Assembly (NCBI GenBank): GCA_963788655.1
Contig: CAWBHS010000039.1
Location: 32,001 to 96,000, forward strand
Origin: an uncultured Verrucomicrobiae bacterium
Lineage (GTDB): Bacteria > Verrucomicrobiota > Verrucomicrobiia > Limisphaerales > JAFGQR01
DNA: 64,000 bases
Direction: 5' to 3'
In this document: piece after piece, positions 1-64,000 of the stretch
How positions within the stretch are numbered: the first letter of the stretch is position 1
Layout of the letters: each line of letters opens with the position of its first letter
Made by a program: the position numbers and the translations under genes
Notes under the pieces: model-generated
The model's input: only the letters and a program-made list of their open reading frames with translations
Databases searched by the model: none
Told to the model about the DNA's origin: nothing

Positions 1-299
1 CAACGGGAATCCTGAGGCCGATACCGATTTGCGGGATAAGGAAAACGTGCCGTTGCTGGACAGAGATCCATGGGTTATTCGAAACCGGGAAGTGAAACCA
101 CATGTGCCGGACGCCTGGGTAAATCAGACTGTCGGTGGATCCCAAAGATGGTGAGATTGGCCGGGTCGGGTACGAGATCAATTTCAATCGCTATTTTTAC
201 ACCTACTTGCCGACCTCCGCCGCTGAAGAGATTCGAGAGGCTAATCAAGACCCTGGAAAAAGGGAAATCATGGCCATGCTCAAAGACATCACCCAATGA
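1..299 (+). CDS. hsdM: Type I R-M methyltransferase subunit M, 3' end (partial, frameshifted)
   Basis: Across frames reads NGNPEADTDLRDKENVPL...EVKPHVPDAW...GYEINFNRYFY...KTLEK...MAMLKDITQ*, a typical HsdM C-terminus. Its TGA overlaps the hsdS ATG (ATGA 296-299). Confidence 0.85.
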
Positions 300-1661
300 G
301 CACCGGGTTGAAGCCGTATCCCAGTTACAAGGACTCCGGCGTCGAGTGGCTTGGGGACATCCCAGAGCATTGGGAAGCTGTCAGAATTAAATGGCTTGTC
401 TCAAAAATTGGCAGCGGGAAATACCACCCAAGGGTGGAGCGCAAATATATTCTGACTCAGGGGTGTTATTCTTGTTCGTAGTCAAAACGTTCATTTCGAT
501 GGATTGAAATTAAACGACGCTGCTCTACATTGATGATGCGATTGATGTAGAGATGAAGTCATCGAGGGTTCAACCCCGTGATGTCCTTTTGAACATCACC
601 GGCGCATCATTGGGGGCAGATGTTGTTCAGTTCCGTGATACACAGCAAGCGAATGTAAATCAGCATGTCTGCATCATTCGTCCACTTCATCGGCGAATTG
701 AAACGGTGTTCTTGACTGGCAGCCTTTCATCTCCGTCCGGTTCAAGCTCAAATATTCGCCGATGAAGTTGGCACATCCCGTGAAGGATTGGCATTCGACA
801 AGGTTGCAAATTTTGTGGTCGCCCTGCCAATTGATTTGGCCGAACAAACCGCCATCGCCGATTTCCTCGACCGTGAAACAGGGAAGCTTGATGCGTTGGT
901 GAAGAAGAAGGAGCGGTTGATCGAGTTGTTGCAGGAAAAGCGCACGGCCCTGATCAGCCACGCCGTCACCAAAGGACTCGATCCCACCGTGCCCATGAAG
1001 GATTCGGGCGTCGAGTGGCTGGGGGAAGTCCCGAGAGCACTGGGAGGTCATGCCTTTTAAGAACCTTTTCCGACTCATCTATCGATACCCTACCTACTAC
1101 AATATCAAATACGTGAATTCTGGTGTGCTCGAAATACGAGGCGAAGCTCTGACAAATGATGGTCGGATTGCCCGGCTTGATGATGAGCGCTATATCGCCA
1201 AAGAAACCAGTGCTCTTTTTCCGCGCACTGTATTGGAACTTGGTGACATTGTGATGTCGGTGCGTGGCACAATGGGCAAAATTGGGGTAGTTGAGCAAGA
1301 CTGTGTTGGCGGCAATATCACTGCTAACTTGCTCCGCTTGTCTCCGAAGCGAACTGTAACATCCGGTCATTTTTTGAGATGGCTATTATTGAGCACATAC
1401 TTCGGTCAGTCCTTGGATCGTTGTGCCCCACAGACCACAATCAAAACCGTGACTATTCCTCAACTTTCTCAAATTGGGCTTCCGGTTCCGCCTTTTGGAG
1501 AGCAGCTAACTGTCGTCGATTTTCTTGACCAAGAAACCACGAGACTCGACGCCCTCGCCGCCAAAGTCCGCACCGCCATCGAGCGGTTGCAGGAATATCG
1601 AACGGCGCTAATCTCGGCGGCAGTCACGGGGAAAATCGATGTCAGGAATCAAATCGAATGA
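296..1661 (+). CDS. hsdS: Type I R-M specificity subunit S (frameshifted in this assembly)
   Basis: Two copies of the conserved KDSGVEWLG.[IV]P motif (about 329 and 998), two variable TRDs, and helical spacers EQ.AIADFLD.ET...LQE.R.ALIS.AVT. ORF pieces 296, 553, 788, 1050. Confidence 0.92.
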
Positions 1662-1705
1662 GTGATATAAAGCTATTCCAGATCAACGGTACCTAAGGGC
1701 GGTTA

Positions 1706-4700
1706 ATGGACACCACCGAAAAAAACTTCGAAGCCAGCATCGAGGAAACGTTGATCCGCGATCCGTTTGCTGACACCGGCGGTTCCGTCCAACCTTTCAA
1801 AGAACCGCCAACCAGTTCCACGTTTATTCCCGGCGGCTACCAGAAACGGAAACCGGAGGATTACGACCGTTCCCTGTGCCTGGTTCCCGGTGACGTTCTG
1901 GATTTCATTTACGCCTCCCAGCCGAAGGAATGGGACAAAATGCGCAAGCAGCATGGAGCCGACGCCAAGAACCTGCTGCTTCATCGCTTGGCCTCCGAAA
2001 TCAAAAAGCGGGGCACCCTCGAAGTGCTGCGCAAAGGGATCAAAGCCAATGGGTGCAAATTCCGGTTGGCCTATTTCCGTCCGGCCAGTGGGTTGAATGA
2101 ATCCTTGCAAAAGCTGTATCGGGCCAATGTCTTTTCCATCGTCCGCCAACTCAAATACAGCCAGCAGAACAGCAACAGTCTGGATCTGGTCCTCTTCCTA
2201 AACGGGCTGCCCATCTTCACCGCCGAGCTGAAGAATCCGCTCAACGGCCAGAACGTGGAAACGCCATCCGGCAATACCGGCGAGACCGTGATCCCGAGAG
2301 CCGCTCCTCGGCCATCGCCGCTGCCTGGCTCACTTCGCCGTCGATCCGAATCTCGTGTACGTCACGACTCTCGGGGCACCAAGACGCGCTTCCTCCCATT
2401 CAACCATGGCAACGGCCGGCGGCGGGGAATCCCCCAGCCTGGCGCGGTTTCGCCACGGCCTACCTCTGGGAGCAGGTCTGGGCTCGGGACAGCGTGCTCA
2501 ACCTCATCCAACACTTCATTCACGAGACCCAGGACGAAGACGAGCAGGGCCGGCGGTGGGGCCAAAACGTTTGATCTTTCCGCGCTATCACCAGCTCGAT
2601 GCGGTGCGGCGACTGGTCGCGGATGCCCGCGAGACGGGACCCGGGCATTGGTACCTCATCGAGCACAGCGCCGGGAGTGGCAAGAGCAACTCCATCGCCT
2701 GGCTCGCCCATCAGCTGTCGAGCCTTCACAGCGAACAATCAGCGCGTCTTCGATTCGATCATCGTGGTGACTGATCGACGGGTGCTGGATCGCCAGCTGC
2801 AGAACACGATCCGCCAGTTCGAGCAGACGCTGGGAGTCGTCGAGAACATCGACAAGAACTCGAAGCAGCTGAAGACACGCGCTGGAAGAGGGCAAGAACA
2901 TCGTCGTCACCACCCTGCAGAAGTTCCCGGTGATCGTCAGCGAGATCGGCACGCTCCCAGGCACTCGTTTTGCCGTCATCATCGACGAGGCCCACTCGTC
3001 ACAGTCCGGAGAAGGCTCGAAGCATCTCAAGGAAGTGCTGAGCGCGTCCAGTTGGATGAGGCCGAGCAGGAGGAGGCTGGGGACGAGGAAGACTACGAGG
3101 ACCGCATCGCCGCCGAGATGGCGCATCGGGGCCGGCTCCCCAACCTGAGCTTCTTCGCCTTCACCGCCACCCCCAAGCCCAAGACCCTGGAACTGTTTGG
3201 CACGCGGCAGCCCGACGGTTCGTTTGTGCCATTCAGCCTCTACTCGATGCGCCAGGCCATCGAGGAGGGTTTCATCCTCGACGTGCTGGAGAACTACACG
3301 ACCTTCAAGACCTACTTCAACCTACTGAAGCGGATCGAAGACGACCCGAGTTACGACCGCGACAAGGCCATCTACCTGCTCCGTTCTTTTGTCGACCTCC
3401 ACGAACATGCCATCAAAAGAAGGTCGAGATCATGATCGACCATTTCACGGAGAAGTCGATGTCGCGCATCAACGGCAGAGCCAAGGCCATGATCGTGACA
3501 CGATCCCGCCTCCACGCGGTGCGCTACAAGCTGGCCGTTGACCGGTATCTACGCGAGAAAGGATACGCCTTCAAGGTGCTGGTCGCGTTCTCCGGAACGG
3601 TGCGGGACGGCGGCATTCGACTACACCGAGTCGAACATGAACGGCTTTCCCGAGACACAGACGGCGGAGACCTTCAAGCGGGACGAGAATCGCATCCTGA
3701 TCGTGGCCAACAAGTTCCAGACCGGCTTTGATCAGCCCTTGCTCCACACCATGTACGTGGACAAGAAGCTGGGCGGAGTCAACGCCGTGCAGACACTGTG
3801 CCGACTGAACCGCGTGCATCCTGACAAAGACCGAGACGATGGTGCTGGATTTTGCCAACGAAGCCGAGGACATCCAGCAGGCGTTCCAGCCCTATTACGA
3901 GCGACCCTGTTGAAAGAAGCCACCGACCCCAACCTGCTTCACGATCTGCAAAATCGCCTCGAACGCTTTCACCTGTTCACCGAAGCCGAAGTCGAACGGT
4001 TCGCCCAAATCTATTTCGCCCCCAAATCCACGCAGGACAAATTGTATGCCGCCCTGGCTCCCATCAAGGACCGCTACGGGGCTTTGGAACCGGACGAACG
4101 ATCCGAGTTCCGGGGTTGCCTGGATGATTATGTCCGGCTGTATGCCTTCCTGTCGCAGGTCGTGCCCTTCGTGGATACCGAACTGGAAAAACTCTACGTG
4201 TTCACCAAGCTGTTATGGCGCATCTTGCCGCCGCCGGACCGTGGACGTTTACCCGTGCAGGTCCAGGAACAAATTGATCTGGATTCGCTGCGAGTATCAA
4301 AAACGGGAGGCGGCAAAATCAAATTGGAACGGGGCACAGAAGAACTCGATCCGATGAAGCCCAAGAGTGGCAGTGGGTCCATGGCCGCGGAGATCGAACC
4401 ACTGTCCCAAATCATCGAAGAACTGAACGAACGTTTTGGAACCAACTTCACCGAGCAGGATCGAGTTTTTATCGAGCAACTGGAAGAACGCATTGCCAAC
4501 GATTCATCCTTGGAAGCCAGCATCCGCGTCAATCCCCCCGAAGACGCCCGCCTGACCTTCGATCATGTCATCAACGACCGCCTGCAAGAAATGATCGATT
4601 CCAACTTCAAATTCTACAAGCAAGTCACCGACGACACCGATTTCGCCAATTTCTTTGTGGGCTGGCTATTCAAACGCTACTACGAGAAGAAGAAGCTGGG

Positions 4701-4716
4701 CGAAGACCGGAAATAG
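1706..4716 (+). CDS. hsdR: Type I R-M restriction subunit R (frameshifted)
   Basis: Nuclease motif DLVLFLNGLPIFTAELKN, Walker A HSAGSGKS, VVTDR, IIDEAHSSQ, FAFTATPK, KFQTGFDQP and QTLCRLNR helicase motifs, spread over several frames. Confidence 0.93.
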
Positions 4717-4792
4717 AATCCGTGCAGATGCATCGGATAGTCTGCCCTTACCGCTAATACTGGCTCCGCTTCGCTCCGCAGCAATACACCCT

Positions 4793-5110
4793 TTATTGTT
4801 GGGCACCCATCTCGTCGTTGGATGCCGATCTTATTACGTCATACGGAAGCAAGAGCGTGTCTATGGCAATGGAAATGGGGAAATCAATTATCCCGACTAA
4901 ACAAGCACCCGCCTTCTTCCCAGCCGACCCTTCAAAGGAGCTACGGAAGGGCGCTGTCATAAGGCTGCCGTCAACGTACGTAGCGGCATATACGGGTGGA
5001 AAGTCATCGCTGGCCTGACTGCGCCACGCTGGAACCCTTGTGGAAATGGTCCCGCATCCTACGCAGAGGAAGTAGGCGACGACGGGAGCGAGAGCGCGGA
5101 AAACAGTCAT
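4793..5110 (-). CDS. YceK/YidQ-family lipoprotein (cassette gene)
   Basis: Lipobox-like CVGC-GTI, VYAAT.VD and the family-typical IIDFPISIAIDTLLLPYD. Starts just downstream of the attC at 5126-5248. Confidence 0.7.
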   Translation of the reverse strand: MTVFRALAPVVAYFLCVGCGTISTRVPAWRSQASDDFPPVYAATYVDGSLMTAPFRSSFEGSAGKKAGACLVGIIDFPISIAIDTLLLPYDVIRSASNDEMGAQQ

Positions 5111-5125
5111 AGCGTGAAATGCTTT

Positions 5126-5248
5126 ACCCAACGAGATGACCGACAGCCCTGTAAGCGCCAGCACGGACTGGAAATGTGAGCATCGAGTTTCATTACCAAC
5201 GTACACTGCGAGACGGGTGGGCTGTTCGGTCCATCGCACTGGTTGGGC
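5126..5248 (-). mobile_element. attC-like integron cassette recombination site
   Basis: Minus strand reads GCCCAAC...GACCGAACAGCCC...GGGCTGTCGGTC...GTTGGGT: R''/R' boxes plus inner arms with an unpaired base. Confidence 0.75.
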
Positions 5249-5287
5249 GATTTCGCATGGAGCTTTTGTTTCCGACAGACATTGCCA

Positions 5288-5518
5288 CTATGATGCTGCT
5301 CCCGGCGACAAGAAGCAGTAGAATACCGACGACATCCAAGCCGGAACACCGTTTCTATGTGAACCAAGTATGATGTCATGGTGAACAGCGAAGTAGATGA
5401 AGGCTGCGAGAGGCGGAAGCGTTGGCACGCTGATAGCCAACCATCGAGGTGCCCTGCAAAGCCTTAGAATCACGGTCAACGTGATAACACCGGTTACGAT
5501 AACTGTAAGTAAACGCAT
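5288..5518 (-). CDS. Small hydrophobic membrane protein (cassette gene, 3' end possibly frameshifted)
   Basis: ATG 12 nt after the attC R' box; hydrophobic segments MRLLTVIVTGVITLTVIL and LAISVPTLPPLAAFIYF. Confidence 0.5.
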   Translation of the reverse strand: MRLLTVIVTGVITLTVILRLCRAPRWLAISVPTLPPLAAFIYFAVHHDIILGSHRNGVPAWMSSVFYCFLSPGAAS

Positions 5519-5529
5519 GATCTGCTTAC

Positions 5530-5655
5530 GCCGAACGATCAAGGTGAGCCACAGGTGCTGGCAGTGCGCTCCCGACGAAGAACAAAACCGTCGAGTTACC
5601 CAAGACGTCGCAACCGCTGTAACGGGCACCTGTTGGCTCCACTGACTGGTTGGGT
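5530..5655 (-). mobile_element. attC-like site
   Basis: Minus strand reads ACCCAACCAGTCAGTGGAGCCAACAGGTGC...GCACCTGTGGCTCACCTTGATCGTTCGGC. Confidence 0.8.
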
Positions 5656-5662
5656 GATTTCA

Positions 5663-5947
5663 TTATCCGATTCTGCTGTTGCCTTCCCAGCCCTCTCCGA
5701 ACATATCCTCCATCCACGAACCGTAATCCCGCAAATACTCCTTCCGTTTTGGACCTGCCTCCTCTTCGGCAAATGCCCGCCGTGCTGCTTCCGCGAGCGC
5801 GTCCTTCGCCTCCTCGGTCGCGCCTTGGAGATAAGACGCGATGTCCTCAAGCGCGTGAACATCATCATCGAGATGTTCTTCTGTCGGATCAGGCAGACAG
5901 TTGATGTACGCAACTGCGTGAACTAATGCATCGGCGATTGCTTTCAT
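5663..5947 (-). CDS. Acidic helical hypothetical protein, 94 aa (cassette gene)
   Basis: Intact ORF MKAIADALVHAVAY...GNSRIG that fills the space between two attC sites. Confidence 0.7.
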   Translation of the reverse strand: MKAIADALVHAVAYINCLPDPTEEHLDDDVHALEDIASYLQGATEEAKDALAEAARRAFAEEEAGPKRKEYLRDYGSWMEDMFGEGWEGNSRIG

Positions 5948-5959
5948 AAGCGCGACCCC

Positions 5960-6049
5960 ACCCAATGATGAGCGCAGCCACGCCGGGCCAAGTGCGTCCG
6001 ATTGAAACCCTGGCATTCTCCCGGCGTTGGCTGGCGCGACTTGTTGGGC
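5960..6049 (-). mobile_element. attC-like site (R' box degenerate, ATT instead of GTT)
   Basis: Minus strand reads GCCCAACAAGTCGCGCCAGCCAACGCCGGG...CCCGGCGTGGCTGCGCTCATCATTGGGT. Confidence 0.75.
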
Positions 6050-6052
6050 ATG

Positions 6053-6291
6053 TTAATCGGTTTTCGGCGTTATCACCACTCCGGCTGCGTAGACCCATTG
6101 GCTGATCGTCTTGTCAGTTCTCATCTCAATCCAATCGCCATGGATTATAACTCGGTCCACCTGGTAAATAGTGTTGCCCACCTTAACATCGTAGCGCTTT
6201 GCTGGGGAATCGGAGGAGAACTGGCGCAGCCTGAAAGTAGCAGACCAGCGAGTGCGCATGTGACTAGCGGGATGATGACTGAGTGTTTCAT
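6053..6291 (-). CDS. Small lipoprotein (cassette gene, one frameshift)
   Basis: MKHSVIIPLVTCALAGLLLSGC lipobox, then continues in an adjacent frame as AKRYDVKVGNTIYQVD...TPKTD*. Confidence 0.6.
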
Positions 6292-6327
6292 TTTGTTGTG
6301 CTTGAATTCAGTGAGGTGGCATCTGAT

Positions 6328-6446
6328 GCCCAACGCAAAGCTCAGCGACTGCCGGGAAGGGCCCGTCACTCGCAAGGTAAATGTTCAATTTGTTGTCAGA
6401 CCCAATCGAGAGCGGGTCGGCCGTTCGCTGAACCGCCTGGTTAGAC
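6328..6446 (-). mobile_element. attC-like site
   Basis: Minus strand reads GTCTAACCAGGCGGTTCAGCGAACGGCCG...CCGGCAGTCGCTGAGCTTTGCGTTGGGC, with canonical RYYYAAC/GTTRRRY boxes. Confidence 0.85.
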
Positions 6447-6450
6447 CACG

Positions 6451-6790
6451 TCAGTCTCTTGAACCAAAATCCTCCGCGTCGGGAGTCATGCACTGCTGTA
6501 TCCATCTGCATCCAACGTATCAAACAGCGAAGTGTTCGGCCACTCCGGTCGCGTCTCTCGTGCGTAGGTGAGATGAACGACGGCAAACTGCGGAACAGAC
6601 TCGCCAAGAATTAAACAAACACATCGTCGCAGTCCTGACGGCGGCCAATGGTCTGAACCTTGCGCCCCAACAGAACGTGGCCCGCTGGCATCTCGCGATG
6701 TAGCTCTGCAACAGTCCCAGCGTCCTGCTCCGGTGGAACTGGCCACCAAGGAACACGCCACTGAATCTGAGCCGGGTCGAACTTGGTCAT
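6451..6790 (-). CDS. Hypothetical protein (cassette gene, frameshifted)
   Basis: Joined frames give MTKFDPAQIQWRVPW...ELHREMPAGHVL..RKVQTIGRRQDCDDV...AVVHLTYARETRPEWPNTSLF...WIQQCMTPDAEDFGSRD*, a coherent ~112-aa protein between attC sites. Confidence 0.6.
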
Positions 6791-6803
6791 GATGTGCGAA
6801 GTG

Positions 6804-6897
6804 GTCTAACGTCCCGGCTCACCGACGCCGGGCCAATGGTGTTCGATTGTCAAACCGAGACGCAATCCCGGCGTTCGGTGCAGCCGGCTGGTTCGGC
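6804..6897 (-). mobile_element. attC-like site
   Basis: Minus strand reads GCCGAACCAGCCGGCTGCACCGAACGCCGGG...CCCGGCGTCGGTGAGCCGGGACGTTAGAC. Confidence 0.85.
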
Positions 6898-8639
6898 GTA
6901 ACTGCAAGAAAATCTATCCGAGGGCCTTGAGGTGGGCACGCCATCACCGCAGCGATAAAACTCCTTCGGCGGCAAATAACAATGCGGCCTCAATGTAGTG
7001 AACTATCAACTCCGGGGCCACATATTTCAGCGATAGGAGTGGGAATCCAGACATTGTGGCTGCCTGCTGCGCGGGGGCCGGGTCGCTACAGAAATTCACA
7101 CCTATAGAAAGCCCAGTCGCCATCACGAGGTTCCCACGACTTGCGGGGCGTGCTCAGCGGGGCAGCCTATCCACAAATGCAGTTCATCGGCCTCTCCGAT
7201 AGTGAAAGGGTGGTGGGGCGGGGCCAAAAGAAAGTCCAGAGAAAGCGCCACTGCGCCTCCACACAGCCAGAAACCAACCGGCTCAGGCGGACCTGAGCCA
7301 CTGAAATCCACTATGGGACACTCATTTTGAAAAGGTCCGCGTAAAACATGGCATGTGCGCTCAAGCCTAACAATGATTATACGAACCATCGGTTCGTATC
7401 TTGAACGAACCAAACTCCAATGGTAATTCCATGCATGGCAGCAGATTAGGTCAATTGTCAGCCCATGTCAACCCTTTAAATCACCCCCCTGGAAAGCGCA
7501 ATTTTCCCGATGAGCTTCCGGTTCGTATATCCGGTTCGTATATTCAACCATGCAAATCCAAGACGCAATTCGTTCCCTGCGAGAGGCTTGTGCTTGCCGG
7601 CACCTCTCCCTCAACACCGAAAAAGCCTACTGCCAACGAGTCGCAAGGTTTGTCACTTGATCCGCAACCCCACCAACGCCCGTGCAATCTGTCGAAGGCT
7701 TACCCGGTATTCCAAAAACCAAATTTGGTAAAGCAGCCTTCCTCGTTCGAACCGCACCTCGAAAAGCCCCCCTCCCCCCATCGGCGCACCCGGTATCCAG
7801 GGTAGAAACATGCTTTCTTTGGCCGCAAGAAACAGCCGTGGCACGGGTGGCACCCTGATCGGAGGTAAGGGCCAGGCGGAGCAGCACCCCATGCCGGGCC
7901 AACCGGGCAACCTGGCCTCTGGGCTCGGCCCAGACCACGACCTGGCACCAAGGCCGCCATGCGCATCCGAGCACGGGCCATCCGGCGGTGTGGTGAACTG
8001 CTCAAAGAGGTTGAGGCAAAGGCGAGCGTTGCAAGAAAGGTGTAGAGGCAAACCTTTCACCTTAGGTCAAGGATGCCGACCATGAAGCAGGCATGTCCAA
8101 AGATCAAGGAACACCAAGCTCTTGGCCTTACCAACATCGCGGCGAATCTTTCAGCGGCAGGTTGAAAGCGACCAACCAAAATCGGCGCTGCCTTGGGTGA
8201 CGATCAACTGCGAATTCTAAAACTCACCACCATCAGACGGCACCTGGCCCCTGGGCTCGCCTCGGACCACGACCGGCAGGCGGAAGGGCCAGCGTCGTGA
8301 AGGTCGAGCGCCACTCGAATGACGGCACCTGTTCCTCTGCCCCCTGGCGACCAAGGCACTCGCAGCCTTGCTCGCTGGCGGGCTGCTGTGGGCTTGGATA
8401 CTGCGGGTGGGGCCATCGCACCCCTGACGGTTCTCGAAGCCGTGCCGCCCTATCCACACGACGCCATGAAGCCTGTGTCAGGGATCGCCGCCAAGACGAC
8501 AGTCATCTACCGATCTTGGTCGTCCAACAGTCAAAGCCGAAGGGGGCGTAACCACGATTGAAAACCTGAAATGGGGACAGAAAGGGGACAGACGTTTTTT
8601 CTTGGGACAACGAATTATTTACAACGACTTGATTATGAA

Positions 8640-8716
8640 TGGCGCGTCCGGCAGGACTTGAACCTGCAACCTTCTGATCCGAAGTCAGAAGCTCTATCCA
8701 ATTGAGCTACGGACGC
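8640..8716 (-). tRNA. tRNA-Arg (anticodon UCG) with encoded CCA
   Basis: GCGTCCG acceptor stem, D arm TAGCTCAATTGGATAGAGC, anticodon arm TCTGA-CTTCGGA-TCAGA, T arm GCAGGTTCAAGTCCTGC, 3' GCCA. Confidence 0.96.
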
Positions 8717-8745
8717 GTCAAAGCATGGCACTTGATGGCGCAACC

Positions 8746-9096
8746 TTAACCGGAGCACCCAGTCGGGTCAACTGCTGCCTGCAGACCGGTTTGCACGTCA
8801 ACGGTGCCTGGCACCTGCGCGGGCGCACTCCGCTTTTTTAGCCTCTCCTCCCATTTCGTTGGTAGGACACAGCTTTTGATCCATTCGGTTGAAGAAATGC
8901 CGATCAAGAGTCCCCGCCAAATACGGGCGGCTTCGTCCGGCATAAACAGGGAAATCCATTCCAGCGCCTCCATACGGTCGGCCATCGTTCCGCCCCGCAG
9001 TTCAATGCGCCCGTCCACTTTCACCAGTCGCGCTTCCCCGAAGGAAGCGATCACCACACCGGCGGCACCCCAGTTCTCAATGACTTGGTTTTTCAT
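8746..9096 (-). CDS. Hypothetical protein
   Basis: MKNQVIENWGAAGVVIASFGEARLVKVDGRIELRGGTMADRMEALEWISLFMP looks globular; true 3' end uncertain. Confidence 0.5.
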   Translation of the reverse strand: MKNQVIENWGAAGVVIASFGEARLVKVDGRIELRGGTMADRMEALEWISLFMPDEAARIWRGLLIGISSTEWIKSCVLPTKWEERLKKRSAPAQVPGTVDVQTGLQAAVDPTGCSG

Positions 9097-9202
9097 GGCG
9101 CAATTCAGGCCCAGGGGTGGGACAACGACGGGGGAACCCCAGAAGATAATCGGCAAAAAGTTTTTGCGGTTTCTTGTCGGTTCCACCGAGCCAAGGCGAC
9201 TT

Positions 9203-9373
9203 GGTGGGGCGCGGCTCTGTCGAGCCTCGAGTTTTCCAAATTATGTCTGCCCCGCGAAGCGATCAAAAGATAATTCCTGACATTCGCATCGCCGAAGGCT
9301 TCCCTGCGGTTGCGGTTTCGGGTATTCGATGACCATGCGGAAAAGTTAGGGCGCGACGGAGTCTCGCCCTACC
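9203..9373. repeat. REP-like inverted pair, family GGTAGGGCGAGACTCCGTCGAGCC
   Basis: Arms at 9203-9226 and 9347-9373. The same family occurs at 27295-27338 and as a half-site at 13481-13505. Confidence 0.6.
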
Positions 9374-9397
9374 GGGTGGCGCCCTGGGAAAATGAAT

Positions 9398-9533
9398 TTG
9401 CCATACCCTGCTCGGTTCCGTAGGTTCCCGCGGTGCTGGGACACGCGAAAAGACTGCCGACAACGTTTTAGCGTCCGAGGAAATACCGCGGACGCCAACG
9501 CCTCAGACTCGCGGGTCCGAGGCGTTTTTGTTT
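9398..9533 (+). promoter_or_regulatory. thrS promoter plus putative attenuator (leader peptide MLGHAKRLPTTF, alternative hairpins, terminator)
   Basis: TTGCCA-17-TAGGTT; GTG at 9433, 6 nt after the -10 box; ACA-ACG Thr codons; TAG at 9469-9471; hairpin 9471-9495; terminator stem 9497-9526 followed by a T-tract. Confidence 0.6.
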
Positions 9534-9631
9534 CCTGGCATAGTCCTGCCGTCGCACTCTCAGGCGAGCAAGAAAGCGTGAAGCTCATGGGCAGGTTTCG
9601 GCAGATGCGCCCACTGTTGATTGGACAATTT

Positions 9632-11697
9632 ATGGAAACTGGAAAATCTGAAACCGAACGCAAGACCCTCGACGAGCGCCAGAAGATGACCGAACTGGAG
9701 CGCATCCGCCACTCGTGCGCCCACGTCATGGCCACCGCCATCCTGCGCCTGTGGCCCGATGCCCAGTTCGCCTCCGGCCCGCCGGTCGAGAACGGCTTCT
9801 ACTACGACGTCGAACTCGAACACCGCATCTCGCCCGAGGACTTTCCCGGCGATCGAGGCGGAGATGAAGAAGGAGATCAAGGCGAACCACGTCTTCGAGA
9901 GAAAGGTCGTCACGCGCGAACAGGCGATCAAGGACTCGGAGAGCGGCCGGCTGGGCGGCACTGACCGAACGGCCGGGCAACCCAGCAAGTTCAAGCTGGG
10001 TAACCTCGAAGCAAATCCCCGAGGGCGAGCCGATTTCCTACTACAAGAACGGCGACTTCATTGACCTGTGCGCCGGGCCGCACGTGATGCGCACCGGCAA
10101 CATCGGCGCCTTCAAGCTCACCAGCGTGGCCAGCGCCTACTACAAGGGCGACGAGAAGAACCCGCAGCTCCAGCGCATCTACGGCACGGCGTTCAAGAAC
10201 AAGACCGAGCTCGAGGAATACTTCAAGATGCTCGAGGAGGCCAAGCGCCGCGACCATCGCAAGATCGGCGCGGAGATGGGGCTGTTCGCGATTGACACCG
10301 AATACGTCGGGCCGGGCATGCCGCTGTGGCTGCCCAAGGGCACGGTGCTCGTCGAGGAACTGGAGAAGCTGGCCAAGGAAACCGAATTCGCCGCCGGCTA
10401 CGTCCGCGTCCGCACGCCGCATCTGGCCAAGGAGAAAATGTATAGAACCTCCGGCCATCTGCCGTATTACGCGGAGTCCATGTTTCCGCCGATGGAGCTG
10501 GCCTTGGACGAACAGAAGCTCGCACGAAAAACCGAGTTGCAAACGTCGAAAGCCTTGGAACTAGAAGACGGTCGAATTGGATGACTGACATCCAAGACTC
10601 GAGGACAAGAACAGGCTGAGTTGGCATCATCGAGAAGAAGATGCAGAAGAGTTGGGCGAAGAGAATTTCGCGACGAGAGATTGCTCGAGAAATCAGCTTG
10701 GCCAGTCGAAGGCGTCTCGCGACGCGGGACCGCTATTACCTCAAAGCCATGAACTGCCCGCATCATCACCGCATTTTTGCGGCGGAGCCGCAGCAGTTAT
10801 CGCGACCTGCCGTTGCGCCTCGCGGAATACGGCACTTGCTATCGCTACGAGCAGAGCGGCGAGTTGTTCGGCCTCATGCGCGTGCGTTCGCTCAACATGA
10901 ACGACGCCCACATCTATTGCACCGAGGAGCAGTTCGCCGCCGAGTTCAACGCCGTGAACGAGATGTATCTGAAGTATTTCAAGATCTTCGGCATCGAGAA
11001 ATACGTCGATGCGCTTCAGCACGCACGTCGCCCGAAGGGCTGGGCAAGAAATACGTCAACGAACCCGAGCTGTGGAAGAAGACCGAGGACATGGTCCGCC
11101 AGGTGTTGATCGATTCGAAGATCAACTACGTCGAGGTGCCGAACGAGGCGGCGTTCTACGGTCCGAAGATTGACGTGCAGGTCTGGAGCGTCATCGGCCG
11201 CGAATTCACCCTGGCCACCAACCAGGTGGACTTCGCCGTGCCCGCCAAGTTCGGCCTGACCTACCGCGACAAGGACAACACGAACAAGACGCCGCTGTGC
11301 ATCCATCGCGCGCCGCTCGGCACGCACGAGCGGTTCATCGGCTTCCTCATCGAGCATTACGCCGGGCAACTTCCCGCTCTGGCTCGCGCCGGATCAGGTC
11401 CGCGTCATCACCCTCAACGACGACGAAGCGCTGATTGAACTACGCCAAGCCCATCGTGAACGAACTCCGCGCCAACATGGTCCGCGTGGAAGCCGATTTC
11501 AGCGCCGACCCGATCAAGGCGAAGATCGCCAACGCCGAACAATTGCGCGTCCACACCATGCTGGTCATCGGCGGTCGCGACATGGAAGCCGGCGACGTCA
11601 GCGTCCGCCTCCACGGCAAGGCGGCCCGCAAGGCGCGAAGCCGAAGGCGGAGGTCGTGGCGGATATTCTGGCGAGCATCAAAGAGCGGAGGGCGTAA
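9632..11697 (+). CDS. thrS: Threonine--tRNA ligase (frameshifted)
   Basis: [76 protein letters not shown] and the C-terminal anticodon-binding domain. Confidence 0.95.
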
Positions 11698-11866
11698 CAG
11701 TCTTTGCCGGCAATCAATACTCCGCACGGATGATTCCGTGCGGGGTTTTCGATTATTTGAATGTGCCAGCGAAAGCCGGTTCAAGTTTGCCACTCTGGCC
11801 ACGCCCGTTTGGCGGCGATTCCAACACTCACCGGTTCAAAAGGGCGAAAGCATAAAGGAGCAAAAA

Positions 11867-13006
11867 CTAAAGCTCCCTCACACAACGGAACCCAAAGAAG
11901 CTGAAGGTATCGCCCGGGTTGACGTTGTCGCGATAGGCACACCCCGCATAGTAGGCGGCGGCGTTCCACCCGCCACCGCGCATCACACGGCCGCCCGATC
12001 CGGGCCCTGCTCCTGTTGGATTATTTGTGGTGGGCTGGCCATACGGCGTTCCATACCAATCCCAACACCACTCCCACACATTCCCCGCCATGTCGTAAAG
12101 GCCATAACCATTCGGCGCAAAAGACCCCACCGGACTCGTCGCCGGACTCGTTCCCCCGACACTCCCAATAGCGTTATAGCCGTTGGGACCCAAGTCATAG
12201 CTGTAACCGAAGGTCGCTCCAAAGTAATTGGCCTGACTTTCCGAAATGCTGTTGCCCCACGGAAACCGTAGCCCGCTCAACCCGCCCCGCGCCGCCTTCT
12301 CCCACTCCGCTTCCGTCGGCAACCGATACCCGTTTGCTGCCAAATTCTGATAGACTGTCGTTCCCTCGTCCCCATTCGTGAACACCTGCGTAAGTCCCGC
12401 ATCCGTGTAATACACCGGCGGCAACCCCGCCTGCTGTGACCGAGCATTGCACCACTTCGCACAATCAAACCAGTCCACCGTCTGCACCGGATGATTCGCT
12501 GCCTTGCCCGCACCCGCATGCACAAAATCGTAGCCATGGCTCGTGGCATACGCATACACATTCGTCCATTCGCTCCACGTCACCTCGGTCTGGTCCATGT
12601 AAAATGCCGACACATACACATTCGTCGGATTCGCATCGGTTATTTCAGAATCATTTGTAGCGGTGTTATAGAAAAGGTAGTTGCCCATGGTGAACGAACC
12701 CGCCGGTATCAGCACCATGCCCGCCGTCGTATCGGTCGAGGCTAGCAACCGGAAATAACCCGCCGGGGAGGAGTTCGTCACCGTCGCGGCATTGACCGTG
12801 ACCGCATTGCTCGCCGTCACCCAGTTGGGCGCAGCGAGATTGGTGGTCGTCTGCAACACGTAATTCGTCGTGCTCACCGGCCAGTAAAGAATGGATTGCC
12901 CGCCCGGTGCCGGGGCGATGCCCAGATTCGTTACTTGCGCGTTGATCAGTTGAACGCCAGCAATGAGCGCCAGCCCGATGAACAGGGATTGTAGTTTGGT
13001 TTTCAT
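11867..13006 (-). CDS. Secreted formylglycine-generating-enzyme (SUMF1/FGE-sulfatase) domain protein
   Basis: Signal peptide; MVLIPAGSFTMG, FYMDQTEVT, HPVQTVDW, YRLPTEAEWEKAARGG, PNGYGLYDMAGNVWEWCWD, RGGGW, GFRCV. Confidence 0.92.
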   Translation of the reverse strand: MKTKLQSLFIGLALIAGVQLINAQVTNLGIAPAPGGQSILYWPVSTTNYVLQTTTNLAAPNWVTASNAVTVNAATVTNSSPAGYFRLLASTDTTAGMVLIPAGSFTMGNYLFYNTATNDSEITDANPTNVYVSAFYMDQTEVTWSEWTNVYAYATSHGYDFVHAGAGKAANHPVQTVDWFDCAKWCNARSQQAGLPPVYYTDAGLTQVFTNGDEGTTVYQNLAANGYRLPTEAEWEKAARGGLSGLRFPWGNSISESQANYFGATFGYSYDLGPNGYNAIGSVGGTSPATSPVGSFAPNGYGLYDMAGNVWEWCWDWYGTPYGQPTTNNPTGAGPGSGGRVMRGGGWNAAAYYAGCAYRDNVNPGDTFSFFGFRCVREL

Positions 13007-13126
13007 GGTTTCAGGGTCGTAGTTCCTGACACCCCATTAAAACACAATTGAATGGAGAGGGGGAAGCTTTTTTGCCAAGTTCACGGCAAGTTTTACTTCG
13101 CGGTCAGGCTGGTCCCAGCTTTGGAC

Positions 13127-13442
13127 CTGGCTCGCGCCGGATCAGGTGCGCGTCATCACGCTCAACGACGACGAAGCATTGATCGACTACGCCAAGCCCA
13201 TTGTGAATGAACTGCGCGCCAACATGGTGCGCGTGGACACGGATTTCAGCGCGACGCCGTTCAAGGCGAAGATTGCCAACGCGGAACAACTGCGCGTCCA
13301 CACGATGATGGTCATCGGCGGTCGCGACATGGAAGCCGGCGCGGTGAGCGTGCTTCTCCACCACGTCGGATCGCAAGACGCGAAACCGAAGGCGGAAGTC
13401 GTGGCGGATATTTTGGCAACGATTCGGGAACGGCGAAATTAA
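13127..13442 (+). pseudogene. Second, diverged copy of the thrS 3' end (anticodon-binding domain only)
   Basis: Direct repeat of 11379-11697; the first 21 nt are identical (CTGGCTCGCGCCGGATCAGGT). No catalytic domain upstream. Confidence 0.85.
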
Positions 13443-13756
13443 TTGCAGAGAATTCAGCATGGCGGCAGTAATCAAACCCGGGGACGGCAAGACTCCGTCG
13501 AGCCCTGACTTCCTGGAAGCGCTTGGGTGAAGCGTTAGTCCCAGGAAGAAACCGCCAGCCTGAAGATCGGATTCAGTTACACTTTTTGCTTGCATTAGCG
13601 AGAGCCGAAGTTTAGGCGTACCCCCATCGTAACCGGATGTTGCCGTTGGATGAACGCCCGCGCTTGCTTCGGCGTCACCCCGGCCCAGATGGTTGAAAAA
13701 CGAAACGACGTGTTCTAGGAAATCTGCACTGAGCAAAGTGTGACGAAAGGAATAGC

Positions 13757-14137
13757 GTGAAGAACCGATTGGGAATGGATTCTCCAGGGCTGGCGAAGAT
13801 CTTAAGCGCTATGGCGGCATCAGCGATGGAAGTGCAAGCCCGTTTCGACCAAACGCATTTGCAGGAACTGGAAGAATTTGCGCAGTTCGCCGCCACCGTC
13901 CCCACCGACACCCTGCCCTTGGTGCTACCCCTGGCTCCGGCGCGCCAGCGCGTGGACACGTTCCGTCTCGCGTGGGCAATGGAATTGTCCATCGAGCGCC
14001 GCCATGGTTTCGCCATTACCGTTCGTCTAATCAACCTCGGCTACGAGGCGCGTTTTGGGGTGCGACAAAGCAAAGCAGCGCGGATTGAATTGCAGGTGGA
14101 GCAAGTGCCGGTGGCGGCGGCACAGTTGAAAAGTTGA
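13757..14137 (+). CDS. Hypothetical protein, paralog A of the unknown operon
   Basis: 126-aa ORF with the motif AMAASAMEVQARFD...LAPARQRV...INLGYEARFG...IELQVEQVP. Confidence 0.7.
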   Translation: MKNRLGMDSPGLAKILSAMAASAMEVQARFDQTHLQELEEFAQFAATVPTDTLPLVLPLAPARQRVDTFRLAWAMELSIERRHGFAITVRLINLGYEARFGVRQSKAARIELQVEQVPVAAAQLKS

Positions 14138-14204
14138 AGGAGTGCGGCGGTCGTTTGAATGAACATCGTGGAAGAGAAATGACACTGAACGGAAGGAACT
14201 AACC

Positions 14205-14837
14205 ATGCCAGTCAAACCAAGCAAGTTGATCAATGACCTGAATTATGTGCCGAACATTGTGGGCGCACTGGGATTAAGCATCGCCGCCGCGCAGAAGGCG
14301 TTCAACCTCGACTATTTGCAGAATGTCGAGCGGCTGATTGCCCTCGCCCGATCGATTTTTGGTGAAAAAATCCTCGACGACCAGGGCAAGCCCAAAGACA
14401 TGACCGACGCGCAGAAGGCAAAGCTCGAACAATTCGCGTCGTTCTTGAAGGAACTGCTCGTGGCCACGGCGCCGCCGCGTTACCAGTTCACCGAAACCAC
14501 TCTCAACGTGAAACTGGACCTGGCGCAATCGATGGACCTGAACGTAGGCGCGGGCCTGGGCGTCGGATTTGGTGCCGTGACCGTGAGCGCTTCACTGGCC
14601 ATCGGTTACGGATACGACTATCGGGCGGCCGCGGAGTGTCACACAGTCATCCACGCCATTCCGGCGGACCCCAATGTGTTTCGTCCGCTGCTGGACCGAG
14701 CCAAAGAAGTGAATGACAAAATGCTCGCGCTTTCAGATCCCGCCGGCATCGATAACCGCATCATTGAGCAAAGCCGCGCCATTTTCGAGCAGGTCATGGG
14801 CGTAAAGGCGCCCACGCCGGTCGAGGCGCCGAAATAG
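14205..14837 (+). CDS. Hypothetical protein, paralog B
   Basis: AAGGA RBS; 210 aa; LGLSIAAAQKAFN...APPRYQFTETTLNVKLDL...VSASLAIGYGYDY...TVIHAIP. Confidence 0.85.
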   Translation: MPVKPSKLINDLNYVPNIVGALGLSIAAAQKAFNLDYLQNVERLIALARSIFGEKILDDQGKPKDMTDAQKAKLEQFASFLKELLVATAPPRYQFTETTLNVKLDLAQSMDLNVGAGLGVGFGAVTVSASLAIGYGYDYRAAAECHTVIHAIPADPNVFRPLLDRAKEVNDKMLALSDPAGIDNRIIEQSRAIFEQVMGVKAPTPVEAPK

Positions 14838-14877
14838 TCCGAGAGACTGCGAGGCTCGCAACGGCAGCGGCTAGTCC

Positions 14878-14945
14878 GGGGCGCGGACATTCTTGTCCGC
14901 CTTGGAGAACTGGGCGCAGCAGGCGGACAAGAATGTCCGCGCTCC
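14878..14945. repeat. REP-like palindrome pair
   Basis: GGGGCGCGGACATTCTTGTCCGC ... GCGGACAAGAATGTCCGCGCTCC. Confidence 0.75.
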
Positions 14946-15044
14946 AATGCGAGTGTTTGGGAATTGTTCTGCGGCAGTAATTGGCTGACAGCAAAGCTGC
15001 CGACAAGCTCGGAATGGGAAAGAACTCGCTAACGAATAAATATC

Positions 15045-15971
15045 ATGCCGCTTAAGAAAATAGATGTCGTCAATGCCGCCAGCGATTTGCGTGACCGCGC
15101 CAAGCAGTTGAGCGACGCGGCAGACGCGCTGTGGGACAAGGCCCGGAAACAAAGTGGCACGGAGATTCCGGATAACGTACTGGGCGATGAACGCAACGAA
15201 GTACTCATCGAACACGGCACGCTTGAAACCGATTGGGTGGCGCTGGCCCAGGCGCTCAATGTGTCGCTCGAAGGCACGAGCACGGATTTTGCCGAGTTCC
15301 TCACCACCACCGGTGCGGCGCTCGTGGCCACCCAACGGCAATTGGACACCCAGTCCAAAGCGTACCTGGACAGCCTGGCGGGCAGTCCGCACGTGCTGCC
15401 GTCCGTTTTTCGCATTCCCAAATTGTCGGGCGAAATGAAGTTTGCCCTGGAGCGTGTGGCCGGGCAAAAGCTGAACCTGGTCTTCTACGGGAAGGAGGAA
15501 AAGAACACCGCGCTCAACCAGCAGTCGATGTCATTCGAGATCGTTTCGGCGCCGCCCCCGCCGGAATTCATGCAGAAGTTGCTGACGGTGGCACCGCGGC
15601 TCGAACTGGTCCTGGCGCTGCCGGAACGGGAACGGATCATGGCGGTGGTGCAGGCCTCCGATCTCGAACCGAAACTACTACCCCAAGCGGATATGCTCGA
15701 GCATCCGGACGAAGTCTTGATCACTCCCGCGGTGGTGCCCGGTGAGGAACGGGCGTCGAAATACTTTCTGCTGTACGCCAACGAAACCCAGGAAGAGCTC
15801 ATCGGCGCGTGGCACGTCGATGTGGCGGCGGCCGAAATCGTGACGGTATATCGCTACGACTTGAAGCCGGGGTCCAAGGAAACGATCAAGCCGTTCAAAG
15901 ACTTCACGCTGGCGTTGGCCAAATTCCAGGCGGCTTACCTGAGACAATTGCGGCCACCGGGCAATGCCTGA
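15045..15971 (+). CDS. Hypothetical protein, paralog C
   Basis: 308 aa; TGAALVATQRQLD...LPSVFRIPKLSGEMKFAL...MSFEIVSAPPPP, with N- and C-terminal extensions. Confidence 0.8.
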   Translation: MPLKKIDVVNAASDLRDRAKQLSDAADALWDKARKQSGTEIPDNVLGDERNEVLIEHGTLETDWVALAQALNVSLEGTSTDFAEFLTTTGAALVATQRQLDTQSKAYLDSLAGSPHVLPSVFRIPKLSGEMKFALERVAGQKLNLVFYGKEEKNTALNQQSMSFEIVSAPPPPEFMQKLLTVAPRLELVLALPERERIMAVVQASDLEPKLLPQADMLEHPDEVLITPAVVPGEERASKYFLLYANETQEELIGAWHVDVAAAEIVTVYRYDLKPGSKETIKPFKDFTLALAKFQAAYLRQLRPPGNA

Positions 15972-17292
15972 GGAAGCCGTCAAAGATTTGCGACATCTGC
16001 CCGCAGACGTGGCGGACACCGCGGCAACCTTGCCCCGAGCCGGCGATCAACTGGTTCGCCTTTCCGCCGAGCAACTGGTTGATAATCCGTTGGGCTGGCG
16101 TCAGTGGCTGGTATTGCGACAGGTGGAATTGCGCTGGCGCTTCTACGTGGCGAAGACGGGCAAGCGGGTGGTGTTCTTTTTCTTTCGCAAGCAATCACCG
16201 GTCGAAGTGGTGATGGATGCTCACCTGGAGTTTCGGGTCGCCCCGTCGCCGCTCATTCCGCGACAGGTGCCGCTGGTGCCGCGCGAGATGCTGTGCCAAT
16301 TAGTCTGGCCGCGCCTGCTGGCGAAACGGTCCGTTGGGACCACCGACCGCGTGACCTTTCAACTCGATCAAGCCGGCAACGAAACACTGGACGCGATCCA
16401 TCCGGAGACAGGCCCGGACGAGGCCGAGCTAAGGTACTTGCGCGGACCCACGGAAATCCCGACCCGAGGTGCTGATGGCCAATGGCGCGTCGCACCGTTT
16501 ATCGCTTTCATCGAGGCGGTGCGCGCATGGATTGGCACGGGCTTGCAGCAGGGGCGGGAGGAAATTCTCACCGTGCCCTTGCCCAATGATCCGCTGGTGG
16601 CGCGCCGGATACTCTACTATGGGCTGGTGTCGTTCTGCGCCGCGGCCAACGCCACGAGCGACCTCACCACCCGGCCGACGATGCCCCCGCTGTTCGAAGA
16701 ATTGCAGTCGCCTTACGACATCACCGGCTTCCGGGCGGGAGTCGTATTGCGGTTGAAAGCGGACGGCACCGAGATCGCCGCGCTGGATGATGATCATCCC
16801 GTGCAACTGATGATGGAGTTGGAGGTGCAACGGACACCGGCGGCGGGCGCCCGCGCCAAGGTGTGGCTGGGACCGCCGGATTTTCTACTGACCGGGCCAC
16901 TGCACCAAGCGTTCTTCGATGAGTTTCTGGATGGTTTGCCCCTGTTCGCCAACTCGCCCGTTGCGATGGCCGCAATGCTGGCGCTGCGGACATTCGTGCT
17001 GCAAAACGCGAACCGGATTTCCATTTTCCGCGTCAAACGCGATGGGCGGCGAGATACCAACGCATTGGTGGTGACAGGAATGTGGGAAGGCGAGCGCATC
17101 GCCGTGGTGCTGAAAGGCGTCTTTGAAGTGGATACCGCAACCACGCCGCCGCAGGTCCAACGCCGGGGCAACATCCGCTTGCTGCAAACCGGGCCGGTGG
17201 AACCACAGGATGCCATTCTGGACGAAGACGTGGTCCGGCATTTCTTCCATTTGATGGCGGCGTTGAAATCCTGGGGAGGCGTGTTGCCATGA
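15964..17292 (+). CDS. Hypothetical protein D (degenerate paralogous module at the N-terminus)
   Basis: 442-aa ORF overlapping the upstream stop, and overlapping the downstream start by ATGA. Confidence 0.7.
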   Translation: MPEEAVKDLRHLPADVADTAATLPRAGDQLVRLSAEQLVDNPLGWRQWLVLRQVELRWRFYVAKTGKRVVFFFFRKQSPVEVVMDAHLEFRVAPSPLIPRQVPLVPREMLCQLVWPRLLAKRSVGTTDRVTFQLDQAGNETLDAIHPETGPDEAELRYLRGPTEIPTRGADGQWRVAPFIAFIEAVRAWIGTGLQQGREEILTVPLPNDPLVARRILYYGLVSFCAAANATSDLTTRPTMPPLFEELQSPYDITGFRAGVVLRLKADGTEIAALDDDHPVQLMMELEVQRTPAAGARAKVWLGPPDFLLTGPLHQAFFDEFLDGLPLFANSPVAMAAMLALRTFVLQNANRISIFRVKRDGRRDTNALVVTGMWEGERIAVVLKGVFEVDTATTPPQVQRRGNIRLLQTGPVEPQDAILDEDVVRHFFHLMAALKSWGGVLP

Positions 17293-17642
17293 CACCGCGA
17301 GGCATCGGACGTTGGATTCGCCTGCGAGTGCGGCGCGCGTGGCAGGGCCTTCTTCGGAGCCGCGGGATCACCTTGGATTTGCGGAAACGCGGCGGCAGCC
17401 GCACGGCCATCGCATTGGCGTCGGGCTGTGTTGGCGAAATCATTTCCACGCCGGCCCGAAGGCAGTTCGCGGTGTTGCCGGAGGTCGAGCCAATGTTGAG
17501 GGAGGCGGGGGCGCGATTCCGGCAGGGCCAATTGTTTTCCGCCTTGATCGAGCCCGTGCAAGCCGGGGTCAACATCCGCGCCCGCGTCAAGGAACAGGGT
17601 GCGCAGGCCGCGCAGCACTTGATTCTGCTTGGTGGCAACTGA
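17289..17642 (+). CDS. Basic hypothetical protein E
   Basis: ATGA coupling to gene D; 117 aa. Confidence 0.5.
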   Translation: MTPRGIGRWIRLRVRRAWQGLLRSRGITLDLRKRGGSRTAIALASGCVGEIISTPARRQFAVLPEVEPMLREAGARFRQGQLFSALIEPVQAGVNIRARVKEQGAQAAQHLILLGGN

Positions 17643-17726
17643 GGAATCAGCAGCGTGGGAGGGGGAAGCAGGAATCACTCGGAATCCACATGCATCTCGC
17701 CCCAGCAGCAGCCGGATGCGTGAACG

Positions 17727-20575
<2,849 letters not shown>

Positions 20576-20668
20576 AAGCCGGGAACTATTGGGGATAATC
20601 CGTTCGGAGGCAATGGCAGATTTTGAGCGGATGAATTGCGCAAGAGCCGCAACGATTCAGTCAAAAAG

Positions 20669-20809
20669 GGGAGCGCGCCCGCCCCGGGCGCCGTGGTTGG
20701 CGCCTCGCCATCCACTTTCGAGAATCGGATTCGGTATTGAGTGACTGCTCAGTCGCGGGGCTAACCGGCAAGGGCGCCGGTTGGCAGCGCCCGAGGCGGG
20801 CGCGCTCCC
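20669..20809. repeat. REP/MITE-like element with inverted ends GGGAGCGCGCCCGCC
   Basis: Ends are inverted repeats; a related copy lies at about 45082-45210. Confidence 0.7.
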
Positions 20810-20851
20810 CAAACACAATGGCACAGATACGGCTGATGCCCGCCACATCTT

Positions 20852-21301
20852 TCAGCCCGGATATTGCCCGGTGATGTAATTGTGCAACTGGTCGATGGCC
20901 TGCCGTTGCGCGCTGATGATCCAATTGACCAGATCGCCGATGGAGACAATCCCGAGAATGTCCTGCCCTTCCAGCACCGGCAGATGGCGCACGCGATGTT
21001 TGGTCATCAACTGCATGCACTCCTGGATGGTCTGCTTGGGCGTCACCGAAATCACGGGACTGGAAACGATTTCGCGAACCGGCGTGGTGCGTGAATTCTT
21101 ACCCAGCAAAGCGATCTTCCGGCTGTAGTCCCGCTCGGACATCACCCCGATCAGTTTGCCGCCTTCCATCACCAGCAAAGCCCCGATGTTTTTCTCTCCC
21201 ATCACCTTCAACGCGTTGAAGACCATCTCATCCGGAGACGTCGTCCAGACCTGGGAGCCCTTGTTTGCGAGAATTTCACTAATGGTGCCGACGTTTTCCA
21301 T
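20852..21301 (-). CDS. CBS-domain protein
   Basis: MGEKNIGALLVMEGGKLIGVMSERDY and MTKHRVRHLPVLEG...IVSIGDLV. Confidence 0.93.
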   Translation of the reverse strand: MENVGTISEILANKGSQVWTTSPDEMVFNALKVMGEKNIGALLVMEGGKLIGVMSERDYSRKIALLGKNSRTTPVREIVSSPVISVTPKQTIQECMQLMTKHRVRHLPVLEGQDILGIVSIGDLVNWIISAQRQAIDQLHNYITGQYPG

Positions 21302-21447
21302 AGAGTCTAATGTTGTTGCTTGCAATTACTCATGGCACTTTCCCGCGCCCGGAGCAATACATTTCGCGGCCTTTTCTTGAACTTTTTTCGGCCCATCCCA
21401 GCGTTCCGCCGAGCTTCCGGCAACCGGCCCGCGCCCGGTCCATTCGC

Positions 21448-23014
21448 TCATGATCCACGACGTCCCAAGCGCGCTCCGATTTGGGCCAGGATCTCCTTGG
21501 GATAAGGGATTTTCAACCAGAGCGTCAAACCGAAGTAAAGCAGGCTGGCGCCAAGCAACGGAACAAACGTTTCGCCCAGTTTCAAGAGCAGACTCGCATG
21601 ACCCAGCGTCCGGTTCCAGTCCGCGCCAGACCAGCCAGGCCGTCAAGCCCGCCGCCAGCGCCGCCCCCAGCATGGAAAGTAATTCGCCGAGTAACGAGGC
21701 CATGCCGAGCCGGGCCAATTTGCGGCGAAGCGCGTAGAGGAGCAGGCCCACATTGATGGTTGCGCTCAGCGTGTTGGCAATCCCCATGCCGCCTTGTTTG
21801 AATCGCCACACCAGGGCGAACACCAAGACCACATTGAAGCCCAGGCAAAAGATGCTCACCCGCATGGGGGTCTTGGTGTCGCCGAGCGCATAAAAAGCCC
21901 GCGCCACCACATTGACCACGGAATAGGCCACTAAACTGGGCGCCAGGCACACCAACGCGTACGCCGCTTGCGAGGTCGAGTAAGCGTCGAACCGTCCACG
22001 CTCGAACAGCAGGCGAATGATCGGCTCGGCCAGCACCAGCAACAGCGCTGAAGCCAGCAGATTGACGAACAGCAAATGGCCGATGCCTTGCCGTAACAGC
22101 AAACGGAACTCGGGATATTTCTTTTCCGCCGCCAGGCCGGCCAACGCAGGTAACATGAAAGTGGCCAGTGAAATGCCGAACACGCCCTGGGGCAGTTCCA
22201 TCAGCCGCACAGCGTAGTTGAACGACGAGACAATGCCTTTGTCCACCCAGTAAGCCATGCCCTGCGTCAGCAGCACGTTCAGTTGAAACGCGGCCACGCC
22301 GATCATGCCGGGAACCATTTTGCGCACCACCAACCGCACCGTGGCATTCCCCCAGGGTGTGATCCAACGGAAGCGAAATCCTTCCCGCCGCAACACCGGC
22401 AGTTGGAACCCAGCCTGGAACACGCCCGCCAGGAGGACCCCAATCCCCAGGCCGAAAATGCGCTCGTCCAGGCGCGTGCCCATGTGGGGCGCAATGAAAT
22501 ACACTGCGGCAATCATCACCACGTTCAGCATGGTGGCGCCCATGGCGGGAATGAAAAAAAAGCCGCGCGCGTTCAGCATCGCCATAAATACTGCGGCCAG
22601 CGTGACCATGAGCAAATACGGGAACGTCAGGCGCAGCAGACGCAACATCAGCAACGTCGTGCCCGGAAATTCCCCGAAGTGAAGCGCCAGCGAAACACCG
22701 GCAACGCCCAGCACCACAATGGCCAGCGTCGCCAGAACCAATCCCGAAATCACGGCGTTGGCCGCGCGCCACATTTCGGCTTCGCCCTCGAGCTTCTCCT
22801 TCTCCTTGAACACGGGAATAAAGGCGGCGGTGAGTGCGCCTTCGCCGAGCAACCGGCGAAAGAGATTGGGCACCATGAACGCCAGCACAAAGGCATCGGT
22901 CACCCAGCCAATCCCCATGAAACTGGCGTACACCATCTCGCGCACCATGCCGAGCAGCCGGCTGGTGAGCGTGGCGGCCGCCATGGCTCCCGAGGATTTG
23001 AGCATTTGGGACAT
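21448..23014 (-). CDS. murJ: Lipid II flippase MurJ/MviN (frameshift near C-terminus)
   Basis: SRLLGMVRE, DAFVLAFMVPNLFRRLLGEGALTAAFIPV, YAVRLMELPQG, LFERGRF, RAFYALGDTKTP. The corrected frame ends ...RLGRRGS* at 21448. Confidence 0.93.
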
Positions 23015-23077
23015 GTCGGCGGAATAGTTCCGGGTTCACCCGGCTGAGGGCAAGGGGAAAGCATGCGGACCGTGTAG

Positions 23078-23384
23078 TAACGTGCTGCCGGCGTCTCGCC
23101 GGCAGAACCGGACGCGCCGGCACTGCTCAAACCATCGTCACCGTCCGAAGGGGGAATTGTGCGTGCGACGCCTCTTACCAATTCGTGGAGCCTTCCTCCA
23201 TTCGCTCTGCCGGCAGGATGCCGGCAGCACGTTGGGCCGCGTGCTGCTGGCGTCTCGCCGGCAGAAACGGACGCGCCGGCACTGTCAAACCACCGCCACC
23301 GTCCAATGGGGAATTGTGCGTGCGCCGCCTCATGCCATTCGAGCCTCTCCATTCGTTCTGCCGGCAAGATGCCGGCAGCACGTT
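23078..23384. repeat. Tandem doublet of a ~160-bp REP/BIME-like unit
   Basis: Two copies of CGTGCTGCCGGCGTCTCGCCGGCAG...CTGCCGGCAGGATGCCGGCAGCACG with similar spacers. Confidence 0.8.
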
Positions 23385-23393
23385 GGCGCCGCG

Positions 23394-24176
23394 TTAGAAT
23401 TCGATCACGTCTTGGTCACGCGGGAAGATTATCTCCACTCCCGGAAGCAGCTTGGCCGCCAGTTGTTGCGTTTCAGCGAAGTTCTCCCAGTAACGCCGCT
23501 CGAGGTGCGTGAACACCAGATGCTTGATGTCCCGCCCCTGGAGAAATTCAAATAACCGTTCGGCGCGGAAGTGCGACAATTCACAGACCAAGACATCCAG
23601 GGGATTGGCCAAAAGCGGTCCTAAATCGTCCACCGCGCCCAGATCACCGCTATGTCCGAGCCGACGGCCATCCGCTTCAATTAAAAAACAAAACGCGTCG
23701 TAGTTGCCGGGATATTTGCCTTGGAAATTCTTGCGGAAGCCTTCCAGGTGGGTGGTCCGATACGGCGTGAGCTTCCAGGAATCGCCGTTCACCGCTTGGC
23801 CGGACTGGAGCGATTCAAAGCTCAATTCAAACGACAACAACTCCTCGAACAGATAGGCCGTGGTCACCATTTGACGCAAAGGTGCAACGGCGTCGGCCGG
23901 CACGTGTACCACCAGATCCTTGCGCCGTTTTTCGAGCCAGAAACTCTGCAACAACATAAACAGTCCCCCGAAGTGGTCGCTGTGAGTATGAGTCAGGAAA
24001 ATGCGGTCAACGGTGTCATGGCTCAATCCCGACGCTTTGAAGCTGCGGCTCACCGGCTCACCGCAATCGACCAGGAGATGGGCGTCGCCAAGCTGGTACA
24101 TATAGGCGGAGTGATTGCGGTCGCCACCGGCAGAGCCATCTCCGATCCCAAAACATTTCAGATTGTGTTTGTTCAT
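23394..24176 (-). CDS. MBL-fold metallo-hydrolase (RNase Z/BN-like)
   Basis: LLVDCGE, FLTHTHSDH, GHSGD, CELSH, FTHL motifs. Confidence 0.88.
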   Translation of the reverse strand: MNKHNLKCFGIGDGSAGGDRNHSAYMYQLGDAHLLVDCGEPVSRSFKASGLSHDTVDRIFLTHTHSDHFGGLFMLLQSFWLEKRRKDLVVHVPADAVAPLRQMVTTAYLFEELLSFELSFESLQSGQAVNGDSWKLTPYRTTHLEGFRKNFQGKYPGNYDAFCFLIEADGRRLGHSGDLGAVDDLGPLLANPLDVLVCELSHFRAERLFEFLQGRDIKHLVFTHLERRYWENFAETQQLAAKLLPGVEIIFPRDQDVIEF

Positions 24177-24309
24177 GCGGGCAGCCGGTTTGCGAACAAC
24201 CGACGGCGACGATAATGCATAAACTTGACCTCGGCGCAATCGTGGACTTTGCAGAGCTTAGCAGAACGGTCTGCATGCTGCGAAAAAACACTTCGTGCTT
24301 GGCCTTTGG

Positions 24310-26685
24310 TTACGGGCCAGCGTCAAACTGCACCCAACGCAATTTCCCAAACGAAAACTTCACGGGCGCGGTGTCGGAATTGCAACCAACTTTGACCACG
24401 CGAATTTGCTCGGGATCCAAGTGGTGATTGGGATCGGGTTTGGACCAATCGCTGCCATGCGTCGCGCCTTCGAAAAACGCCAGCGCCTCGGTCGTTTCAC
24501 CCACGGAGGGCGGCGTCATGAAATCGGCGACGTAGGCGCTGCCGTTGGCTTCTTCGAAGATCACCCGGAATTGTCCGCGCCCTTCAGTCAACCGGAAGTT
24601 CAATCGTATTGCTTCGGCATTCGGCGGCGGGACTTCGTCGGGATTGAGTTTCATGGTGGGATAAATCCAACGGTCCTGGCCCCCACATTGAGCGTCCACG
24701 GTCAGGAGGCCATCCGCCGAAGTCACCTGCGCCGTGCCGTTGCCGGAAACAGCGGGTTGCCAGCGGGCAGCCACCATGGCCTGCGGCAACGGAATAACCG
24801 CGCCGCCACCCGGATTCATTAATCGCAGCGATAGCACCGGATGCCCGGCGGGGCCGAAATCGCCGGTAATTCGAACCGTTTGCACCAATTTGCCCGCCGC
24901 GTTCGAAGCATCCACCTGCAAGGCCACTTCCTTGCGTTCGTCCGGTGCCAGTTGCACGGTGTTCGGCAGCGTCACTTGCCAGCCTTGGGGCGAAGTGACG
25001 TTCAAATGTCCATCGACTTGGGTCGGTCCAAAATTGTAAATCCAGACGGGAATGGTTTCCGGCGCAGGTCCGGCCAGTTGATACGCCGATTTGTTCAATA
25101 CTACCCGTTCTTCCGGCCACAGGGATTGCAGGACTATGGACGACGGTTTGCCGGACAACTTCTGCGGCGGAGCCGGCCGGGTAAGCTGGCCCAACTGCTT
25201 CGCGGTACCTTCCGGCAACAACGCGAAGACCGGCGCACTGCTCAAGGACAGGCGGTCGCGCTTGGCGATTTCGCGGCCCAAGTGATTGAACACTGCCTCC
25301 GGCGTAACCGGGAGTGCCAATTCGGAACGCTGCTGATCGTCCCAAGCAACCAACAGTTCACGGGGGCGACCATCCGCTTGGACGTGGAAGAGATACACTT
25401 GCCCGCTGGCAGCCTCCTGGAGACGCCCGAGCGGTTTGGCGTCCGCCATCAACCGTCCGACGGCGGCCAACGCCACGAAACCAGGACGTGGCGTGAGATC
25501 GGGACGCAGCAAACCAAATTGCGTTTGCCCTTCCGAGTAATGCGGCAGTAGAAAGTAGAAGGTCGCTTGCGAGCCTTCGTGGATGGACAAGGCGAACGTC
25601 TTGGCCACGCGCTCGGCCTGCACGTGCAGGTCCGCATCGGAAGGTTCCTTGAGCTGATCGTCGCCGGACCACTTCACCGGGCGAGCGCACTCGGTGACCC
25701 ACAACGGTTTGCCGGCCGACACGGCGCGAAAGGCCGCGTAGAGGTCCGGATATTGTTCGAACGGCGCATAGTGGTGGAGGTCGAACGTATCGAAATAGGG
25801 CCAAGCCGCGTTGTCGCGCAAATCCTCCAACTGCGCCTGCCGATGAGCGGCAAAGACGTTCAAGCACGCGATGACATTCGGATTGCCGGCTTTCAAGCCC
25901 AGGTAGGCGGCTTTTTGCAGGGCCGCCATTTCACTGCCCGGGTGCCCGCCGAACACGGTGATATCCGCTTCGTTCCACGGTTCGAAGGCCAATACCTGAC
26001 CCTGCCAGCGTTTCGCCATGGCGCGGTAGAACCGATAGGCATCGCGCAAATCGAGCGGGAAACGTTTGTGATTGGGATTCGCCCAAGCAGGCGAGGAATG
26101 GTTCACCTGCAACACCTGCAATCCGGCCGCCGACTGCGCCCGCGCCGAGGCGTCATAGCGATTGGGCCCGGCGAATTGTCCCCGCCGCGGTTCCATCTGC
26201 CCCCAGGCCAGCCGGTCACGGACCCAGTTCACTCCCGCCAGGGCACACAGGTTGGCCGCGGCGTCCATTTTATCCGGCGGGTAAAACCACGCCATGGCCA
26301 CATCCAAAGCCACCGGTGACGTAAGCGGCGTGGGCACTCGCAACGGCGCCAGCACGCCGATGGAAATCCAATTGGCCGCAGGATGGTCGTTCTGCTTCAG
26401 GCGATAAAACCCCACCGGCAGCACGCCAAGATTCACCTGGCCATCGGCTGGCGGTGTCAACGCTTGCAGAACCTTGTCGTCGTAATCGTAAAGCTGCCAG
26501 GACGACGCGGTGCCCGGAGGCTGGGCAATCACCACGGATTCGCCCGCGGCAAAGATGTTTCCCGGATGTCCCGGCAAGGGATGCGGAATGGCGCGTGGTG
26601 TTGTGACCAGCTCACCCGCCCCGGCGACATAACCAGCGAGCGCAAAGCACAACAGTGCAGCCCAAGGGGCAAACGGAGTTTTCAT
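24310..26685 (-). CDS. Secreted clan GH-A glycoside hydrolase-like protein (GH39/GH5-like)
   Basis: Signal peptide; GVNWVRDRLAW, FEPWNEAD (acid/base), DLHHY, PLWVTE (nucleophile). Confidence 0.75.
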   Translation of the reverse strand: MKTPFAPWAALLCFALAGYVAGAGELVTTPRAIPHPLPGHPGNIFAAGESVVIAQPPGTASSWQLYDYDDKVLQALTPPADGQVNLGVLPVGFYRLKQNDHPAANWISIGVLAPLRVPTPLTSPVALDVAMAWFYPPDKMDAAANLCALAGVNWVRDRLAWGQMEPRRGQFAGPNRYDASARAQSAAGLQVLQVNHSSPAWANPNHKRFPLDLRDAYRFYRAMAKRWQGQVLAFEPWNEADITVFGGHPGSEMAALQKAAYLGLKAGNPNVIACLNVFAAHRQAQLEDLRDNAAWPYFDTFDLHHYAPFEQYPDLYAAFRAVSAGKPLWVTECARPVKWSGDDQLKEPSDADLHVQAERVAKTFALSIHEGSQATFYFLLPHYSEGQTQFGLLRPDLTPRPGFVALAAVGRLMADAKPLGRLQEAASGQVYLFHVQADGRPRELLVAWDDQQRSELALPVTPEAVFNHLGREIAKRDRLSLSSAPVFALLPEGTAKQLGQLTRPAPPQKLSGKPSSIVLQSLWPEERVVLNKSAYQLAGPAPETIPVWIYNFGPTQVDGHLNVTSPQGWQVTLPNTVQLAPDERKEVALQVDASNAAGKLVQTVRITGDFGPAGHPVLSLRLMNPGGGAVIPLPQAMVAARWQPAVSGNGTAQVTSADGLLTVDAQCGGQDRWIYPTMKLNPDEVPPPNAEAIRLNFRLTEGRGQFRVIFEEANGSAYVADFMTPPSVGETTEALAFFEGATHGSDWSKPDPNHHLDPEQIRVVKVGCNSDTAPVKFSFGKLRWVQFDAGP

Positions 26686-27209
26686 GATTCCAACTCGGCA
26701 AAAGAAATATCGACCATCAAATCGCCCGCAATCTTTTCCAATTCCTGACGGAGATCACCAGCGTTGCAATGGGGCGGGATCTGCAGGCGCGCCCGGGCTT
26801 TGAACAGCGTTTCTCCGGACATGGGAGCGCTGCTGCACTCGCTGCTGAATTCCTCGACGTTCACACCCTGACGAGCAAGCGCGGCGGAGATCTGGCGCAC
26901 AATCCCCGGCCGATCCTGGCCAATGATCTCAATCGAGCCAAGGCGCGGTGGAACTGGCGGAGACGCTTCCACATCCGGTTGGGTCACCACCCGCAAGCCC
27001 TGGGAATTGAGCGTTTGTAAGGCTTGCTCCAAGGCTTCCTTCCGGTCGTTCGGAACCGTGACGCGGAGGATGCCGGCAAACTCGCCGCCCAGCCGGCACA
27101 TGCGGCTGTCCAGCCAGTTGCCGCCATGGTCGGCCACAAGGCGCGCCACCGATTCCACAAGCCCCGGACGATCTTTGCCAATCACGGTCATTACGAGTGG
27201 GATGTGCAT
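26682..27209 (-). CDS. GcvR-like double ACT-domain protein
   Basis: VMTVIGKDRPGLVE...GGNWLDSRMCRLGGEFAG and IIGQDRPGIV...GVNVEE. Confidence 0.88.
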   Translation of the reverse strand: MHIPLVMTVIGKDRPGLVESVARLVADHGGNWLDSRMCRLGGEFAGILRVTVPNDRKEALEQALQTLNSQGLRVVTQPDVEASPPVPPRLGSIEIIGQDRPGIVRQISAALARQGVNVEEFSSECSSAPMSGETLFKARARLQIPPHCNAGDLRQELEKIAGDLMVDISFAELES

Positions 27210-27424
27210 GGCCCCTGTTAGCCTCAATCCCAACGCGAAGCAAGCTCCAAGCACCGAGGGGTTCGCTCCAAGATGGGGCGAAGCGAAGGCCCCTGGTAAG
27301 ACGAGACTCCGTCGAGCTCGACGGAGTCTCGCCCTGCCCGGACGGGTGGCGCGGTGACCAAATCACGGGATGTACGTCTCGGTTTGCGAGACGAGATTAC
27401 CTGCGACGTTTCCGAGATAGGCGC

Positions 27425-27704
27425 TTACTCCCCAGACCGTGGGATAGAATACAGTTTGCCGAGAGCCGTTTTGCCCTGGGGCTAGGCGCGTGCGAGGGAG
27501 TGTATCCGCAGCGATACTCGACCGAGCGTGCAACGATGCCCCAGGGCAAAACAGCCTCGGCCCGGAGGGTTGCGGCGCTTTTGGCTTGGGGCCTTGTTGC
27601 TCGTCGGGTCATAGAGCGCTGCGGCTATACTCCCCTTCTCGCGCCTAGCCCCAAGCCAAAATCGCCGCAACAAACTATGTTCTATCCCACGGTCTGGGGA
27701 GTAA
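27425..27704. mobile_element. 280-bp MITE-like element with 25-bp perfect terminal inverted repeats
   Basis: TTACTCCCCAGACCGTGGGATAGAA at the left end and its reverse complement at the right end; the interior is two inverted, self-complementary ~95-bp units. Confidence 0.75.
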
Positions 27705-27947
27705 ATCCAAATGCGCATACGTGACAGGCATGCGACCTGCTTAACATCACTTGGCTGTTCGGTTTTGGGATAGGCGTAGAGGGCATCGTCCGCGATGGGG
27801 TTCGAACAGTCTTTGTCGATAGCGCCCCATTGCACCTCCTTCCGTCGCGGGTGACGGCGGCTATGTCCTCATCACCCTCTTCTTCTTCTGTTTCCGGTTG
27901 CAGCCTCCCCAGAGGCTGCAATCGCTATTCGCCCTGGGGCGAGACCG

Positions 27948-28229
27948 TCACTTTTTGCCGCGTCGAACTTGCTCCTTCTGTGCTTCCAGCTTTGACTGGA
28001 GCGTCTTGCGTTCCTGGGACAATTGTTGTTCCAGCCGGGCGTATTCTTCCGCATTCCCCGCCTCGGCGGCTTTGGTCATTTGGTCTTTCAGGCTGATTTC
28101 CAGTTCGGCGATTTTAGCCGCATACTTGGAGTCCAATTCGGCCAGTTCCTCCTTCTGTTCGGGGGTGAGTTTGGTGAGCGGATTGGTTTTGTTCAACCGC
28201 TCCATCGCGAGTTCGTAGGCGCTTTTCAT
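27948..28229 (-). CDS. Small coiled-coil hypothetical protein
   Basis: MKSAYELAMERLNK...LTPEQKEELAELDSKYAAKIAELEI, 93 aa. Confidence 0.8.
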   Translation of the reverse strand: MKSAYELAMERLNKTNPLTKLTPEQKEELAELDSKYAAKIAELEISLKDQMTKAAEAGNAEEYARLEQQLSQERKTLQSKLEAQKEQVRRGKK

Positions 28230-28280
28230 GGCAAGTTCTTCTCGGCAAAAAAGGAATTCACGGTTCAAAAGGGAAGCATA

Positions 28281-28757
28281 TCATTCGTTTCCCGACGACG
28301 ATTTGCCGCCGCTTCCAATCGGGCGTTTATTTTTCCAGGGCATATCGGGGAACTTCGTCGGGAGCTTGACCGCCGCCGGTTTGGGCGCGGACATCGGCAG
28401 GTTGCGGGTAGGGGGATCGTCGCTCGGAGATTGCGTCATGCCTTGCTTCCAGGACGCCATCCGCGCCTTCAGTCCGTGGCGTTCGGCAGCTTCCTTGTCG
28501 CCCGCCTTCATGTAGAACAGCGAGAGGTTGGTGTGAACCAATTGCTCATCCGGGCGCAAGGTTTCGGCTCGATGGCCTTCGGCAATGGCAGTGGCCAAGT
28601 CACCTCGGCGGCAATGGGCCATCCCCAATGCCAGGCGCGCTTCAAAATAGTCCGGCGTGGCCGCCAGCAACTGGTTCAGCCGCTCGATGCATATTTCGTA
28701 ATCGCCCTGACTAAAGGCGCCCATTGCTTGGTCGAATTGTTCCTGGTCAGTCGGCAT
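28281..28757 (-). CDS. TPR-repeat protein
   Basis: FDQAMGAFSQGDY...PDYFEARLALGMAH...LVHTNLSLFY. Confidence 0.8.
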   Translation of the reverse strand: MPTDQEQFDQAMGAFSQGDYEICIERLNQLLAATPDYFEARLALGMAHCRRGDLATAIAEGHRAETLRPDEQLVHTNLSLFYMKAGDKEAAERHGLKARMASWKQGMTQSPSDDPPTRNLPMSAPKPAAVKLPTKFPDMPWKNKRPIGSGGKSSSGNE

Positions 28758-28955
28758 AATGCTTTTGACAATCCCCGATATGACATGATTGTTTGACCCG
28801 CGCAAGTCCGGCGTGGATTCCGTGGAGGCCTGTTAGTACGCGCTTCAGCACCAAAACGCGTTGTGCTGGGGTCGCTTTCAGCACGGTCTGGACGCGATGC
28901 CGCCTGAAGGCGGGACTCCAAACCCGGCTGCCCGGAATTTTGTCAGCGCACCAAC

Positions 28956-29738
28956 ATGACTTTGCCCATTAAACTGATTTCAACTGATTTCGATGGCACG
29001 TTGCACGCGGAATTCGAAAACCCGCCCGTGCCGCACGATCTCCAGCAATTGCTGGACGAATTGCAACACGAGGGCGCGGTGTGGGTGATCAACACCGGCC
29101 GCGACGTCTCTAGCGTGCTCGAAGGCGTCGCGCGTGCCCGACTGAGCATCCGGCCCGATTATCTGGTGACCGTGGAACGCGAAATCTACGTCCGCGAGGG
29201 GGCTTCATTCGTGCCGGTGCAGCCTTGGAACCGGACGTGCGGCGAGGCGCATCGTGACTTGTTTGCGCGGATTGATCCCGACGTGCCCGAGCTGTTTGCC
29301 TGGGTGAGCGGCAAGTTCACCGCCACCGTTTATCGCGATCCGTGGTCCCCGTTTTGCGTCGTGGCCGAGAGCAATTCGGATATGGATGCCATTCAGGAAT
29401 ATCTTCGGCAGTATTGCGCACGGATCGCCGGGCTGAACGTCATGCGCAATGACGTGTATGCCCGTTTCTGCCATGCCTCTTTCAACAAAGGCACAGCCCT
29501 GACGGAAATCGCGCGACTGGCGGGGATCCTGCCGGCGCACACGTTGGCGGCGGGGGACCATTTGAATGATCTCTCGATGCTGGTCACCGCGGTGGCCGGT
29601 TGCCTGGTGGCGCCGGACAATGCCGTGCCGGAAGTCAAGGAAGCCGTGCGGCGCCAACAGGGATACGTGAGCCACCAACCCTGGGGTCACGGCGTCGCCC
29701 GCGGCCTGGAACATTATCTGGGGCGCGGCGGAATTTAG
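28956..29738 (+). CDS. HAD-superfamily hydrolase, subfamily IIB
   Basis: LISTDFDGT, VINTGR, NKGTAL, AGDHLNDLSML. Confidence 0.9.
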   Translation: MTLPIKLISTDFDGTLHAEFENPPVPHDLQQLLDELQHEGAVWVINTGRDVSSVLEGVARARLSIRPDYLVTVEREIYVREGASFVPVQPWNRTCGEAHRDLFARIDPDVPELFAWVSGKFTATVYRDPWSPFCVVAESNSDMDAIQEYLRQYCARIAGLNVMRNDVYARFCHASFNKGTALTEIARLAGILPAHTLAAGDHLNDLSMLVTAVAGCLVAPDNAVPEVKEAVRRQQGYVSHQPWGHGVARGLEHYLGRGGI

Positions 29739-30007
29739 CCCGGTAATTTCCGAGTTCTGATCAAATGACTGACAGGCGATTGCCGCTGACATGAGGAGGC
29801 GGAACATGGTTACCTGCGTCGAGTCCGCCTCGTTACGTCGGCAGCTACGGCGGGTGAGAAAACTTCAGTTTAAGCCACTCTTTAATCGGGATTTGACACT
29901 GGCGCTGGCAATGATAGGCTGGAAATGCAGTTTGGGTTAAGCAGAATTGTATTTATGCTTATCAAACGAACGATTGATTTTGACCGTGATTTTTGCAGCA
30001 TGACTCC

Positions 30008-31859
30008 ATGAGCGACGCCGCCGACACCACCGACAGGTCCTGAGCCCAGTATCGAAACTCCGCCCGCCCTTCCTTCAAGCATCACCCAAGTCAATGAAGC
30101 GGTAATCCGTATCGCCGGCAACTCGCAGGACGGCATTCAGGCCATCGGCGGATTCCTCGCTCGCCTGGCAGGCCGCAGCGAGCAGGAGGTCATGACGTTC
30201 ATGACGATTCCCTCGACGATTTCCGGCGGGCCTTCGATCTTCCAAGTGCGCATCGGCTCCGGGGAAGTCCTCAGCGCCGGCGACGAAGCCGACGTCCTGC
30301 TGGCGTTCTATCAGCACTCCTACGAAAACCACCTCAGTTCCCTGAAAGACGGCGGCATTGTGCTCTACGACTCCGACCACGTGGAACCAAACTCGGACCG
30401 GGAAAAAGAATATCGCCACGTGGGGGTGCCCATTTCCAGCCTGACCGTCGAAGCCATCGGCGGCACGGCCCGCGACAAGGGAAAGAACATTTATGCGCTC
30501 GGACTGGTCGCCCGCATGTTTGATCTGGACGTGCCCAAGCTCGAGAAACTGCTCTCCGAAAGGTTCGGCGGCAAGGATCCCAGCGTGCTGAACAACGCGC
30601 TGACAGCCTTCCATGCCGGTTACAGCTATTCGCTGGGGCATTTGTTTGAAACGTTTCAGTTTGCCGAAAGTCAAAAGCGCGCCGGCCAACCAGGTGGTGA
30701 TGAACGGCAACGAAGCGCTTGGCCTACGGCTTGATTGCTGCCGGAGTCCGCTTCGGTGCCGGTTATCCGATCACGCCTTGGTCGGACATCATGGAATTGC
30801 TCCGCCGCGAGCTTCCCGAAATACGGCGGCAGCTTTATCCAGTGCGAGGATGAGATTGCCTCGATCGCCATGGCTTTGGGCGCCAGTTATGCCGGCCGGG
30901 TGGCCGTAACCGGTTCCAGCGGGCCGGGGCTGTCCTTGAAAACCGAGGCGCTCGGCTGGGCCGTCATGGCGGAAATGCCGCTGGTGGTCGTGGACGTTCA
31001 GCGCGGCGGGCCTTCAACGGGCATGCCGACCAACGTCGAGCAGTCCGACTTGAACATCGCCTGTTTTGGCGGCCATGGCGACAGCCCGCGGGTGGTGATC
31101 GCGCCGGCCAACGTGGAAGATTGTTTCTACATTGCGATTGAAGCCGTCAAAATTGCGCGCCAATACAGCGTGCCGGTCTTCATGTTGACCGACCAGGCGA
31201 TTGCTACGCGCATCGAGGCGTTCGAAGAACCGGACCTGGAAAAGCTCTGCCAGGATATCACGCCGGATTTCACGCCGCTGCCCGAGCATAAGCCTTACGA
31301 TCTCGCCGCCCCCGACGGCGTGACCCGGCATCGCGCTCCCGGCACCCGCATGCTCAGCGGCCAATATCCCGTGGTGACGGGGCTTGAGCACGATGAATTT
31401 GGGCATCCCACCGGCTCGCCCCGAATGCACGCGCAGATGAGCGCCAAACGCCGCAAGAAACTGCGAGCGCTCGCGGCAGCACTGCCGGTTCCCGAGGTGT
31501 ATGGTCCGGCCGAAGGCAAGTTGCTGCTGGTCGGCTGGGGCTCGACTCAGGGACCGATCCGCGAAGCCGTGGACCGGGCTCGCGCCGCCGGCGACAGCGT
31601 GTCCGCGCTGCACCTCAAACACCTCCATCCCCTGCCGGACGGACTGGACCAGATCTTTGCCGGGTTCGATCAAATCTTCGTCGTCGAGATGAACGACGAG
31701 GGCGTGTACGGCTATGGCCAACTGGCTGGCATTTTGCGCGCCCGTTATTGCCACCCGAAAATCCAGGGAATCAACAAAACCGACGGGTTGACGTTCAAGG
31801 TGCGCGAGATCATTCAGCGCGCCCAGGAAACCGTCGAATCCGGCATGCAAACCTTTTAA
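30008..31859 (+). CDS. korA: 2-oxoacid:ferredoxin oxidoreductase alpha subunit (frameshifted)
   Basis: IRIAGNSQDGIQ, MNGNEA, GYPITP, QCEDEIASI, GSSGPGLSLK, VQRGGPSTGMPT, LVGWGST. Start at 30008 is inferred. Confidence 0.9.
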
Positions 31860-31905
31860 CCCTTTGAAGTTCCAGCCGTTCACCCTTTGCATTTAATTAT
31901 TTAGT

Positions 31906-32850
31906 ATGAGCGCCACTGTCGAAGAACCTCCGGTCCAAAGCCCCCAGCAAGTCTCCCCCTCCAGTCCGCCCCCGGAAACCCGCAAGCCGATCAGCAAAAA
32001 AGAACTGGCGGGCGATCATCCCACTTGGTGTCCCGGCTGCGGTGATTTCTCCGTTTTGGCCCTCTATTTCAAGCTCCTTGAAAAACGCCGCGTCGCCCAT
32101 GAGAATGTCGTAAGCATTGCCGGCATCGGTTGTTCCAGCCGGTTTCCGTACTTTGTCAACGCCTACGGGGTTCACTTCATTCACGGCCGGGCCTTACCAT
32201 TTGCCAGCGGCATTTCGCTGAGCCGACCAGATTTGCACGTGTTCGCCTTTGGCGGCGATGGTGATGCTTTTTCCATCGGCGGCAACCACTTCACCCACAC
32301 CGCGCGCAAGAACGTCAAAATGACGTACGTGGTGATGGACAACTGGGTGTATGGCCTGACGAAGAAACAGACCTCTCCGACCTCGCCGTTGGGCTTTAAA
32401 AGCAAGACCGACGCGTGGGGCGCGATTGACCGGCCGATCAATCCCATGAAACAGGCCATCAGCGCCGGGGCCACCTTCGTGGCGCGCACCACCCACTCGA
32501 ATCCCAATCACGTCCTCCAAATGATGGACGCCGCCATGAACCACGACGGCTTCAGTTTTATCGAATGCCTCAGCGAGTGCGTGGAATTTTATGAAGGCGC
32601 ATTTGACGCCTCGAATCCCCGCAAGGGTGGCGTGTTCAATCTGGTTCCTCCCGATCACGATGTGACCGACGAAATCGCCGCCTACCGGCTCGCCGACACG
32701 GCCTTCCCGGGCTACTTCGGCATCTTCTTCCAGCAGAACCGCCCCACCAAAAACCAGCTTGAAGGGCAAATTTCCGAGAAAGCCAAAACAACGGTGAACG
32801 GCCTCAAGGATTGGGAAATCTTGAAGCAGACGTTCGACAAAATGAAGTAG
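31906..32850 (+). CDS. korB: 2-oxoacid:ferredoxin oxidoreductase beta subunit
   Basis: WCPGCGDF, GIGCSSR, HGRALP, TPP motif GGDGD...MDNWVYGLTKKQTSPT. Confidence 0.93.
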   Translation: MSATVEEPPVQSPQQVSPSSPPPETRKPISKKELAGDHPTWCPGCGDFSVLALYFKLLEKRRVAHENVVSIAGIGCSSRFPYFVNAYGVHFIHGRALPFASGISLSRPDLHVFAFGGDGDAFSIGGNHFTHTARKNVKMTYVVMDNWVYGLTKKQTSPTSPLGFKSKTDAWGAIDRPINPMKQAISAGATFVARTTHSNPNHVLQMMDAAMNHDGFSFIECLSECVEFYEGAFDASNPRKGGVFNLVPPDHDVTDEIAAYRLADTAFPGYFGIFFQQNRPTKNQLEGQISEKAKTTVNGLKDWEILKQTFDKMK

Positions 32851-32984
32851 CCGCCGGCCAGACGCTGAGCGAAGGTAACTCGTTCGAAAAGACTTCGCAG
32901 ATGGGTCTTGGGTGTCTTTTGGGTTCACCGGTTCCGCGCAAAAGATAAGCTGCTTTGGCGGGCTGGCACCCGCATAATGCGCCG

Positions 32985-33584
32985 ATGCGAATTATTGGTG
33001 GAACCGCCGGCGGCACGATTTTGAGAGCGCCCAAGGGGCTGCACGTTCGCCCGACGCCGGACTTGGTGCGCCAGGCCGTGTTCAACAGTCTGGGCGTGCG
33101 GGTGGCCGGGGCGCGCGTGTTGGAATTGTTCGGCGGAACGGGCGCGCTGAGTCTGGAATGCCTGAGCCGCGGGGCGACCGAAGCCCTGTGCATCGAACGC
33201 TCCGCCAAGCACGCGCGATACATCGAACAGAACTTCGCGCAGACCGGTCTGCCGAACGGAGTCTTCCATTTGCGGGTGCAAGATGTGTTCACGGCGTTGC
33301 CGCAATTGGCTGGCGCCGGCGAATGCTTTGACCTGATCCTGGCCGATCCACCCTTTGGCGAAAAGAACATCGGGCGACGTTCGGAATCACTTTCCCAGAA
33401 ACTGCTCGATGACTCGCATCTGCCCGCCCTGCTGGTGCCCGACGGGCTATTCATTCTGGGTCATGCCAAGCGCGACGTGCTGACCATTCCCCCCCAATGG
33501 CATGAACTAAAAACCCTCAAGCACGGTGACTCGCTGATGTGTCTTCTGGTAAAGCCGGTGGCGGAACTGCGTCCAAAACTTTAG
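32985..33584 (+). CDS. rsmD: 16S rRNA m2G966 methyltransferase
   Basis: MRIIGG, VRPTPD.VRQAVFN, LELFGGTGALSLECLSRGA, ADPPF. Confidence 0.9.
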   Translation: MRIIGGTAGGTILRAPKGLHVRPTPDLVRQAVFNSLGVRVAGARVLELFGGTGALSLECLSRGATEALCIERSAKHARYIEQNFAQTGLPNGVFHLRVQDVFTALPQLAGAGECFDLILADPPFGEKNIGRRSESLSQKLLDDSHLPALLVPDGLFILGHAKRDVLTIPPQWHELKTLKHGDSLMCLLVKPVAELRPKL

Positions 33585-33667
33585 CCGGAGGTCGTTAGCA
33601 GACGGGTGGCGCTCAGCCGCGAATTATAGCGCGCTCTGTCGGCGGGAGCCCCATTACCAAAACCGTG

Positions 33668-33720
33668 TTGACAGGTGTGGGAACGTCGCTTATCTATATT
33701 TCGTTATTTCGCGAAATATA
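33668..33720 (+). promoter_or_regulatory. ars promoter with putative ArsR operator
   Basis: TTGACA at 33668; perfect inverted repeat TATATTTCG-N8-CGAAATATA (33695-33720) just upstream of the arsR start. Confidence 0.7.
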
Positions 33721-33725
33721 ATTAA

Positions 33726-34091
33726 ATGCACGAGTTCATGAACATTACAAAAGCGTTGGCGGATGAAACCCGCGTGCGCACTTTGCTGGCATTGCGGCCC
33801 GGGGAGTTGTGCGTCTGCCAGATTACTGAATTGTTCGGACTGGCGCCGTCAACGATGTCCAAACATTTGGCGATTCTCCACCAGGCCGGATTGGTGGAGT
33901 CGCGCAAACATGGACGCTGGAATTATTTCAAGCTGCCCGACCAGAGCGCCCCGGTGGTCGTGCGCGAGGCGCTGGATTGGGTGAACAAGTCCCTCAGCAG
34001 TAATTCACACGTCATCGAAGACCGCCGACAACTCAAGCAAATCCTCAAACAAGAACCCGCCGAACTGTGCAAACGCCAATGTCAAAGATGA
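33726..34091 (+). CDS. arsR: ArsR/SmtB transcriptional repressor
   Basis: KALADETR, ELCVCQI, STMSKHLAIL, C-terminal cysteines. Confidence 0.92.
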   Translation: MHEFMNITKALADETRVRTLLALRPGELCVCQITELFGLAPSTMSKHLAILHQAGLVESRKHGRWNYFKLPDQSAPVVVREALDWVNKSLSSNSHVIEDRRQLKQILKQEPAELCKRQCQR

Positions 34092-34516
34092 AAATTTTGT
34101 TCCTGTGCACCGGAAACTCCTGTCGTAGCCAGATGGCGGAAGGCTGGGCGCGGCACCTCAAAGGCGACCGCCTCGAGGCCTATTCCGCCGGCATCGCGAA
34201 GCACGGCCTGAATCCCCACGCCCTCCAGGTGATGGCCGAAGCCGGCGTGGACATCTCCAAGCATCACTCCAAAACACTCGATGACCTCGGCCCAATCCCG
34301 TTTGACTATGTCGTGACGGTTTGTGGCCATGCCAATGAGCATTGCCCCATTTTTCCCGGTCAGACCCAAGTCGTGCATGTGGGGTTTGACGATCCGCCAA
34401 CGCTCACCAAAGCCATGCCGGATGGGGAGGAAAAGCTGACAGTCTATCGGCGCGTGCGAGATGAAATCCGGCGGTTTGTGGAGACTTTGCCGGAATCATT
34501 GGAGCGCCAAACTTGA
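34088..34516 (+). CDS. arsC: Arsenate reductase, thioredoxin-coupled LMW-PTP type
   Basis: CTGNSCRSQMAE, TVC...HCP, FDDP, VRDEI. Confidence 0.93.
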   Translation: MKILFLCTGNSCRSQMAEGWARHLKGDRLEAYSAGIAKHGLNPHALQVMAEAGVDISKHHSKTLDDLGPIPFDYVVTVCGHANEHCPIFPGQTQVVHVGFDDPPTLTKAMPDGEEKLTVYRRVRDEIRRFVETLPESLERQT

Positions 34517-34525
34517 AAGGTAATC

Positions 34526-35407
34526 ATGGATATGAATTCAGAAATCGTGCGTGAAAAAGTTCGCGAGGGTTACGGTCAGATTGCCCGGAGCAACAGTTCG
34601 TGCTGCAACTCCGGATTAAGTTGCTGCGGTTCTGCCCCAGCAGAGGCGGAGAAACTCGCCCAACACATCGGCTATTCGTTGGAAGAATTGTCGGCATTGC
34701 CGGACGGCGCCAATATGGGCCTTTCGTGCGGCAACCCGAATGCACTGGCTGCGCTCCAGCTCGGCGAAGTGGTGTTAGACCTGGGCGCGGGGGGCGGATT
34801 CGATGTGTTTATTGCCGGCCAGAAAGTGGGCGCGAGCGGCCGAGCCATCGGAGTGGATATGACGCCGGACATGTTGGCCAAGGCGCGGAAGAACATTGCT
34901 GCCTATCGCGATCGCACGGGGCTGAACAACGTCGAATTCCGGTTGGGCGAAATTGAGCACCTGCCCGTGGCCGATGCCAGTGTGGACGTGGTCATTTCGA
35001 ATTGCGTGATCAATCTCTCGCCCGACAAACCCCAGATCTGGCGTGAAATCGCTCGCGTGCTCAAGCCGGGCGGGCGGGTTGCCGTGTCTGACCTGGCTCT
35101 GCTCCGGCCGCTGCCGCCCGAGATCGTGGAGATGGTCGAAGCGTTGGTCGGCTGTGTGGCGGGAGCGGCGCTGGTATCCGATACCGAGCGCATGGTTCGG
35201 GAAGCGGGCCTGGATGAAATCGTTCCTACAGCCAAGTCAGGCTACGTGGATCAAATGGTGGATAGCCAGGATCCGCTGTACCAGAAGATCATTGCCCACT
35301 TGCCGGCAGGAACCAAACCGGGGGACTACATCACCAGCCTGGAAGTGACTGCCCGAAAACCTCAATCGTCGAATTCGCATGAACCAAACCGCTGCTGTTG
35401 CTCTTGA
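34526..35407 (+). CDS. arsM: Arsenite S-adenosylmethionine methyltransferase
   Basis: N-terminal CC pairs, GLSCGNP, LDLGAGGGFD, ISNCVINL, GCVAGA. Confidence 0.93.
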   Translation: MDMNSEIVREKVREGYGQIARSNSSCCNSGLSCCGSAPAEAEKLAQHIGYSLEELSALPDGANMGLSCGNPNALAALQLGEVVLDLGAGGGFDVFIAGQKVGASGRAIGVDMTPDMLAKARKNIAAYRDRTGLNNVEFRLGEIEHLPVADASVDVVISNCVINLSPDKPQIWREIARVLKPGGRVAVSDLALLRPLPPEIVEMVEALVGCVAGAALVSDTERMVREAGLDEIVPTAKSGYVDQMVDSQDPLYQKIIAHLPAGTKPGDYITSLEVTARKPQSSNSHEPNRCCCS

Positions 35408-36501
35408 TTCTTCCCTCGCGCCGCCAAAGCGTCTCGACTTCTTCGAGCGTTACCTGACCGCTGTGGGTTTTGCTCTGCATGGTGGTCGGCGTGGCGTTCG
35501 GAAAGCTGTTGCCCGGACGTCACCGCGGCGTTGAGCAAACTGGAATTCGGCCAGGGCTCGCAGGTCAACGTGCCCATCGCGCGTGCTGATCTGGCTGATG
35601 ATTTACCCGATGATGCTCAAGGTGGATTTCAGCGCCATCGGCGGCATCGCGCGGAAGCCCAAGGGATTGATGGTGACGCTGTTCGTCAACTGGCTGGTCA
35701 AGCCGTTCAGCATGGCGTTGCTGGCCTGGGTGTTCATGCAGCATGTGTTTGCCGCGTGGATCGACCCGGAGACGGCCAGGAATTACACCGCCGGCCTGAT
35801 CATCCTCGCCGCCGCGCCCTGCACCGCGATGGTGTTTGTCTGGTCCTATCTGACCGATGGCGATCCGGTTTATACGCTGGTGCAGGTGGCGGTGAACGAC
35901 CTCATCATGCTGGTCGCCTTCGCGCCCATCGTGATGTTCCTGTGCGGCGTGGCCAACGTGGTGGTGCCGTCCAAGGTGCTGATCACTTCCGTGGTGGTGT
36001 TCATCGTCATTCCGCTGGCGGCGGGTTGGCTGACACGCACGCTGCTCTTGAAGTCGCACGGCAAGGAATGGTTCGAGCAGAACTTCCTGCCGAAGTTCCA
36101 TCCGGTGACGATCTTGGCGCTGCTGCTGACGCTGGTGCTGATCTTCGCGTTTCAGGCGGAGAACCTGACCACGCGCTGGCTGGCGGTGCTGTTGCTGGCG
36201 GTGCCGATCATCATCCAGGTCTATTTCAACTCCGTCGCTCGCCTACCTGCTGATGCGCTGGTTCAAAGTGCCGCACAACGTCGCGTCGCCCGGCGCGCTC
36301 ATCGGCGCGAGCAATTTCTTTGAACTGGCCGTGGCCGTGGCCATCACGTTGTTCGGTCCGGGATCGGGCGCCGCGCTGGCGACGGTGGTTGGCGTGCTGG
36401 TGGAAGTGCCGGTGATGCTCTCGGTCTGCCGAATCTGTAATCGATCGCGCACTTGGTACCAGGGCAGTCTTGGCGACGGAAGCATGACCAATGATCAATG
36501 A
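35379..36501 (+). CDS. acr3: Acr3 arsenite efflux permease (frameshifted)
   Basis: [65 protein letters not shown]. Confidence 0.93.
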
Positions 36502-36543
36502 CCAAGCCCATCCTACTGTCTCATCGGTAAGTGTTGGCGCGAC

Positions 36544-36629
36544 AGCGTTTTGGAGTGCGGCAGTCCCCTGCCGCTTTCGATGGGTAGCCGGGCGTTCGAC
36601 AGCGGCAGAGGACTGCCGCACTCCAAAAC
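36544..36629. repeat. REP-like pair, TGGAGTGCG family
   Basis: GTTTTGGAGTGCGGCAGTCCCCTGCCGCT ... AGCGGCAGAGGACTGCCGCACTCCAAAAC. Related pairs at 41924-42058 and 45325-45433. Confidence 0.75.
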
Positions 36630-36857
36630 CTGATACGGTTGCTTGGGTAGTCCCTTCCGCAAACGAGCCGAAGCTGATGTTCCGACGAGCCTTCCCCACG
36701 TTCCCCGATTCCGAATACCAAACTTCAGGGGAAGGCGGTTCGCTGTCCTGCCAAAGCGCGCTTGAGAAAACTTGCGACCAGGCGGCCATGGTGGTGATTT
36801 CATTTGGCCTTCGCGTCCTTCAATGGAAAGACTTGACAAAATTAGCCATTTAGCGAA

Positions 36858-37178
36858 ATGTATTTGCCAATGGCTATTAAACCATCGATTACTCCGTCAC
36901 AATTCAAGGCGCAGGCGCAAGTGTTCAAGGCCCTCGCGCACCCGGGGCGTTTGCTCATGGTGGACGAGTTGTCGCGCGGGGAACGGTGCGTGTGCGAACT
37001 CGCCAAACTGGTCGGCTCGGAGATGCCGACCGTGTCGCGGCATTTGGCCCAACTCAAACACGCCGGAATCGTCGAGGACGAGAAACGCGGGGCCCAGGTT
37101 TTTTACCGGCTGGTCACGCCGTGCGTTATGAATTTCTTTCAGTGTGTCTCGTCGGTGCGGGACAAGTCATCCCAGTAA
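36858..37178 (+). CDS. arsR: Second ArsR-family repressor
   Basis: FKALAHPGRL, ERCVCEL, TVSRHLAQL, C-terminal PCV..FFQC. TTGACA at 36833 and an operator-like ATTAGC...GCGAAAT upstream. Confidence 0.9.
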   Translation: MYLPMAIKPSITPSQFKAQAQVFKALAHPGRLLMVDELSRGERCVCELAKLVGSEMPTVSRHLAQLKHAGIVEDEKRGAQVFYRLVTPCVMNFFQCVSSVRDKSSQ

Positions 37179-37262
37179 GCGAACGCGGATGCCGGTGCTA
37201 TTTTTTTGACTTTGAAATTATCTAATTGGCTAAATGTCGAATAAGCTTAGTGTCGAGTTGCG

Positions 37263-38600
37263 ATGAATGAGGCGTGTGAAATAAATGGCTCGAACCCGAA
37301 TTGGAGCCGCGAATTGAAAGTGCTGGCCGGCTTCGTCGTGGTGTTCCTGGGCCTTTCATTCCTGCCCGTTGGCGTGCCCCGCTTCGACCATGCGCTCACC
37401 GAGGGGTTGGCGTTGACCAAATGGTACGCGCAAGAGCATGTGCTGCTGTGTCTGGTTCCGGCGTTGTTCATTGCCGGCGGGATCAGCGCGTTTGTCAACC
37501 AGGCGTCGGTCATGCGGTACTTGGGACCCAAGGCCAACAAGGCGCTGGCTTATGGCGTGGCCTCGGTGTCGGGAACCATCCTGGCGGTGTGCTCTTGCAC
37601 GGTACTGCCATTGTTCGGAGGGATCTGGATGCGCGGAGCGGGACTGGGTCCGGCCACGGCGTTTCTCTATTCGGGCCCAGCCATCAATGTGTTGGCCATT
37701 GTGCTGACCGCCCGGATTCTGGGTTTCGAATTGGGCATCGCCCGGGCGATTGGCGCGATCGTTTTCAGTGTGGTGATCGGTCTGGCCATGCACTTTGTTT
37801 TCCGGCGGGAGGAGCAAGCCAAGGCGGAGGCCGCGGTCGATTTGCCCGAGCCCGAAACGCCCCGTCCGCTTTGGCAAAATGCCTTGTTCTTTGCGGCCAT
37901 GGTCGGCGTGCTGGTGTTTGCCAACTGGAGCAAGCCCGATGAATCAACTGGCTTTTGGGCCGCAATCTACGTTTGGAAATGGCCTTTCAGCGGCGCGTTT
38001 GCCGTGGGCTTGGCAGCGGTGCTGGGTGTCTGGTTTGGATTTGCCTGGTCCGGCTTGATACTGGCCGCAGTTCCGGTGGCGGCCTTGAGTTTCATTTTTC
38101 CCCACGAGCCACAGATTGCTTTTGTGGCCGGCTGCATTGGTCTGGTGGTCTTGTGTGCGCGGCATTCGGATGCCGGCCGCGAGTGGCTGGACGCCACCTG
38201 GACGTTGGCCAAGCAAATCTTCCCGTTGCTCATCGGCGGCGTGTTTATCTCCGGGATGCTCCTCGGCCGACCCGGACACGAAGGGCTGATTCCCTCGCAG
38301 TGGGTTAGCCATTCGGTGGGAGGCAATTCGTTGTTGGCTAATGCGGCTTCTTCGGTGGTTGGCGCCTTCATGTATTTTGCCACGTTGACGGAGGTGCCCA
38401 TTCTCCAAGGCTTGCTCGGTTCCGGCATGGGGAAGGGCCCCGCGCTGGCATTGTTGTTGGCCGGGCCGGCACTTTCGTTGCCCAATATGCTGGTGCTGCG
38501 CAGCATCATGGGCACGAAGAAGGTCGTCGTTTATGTGGCGTTGGTCGTGGTGATGGCGACGGTGAGCGGGTTGGTGTTTGGGGCAGGGTGGGGGAGGTGA
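37263..38600 (+). CDS. arsP: ArsP-like (DUF318) permease
   Basis: EHVLLCLVPALFIAG, LAVCSCTVLPLF, FLYSGPAIN, YFATLTEVPI, LLAGPALSLP. Confidence 0.85.
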   Translation: MNEACEINGSNPNWSRELKVLAGFVVVFLGLSFLPVGVPRFDHALTEGLALTKWYAQEHVLLCLVPALFIAGGISAFVNQASVMRYLGPKANKALAYGVASVSGTILAVCSCTVLPLFGGIWMRGAGLGPATAFLYSGPAINVLAIVLTARILGFELGIARAIGAIVFSVVIGLAMHFVFRREEQAKAEAAVDLPEPETPRPLWQNALFFAAMVGVLVFANWSKPDESTGFWAAIYVWKWPFSGAFAVGLAAVLGVWFGFAWSGLILAAVPVAALSFIFPHEPQIAFVAGCIGLVVLCARHSDAGREWLDATWTLAKQIFPLLIGGVFISGMLLGRPGHEGLIPSQWVSHSVGGNSLLANAASSVVGAFMYFATLTEVPILQGLLGSGMGKGPALALLLAGPALSLPNMLVLRSIMGTKKVVVYVALVVVMATVSGLVFGAGWGR

Positions 38601-38611
38601 GGGGGGATGTG

Positions 38612-38658
38612 AGATGCCGGATGCTGGATACCGGATGCCGGATGCCGGATGCCAGATG
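38612..38658. repeat. 7-bp tandem repeat (GATGCCG)n
   Basis: About 6 imperfect units directly visible. Confidence 0.8.
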
Positions 38659-38736
38659 GGGGGAATGGGAAATGGGGTGCAGTGGATGATTTTGGGTAAC
38701 GTGTGAACAACGAACGATGAACGGTGAATTGATTTT

Positions 38737-39000
38737 ATGAACAAGATATTAGTCCTCGGAACTGGCTGCGCAAAGTGCAAGACACTGGCGCAATTTACGG
38801 AACAGGCGGCGAATGAACTCGGCCTGCCATACGAACTGACCAAGGTGACCGACCTCAAGCAAATTATGGCCTTGGGCGTGATGATGACGCCGGCCTTGGC
38901 GGTCAACGGCAAGGTGAAGGTTGTGGGCAAAGTGCCAAGTGTGGCGGATCTGAAGGGCATTTTAAGCGAGTGCGCGGAGAAAGAGGCCGCTGGAAAATAG
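38737..39000 (+). CDS. Small redox-active disulfide protein (thioredoxin-like)
   Basis: ILVLGTGCAKC...GVMMTPALAVNG. Confidence 0.9.
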   Translation: MNKILVLGTGCAKCKTLAQFTEQAANELGLPYELTKVTDLKQIMALGVMMTPALAVNGKVKVVGKVPSVADLKGILSECAEKEAAGK

Positions 39001-39065
39001 TCACTCTCGGAAACGAGGAGTGGAAGTAAACGCGGAGTTGAAATCGTGAAGACTGAAACTGACTT

Positions 39066-40352
39066 ATGAAAACATCAGCACGAATCGGAATCGTAGCGGC
39101 CTTGGCCGTGGCCGTCGTGGCGGCGGTGGCCCTCAAGAACAACAGTAAGATAGCCTCCGCCGAGGCGAACATGGCAAAGGAGGGGAGGCTTGAGTCAGCG
39201 ACCGGGGCGGACTCCACCACTCAGCGGCTGCCCAAACTCATCGACCTGGGCGCCGACAAGTGCATTCCCTGCAAAATGATGGCGCCCATTCTCAAGCAAC
39301 TGAAGGAAGATTACGCGGGCAAACTCGAGGTCGAATTCATCGATGTGTGGAAGAATCCGGAGGCCGGCAAGCAATACAGCATCGAACTGATTCCGACCCA
39401 GATATTCTTCAATCCTCAAGGTAAGGAATTGTTCCGCCACACGGGATTTTGGGGTCGCGAAGACCTGCTCGGGAAATGGAAGGAATTGGGCTACGACCTT
39501 GGGGGCGGCCCGCCCGCGCTGGTGCGGGAGAAAGCGATGAAGGCGGATGTTCGTCCCCGCGATCAAGTCTGTTCTTTGTGCGATGGCGACGTGAATCCGC
39601 GAACCAAAACGCTGGTTAACGGCCAGAGCGAGCAACGCACCTTGTGCTCGCCGCATTGCTATTTTATCTACTGCTCCAGCCTGATGGGAGGCGATCCGAA
39701 AAGCGAAGATGCCAAGGTTAAGGTAACCGATTGGGCTGCGGGCAAACCGCTCTCGGCGACTTCGGGCACTTATCTTTACGGCATGGACGCCAAAGGCCGG
39801 CCCACGATCAAGGCCTTTGCCAGCAAGGCGGCCGCCCTCGACGAAATGCAGCACAACCCCGGTAATGTGCTGGCTTGGGACACGCTCCGATCCAAGGAAC
39901 TGGCGACACGTTGCGGATTCTGCGACCGGGCTGTTTATCCGGAAGACGCCAGCAAAGTCGCCGTGGACGGCACCACGCACACCTATGGCTGTTGCACCCA
40001 TTGCGCCTTGGGCGTGGCAGCCCGTCTCCAAAAGGACATCGAAGTCGAAGCACGCGACGGTTTTTCCGGCGAAACGATCCGGGTGAAAACGTTGAACGGC
40101 AGCGTCGCGTCGCTGGAACCACCCACGGCGGTGGCGTGGTTCGGACAAAAACAGAATGCCGACGGCAAATGGGTTTCGGCCGGCTGTTTCAAACAGGGAT
40201 TCTTCGTCAACCAGGACCACTTGAAGCAATGGCTGGACGCCCGTCCCGCGATGACGGGACGCCAGATTACGATTGCCCAGGCGCTGGCGGACAAAATGAA
40301 GTTGACCCCGGAACAGATTGCCAAGGCGTGCAAGCTGGGGGAGTGCAAGTAA
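39066..40352 (+). CDS. Exported thioredoxin fused to NosL-like and MerB-like domains
   Basis: N-terminal hydrophobic anchor; CIPC and IPTQ Trx motifs; CSLC...CSPHC; CGFC...YGCCTHCAL...GETIRV...LEPPTAVAW...GCFKQGFF...QWL. Confidence 0.7.
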   Translation: MKTSARIGIVAALAVAVVAAVALKNNSKIASAEANMAKEGRLESATGADSTTQRLPKLIDLGADKCIPCKMMAPILKQLKEDYAGKLEVEFIDVWKNPEAGKQYSIELIPTQIFFNPQGKELFRHTGFWGREDLLGKWKELGYDLGGGPPALVREKAMKADVRPRDQVCSLCDGDVNPRTKTLVNGQSEQRTLCSPHCYFIYCSSLMGGDPKSEDAKVKVTDWAAGKPLSATSGTYLYGMDAKGRPTIKAFASKAAALDEMQHNPGNVLAWDTLRSKELATRCGFCDRAVYPEDASKVAVDGTTHTYGCCTHCALGVAARLQKDIEVEARDGFSGETIRVKTLNGSVASLEPPTAVAWFGQKQNADGKWVSAGCFKQGFFVNQDHLKQWLDARPAMTGRQITIAQALADKMKLTPEQIAKACKLGECK

Positions 40353-40382
40353 CCAACTACAACCAGTCGAACTAAGGCGCGT

Positions 40383-41162
40383 ATGAACATCAACAGCATT
40401 GGATTCATCGGGGGCGGACGGGTAACTCGCATCTTGCTCCGCGGTTTCAAAACGGCGGGAGTCAATCTGCCCAGGGTGGTCGTCAGCGACACCAATCCGG
40501 AAGCGCTGGACGCGGTGCGGGCCATTGCCCCAAACGTCCAATCAGCCGGAGCGGACAACGCGCAGGCCGCGGCGCAGGATCTGGTTTTCTTAGCGTTGCA
40601 CCCGCCGGCCATTGGCGGTGTGGCGCCGACCATTAAGCCGGCCCTCCGTCCTGAGGCGGTGCTGGTGTCGTTGGCGCCCAAATTCACCATGGCAAAGTTG
40701 AGTGAATTGCTGGGCGGCTTTTCCCGGCTGGCGCGGATGATTCCCAACGCGCCGTCGATCATCGGTGCAGGATACAATCCCCTGGCGTGCGGCGCCGGGC
40801 TGAATGCGACCGACAAACAAGCGCTGACCAGCTTTCTGGCGCCGCTGGGCGAATGCCCCGAGGTGGCCGAATCGAAACTGGAAGGCTACGCATTGCTGAC
40901 CGCTATGGGGCCGACGTACCTGTGGTTCCAATTGCAGACCTTGCGCAAACTGGCGCTGGAATTTGGTTTGGATGACGCGGAGGTCACGCCGGCGCTCAAG
41001 CGCACGGTCTGTGGTTCCGCGCGAACGCTGCTCGACTCGGGATTGTCGCCGGCTGACGTGATGGACTTGATTCCGGTAAAACCGTTGGCCGAGGATGAAC
41101 CAGGCATCACCCAAGCCTACCGACTCCGGCTCACCGCATTGTTCCAGAAGCTTAAGGCGTGA
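40383..41162 (+). CDS. Pyrroline-5-carboxylate reductase-like NAD(P)-binding protein
   Basis: IGFIGGG Rossmann motif, RMIPNAPS, LTAMGPTY. Confidence 0.8.
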   Translation: MNINSIGFIGGGRVTRILLRGFKTAGVNLPRVVVSDTNPEALDAVRAIAPNVQSAGADNAQAAAQDLVFLALHPPAIGGVAPTIKPALRPEAVLVSLAPKFTMAKLSELLGGFSRLARMIPNAPSIIGAGYNPLACGAGLNATDKQALTSFLAPLGECPEVAESKLEGYALLTAMGPTYLWFQLQTLRKLALEFGLDDAEVTPALKRTVCGSARTLLDSGLSPADVMDLIPVKPLAEDEPGITQAYRLRLTALFQKLKA

Positions 41163-41187
41163 CGCGTGAAGAGCGTAACGTGATTGC

Positions 41188-41887
41188 ATGGAACGTCTGT
41201 TCACCGGACTAACTCACGCAGTCGAAGGCACCCCGGCCATCGCGCTGGGCGCGGCGTTGGTGTGGGGTGTCCTGAGCATTGTGTTGAGTCCATGCCATCT
41301 CTCCAGCATTCCCCTCATTGTTGGTTTCATCAGCGGACAAGGCCGCACGACGACGCGCCGGGCGTTTACCGTAGCCACGCTGTTTGCAATTGGCATCCTG
41401 GTTACCATTGCGGCAGTCGGGGCCATTACGGCTGCCGCCGGCCGCATGATGGGTGACGTGGGCCAGTGGGGGAATTACCTCGTGGCAGGCATCTTTTTCG
41501 TCGTCGGCCTTTATCTGCTCGACGTGGTTCCGTTGCCCTGGTCGGGACCGGGTCAGGTGAACATGAAGGGGCGAGGAATGCTCGCGGCGTTCCTGCTGGG
41601 GCTCCTATTCGGCATCGCGGTGGGTCCCTGCACGTTTGTGTACATGGCGCCGATGCTGGGGGTGACTTTCAAACTGGCTGGCACCCAGGCGCTTTACAGC
41701 GCGTTACTGCTGCTGGCTTATGGCGTGGGCCATTGCGCCGTGATTGTCATGGCGGGGACATTCACCGAGATGGTGCAGCGTTACCTCGATTGGAACGAGC
41801 AATCCCGAGGCATCAAAATTCTGAAAGGCCGTATGTGGCGTGCTGGTGCTGGCCGGCGGGGTTTACCTGATTTACACGGCGCCGTGA
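41188..41887 (+). CDS. ccdA: CcdA/DsbD-family transmembrane electron transporter (frameshift near C-terminus)
   Basis: LSPCHLSSIPL and GPCT motifs, about six TM helices; corrected frame ends ...YLIYTAP* at 41887. Confidence 0.85.
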
Positions 41888-42140
41888 CGCACGACCGTGT
41901 CATGGCTTGCCCTTGTTCGCGCCAGCGTTTGGAGTGCGTCCGGCTTGCGGGCGCTTTCGTGTGGAGACGAGCACGCAAAGGCGTGTTTGCCTTGCATTTG
42001 ACTTTGCGCGTCCTCCCGCAATACGAAAGCGGGAGCAAGCTCCACGCACTCCAAACGCTTCGCGAGTTTCAACGCCCCCGCCCATGACACAGGTGAACAC
42101 CTTCGAAGGAACCTTGTGCATCCTACGCGCGCCGAGCACC

Positions 42141-42263
42141 GGTAGGACAGGGCGTCCCGCCTGTCCCGCGTTTCCGGAGAACGTTCACTTTCTCAGAGAA
42201 CGAACACTCGTTGATCCATGATCACCTCTTGGCCATTCGGGACAGCCGGGACGGCTGTCCTAC
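42141..42263. repeat. REP-like pair GTAGGACAGG...CTGTCCTAC
   Basis: Inverted arms between convergent genes. Confidence 0.65.
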
Positions 42264-43276
42264 GTTGGCTGATGGTTGTAAGCATAATCCTTGAGCGCGG
42301 TAACGTTGTCGGGCGGAGTGCCGCGCGGGATTTCGCAGCCAGCACCGACAATGTACCGCGGCCCCGCCTGGCGATGGCATTCGGCAATCGCTTGGCTGAC
42401 GGTTTCCGGAGTGCCGTCGCGTATGATGGTGACGGGATTAATGTTGCCCAGGATGATTTGATCCGAGCCCATTTTGGCGCGGCCTTCGTGGACTGGCGCC
42501 AAATAGTCCAAGTCCACAATCTCGCAATTCAGCTTGCCCATGCCTTCAAGGATCTTGCGGGTGTTGCCGCAGATGTGCAGCCGCACGCGCGTGCCCATCG
42601 CGTGCAGGCCATCGACCAGCTTCTTTTCGTAAGGCCACACGAATTCCTCGTAGAGTTGCGGGCCGATCAGTGAGGCGGCGGCGTCGCCCACGCCCATAAC
42701 GTCGATGCCCGCTTCGACTTGGGCGCGTGCGAAACGCAATTCCATTTCGACGGCGAACTCGAACAGGTCCCGCACAAAGGCCGGATCATCGAAAAAATCC
42801 AGCATCACCGTGTTGATGCCGCGCAGATCGGCGGCTTCGGCAATGGGCCCTTCAATCCAGCCTTCCACGATTTTCTCCTGTCCAACCTTCTCGCGCAGCA
42901 GCGCAATGGCCTTGACGCCGTTGTGCATGCGTCCACCGCCAAGCGGATCAGGGATTTTGAGGTGGGCCAATTTCGTTTTGTCCGCCAACAGGGCCTGGTC
43001 TTCGAGCAGCGCCGCCGGTTGGTTGTCGAAGAATTGAACCTTGGCGCCGCAGTCAGCCGCTTCCCGCGCCGGATCGGACATGGTGTTGACGTAATCGAAT
43101 CCGAAGTCTTCGGCGACGCGTAATTGACCGTTGGCCAACACGCGATAATTGGTGCAATAATCCCGGTAACGGGCGCCGATCCGGTCGGCGGCAAACATCA
43201 TCGTGATCGGCATCAACGGCAGGTGGTCCACCGCCTGGGCTGACAGGTGGGCCAGCACCCGCTCGCGACTGGTCAC
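42260..43276 (-). CDS. Uroporphyrinogen decarboxylase / MtaA-CmuA methyltransferase family protein
   Basis: GGAGGAGG RBS and GTG start; GPIAEAADLRG, GDAAAS, RLHICGN, GNINP, GAGCEIP. Confidence 0.88.
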   Translation of the reverse strand: MTSRERVLAHLSAQAVDHLPLMPITMMFAADRIGARYRDYCTNYRVLANGQLRVAEDFGFDYVNTMSDPAREAADCGAKVQFFDNQPAALLEDQALLADKTKLAHLKIPDPLGGGRMHNGVKAIALLREKVGQEKIVEGWIEGPIAEAADLRGINTVMLDFFDDPAFVRDLFEFAVEMELRFARAQVEAGIDVMGVGDAAASLIGPQLYEEFVWPYEKKLVDGLHAMGTRVRLHICGNTRKILEGMGKLNCEIVDLDYLAPVHEGRAKMGSDQIILGNINPVTIIRDGTPETVSQAIAECHRQAGPRYIVGAGCEIPRGTPPDNVTALKDYAYNHQPT

Positions 43277-44025
43277 GGTTTGACCTCCTCCACGGTCAAT
43301 CGGCTTTCGCCGCGCTGGGACGTGATCGTGAAGCCCGGCGGCACCACCAGGAACTCGTCGTGGCTCCAGTAGCCGTCCAGCAGCCGCTGGATTAAACCCA
43401 GGTTGCAGTTGGCCTTTTCGAAGTCCCATCCAAACCACCCGGCTTCCTGCTCCGCTTGCGCGACCAATACTTCCGGATTGTCCAAGGGCGAATCACCCAG
43501 GCCGGTCGAGGAATTCGATGCCACACCGCTGGAAAGCATGGCCGGGAGTTCGAGTCCGGCCAAAGTTCGCCGGCGTCGTTGCTTGTGAGACGATCTTCCA
43601 GGTTGAGAGTGGGACGAGTGGTGGCCACGGCAGCCAGGGCGAAACCGCACACGATGTGCGTCCGCCGAGGCAGCTTTGAGAGCCCAAGCAGTTGGAGAAT
43701 GATGGATGGGAGAGGGGAAGTAAGGTTGGTCGAGTTCCGACAGTAATTTGGCCCAGTGATCGATTCGCGGCAACACCAGCGGGATGGTTTCCGCGCGCAG
43801 GCCAATCACACTATTTCGCGAGTGGGCGCAGGCGAAGACCACCGCCTGGTAATCTGATTCATCCACCAGGTCGAGCGCGGTCTGGAGGGCTTGGTGGGCA
43901 CGCTGGCATCCTTTTCGGTGGAGCGACGCCGGGAGAAACTCGGCGTCCACTTCGTTGATCGACCGCGTAATGGCCGCGGCCATTACGCGGAACAACACTT
44001 CGCAACTGATCAGCTTTAAACGCAT
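43273..44025 (-). CDS. DUF1638-like protein
   Basis: MRLKLISCEVLFR, FLPASLH, IPLVLPR, LIQRLLDGYW..EFLVVPPG. The central part looks aberrant. Confidence 0.7.
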   Translation of the reverse strand: MRLKLISCEVLFRVMAAAITRSINEVDAEFLPASLHRKGCQRAHQALQTALDLVDESDYQAVVFACAHSRNSVIGLRAETIPLVLPRIDHWAKLLSELDQPYFPSPIHHSPTAWALKAASADAHRVRFRPGCRGHHSSHSQPGRSSHKQRRRRTLAGLELPAMLSSGVASNSSTGLGDSPLDNPEVLVAQAEQEAGWFGWDFEKANCNLGLIQRLLDGYWSHDEFLVVPPGFTITSQRGESRLTVEEVKP

Positions 44026-44126
44026 AGATGCCTGGTTGCTGTAGCGGCAGTGCGTGTAATTATGCCTTTTTCAAAAGCCAAGACCAGATTTTTTTTAGCA
44101 ACGCTGTTGGACCGACAGGCCCAGGC

Positions 44127-44232
44127 AAATCCGAAGACCGAAGGCCGAAATCCGAAAGAAAACCGAAAACCGAGGACCGATTGCGGAAAGGTGCTTCCGT
44201 TTCGGTTCGAAATTCTTCGGATTTCGGATTTC
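44127..44232. repeat. Inverted heptamer-repeat element (AAATCCG / CGGATTT)
   Basis: A run of xxxCCGA 7-mers followed by inverted TCGGxxx 7-mers. Confidence 0.6.
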
Positions 44233-44282
44233 AGGTTGGGGGGCCGGTTGACGAAATGCCGTGCATGATTTTCAATCTTCGC

Positions 44283-45017
44283 ATGGATACAGCCCTGCCA
44301 GCGGCGAACCAGTTTGTGCCCACGCGCTGGAGCGTGGTGTTGACCGCCGGGCACAGCGACACCCCGCGCGCCCAAGCGGCGTTGGCGACGCTGTGCCAGA
44401 CTTACTGGTATCCGCTTTATGCGTTCGTTCGCCGACAGGGACACAATCCCCACGATGCGCAAGACCTGACCCAGGAATTCTTCGCGCGGTTGTTGGAGAA
44501 ACAGTATCTCGCGCACATCAAACGCGAAGGCGGACGTTTCCGGTCGTTCCTGCTCACGGCGCTGATACGTTTCCTCGCCAATGAATGGGACCGCCACCAG
44601 GCGCAAAAACGCGGTGGCCAGCAAACGGTCATCTCGATCGATCAGGAAGACGCGGAGTCGCGCTATCGCCTCGAGCCAGCGCACGAATTGACGGCCGAGA
44701 AAATCTATGAGCAACGATGGGCGCAAGCGTTGTTGGATCAAGTGATGACGTGCCTGCGCGATGAATACGTCGCGGCGGGCAAACAGGCGTTGTTCGAGCA
44801 AATCAGCAACAGTTTAAGTCAAGCGCGCGGCGCGGTGCGTTACGTGGACATTGCCGCTCGATTGCACACCAGTGAAGCCGCCGTGAAGATGGCGGTGCAA
44901 CGTTTGCGCGGGCGTTATCGCGAACTGTTGCGCGCCGAAATTGCCCAAACGGTGGCCAGTCCACAGGAAGTCGAAGAAGAACTTCGGTATCTCTTCGCCA
45001 CGTTCGCCGCTTCTTAG
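44283..45017 (+). CDS. ECF sigma-70 factor (kinase-associated type)
   Basis: FVPTRWSVV, LCQTYWYPLYAFVRR, DAQDLTQEFF, GRFRSFL, AVKMAVQRLR. TTGACG-17-TTCAAT ends 6 nt before the ATG. Confidence 0.92.
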   Translation: MDTALPAANQFVPTRWSVVLTAGHSDTPRAQAALATLCQTYWYPLYAFVRRQGHNPHDAQDLTQEFFARLLEKQYLAHIKREGGRFRSFLLTALIRFLANEWDRHQAQKRGGQQTVISIDQEDAESRYRLEPAHELTAEKIYEQRWAQALLDQVMTCLRDEYVAAGKQALFEQISNSLSQARGAVRYVDIAARLHTSEAAVKMAVQRLRGRYRELLRAEIAQTVASPQEVEEELRYLFATFAAS

Positions 45018-45569
45018 CACCGCTGTTGCGGCTCTTCTGAATGACCTGGCGCCACTCCGCCGTATCCATGCAATTGATTGCGGGAAGCGCGCCCGCCTCG
45101 GGCGCCGTGGTTGGCGCCTCGCCAACCACTTTCGAGCATCCCAAGTGGCTCACTATTCAGGCACTGCTCAGTCGCGGGGCCAACCGGCGAGGGCACCGGT
45201 TGGTGGCGCTGGGTGGTGGCGCTGGGTGGCGAGGCGAACAACAAATGTCTGCGAATTTCTTTGCTGCGTATTTGATTAATTGCCTTTGAAGCGTGGGCAA
45301 AGGATCGAGTGCTCTTTTCCAACCGAAAGCGCCGGCAAGCCGGACGCACTCCAAACGCGGGCGCGACTTTGCGGCTGGCCTTCCCAAGTTTCGCGCCCGC
45401 GTTTGGAGTGCGTGGAGCTTGCTCCCGCTTTCGGTGAGCGGCAAGCCGTTTGACTGACCGTAAGAGCCGGTTCGCCATTTCTTCTGACTTCCAGAAGTCT
45501 TTTCGTTACCTTGGTCCGGTTTTGCTTAGGGAAGCAGTGGACGCAGACAATCTGCGAGCCTGAAAAACT

Positions 45570-47614
45570 ATGAGCACAACGCGCAAATGTCCCAAGTGCG
45601 GCACGGAGCTGCCTCCCAATGTGCCGCCCGAACAGTGCCCAAAATGCCTGTTGCAGGTTGGCCTCGGCAGCCAACCCGGCGGCTCCGGTGGCACGGCGCC
45701 TGCAACGCCGCCCAATCCTCCTCCGTCGCCGGAAGAATTGGCGAAGCATTTCCCGCAATTGGAAATTTTGGAACTGCTGGGCCAGGGCGGCATGGGCGTG
45801 GTTTATAAGGCTCGTCAGCCGCGGCTGGATCGCTTGGTGGCCTTGAAAATCCTGCCCGCCGATCCGGCGCGCGATCCGTCGTTTGCCGAACGGTTCACGC
45901 GCGAAGCCCGCGCGTTGGCGCGTTTGAGCCATCCGAACATTGTGGCGGTGTTCGACTTTGGGGAAACCAACGGAATTTATTATTTCGTGATGGAGTATGT
46001 GGACGGTTTGAACCTGCGCCAACTCGAGGCCAGTGGCGGGCTCAAACCGAACGAAGCGTTAAAGATCGTTCCCGAGGTCTGCGCGGCACTCCAGTACGCC
46101 CACGACATGGGGATCGTCCATCGCGACATCAAGCCGGAAAACATCCTGCTCGACCAGCAGGGCCGCGTGAAGATCGCCGACTTCGGCCTGGCCAAACTGC
46201 TGGGCCGGCCGGCGCCGGAGGCGAGTCTCACCCAGGCGCAGCAAATCATGGGCACGCCCAATTACATGGCACCGGAACAGATGGAGCATCCGCTGGAGGT
46301 GGACCATCGGGCGGACATTTATTCGCTGGGGGTGGTCTTTTACGAAATGCTCACCGGCGAGTTGCCGTTGGGACGGTTTGCGCCGCCTTCGCAGAAAGTG
46401 CAGGTGGATGTGCGCCTCGACCAGGTGGTGTTGCGCGCGTTGGAAAAGGAACGCGAACGCCGCTATCAGCAGGCCAGCGATGTGCGGACCGACGTGGAAA
46501 CCATCGTGGCCAGTCCGAAGGCATTCCCGCCGCGCGTCGCGGTCCCCACGGCGGCTTCGGCGTGGGAAACAGCCCGTCGGGCGGTGAGGGGACCCGCCAT
46601 CGGAATTTTGGTCACCGGCATTTTGAATTGGGCGTTCATTCCCGTTTACCTTTTGGTTGGCTATTGGATATTGGCCCGGGAGAATTCTGCGCTAGGTCCC
46701 GGGCTGTTCGCCGGTGTCCTGCTGGCGGTCATGGTGTTCAGCAGTCTCATGATTGTCGCCGCGCTTAAAATGAAAGCGCTCGAGGCCTACGGCCTGGCGA
46801 TTGCCGGCAGTATTCTGGCGATGATTGTTTCCCCCGGCAATCTTGTAGGATTGCCCATGGGTATATGGGCGCTGGTTACGCTTTGCCAACGGCCGGTCCG
46901 GGAAGCGTTCAAGCAGAAACTCGCCGTCCATGCACGATTTTCTCGTCGCTCCGCCACCCAACCCGGCAGCAGGAGACGGTCGTCGGCGATGGTTCTTCAC
47001 GACGGCCACGGTTATCCTGATCGGTTTTGGGCTGATCGTGCTGTTGGTGATTGGGGGCTTCGTTGTTGCGATCGCGTTGACGGGGCTGCAGCAGGCGAAA
47101 CAACGCACCCGCGTGGCCACCCAGATGGCCGCGACCGAGGGCGCCCGACAAGTCGCCCAGTCGAACGCTGTCTGGATCGCACACCGTCAAACCTCGCTCA
47201 CCACCATCGCGTCCTTCGACCCGACCAATGCCACCGTCCCGCGGAATTTGACGGTGACGAATGGGAACTGGGTCCTGGACTGCACCAATGCGCAGACTTT
47301 TAAGCTGTTTGAGGTGCCCAATCCCGGTGTCGAGCAATGCACGTTGATCTACCAGGCCCAGCTCAAAACCGAAGGGCTCCAAGGCCGCGCTTATCTGGAA
47401 ATGTTGTGCCAGTTCTCAGGGAAAGGGGGAGTTCTTTTCGCGCGGATTGACCAAGACGGTTACCGGCACGGCGGACTGGCAGACTTATCAGACGCCATTC
47501 GTCCTGAAACAGGGGCAACAACCGGATTCGGTGAAGCTCAATCTCGTCGTCGAAGGCACAGGACGGATTTGGCTGCGCGATGTGCGGTTGCTCAAGGGAC
47601 CGCTTGAGTGGTAG
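45570..47614 (+). CDS. Membrane Ser/Thr protein kinase (frameshifted C-terminal part)
   Basis: CPKC/CPKC zinc ribbon, LGQGGMGVVY, VALK, HRDIKPEN, DFG, GTPNYMAPE, TM helices; the extracellular domain ends ...LLKGPLEW*. Confidence 0.9.
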
Positions 47615-47624
47615 CATCCTGTTG

Positions 47625-49220
47625 GTGACGAAAAGCAAGAAATGGTGGTTGCTGGCTGTCTGTTTCTTCGGGGCAGTGGTGTTCGGAGTAGCCGGGTGGC
47701 GGCTGGTACGCTGGCGGTGGCAGGCCAGCTATGCCGGGAAGCCGGTCAGTTATTGGTTCGCGGAATATTACCAAAAGAGCGAGGCTGACCCACGAAGGCG
47801 TCAGCGCATGGCAGTGGCTTTGTATGTCTTGGAGAAACTGGGGACCAATGCGGTGCCGTATTTGGTAAAGGAGGCGTTAAGCCCCCGCGAGGACTCATCC
47901 ATGCGGAAAGGGTATTACGATTTTCTGACAGTCTTCCCCGACTCCTGGCACGTGCCGCAATTTGTGTCGCGATCAGCAATTCGCAGTCGGGCGGCCATGG
48001 TGATCGACTCCATCCATCCTCCGGCAGACATCCTGTTGCCCCGTCTCCTCGAACCGTTGAGCCGGACGAATACGGTGGACCGCCAAAGGGCTATTTCCAT
48101 TTTGAGTTCCGTGCGTGAAGGCCGGGAAACACTCGTGCCGTATTTTGTGAATGCTTTGCACGATCCGGATCCACACACGCAGATCGAAGCGGTTGAGTTC
48201 CTCGACAAACTCGGATCCCAGGCCTCGGTCGCAGTTCCGGACCTGATGGCGGTGGTCAAGAACACGAATCCCACCAACATCCTTTGTCTGGAAGCAGCAT
48301 ACGTGCTGGGCAACATTGGCAGCAACAGTGTCCCAGCGATTCCGTTGTTGAATACGGTGTATGAGCAACAGACCGATTGGTTAGTGCGCTGTTCGTTGGC
48401 GGCTGTCCTGTGTCGAATCGATCTGCAGCAAACGAATGCGCTACGTTTCCTGATTGATAACCTCGATGAACCACAATCGCCTGGCAAAGTCAGGTGGGTG
48501 GTGAGGCAGTTGCAGTGGATTGGACCGAACGCAACGCCAGCGATCCCTGCCGTACTCAAAATTGCAAAAACCGTTGACTGGGAGGCTTGGACAACTGCGG
48601 TGGATGCGTTGAAAGAGATCGGCGCCTCCGCCGAACTCTATTTGCCAGTGCTGCACGAGAAGTTGGCATCGGACAACGAGAAGTCGCGATACATTGCCGC
48701 CGCGCGAATCCTGGATCTTACCCCATCCGACACGAACGCCCGAGCAGTCATGATTGATCTAATCAAGAGGCGCTCTGAATATGAATCGTGGGCGATCAGC
48801 GATCTGGGTGACACGGGCACGAATGCCCGGGTTGCCGTCGCGATTATTATGGACACCTTAAACGGCACCAATGTCGCCTGCTGGACTGCCGTTCCCAAGG
48901 CGTTGAAAAAGATCGGCGTTTCTCCAGGATCGTATTTGCCCAAGGTGAAGGAAAAGTTGAAATCCAGCAGCGATTGGGCGCGATTAAGGATGGCCGAAGA
49001 AATCCTCGCGATTCAACCGACGGATCGTGAAGCGTTGATGACGTTGATCGCCCTCCTGAAAAGCAACTCGAAGTACGAGTTGCTCGCATTGAAGGCTCTG
49101 GCCGAGAACGGACCGGCCGCCCAAGTGGCCATTCCCGCCATCCGGGAATTGTTGAAAAGTGACGACTTGATTAGTCGCGACATGGCAAGCGACGCCCTGA
49201 AGAAGATCAGTCAAAGGTGA
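47625..49220 (+). CDS. Membrane-anchored HEAT-repeat protein
   Basis: N-terminal TM helix; repeated LG..A..A[VI]P.L helical motifs. Confidence 0.8.
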   Translation: MTKSKKWWLLAVCFFGAVVFGVAGWRLVRWRWQASYAGKPVSYWFAEYYQKSEADPRRRQRMAVALYVLEKLGTNAVPYLVKEALSPREDSSMRKGYYDFLTVFPDSWHVPQFVSRSAIRSRAAMVIDSIHPPADILLPRLLEPLSRTNTVDRQRAISILSSVREGRETLVPYFVNALHDPDPHTQIEAVEFLDKLGSQASVAVPDLMAVVKNTNPTNILCLEAAYVLGNIGSNSVPAIPLLNTVYEQQTDWLVRCSLAAVLCRIDLQQTNALRFLIDNLDEPQSPGKVRWVVRQLQWIGPNATPAIPAVLKIAKTVDWEAWTTAVDALKEIGASAELYLPVLHEKLASDNEKSRYIAAARILDLTPSDTNARAVMIDLIKRRSEYESWAISDLGDTGTNARVAVAIIMDTLNGTNVACWTAVPKALKKIGVSPGSYLPKVKEKLKSSSDWARLRMAEEILAIQPTDREALMTLIALLKSNSKYELLALKALAENGPAAQVAIPAIRELLKSDDLISRDMASDALKKISQR

Positions 49221-49303
49221 ATGGGACAATTTTACTGGTTTTATCAGAACTGTAACTCTTCCTCGCCCGGATTTTTCACACCGAGCTTAAAACGCCAACG
49301 GCT

Positions 49304-49380
49304 TGTAACCGCCGACGTGAGGAGGCAGACCTTGTGGCCACAGGCGCTGGCAAATCCGCCTCCTCACGTCGGCGGCTACT
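49304..49380. repeat. REP-like pair GTAACCGCCGACGTGAGGAGGC / GCCTCCTCACGTCGGCGGCTAC
   Basis: Inverted arms directly visible. Confidence 0.75.
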
Positions 49381-49544
49381 CTTTCCCAATCCGTGGTTGT
49401 CCGCGCTGGTTGTCCGGCCAGCCGACCAGCCGAATGGCCTCAACCTTTCGAGTTGCGCGAAGGGCCCGAAACGGCTAACCTTCCGCATTAGAAATCGAAT
49501 CTGAACCGTTAAGTGTTTAAAATCCAAATCTCGGGAGCAATATT

Positions 49545-50462
49545 ATGATGCACAAACATAGTCGTCGTGAATTTCTGCTGCGGACTTCTTTGGCCGGTGC
49601 CGGTCTCATGACCGCCGCGCCGGCCCTGCTGCGGGGTGCCGAAACCGCCACCACCGGATCCTTCAAAGGCAGTGACATGGTGCCGCTGGGCAAGACCGGG
49701 ATCAAAGTGTCGCGGTTGGCCCAGGGTACCGGTTACAACGGATACAACCATTCCTCGGCCCAGACCCGCCAGGGCACGGAAGCCTTTGACCGATTGTTGC
49801 GGCACAGCTTCGATGGCGGCGTCAATTTCATCGACATGGCCGACCTCTATGGCTCACTTCCTTTGGTGGGCGATCTGCTCCAGGACCGGGACCGCGACAA
49901 GTTTGTGTTGCTAAGCAAAATCTGGCCGCGCAAAGCGAATTGGGTTAATCCGTCCGGCGGTGCCAAGGAAGAGATGGACCGGTTCCGGAAAGAACTGAAG
50001 ACGGACTGGCTGGATATTTGTTTGATCCACTGCATGACCAATGACCAGTGGACGGACGAATACAAGCGCATCCGCGACGAGCTTTCCGAACTCAAACAAA
50101 AGAAAACCGTTCGTGCCGTCGGCGTTTCCTGCCACGACTTCGGGGCGCTGAAAGTCGCTGCCGAACATCCGTGGGTGGACGTCATCTTCGCCCGGATCAA
50201 TTACAAGGGCGGCAAGGACTATTCCTGCGATGCCCCGGTGGAGGAGTTGGCCGCCGTGCTCAAGACCGCCCGCCGGAATGGCAAGGCCGTGGTGGGCATG
50301 AAGATCTTCGGCGCCGGCAAGCTTACCCAACCGGAACAGAAAGACACGTCGCTCAACTACGTCTTCAAGAACGACCTGGTGGACGCCATCACGGTGGGCA
50401 TGATGAATATCGGGGAGGTGGACGATACCCTCAAGCGCATGAGCCAGGTGGGCAAAGGCTGA
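49545..50462 (+). CDS. Aldo/keto reductase with Tat signal
   Basis: SRREFL twin-arginine motif; LGKTGIKVSRL, FIDMADLYG, DICLIH, AVGVS. Confidence 0.9.
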   Translation: MMHKHSRREFLLRTSLAGAGLMTAAPALLRGAETATTGSFKGSDMVPLGKTGIKVSRLAQGTGYNGYNHSSAQTRQGTEAFDRLLRHSFDGGVNFIDMADLYGSLPLVGDLLQDRDRDKFVLLSKIWPRKANWVNPSGGAKEEMDRFRKELKTDWLDICLIHCMTNDQWTDEYKRIRDELSELKQKKTVRAVGVSCHDFGALKVAAEHPWVDVIFARINYKGGKDYSCDAPVEELAAVLKTARRNGKAVVGMKIFGAGKLTQPEQKDTSLNYVFKNDLVDAITVGMMNIGEVDDTLKRMSQVGKG

Positions 50463-50487
50463 GCGTACCAACCGGGTTTGCAATAAC

Positions 50488-50629
50488 TGTAGCTGCGTTC
50501 GTGAGAACGTGGCTGATTTTGAAGGGAAATACCGCGCCAACGTCAGGGCCCCGCGCTTCGCCGCAAATTGACCAGTTGCTTCGGCTTAAAGCGGACGCCA
50601 GTCAGCCGCGTTCTCACGAACGCAGCTAC
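50488..50629. repeat. REP-like pair GTAGCTGCGTTCGTGAGAACG / CGTTCTCACGAACGCAGCTAC
   Basis: Perfect 21-bp inverted arms between convergent genes. Confidence 0.8.
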
Positions 50630-50656
50630 TTCGACTAAATCGTTGCGGCTAATCCG

Positions 50657-51959
50657 CTATTTCGGCAAGGCGTTGGTAATCGTTTGGAGGCTTACGCCGA
50701 GGGTGGCTTCGGCGATGGCGTTCAGCTTCTCCTCGGGCCCGGTTAAATGGATCGTGCGATGGGTGTGTTCGATGGATTTGCCGGGCTCAAGCGCGGCGGC
50801 GCGGCGAAGACGTTTCCATTTCAAAAAACGGTCCCAGCGGTTTGGCACCCGGCGCCGGCGGTCCGTCATTGTAACTGTTGACCACGTCACCACCGTACGG
50901 ATTCTTCTGGAGTTCCCACATTGAATTGACGTAATCGGTCGTGCCTTTGGGCGGCGTGTATTGGACCAGGGTGAGCACTTTGTGCTCCGCGTCGTAGCTG
51001 CCCAGGATCGGCTTGGCGCGCTTGGGATTGATGCCGATCTTGCTGCGGTATTTGCCGTCCCCACTGAAGAACACGACGCTATCCTTCACCACGAGCCGGT
51101 TTGGCGGCACGGCGCCGAAGTAATCCGCGTTGACCGGCTTGCCGAGTTCGGAATCCGGACCTGGCTTGATGGGGATCACGATGGTCGTGGCCGGCGACGG
51201 ATTGAACATGCCGAGAATCCAGATCGAGAGCAGTCCGGTTTCTTTGGTCCAAGGATCCTGGCCTTTATTGAGAATGTGGTTGTCGCTTTGAAAGGCCACC
51301 AGTTCCACCCCGGAAACTGCGGGAACGTTCAGCAGTTTCCACGTCTGCGTGGGCGTGAGCAATTTGATGTCGCGGTCGGCTTGCACGTGAAACACGGTGC
51401 CCGAGTAGTTGGTCAAGGCAAACGAGCTGCGGAAGCTGGCCCGCGTGTCACCGCGGCTGGCGACGGTGAAGGGCTCGGTGTCGATTGGCGCCGGCGTGAA
51501 CCAGTGTTCGAGATCGAAGGGCACTCCCTTGGCAAAGAAGATCGCGAATTGGCCGCCTTCCGGCCCCAGCCAAAAGCGGTCCTCGCCACCAAACACGTTG
51601 ATGTGTTGCTGGAATTTGCGGGAGGCAATCAGCTCGCGATTGAGCCACCCGTAGCTCAATCCCTCGTTGCCGGTGGCCGTGCTGGTCATCACCCGGCCTT
51701 GCCATGCGGGCACCAGGATCACCTGCGAACTGCCGGATTGATTCGAGAGCACGATCACGTCCACGTATTTCTTCAGGAATTCGAGATCGTCGTTGAAGGT
51801 GGCGGCCGGGAGATGCGGCGCGGCCAGAACCCCGCCCACCACGGCCAAGGCGGCCATGCTGGACTGGCTGAATTTTAAAGCTTGCTTCAGACGGCCCGAA
51901 CTCGCCGGGTGGGAAGTTTTCTTTGGGGGACGATTGGAGGAATTGGCTCGTGATTTCAT
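50657..51959 (-). CDS. DUF6786-like secreted protein (frameshift near C-terminus)
   Basis: QGRVMTST, GGEDRFWLGPEGGQF, LSIWILGMF, YVNSMWE, NSYNDGP...FFEMETSSP; continues as AAALEPGKSIEHTHRTIH...LPK*. Confidence 0.75.
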
Positions 51960-52198
51960 AAAAGGACAATTTCAGTTCATTGATTCAGCTCTGCGCGATC
52001 GTGTCCGACAAGTGGCGCCCAAGCTCAAGGCGGCCCTGCGGAAACGTGACCGGAGCTTGCCCGCGTGCGCGCCGGCTGGCAATGCAAAAGCTTGAGCAAG
52101 ACTCGAGGCCTCAGGGTTGCCGAGTTCGGTGGAACATGGGGGTAAGCCGGTTGGGATTCCCCCTCACCCGCCCAAGAGCATGATTGCTGATCCAGTTT

Positions 52199-52429
52199 TC
52201 ATGGGGTTGGGGGAACGTTTATGCCAACAACGGTGAACCCGCCGCTGATGTGAAGATTGCCCGAAGCATCCATCACCGTCGCGGAAACTGAGTCGTTCAC
52301 ACCGGGATGCCCACCCATGCTGGTCCAGTCGTGGTCGCTGAAGGTCGCAGCGTGGAGGTTGGTGTTGGAAGCGCCGATCAGAAGGGCGGCGATGACAATC
52401 GTCGCGATTTTGGAGAAACACGTTTTCAT
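52199..52429 (-). pseudogene. Truncated paralog fragment (signal peptide plus first propeller repeat)
   Basis: AATFSDHDWTSMG...VMDASGNLHISGGFTVVG matches the N-terminus of the 56303 gene; stops after 76 aa. Confidence 0.6.
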
Positions 52430-52466
52430 GGATGAGGCTCCGTCAAGTTGCATCAAGTGGGGAAGA

Positions 52467-55400
52467 CTACGGTTTGCGCAGGCGGTAGAACCGGTTGCCG
52501 GTCGGCGCGGGGATCGAAATGAAAATGCTGCTGGCGTTGGTCTGGTAACTCGCGGTGCTCACTTCGGACCAGTCGCCAAGCGTAACGGATTGGTCGAGGA
52601 CGAAATCGTCCGCCGCTCTGGTCCAGGAGACGACCACGCTTCCGCCCGAATTCGTTACCAAGAGGCGCGGAGTCACGGGCTCGACACTGAACAGATAGAC
52701 CGCGCCGGCATTCGTCCCGTCCGTGTCGTTCAGTGGCGCGCCAACAATTATCCGGTCACTCCCCAGCGCGGCCATTGACGAACCGAACGAATAATCACGC
52801 GGGGTTGGATTCGCGATGGTGGCCAGCAATGTGCCGGCAGTGTTGATAAGATAGGCCACTCCTGAATAGGGCGCGGTGGTGCTATCCCTCGCCGCAATCA
52901 GTATTCGATCGCTCCCCACCGCCGCTAACGCGCGGCCAAAGCGTTCGTAGTACCCGGGGTGGGATCCGCGAAAGTCGTCAGGAACGTGCCGTTGGTATCG
53001 AACAGATACGCCGCCCCGGAATTACCAGTGGAAGCTGAATACCACGGCGCACCGACAAGAACTCGATCGTTCCCCGCCACTACCACTGAGTGGCCGAATG
53101 CTTCGTCATATCCACCGCTGGGATTGGTGAAGGTCTTCAGCAACGTGCCGTCGGTATCGTAGAGGTAGGCCGCGCCGAGTAGGTCACCCGTCCATGGGGC
53201 GCCAATAAGCACTCGGCCGCTACCAAGCGCCGCCACCGACATTCCCATGCCGGTTTCGCCCACGCCGTTGGTGAAAGTCTTCAACAACGTGCCGTCGGTG
53301 CCGAACAGAAATGCTGCCCCGTAATTTCCTCCAAACCACGGCGCGCCAATCACCACGCGGTCGTTCCCGACCCCTGCTACTGCCTGGCCGAAATGGTCAT
53401 CGAAGCCCGGTGCGGGATTGGTGAAGGCGGTGAGCAACGTGCCATTGGTCCTGAATAGGTACGCCGCGCCTGACCAAGGGTCCCAATCGCCGCCTAGGCT
53501 GTAATTTGGCGCGCCGATAATCACTCGATCATTCCCCACCGCCGCGACGGCCCGGCCGAAGTCGGCAGAGACTTGGGAACTGGGATTGGTGAAGGTGGTC
53601 AGCAAAGTGCCGGCAGTGCTGAACAAATACGCCGCCCCGCCGACCTGGTTGTCGCCGTAGCTCTGATAACCCGGCGCGCCGATGAGCAAGCGGTCACTTC
53701 CCAACGCCGCCACGGACGAGCCAAAGTATTGGGGGTATTCCGGGGTTGGATTGGTAAAGGTGGTCACCAAGGCGGTTTGGACGAAACCGGTGAACGGGGC
53801 GATCGCGGTGAGGGTGATGTCAAACGGATTCTGGTCCGCATCGCTGCTGGCGATATGGAGCGCCGCCTCGCGAACGCCAGGCGCGGCGGGAACGAAGTTG
53901 GCGGTGAACGTCGCGCTGCCACCCGGCGGCAACACCATGGCGGGACTGGCGGTGACACCAAACTCGGCAGCATTCGCCCCGTCAATGGTGAAGCTCAGGA
54001 CCGCGAAATCCTCAAGACTGGAGTTTCTGACCGTGAAAGTGCGTTGGGACCTGCTCCCGAACACTACCCTGCCAAAGTCCACACTGCTCACGCCGTCCAC
54101 AAGACCGACGCCGGCGGGTTGTTCGACCGCGACCTCAGGCGCCGGACACCGGACGCTGTCGAGATTGTCAATGGTCGCCCTGGCGACGTAGGCCGAAACC
54201 TTGCCTCCCGCCGTCGTGAACCGGCCCCCCGCATACAGGTTGCCGCCCGACACTGCCAGCACATCGACAGCCTCGTTGATCCCCGAACCGAGGGGCGACC
54301 AACAAGTCCCGTTCCATTTGGCAATGTGGTTGGCGGGGTAGCCCCCCGCCGTCGTGAAGAAGCCCCCCGCATACAGGTCGCTCCCCGATGCCGCCAACGC
54401 CAACACCACGGAGTTCATTCCCGAACCGAGTGCGCTCCAACTGCTGCCGTTCCATTTGGCGATGTACCTGCCGAGCTACCGCCCGCCATGGTGAAGGAGC
54501 CCCCCGCATACAAGTTGCTGCCCGACACCGCCAACGCCCACACGTCGTTATTCATTCCCGAACCGAGCGCGCTCCAACTGCTGCCGTTCCATTTGGCGAT
54601 TTTATTGGCCGCGATGCCGCCCGCCGTCGTGAATGTGCCCCCCGCATACAGGTCATTGCCCGAGACCGCGAGCGCATACACAGAAGCGAAACTGGGTCCC
54701 ATTCCCGAACCGAGGGCGCTCCAACTGCTCCCGTTCCATCGGGCAATGTGGTTGGCCGGAATGCCGCCCGCCATACTAAAGTAGCCCGCCGCGTACAGGT
54801 TGTTGCCCGCAACCGCCACCGTATAGACATAGGTGTTTATTCCCGAACCGAGTGCATTCCAACTGCTCCCGTCCCACTGGGCGATTCGACTGGCCGCGCG
54901 CCCTCCGGCCGTCGTGAACATCCCACCTGCGTAGAGGTTGCTGCCGAGCACAGCCAGCTCCCGCACCGAGTTGTTCATTCCCGAACCGAGCACGTTCCAA
55001 CTGCTCCCGTTCGATTTGGCGACGCTGTTGGCCACGCTACCGCCCGATGTTGTGAAGTCTCCTCCGGCATACACGTCGCTGCCCGATACTGCCAGCGCTG
55101 ACACATTGCCGTTGATCCCCGACGGGGAAGAACCCAGCGCGCTCCAACTGCTCTCATCCCATTTGGCGATGGAATTGGCCGCGGTCCCGCCCGCCATGGT
55201 GAAGTCGCCCCCCGCATACAGGTCGCTGCCCGACACTGCCAGCGCAAAGACGTCGTAATCGTTCATCCCCGTACCGAGGGGGCTCCAACTGCTCCCGTTC
55301 CATTTAGCAATGTGATTGGCCGTGCTGCCACCCGCCGTCCTGAAGTCGCCCGCTGCATACAGGTCGCTGCCCGACACCGTCAGCGCGGACACAGAAGGAT

Positions 55401-56303
55401 CGTAACTGCCGCCAACCCCCGAACCCAACGCCGACCAACTGCTCCCGTCCCACTTAGCGATGGAATTAGCCACGCTCCCGCCTGCCGTCGTGAAGTAGCC
55501 CCCTGCATACAGGTCGTGGCCGGACACGGCAAGCGCGGTCACCGACCCTCCGTAGTAGTCTTCGCCGTCCGGAGCGCCAATCCCTGAGCCTACCGCGCTC
55601 CAACCGGACCCATCCCACCGGGCGATGTTGGTGGCCGGATTCCCGTCCGCCATCGTGAACGAGCCCCCCGCATACAGATCGCTGCCCGATACGGCCAGCG
55701 CGTACACATAGCCATCTGTTATTCCCAAGCCCAGCGCACTCCAACTGGTCCCGTTCCATTTGGCGATGTTGGTGGCCGGGCTCCCGCCCGCCGTCGTGAA
55801 CCCGCCCGCCGCATACAGGTCGCCGCCCGACACCGCCAGCTCATACAAATAGCCGTCTATCCCCGAACCGAGCGGGCTCCAATTGCTCCCGTCCCATTTC
55901 GCAATGTGATTGGCCGTGATCCCGCCCGCATTCGTGAAATAGCCCGCCGCATACAGATTGCTGCCTGACACCGCCAGCGCCGCCACGATCTGGTTCATCC
56001 CCGAGCCGAGGGCCGACCAATTCTCCCATCCCATTTGGCGATGTGATTGGCAACGACACCGCCCACAACTGTAAATTGCCCCCCGATGTAGAGATGGCCT
56101 GAACCATCCACCACCGCCGCATGCACAGGGCCGTCCGCACCGGGAATGCTGGGATTCATGCTGATCCAATTGTCGTCGCTGAAGGTCGCAGCGGAGAGGG
56201 TGGCGGTGGACGCGCCGATCAGCAGCGCGGCGAGCCCGGCCGCGCGCGCCGCCGCGGCTGACCGCAACAGGCTCGGGATGGAATTGAGGGAGTTTGCTTT
56301 CAT
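52467..56303 (-). CDS. Large secreted repeat protein: beta-propeller repeats + Ig-like (ASH/choice-of-anchor D-like) domain + FG-GAP-like repeats + C-terminal RFYRL module (frameshifted into 4-5 ORFs)
   Basis: About 13 repeats WSALGSG..V.ALAVSGS.LYAGG.FTTAGG..AN.IAKW.G; FG.[SA]VA....[LV][LI]IGAP...GAAYLF repeats; ends NRFYRLRKP. Confidence 0.8.
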
Positions 56304-56334
56304 AGTTCTAGCGAGGCGAAGGTTCAGACCGGAA

Positions 56335-56432
56335 ACCACGAATGAACACGAATGAACACGAATGAACACGAATGAACACGAATTCGGACCAGGCCTTCCG
56401 CTCATTGATTCGTGTCGATTCGTGTGCATTCG
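56335..56432. repeat. Palindromic element of 10-bp repeats (AACACGAATG)n ... (ATTCGTGTxx)n; right arm split by the intron
   Basis: Four to five tandem units, then inverted units. The arm is completed by TGGTT at 58411. Confidence 0.75.
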
Positions 56433-58410
56433 GAAAGCGCCAAGCAAGCTTGGTGGTTCTTGTTAACTGCAACGTGTTAACCATGATAAATGGTCGAGAG
56501 TCATGTAGCCGACCCTTAAGCGGGTGGGAGCGATCCTGCCCGTTGAAGCTGGGGAAGGCCAATGCGCGAGCCGTAGCGTTCCGCGAACTCGGTTCGGCCT
56601 CGTTACACAAAACTGGGAGTGGCCAGCCTGCCGGATGTGGTGAAGCCCGCATCGGTCGGGAAGATTCGATCCCATGCACCGACCGGACTCCCCGGGGTGA
56701 GAGGAGACAGCGCGCGCAGAAAGAACCACTGGGAACTTGGGAGGCCCGGTTCGGAGTCCTGGCCTGTAACGCAGGACAACCCCTGGCGGGAAGCCATAAC
56801 CGCTGGTGGGGCCGAATCGCGGCGTCGGATGGGCTCATAGTAGCGTCGATCTGCCGATCAAGTTGGCAGGGAGCCAAGGAGCCCTGGCCAGAGTCAAGCC
56901 GAGTCAGAGGAATCCGGAGCTGATTGGGATGGAGTTCATTCCTACAACAGAAGAAGCGGTGGAGGAACTTTCCTTCCGGGAAGCGATCCTGCCGCCGAGC
57001 CTGCGGGAACTGAGACAGAAGCTGGGCCAGAAAGCCAAACAACAGAAGCGGTTTCGCTTCTACAGTCTCTACGCTTTGGTGTATCGAACCGACGTGCTGC
57101 AAGCGGCTTGGGCCGCGGTGCGGCGCAACGACGGTGCGCCGGGCGTGGACGGAGTGAGCATCGAACAGATCACCACGACGCCGGAAAGCGAAGCGGCATT
57201 TCTGTCCGAGATCGAACGGAGCCTGAGGGACAAAACCTATCGTGCCCAAGCGGTGCGGCGGGTGTATATCTCGAAGGCCAACGGCAAGTTGCGGCCGTTG
57301 GGCATTCCGACGGTGCGGGACCGGGTGGTGCAAGCGGCGGTGTTGCTGATCCTGGAGCCGATCTTCGAAGCCGACTTTGAAGACTGCTCCCACGGGTTTC
57401 GGCCCGGACGATCGGCGCACGATGCCTTGCGCGCCATCCAACAGCACCTGAAGGAGGGTCAAACGGCGGTGTATGATGCGGATCTGGCTGGCTACTTCGA
57501 CAGCATTCCCCACGATAAGCTGATCGCTTGCGTGCGGATGCGCGTGGTGGACGGTTCGGTCCTGGGACTGATCCGACAATGGCTCAAGGCGCCGGTGGTG
57601 GAACCGCCCCCAGGGGGACAACCACCCACGGTGCGACGCAACGACCGGGGCACCCCCCAAGGTGGAGTGCTTTCGCCGTTGCTGGCCAATGTCTATTTGC
57701 ACTGGTTCGACCACCTCTTCCAACGAGGAGATGGACCGGCGCAATGGGCCAAAGCGAAGCTGATCCGTTACGCGGACGACTTCGTGGTCATGGCTCGCTA
57801 CATCAGTCCGAAGTTGCGGGAATGGATCGAGGGCAAACTGGAAGGCTGGCTGGACCTGCAAATCAACCGGGATAAAACTCGGATCGTGGATTTGAAGCAA
57901 TCGGGCCAGAGCCTGGATTTCCTGGGCTACACCTTTCGGTATGACCGCGATCAATACGGTCGGCCGCAGCGTTACTGGAACCTGGAACCGTCGCGCAAAA
58001 CGATGGAGCGGGAACGGAAAGCGTTGCGAGGGTTGATCAACCCGCATCAGAGTCATACGCCCATGCCGGAGTTGATTGGACGGGTGAACCGTCACCTGCG
58101 GGGTTGGTCCAACTACTTCAAGTTGGGCTATCCGCGGAAGGCATTTCGTCAGCTCAATCACTTCGTGCGGTATCGGTTGGGACGGCATCTGCAACGTCGC
58201 AGCCAACGGGGTTGGCGAGCCCGTGAGGGCGTCAGCCTGTATGCTCACTTGGACCATCTGGGACTGGTTGCGTTGTGAATGCTTTGTGGAAGAGCCGACA
58301 CTGGCGAGAGCCGGATGGGGGAAATCTCCATGTCCGGTTCGACGAGGGAGAGGGAAGCGGCGGTCATTGGTTTTCGGGCCTTTCATTCCGTGCTTTCCTC
58401 TCTACTCTAC
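56433..58410 (+). mobile_element. Group II intron
   Basis: RT ORF; domain V GAGCCGGATGGGGGAAATCTCCATGTCCGGTTC; domain VI with a bulged A 7 nt from the CTAC 3' end. The 5' boundary is inferred from target reconstruction. Confidence 0.88.
56929..58278 (+). CDS. ltrA: Group II intron reverse transcriptase/maturase without endonuclease domain
   Basis: [64 protein letters not shown]; no HNH domain. Alternative start at 56806. Confidence 0.95.
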
Positions 58411-58472
58411 TGGTTCAAAAACTTGATCTGGCTACTACGTGATTTGCACTGCGGGCGTTGGTGAATTTCCGT

Positions 58473-60095
58473 TCAAGGCACTGGCACGCCCACACGGTAT
58501 AAGCGGGGTATCGGGCCGACGGCGTTAGTGTCGTTAAAGGTGGTCGTGCCGGGTTGGCCGGGAAGGTTGGTCGCCAGGGGAAAGAACAGCGGCGTGGCGG
58601 ATAGGTTGGTGTTGCACTCCACCACATAACTCCGGTTGGTCACGCTCGTCCAGGTGAGGGTGACGTGGGTGGGCGTGATCACCGGCGAAGCAAGCCACAG
58701 CTCGGACAGGGCGTTGGTGGGATCAGTCCCAGCCATCCACTCCTGCCAATTGTTGTGACCGTCCTGGTCCGTGTCCGCGGCATCCGCCGAGCCGTCGGTG
58801 GGCAGGCCGGATTGCTGGAGCCAGGCGTAGGAAATCGTGCTGGCGGGCGACTGGAATTCGTAGGCGCCGATGTCCACCGTGCCGCCGGCGATGCGCGGAA
58901 GGCCGTCCAGGTCCGTGGCGGCGGTGACGTAGGCATTGTTGCCGGCGTTGATGCAGGGAGAGTTGGATTGAAGCCGCAGATTGCTCCAACCGTTCGTGTC
59001 CACGAACAGCGGCGCATTGGTGATGTTCCCGACTCCGCTCGTAGGGGCGGGTGTGGTGGAGCAGTAATTAAGATCGCAGTCGTAGTCGTAGTTGGCACCG
59101 CTCCAGTTGTCGTTGTTGTGATAGAGGATGGAGTTGTTGATTCTGCTATAGTACGCTCCGCCGATACTGTCGGCTGAATTGCCGATTACCGTACAGTTAT
59201 TGAGCAGAGAATTGTCTGCGCCGCCTCCGAACCCGGTAGCCGAATTCCCAATGATCAAGCAGTTATTTAACGCACAGACGGTAGCTCCACCGCCGTGCCA
59301 AATGGCTGTATTGCCCTTCAACGTGCAGTTGTTAAGAGTGCCGCCGGCAGCGCCGCCGCCGCCGCTGGATGTTCCCAGAGCCGAGTTGCCCACGAGCGTG
59401 CAGTGGTTCAGCGTGCCATCGCGGGTCGCGCCGCCCTGCCAACCAGCTGAATTGCCGGTGAAGGTGCAGTTGTTCAGTGTAGCATCGCGGGCTCCCCCGC
59501 CATACCAACCTGCTGAATTCCCCATGAAGGTGCAGTTGTTGAGCGAGCCACTGAAAATCCCGCCAGCGTCGGAAGCGGCTGAGTTGCCTTTGAACACGCA
59601 GTTGGACACCACAACATCCAGCCCCTCGCACCATGCCCCGCCCCCGGAATGATTAGGGTTCCACCAGTCGTTGGACGAACCCTTGGTAGCTCCATTCGTC
59701 AGCGTGAAGCCCGCCAGCACCGCGCCGTTGGTCAGATACGCGCATCGGATCGCGTTGTCACCGATGGGTCCGGAGCCCACGATGCTTGTGTACGCCGGTC
59801 CGTCGACGCTCCGCACTGTCACCGGCTTGGTCACGGCCACGCGGTTGCTCATGCCATACACCGCGCGCGCTCCGGTCTGATAGACACCGTTCGTCACCAC
59901 GATTTCGTCGCCATCCACGGCGGCATCCACGGCGTCCTGAATGGTCACAGCGGCGGTGGCCCAGGAACTGTAGGGGGCGAGGGCGTTGGTGTTGGCGGCG
60001 TCCACATAGAGGGTGGCGGCACGTGTGCCGACAAAAGCGGATAACAAGGGCAACAGGCAAATGATCGTCGCGATTTTGGAGAAACGGGCTTTCAT
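58473..60095 (-). CDS. Secreted right-handed beta-helix / choice-of-anchor Q-like protein
   Basis: Signal peptide; TIQDAVDAA; 22-aa LNNCT..GNSA..GGG repeats; LRLQSNSPCINAG...DIGAYE; D.D.DG.NNWQEW.AGTDP; C-terminal RLYRV. Confidence 0.85.
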   Translation of the reverse strand: MKARFSKIATIICLLPLLSAFVGTRAATLYVDAANTNALAPYSSWATAAVTIQDAVDAAVDGDEIVVTNGVYQTGARAVYGMSNRVAVTKPVTVRSVDGPAYTSIVGSGPIGDNAIRCAYLTNGAVLAGFTLTNGATKGSSNDWWNPNHSGGGAWCEGLDVVVSNCVFKGNSAASDAGGIFSGSLNNCTFMGNSAGWYGGGARDATLNNCTFTGNSAGWQGGATRDGTLNHCTLVGNSALGTSSGGGGAAGGTLNNCTLKGNTAIWHGGGATVCALNNCLIIGNSATGFGGGADNSLLNNCTVIGNSADSIGGAYYSRINNSILYHNNDNWSGANYDYDCDLNYCSTTPAPTSGVGNITNAPLFVDTNGWSNLRLQSNSPCINAGNNAYVTAATDLDGLPRIAGGTVDIGAYEFQSPASTISYAWLQQSGLPTDGSADAADTDQDGHNNWQEWMAGTDPTNALSELWLASPVITPTHVTLTWTSVTNRSYVVECNTNLSATPLFFPLATNLPGQPGTTTFNDTNAVGPIPRLYRVGVPVP

Positions 60096-60147
60096 AGAGT
60101 CTTGGGCTTTCTCTTCAGGGTTTGGACAAGCGATAAAAGTCATCTTC

Positions 60148-63100
60148 TCAATGCTTTTGCAGCACGCGAAAGAATCGCGCGGGAAGGGTCCTGCCGGCAG
60201 GATCGGTGATTTGCAGCAGGCCATTCGTGAGCGCAATGGAATTGGTTAGCCGGGTCCAATGCTCCAGGGCGAGAGCAAGGTTGGTTGAAGCATAAATCTC
60301 GCACAAAGCCAGATTGGCCTCCGTTACGGGCATGCCATCGGCGCGGCCCAGGCGCATCTGACAAGTTCCATCCGCCGCTACTTGTGAGCTGTACAACTTC
60401 AAGGCGTCGCCAGGGACTTCATAGGCTCCCATGTCCGCGGTTCCGCCCATCACGCGCGGGTTGCCATCGAGATCAGTTAGGCCGGGCGCATAAAGATTCA
60501 AGCCCGCGTTGATGCAAGGGGAGCTGGATTGCAGGCGGAAGTTGCCACCGAGGCGATTTAGGAACAGCGGCTCGGCGGTGATGTTGCCGAGGCCATGGGT
60601 CGGTGCTGGCCAGGCGCAACAATGGTTCAAAGTGAGACCCGTATAGTTAGGTTGTTCCTGTGCCGTGTTGTAATAAATAATGCAGTTGTAAAGTGTGCCG
60701 CCAAGAATCCCGCCGCCCCAATTGGCCGAGTTAGCCGTCAAGGTGCAGTTGCTGAGGACGCCAAAATACGACCCCCCGCCCGCATCCGCTGAATTGCCGG
60801 TCAAAAGGCAGTTTCTGAGCGATGCAGAACAGGAGCCGCCACCGTTCGTAGCCGAGTTGCCGATTAGGGTGCAGTTCCAGAGCGTGCCATAATAGGAGCC
60901 GCCGCCGTTCGTAGCGGAGTTGGCGCTCAACGTGCAGTTGCTGAGCACGCCGGAATAGGAGCCGCCGCCCAAATCCGCCGAATTGCCGGTCAAGCTGCAT
61001 TTGTAAAGCTCGCAATGGTACGTGCCCCCACCAGAATCTGCCGCGTTGCCATTGATGATGCAGTAATTGAGCGTGTTAGAACACGCGCCGCCGCCGAAGG
61101 TCGCCCCATTGTTGGTCAAAATGCACTTAGTGAGCAGGCCCGAATACGCGCCACCGCCGAGGACAGCCCCGTTGTTGGTCAAGGTGCAATTGTAGAGTTT
61201 GCCGGAATGGGAGCCGCCGCCATTCGTCGCCGAGTTGCCCGTAAAGAGGCAGTTGCTGAGTGTGCCGGAAAAGGAGCCGCCGCCGAAAGTGGCCCGATTG
61301 CTGATGAAGGTGCAGTTGTTGAGTTCGCCATGCCACGAACCACCGCCCTGTTCAGCCGAGTTCCCGATAAACGTGCAGTTATTCAGCGTGCCATAAATGG
61401 AGCCGCCGCCGCCGTAAGCAGCCGAGTTGTTGATAAAGGTGCAGTTCGTTACCATGGCCGTCGAAGAGCACCAGACGCCTCCACCGTAGTATGTAGTCGC
61501 TCCGTTGGTCAAAGTGAACCCGCTCAGAACCGCTCTGTCGGCCAAATAAACACACCGCATGGCCCCATCCCCGTTAGTCGTCCCCGGCGTCTGGTAGCCT
61601 TGGATTACGGTTACTTCCGGCCCATTGACGCTCCGCAGCACCATTTGCCTTTTCACTGATACCCTTTGGTATCTCCCGCCAAGGGCATAGACGCCGTTAG
61701 TGACCAGGACGGTGTCGCCGTCCTGCGCGGCATCAACGGCGTCCTGGATCACATGCGCCGCCGTATCCCAGGTGGCGTAGGGAGGAGCAGGGGCAGGGCT
61801 GTCCTGCCGGACGTACAAGAGGACTGCGTCTAACCGCATGCCCACGCCAAAGGGGTTGCTCTCCCCTGCAATGCCAGCGTCGGTTTCAGCCCGCAAGCTA
61901 ACGTTGGGAGCCAATACCGGAATCATCACCTCGCCCGCCCAGCAGCCATTGGTAAAGGATCCCGAGGCGCTGGGGGTAACCGTTGCGTCGGCGCCCAGCA
62001 GGGAAAAGGAAACCGGACCGGTAAAGTTCGTGATGATGTCATTTACCACATCCTGGGCGGTGATGGTTATTGTAAATGGGACGCCAACCTGTTGAGGGGA
62101 GGCAATGGGGCTGAAACCAAAATGATGGAGTGTGCCCGGTGGAATCACCTGGACCAAAACCGTGGTACAGATACCCCCTGGAAAGCTGTCATTGTATCCG
62201 GTCAAACGCACCGGGTAGAACCCCGGTATGTTCCAACTATGGCTCAGGTATGGGGTATTGCTCACCAGCACCCCGCCGCCAAAATCCCAGACACTGTCCG
62301 TGATTGGCCCCTCGATGTGAGCCAGGAACGAGACGGGGAAACCCGGGCCCACTTTGGTAGAGCCCGCTTCGATAGCCATGCTGAGCAGGCCGGTGACACT
62401 GCCGGCCGAAACCTGATCGGCCCCCATGCAGGGAGGATTCAGCCAGGGCTCGCCGTCAATGTCCACGCCGCGGACATAAGCGGCGCTGCCGCGTCCGATG
62501 CAGGGTGAGCCAAGCGAAAGATGGGATGCGGAGGCGAGTTGGGGCGGGTCGCTGATATTTCCGATGCCATTGGTCGGTGTTGGCAGAGTGCAAGAATAGT
62601 TCAAAGTGGTGTAAACATAGTTGGATCCTTGCGGTGCATTGTTGTAATAGACAATGCAATTGTTGAGCGTGCCAGAATACGAGCCGCCGCCGTAGGAAGC
62701 CGAATTGCCGGTCAAGGTGCAGTTGTTCAGCGTGTCATTACACGAACCGCCTCCGTAGGAAGCCGAGTTGCCGGTTAAGATGCAGTTGTTGAGCTTGCCG
62801 GAACACGAGCCGCCGCCGCCAGACGAAGCCGAATTGCCGCTCAAGGTGCAGTTGTTGAGCGTGCTATATAAGGCGCCGCCACCGGACTCAGCCGAGTTGC
62901 CGGTCAAAGTGCAGTTGTTGAGCGTGCCACCATACGAGCCGCCACCGCCATGAAAGGCGGAGTTACCCACCAGCACACAGTTGCTTAGCACGGCACCCGA
63001 TTCGCACCATACTCCCCCGGCGCGCTTCTCCTTGATATAATCCCCGCTGGTCCGGGTGTGACCATTCTTCAGGGTAAACCCGCTCAATATTGTGTTAGAC

Positions 63101-64000
63101 CTGACGTAGGCGCAACGAACAGCCCCCTCGCCGCATCCGCGTGCTTTCGGCCCCGCAGCTCCCATGATGAACGTCACCTCCGGGCCATTGACACTGCGCA
63201 CCACCATGTTTGGGCCCAGAACCACGCGGTTGGTCATCAGCCCCACGAGCGCCTTGCCACCCCGGGCGTAAACCCCGTTGGTCACCAATACGGTCCGCCC
63301 GATCTCGTTCCCGGCATCAATCGCACTCTGGATGTCCGTCGCCGCCGTGGACCAATCGGCGTACGGAAAAGCCGGCGTGGCATTGGAAGCGTTGACATAA
63401 TAAACTGCTCTGACCACCTGGACCAGGATCGTGGCGCTGACCCCCCCGGGAAAACTGTCATTGTAACCAGTTAAGCGGACGGTGTAGAGCCCCGGCTCGC
63501 TCCAGCTATGGCTCAGGTAAGGAGTGTTGCTCACCACCACCCCATCGCCAAAATCCCAAACACTGGCCATGATCGACCCCACATTCTGGGCCACGAACGG
63601 GACGTCAAAATCAGTGGCCACATTGGTGTAACCAGCCTGAATCCCCATACTGAGCGGGCCGGGAGCGCTGCCGGCCCAAAACTGGTCCGCGCCCATGCAA
63701 GGTGGATTCAGCCACGGTTCCCCGTCGATATCCACGCCGCTGATATAAGCCGCGCTACCCCGGCCAATACATGGCGAACCGGCCGAAAGATGAGAGGCCG
63801 AGGCGAGTTGGGGCGGATCGCTGATATTGCCCGGACCCGGCGGCACAGGAGTGGTGCAGCAATAGTTAAACCGTGACGGATAGTAGGATGTCGAAGAGTA
63901 ATTAACTCCCTCGAAGGCATTGTTGTAATAAACGATGCAGTTGTTGAGCGTGTCAGCAAACGAACCGCCACCGGAGAGAAGCCGAGTTGCCGGTCAAGGT
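60148..64000 (-). CDS. Large beta-helix + PKD-domain surface protein (5' end outside the window)
   Basis: PKD motifs VWDFG.G...HSW..PG.Y.VRLT, NCTL.GNSA repeats, C-terminal RFFRV. The repeats continue to the window edge across one frameshift. Confidence 0.85.

Follow-up and report, generated by a model that had tools for sequence, protein, structure and literature searches.

What does a run of five adjacent genes (A-E) encode, are its products built from one repeated unit, and what would they form together? The genes lie in the window, i.e. the whole 64-kb stretch of DNA that was analysed, and a sequence-only reading had proposed that A-D share a module of one helix and one beta-hairpin and make up a hetero-oligomeric ring, tube, filament or beta-barrel pore.

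Gene layout and the module common to A-D

All five ORFs were recovered on the + strand where that reading had placed them, and the genes are taken to be co-transcribed. The features discussed below are as follows.

13443-13756, + strand: leader upstream of A, non-coding, presumed promoter region
13757-14137, + strand: gene A, 126 aa, minimal module protein (ORF, coding composition)
13775-14116, + strand: shared module in A, residues 7-120 (hhalign A with B and with C)
14205-14837, + strand: gene B, 210 aa, conserved core subunit (ORF, relatives across phyla)
14232-14669, + strand: shared module in B, residues 10-155, with a helical insertion (hhalign A with B, AlphaFold2)
14478-14660, + strand: long amphipathic glycine-rich beta-hairpin of B, residues 92-152 (AlphaFold2 model)
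14878-14945, + strand: long inverted repeat in the 207-nt B-C spacer (sequence and RNA folding)
15045-15971, + strand: gene C, 308 aa (ORF, homologue after B)
15267-15569, + strand: shared module in C, residues 75-175 (hhalign A with C and C with D)
15964-17292, + strand: gene D, 442 aa (ORF, AlphaFold2 model)
15988-16266, + strand: shared module in D, residues 9-101 (hhalign C with D, AlphaFold2 model)
17289-17642, + strand: gene E, 117 aa, small basic protein of pI 12 that lacks the module (coding composition)

In all five frames the G+C content peaks at the third codon position and has its minimum at the second, which is a coding pattern, and genes C and D overlap by 8 nt (15964-15971) and D and E by 4 nt (17289-17292). 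The proposed layout of co-oriented, partly overlapping genes is therefore confirmed in its coordinates, overlaps and coding composition, and each of the peptide motifs that had been quoted is found in the translations. The DNA here has about 59% G+C, and a pattern rich at position 3 is expected of coding frames. The leader contains no ORF of coding-like composition, and within it a sigma-70 scan returned no site and Rfam no family. The A-E proteins are present in public collections, where they are labelled hypothetical proteins and where the A protein of the window appears as a 103-aa form with a later start.

Pairwise BLASTP among A-E gave nothing significant, the best pair being residues 31-118 of A and 65-153 of B with 23% identity and an E-value of 0.05 in the five-sequence database. 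Profile-profile comparison with hhalign, using families built from related loci as profiles, reveals a homologous module of ~100 residues in A-D. A aligns with B at a probability of 95.9% (E 5.9e-9, 114 columns) and with C at 96.6% (E 5.4e-10, 101 columns), and C aligns with D at 94.2% (E 1.2e-7, 89 columns), whereas the controls, consisting of reversed templates and 20 column-shuffled templates per comparison, reached at most 1.0%. The homology across the four proteins is transitive, running B-A-C-D, because the direct comparisons of B with C (1.6%), B with D (0.4%) and A with D (12.7%) are not significant. E scores at most 0.5% against the module and is unrelated to A-D. On this profile evidence A, B, C and D are true paralogs by way of one helix and beta-hairpin module, as had been proposed. 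D had been called degenerate in this respect, a description that falls short since its N-terminal 100 residues carry the module.

A presents the module in its simplest form, with a helix bearing a conserved Gln (Q27, nearly invariant in the alignment of 43 A-family sequences), then a strand that starts with Pro, a hairpin, a final strand that ends in Pro, and a short tail. Its GTG start is preceded by a Shine-Dalgarno-like stretch, AAAGGAA, and in related loci an A homologue sits immediately upstream of B. In C a helical N-terminal part precedes the module, in which Q97 is invariant in 53 sequences, and a C-terminal domain of unknown fold follows it. By clustering, a C homologue lies directly downstream of B in 68 of 74 loci; Pfam gave no match to the C protein of the window and no credible match to 52 related members (three unrelated matches, E 0.0036-0.0085, all under their cut-offs). 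AlphaFold2 models cover B and D of the five proteins. The model of D (pLDDT 87.6, pTM 0.87) shows helix 2-40 and hairpin 54-65/80-94 as the module, with a beta domain and then two helix-plus-sheet units after it. The best Foldseek matches of D are tandem NTF2/VirB8-like proteins with E-values of 1.3e-3 to 1e-2 and low TM-scores, so that an NTF2/VirB8-like fold is assigned to the predicted extra domains only tentatively. For E, coding composition favours the frame 17289-17642 over the alternative 17312-17770. The E family has 14 members (13 loci and the window), which came from 94 candidate ORFs located downstream of D in 51 loci and the window (52 sources); they often overlap the D stop by 4 nt, and Pfam found nothing for the E protein of the window or its 13 relatives.

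Protein B, its hairpin and the inverted repeat

B is by far the most conserved member of the cassette, with a mean column identity of 41% in the family alignments compared with 20, 14 and 22% for A, C and D, respectively, which singles it out as the core subunit; it had been proposed earlier as the major one. A total of 272 relatives were found with E≤1e-3, 50-61% identical across phyla, along with 189 cluster representatives among 1.84 billion proteins, and 29 columns are invariant in 28 sequences of the family. The sequence GGAAGGA lies 7 nt ahead of the B ATG. In the AlphaFold2 model, helices 15-52 and 68-88 are followed by strands 92-121 and 124-152 and by two C-terminal helices, the helical insertion falling between the first helix and the Pro-started strand. 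Along the 60-residue hairpin, hydrophobic/aromatic residues on one face alternate with polar/Gly residues on the other, and the Gly-rich hairpin tip is followed by a Tyr-rich girdle; with a pLDDT of 60-66 the hairpin is the least confident part of the model. Kyte-Doolittle windows detected no signal peptide and no transmembrane helix in the cassette proteins, the highest 19-residue mean (1.60) occurring at the tip of the B hairpin, and no enzyme or secretion family was matched, in agreement with the sequence-only reading.

The spacer after B contains an inverted repeat with 25-nt arms (14878-14902 and 14921-14945) that are 96% complementary and separated by 18 nt, and the B-C intergenic RNA folds with a z-score of -5.55. 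The hairpin that had been reported here is thus real. The label REP (repetitive) is unsupported, because the arm has no other copy within the 64-kb window. The repeat does not have the form of a T-run terminator, save for one match to a 5-bp sub-stem. Across 68 loci B and C are separated by a median of 24 nt, and when the gaps of at least 45 nt were folded, 4 of 25 (24 loci and the window) had z-scores below -3.5, with the window among the four. The hairpin after B is a non-conserved feature among the loci. It is possible that it acts as an mRNA stabiliser or as an attenuator setting the ratio of B to C-E.

Distribution, neighbours and related families

A collection of 185,579 species genomes yielded 74 loci with a B homologue. 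By a hand count of record titles, with the phyla assigned by hand as well, we take these to be 37 Acidobacteriota, 13 Pseudomonadota, 6 Myxococcota, 6 Bacteroidota, 5 Verrucomicrobiota, 3 Planctomycetota, 2 Desulfobacterota, 1 Leptospirales and 1 unclassified. Flanks of at least 600 nt upstream and 3600 nt downstream made 61 loci assessable, and 48 of them have the order A-B-C-D(-E), so that the genes are co-conserved in order (ABCD 37, ABCDE 11, ABC 7, BCD 4, BC 1 and B alone 1; loci scored as BCD do contain weak A matches). D or a D-like fourth gene is present in 52 of the 61. The order of the cassette is kept in at least eight bacterial phyla. No recurrent flanking gene was found among the neighbourhoods of related loci. 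In 57 flanking ORFs scanned from 28 loci (260 flanking ORFs were listed), the nearest genes are ordinary, encoding glycoside hydrolases, kinases, regulators and UvrA, and no defence-island signature was seen. The cassette thus occurs in unrelated neighbourhoods and has a varying fifth gene, both features of accessory modules.

Four of the 74 loci, from two lineages, have a STAND gene next to the B relative. In two Myxococcales loci (L005 and L007) a gene for a 1601/1610-aa protein with CHAT (protease), nSTAND1 and WD40 domains is followed on the same strand, after 64 and 31 nt, by a solo B, and in two Zoogloea loci (L047 and L050) the cassette is followed after ~120 nt by a gene for a TIR, nSTAND1 and FGE-sulfatase protein. 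These neighbours, with a CHAT protease or TIR, are the strongest functional clue and were absent from the sequence-only reading. Since relatives of B adjoin CHAT/TIR STAND NTPases, a pore is favoured over a tube or filament.

A match to an already characterised system was looked for, and A-E matched no Pfam, NCBIfam, PADLOC or PHROGs family; the PDB holds no sequence relative, and Foldseek gave no match to B or D at E≤1e-3. The earlier suggestion of a likeness to DUF2589 and Trypco holds in part. Pfam Trypco2 matches 3 of 43 A-family members at E≤1, sub-threshold and with the beta part of the module in register; in the best of these (locus L004, E 0.0012, 19.5 bits where the cut-off is 24.2) the beta part aligns to positions 21-77 of the 78-position model. 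Among ESM-Atlas clusters, those closest to B (scores 0.97, 0.92 and 0.91) carry PF11655 in 20, 68 and 94% of their members, and the third Atlas neighbour of A (0.87) carries it in 60%. However, neither Pfam family reaches its curated threshold, and the DUF2589 model matched none of the 28 B members, none of the 39 divergent B-like representatives (E≤1 and E≤0.1) and none of the 43 A members at E≤1. PF11655 is the Pfam family DUF2589, of unknown function. A run of four short adjacent DUF2589-related genes described in Archaeoglobus fulgidus (AF0414-AF0417; PMC3949148) recalls the multi-paralog layout of the cassette.

Pepco (Trypco1/Trypco2) proteins are described as protease-activated beta-barrel effectors (Kaur et al. 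2020, eLife, PMC7159879; Evans et al. 2025, bioRxiv 10.1101/2025.11.14.688446). According to the latter report, Pepco has 117 aa and a basal amphipathic helix, assembles into 9-10-mer beta-barrels that are charged inside and hydrophobic outside, and acts as a pore-forming toxin. The cassette is similar in combining an amphipathic helix and beta strands in a small module (A has 126 aa), in strands with a hydrophobic face opposite a polar/charged face and in the sub-threshold Trypco2 match of the A family, and the solo B after a CHAT-STAND-WD40 gene resembles the protease-plus-sensor pairing given for Pepco (bioRxiv 10.1101/2025.11.14.688446). In contrast to Pepco, no protease is found in the cassette of the window or in 57 of the 61 assessable loci, four paralogs and E take the place of one small protein, and B differs by its helical insertion, its two C-terminal helices and a far longer Gly-rich hairpin.

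The only structural look-alikes of the B hairpin are long barrel-forming hairpins, none of them significant. Local Foldseek matches (58-62 columns, probability 0.90-0.99) link it to the pore stems of anthrax protective antigen, CDTb and iota Ib, which likewise alternate hydrophobic with small/polar residues; the stem of staphylococcal alpha-toxin is also glycine-rich. Homology to these stems is not established because the E-values are 0.1-0.28, and B differs in lacking both a secretion signal and a receptor-binding domain and in showing no similarity beyond the hairpin; it would have to act from within the cell. The top-ranked Foldseek matches of B are FliF RBM3 beta-collar rings, in which a helix/sheet unit goes with long hairpins that together make up a giant vertical barrel, but these too are not significant (E≥0.025, probability 0.08-0.23, TM≤0.16), and B has no transmembrane anchors, export signals or flagellar or secretion context.

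A candidate pore-forming effector and its rivals

The best explanation, which we hold tentatively and at rather less than an even chance, is that the cassette is related to the Pepco/Trypco2 (and DUF2589-like) beta-barrel death effectors, as a multi-paralog form that lacks a protease and would make a pore or ring. Of the earlier interpretation, the paralogy, the co-conserved order and B as core are borne out and the REP label is given up, the hetero-oligomer being a candidate assembly. Several features point instead to a non-lethal ring, tube, filament or scaffold in the cytoplasm or envelope, with no conflict role, in which B would provide most of the polymer and A, C and D would serve as minor, initiating or terminating subunits. 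B retains 50-61% identity from phylum to phylum and A, C and D only 14-35%, as expected of a major subunit and its minor partners, and the conservation of B better fits a structural polymer than an immune effector, which would evolve fast. One B homologue has a C-terminal TIG domain above threshold (E 2.7e-6) and two others have sub-threshold He_PIG matches (E 6.6e-5 and 1.5e-3), Ig-like decorations that are more usual on exposed structural proteins. The FliF collar ranking, though not significant, also favours such an assembly, as do the ordinary flanking genes and the lack of a protease or sensor NTPase in the window and most other cassettes. The last two count against a pore as well, along with the empty PADLOC search, the low pLDDT of the hairpin, the Pfam matches below threshold, the absence of Foldseek matches at E≤1e-3 and a STAND link in 4 of the 74 loci. 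Such an assembly is nevertheless unlikely, as the cassette is rare and patchy, its proteins have none of the export signals that an envelope structure would need, and the solo B with CHAT-STAND-WD40 and the cassette with TIR-STAND are hard to fit to a housekeeping scaffold.

Trypco2 has been described as an effector-associated domain in conflict systems with a trypsin-like effector (bioRxiv 10.1101/2023.09.22.558884), and the module could accordingly be a protein-protein interaction domain through which A-D bring in one another and an effector encoded at some other place in the genome. The lack of an enzymatic effector in the cassette and the extra domains of C and D, those of D resembling, with weak scores, a fold often used for binding, would suit such an adaptor. 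We consider it improbable, given that Pepco/Trypco has since been reported to be the pore-forming effector itself (bioRxiv 10.1101/2025.11.14.688446), that an adaptor has no need of a 60-residue amphipathic Gly-rich hairpin and that no partner gene is conserved alongside the self-contained cassette. The cassette could also be left over from a structural module of a phage or other mobile element, e.g. tube-like proteins with Ig decorations, which might explain paralogs of rising size with one fold unit in common, the Ig-like domains, the patchy distribution and, in the window, the position of the cassette beside a duplicated thrS 3' end, a possible integration scar. This origin is very improbable: tblastn of B gave 0 matches in 50,697 phage and 72,556 plasmid records, PHROGs gave 0 for A-E, D has no BFVD match at E≤1e-3, and phage genes are absent among the 57 flanking ORFs scanned.

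In the complement membrane attack complex, the paralogs C6-C9 contain one pore-forming module, with C9 the main polymerising subunit and the others starting or steering assembly. The cassette, with several paralogs of one module and B in the place of C9, is comparable by analogy only; fold and lineage are unrelated. Under the pore-forming reading, B, conserved and probably the most abundant subunit, would oligomerise through its hairpin into a barrel, the glycine-rich, aromatic-girdled tip inserting into the cytoplasmic membrane from inside. A, which is Pepco-sized, C and D would contain the same oligomerisation module and therefore could nucleate, cap or restrain this barrel. Sensing or regulation may fall to the additional domains found in C and D (the putative tandem NTF2-like units of the latter), and E may be a small basic accessory in whose position other lineages would put different genes. 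The likely role of the cassette would then be regulated membrane permeabilisation in a conflict or abortive-infection setting.

Gene structure and surroundings of the cassette

The cassette comprises five consecutive genes, A to E, arranged as follows.

13757–14137, + strand: A, 126 aa, GTG start
14205–14837, + strand: B, 210 aa
15045–15971, + strand: C, 308 aa
15964–17292, + strand: D, 442 aa
17289–17642, + strand: E, 117 aa, pI 12

C and D overlap by 8 nt and D and E by 4 nt, and A–B and B–C are separated by gaps of 67 and 207 nt, respectively. In all five frames the G+C content is highest at codon position 3 and lowest at position 2, which for E favors frame 17289–17642 over the alternative open reading frame (ORF) at 17312–17770 and, together with the relatives found by tblastn in other loci, rules out that A–E are spurious ORFs. 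The peptide motifs quoted in the sequence-only reading of this DNA were all found in the translations, and hydropathy windows revealed neither signal peptides, the absence of which that reading had reported, nor a transmembrane helix in any of the five proteins. In the public collection, the window's A starts later and is 103 aa long; because the A-family alignment is conserved upstream of that start, the longer ORF is preferred.

An inverted repeat with 25-nt arms (14878–14902 and 14921–14945; complementarity 96%) lies in the B–C spacer, which forms a much more stable fold than its shuffles (z −5.55). The hairpin had been labeled a REP element, but its arm occurs once in the window, indicating that it is not one. 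A conserved hairpin after B was also rejected, as z fell below −3.5 in only 4, the window's included, of 25 folded spacers of 45 nt or more (24 loci and the window). Long B–C spacers are the exception among the relatives, with a median gap of 24 nt in 68 loci. A sigma-70 and terminator scan of the region showed no enrichment over shuffles, and Rfam and tRNA scans of the cassette region gave no match.

Upstream, thrS (10641–11700, +) has a frame change near its 3′ end, and this end is duplicated as direct repeats at 11379–11672 and 13127–13417, consisting of three blocks of 60, 176, and 56 nt with 86–92% identity. The two copies bracket a gene related to formylglycine-generating enzyme (FGE), and the second ends ~340 nt before A. 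The repeat resembles a scar left by insertion at the thrS 3′ end; no integrase was seen. The leucyl-tRNA synthetase gene (17727–20575, −) is broken up into six or more ORFs that differ in frame, with the HIGH-type and KMSK-type motifs in separate ORFs and many stops in the single-frame translation. The 3.9-kb cassette between these two genes is intact and large ORFs are found elsewhere in the window too; the broken thrS and leucyl-tRNA synthetase genes may be pseudogenes or local assembly errors. The FGE-like gene encodes a 379-aa protein (11867–13006, −; ~750 nt upstream of A) with a signal-peptide-like N terminus, which in BLASTP aligns with the Pfam-identified FGE-sulfatase part of a STAND protein next to a related cassette (L047:10948–13650), and the same BLAST found matching ORFs near the cassette in two more loci (L068:2024–5191, −; L073:18–3038, +). 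Because the FGE-sulfatase domain is common in these phyla, this co-occurrence may be due to chance.

The shared module and predicted structures

Pairwise BLASTP among A–E gave no significant pair, and profiles were therefore required. Family alignments were built from the related loci for B (A1, 28 sequences), A (A2, 43), C (A3, 53), D (A4, 32), and E (A5, 14).

Profile–profile comparison of families A–D (probability; E value where recorded)
A and B: 95.9%; E 5.9e-9
A and C (C residues 75–175): 96.6%; E 5.4e-10
C and D (D residues 12–101): 94.2%; E 1.2e-7
B and C: 1.6%
A and D: 12.7%
B and D: 0.4%

Controls in which the templates were reversed or column-shuffled (20 shuffles for each pair) reached a maximum of 1.0%, and the all-versus-all comparison, which links A with B, A with C, and C with D, bears out the earlier proposal that A–D have a module in common. 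The module begins with a helix carrying a nearly invariant Gln, followed by an optional helical insert that is long in B and a Pro-started strand, and continues into a hairpin and a last strand that ends in Pro. The E profile lacks the module, and E was rejected as a fifth copy.

None of the five proteins is covered by the curated families of Pfam, NCBIfam, PADLOC, or PHROGs, in which no credible match to A–E was found, in agreement with the lack of known enzyme and secretion families noted earlier. The PADLOC-DB 2.0.0 models of anti-phage systems gave one chance-level match (D to MTase_II, E 0.041), and Pfam searches of family members (52 of C, 46 of D or D-like, and 13 of E) gave only three unrelated matches (E 0.0036–0.0085), none credible. 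An A-profile search recovered 13 proteins, none of the 13 with a Pfam label. A single-sequence search with D returned only itself among 7,999 scored candidates; its relatives were then obtained via the related loci. Profiles of A, B, C, and D found nothing below E 0.4 among PDB sequences, with no B match at E ≤ 10 in hmmsearch.

The AF2 model of B (28-row alignment; pLDDT 72.6, pTM 0.52) contains helices at residues 15–52 and 68–88, hairpin strands at 92–121 and 124–152, and helices at 156–168 and 181–198, with the hairpin as its least confident part (pLDDT 60–66). Residues 92–152 alternate strictly between a hydrophobic/aromatic face and a polar/Gly face, the hairpin has a Gly-rich tip and a Tyr-rich girdle, and the invariant residues of B are clustered at its charged base. 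At the level of sequence pattern only, this corresponds to the amphipathic membrane-spanning hairpin of beta-pore-forming toxins. Locally, the hairpin matches the stems of the pores formed by anthrax protective antigen, CDTb, and iota Ib (probability 0.90–0.99, E 0.1–0.28), and neither Foldseek against the PDB nor the profile search of PDB sequences revealed homology or whole-fold similarity of B to beta-pore-forming toxins. No Foldseek match of B to the PDB reached E ≤ 1e-3, the FliF ring/collar standing at the top of a list without significant entries. Prediction of a four-copy B complex, run without controls, gave scores of 0.10 and 0.15 against a mark of 0.42 and argues neither for nor against binding.

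The D model is confident (pLDDT 87.6, pTM 0.87) and shows the module as a helix (residues 2–40) with a hairpin (54–65/80–94), followed by a beta domain and two helix-plus-sheet units. In the PDB, Foldseek ranked tandem NTF2/VirB8-like proteins and ketosteroid isomerase highest for D, and it found no match at E ≤ 1e-3 in either the PDB or BFVD. The predicted units may be NTF2-like, a reading kept tentative because of the E values (1.3e-3 to 0.1), the low TM-scores, and the lack of matches in BFVD.

The E family (13 loci and the window) consists of basic proteins of ~120 aa, whose genes often overlap the stop of D by 4 nt. Elsewhere the fifth position is occupied, according to lineage, by unrelated small families, at least four besides E. 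Examples of this varying gene after D are L065:11977–12645, L039:10859–11206, L068:11251–11703, and L025:11649–14351, the last a 900-aa ORF that overlaps the end of D and has weak Cohesin and bacterial-HORMA matches, the latter below the cut-off (E 2.6e-4).

Distribution and genomic context

The B family is real but rare, with 272 relatives at E ≤ 1e-3 in a collection of 5.8 billion proteins and only 189 among 1.84 billion cluster representatives scanned in full with HMMER at the same threshold. The closest non-self relatives are 59–61% identical to B, and the few named by their source are hypothetical proteins. In one-genome-per-species contigs, the search patterns matched 98 stretches, 74 of which encode a B relative. 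Counted by hand from the record titles, these 74 loci belong to Acidobacteriota (37), Pseudomonadota (13), Myxococcota (6), Bacteroidota (6), Verrucomicrobiota (5), Planctomycetota (3), Desulfobacterota (2), and Leptospirales (1), with 1 unclassified. Cultured isolates are found among them, namely Luteolibacter marinus NBU1238 (L036) and Roseomonas sp. LUR113 (L031).

In tblastn with the window's proteins, A lay just 5′ of B in 21 loci, D followed C in 28, and C lay just downstream of B among the matches listed (40 of 69). Genes were then called by family HMMs in the 61 loci with at least 600 nt upstream and at least 3600 nt downstream of B, giving the architectures ABCD (37), ABCDE (11), ABC (7), BCD (4), BC (1), and B alone (1). 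The order A-B-C-D, with or without E, is thus retained in 37 plus 11 of the 61, and the genes are co-conserved in other genomes. Several ABC loci contain a short D-like ORF, and weak A matches are present in the BCD loci. A fourth gene of divergent type occurs in 15 Acidobacteriota loci, and in the 10 of these that were assessable it is recognized by the C profile via the module. Five protein families for which none of Pfam, NCBIfam, PADLOC, and PHROGs has a model, kept in a fixed gene order in at least eight phyla, point to an undescribed conserved machine.

No further gene recurs beside the cassette; the nearest flanking ORFs (57 scanned from 28 loci, of 260 listed) include glycoside hydrolases, kinases, regulators, UvrA, and a helicase. 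Some B ORFs are long (L029, L025, L023, and L031), with extensions of up to 565 aa that have no Pfam match. Three B homologues (P0123, P0087, and P0254) have Ig-like C-terminal matches, one to TIG (E 2.7e-6, above the cut-off) and two to He_PIG (E 1.5e-3 and 6.6e-5, both below it).

In two Myxococcales loci, L005 and L007, a solo B relative (identity with the window's B, 52% and 51%) occurs without A, C, and D, on the same strand and 64 and 31 nt downstream of a gene for a CHAT + nSTAND1 + WD40 protein of 1601 and 1610 aa (CHAT E 3e-14 and 1e-18; nSTAND1 E 6e-87 and 8e-89). These solo relatives are the only ones with an adjoining protease. In two Zoogloea loci, L047 and L050, a gene for a protein with TIR, nSTAND1, and FGE-sulfatase domains lies ~120 nt beyond the cassette, and no protease was found. 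When the two proteins were compared by BLAST with every ORF in the loci, the STAND part turned up in no further locus, and the link is thus based on 4 of the 74 loci, in two lineages. One Myxococcales contig carries both forms ~33 kb apart, the solo B after its CHAT-STAND-WD40 gene (L005, 54110–70700) and a full A-B-C-D cassette (L028, 87869–104441).

Possible relation to Pepco and possible function

Trypco1 and Trypco2 were defined as domains that co-occur with trypsin in NTP-dependent conflict systems (PMC7159879). A recent preprint renames them Pepco and describes 117-aa proteins with a basal amphipathic helix that constitutively form SDS-resistant 9-10-mer beta-barrels and become pore-forming toxins once the neighboring protease cleaves the C terminus (bioRxiv 10.1101/2025.11.14.688446). 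In Pepco, the basal amphipathic helix is followed by barrel strands with a hydrophobic outer and a charged inner side, a layout that the modeled modules of B and D may share and that the residue alternation of the B hairpin may reflect. The Pepco activation tail is a charged, proline-rich C terminus; beyond the last strand, A-family proteins have short tails that vary in sequence and contain many Pro and charged residues, a likeness that is only suggestive. Pepco/Trypco2 proteins adjoin a protease of the trypsin or caspase type that in most cases is fused to a sensor/STAND NTPase, whereas no protease family was found inside or adjacent to the window's cassette.

The Trypco2 model (PF19631) matched none of the window's A–E at E ≤ 1 and no member of the B, C, D, and E families. 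In the A family it matched 3 of 43 members at E ≤ 1, the best (E 0.0012) aligning the beta part of the module with model positions 21–77 of 78 and remaining below threshold at 19.5 bits versus a cut-off of 24.2. The ESM Atlas clusters nearest to B (scores 0.97, 0.92, and 0.91) bear DUF2589 (PF11655) in 20%, 68%, and 94% of their members, and one DUF2589-bearing cluster lies near A (score 0.87, 60% of members), these scores being feature-based leads without alignment. The DUF2589 model matched no B member (28 searched, E ≤ 1), no divergent B-like representative (39 searched, E ≤ 0.1), and no A member (43 searched, E ≤ 1). The suggested DUF2589-like and Trypco-like resemblance finds some support in the Atlas neighbors and the three sub-threshold Trypco2 matches but does not extend to family membership, both Pfam thresholds being missed. 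A run of four short DUF2589-related genes is mentioned for Archaeoglobus fulgidus in one article (PMC3949148). In the literature searched, DUF2589 was mentioned incidentally, PF11655 gave no match, and no description of the A-B-C-D-E cassette was found. Beta-barrel effectors tied to STAND/protease systems, the functional type tentatively proposed here, are already known.

We tentatively read the cassette as a self-contained relative of Pepco-type beta-barrel (pore) effectors. B would be the barrel- or pore-forming subunit, and A, C, and D, sharing its oligomerization module, could nucleate, cap, or restrain it, with regulation possibly exerted by the extra domains of C and D and E serving as a variable accessory. 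This reading infers assembly and membrane action, both Pfam family thresholds are missed, most cassettes lack a protease/NTPase, and their neighborhoods are not defense-like. The strong conservation of B and the Ig-like C-terminal domains of some of its homologues fit a structural polymer at least as well; overall, we consider a non-lethal structural assembly rather unlikely. An adaptor role appears improbable, and a structural remnant of a mobile element hardly credible; phage and plasmid collections gave no tblastn match to B.

A bolder form of the Pepco-related reading, argued by analogy and in our view doubtful, is a hetero-oligomeric pore of four paralogs resembling the complement membrane attack complex, in which a Pepco-like death effector would be licensed independently of a protease. 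Sensor-coupled initiators (A, C, or D) would serve as templates on which B polymerizes to a beta-barrel in the membrane of its own cell, and the unique domains of C and D would sense the trigger.

The cultured carriers (L036 and L031) would lend themselves to genetics, make the effector reading directly testable, and give the cassette high practical interest. If the cassette is a multi-paralog beta-barrel effector, it would extend the Pepco class from single protease-gated proteins to self-regulated hetero-oligomers, provide a first functional handle on DUF2589-like gene clusters, and offer a bacterial system for the division of labor among paralogous subunits between pore initiation and growth.
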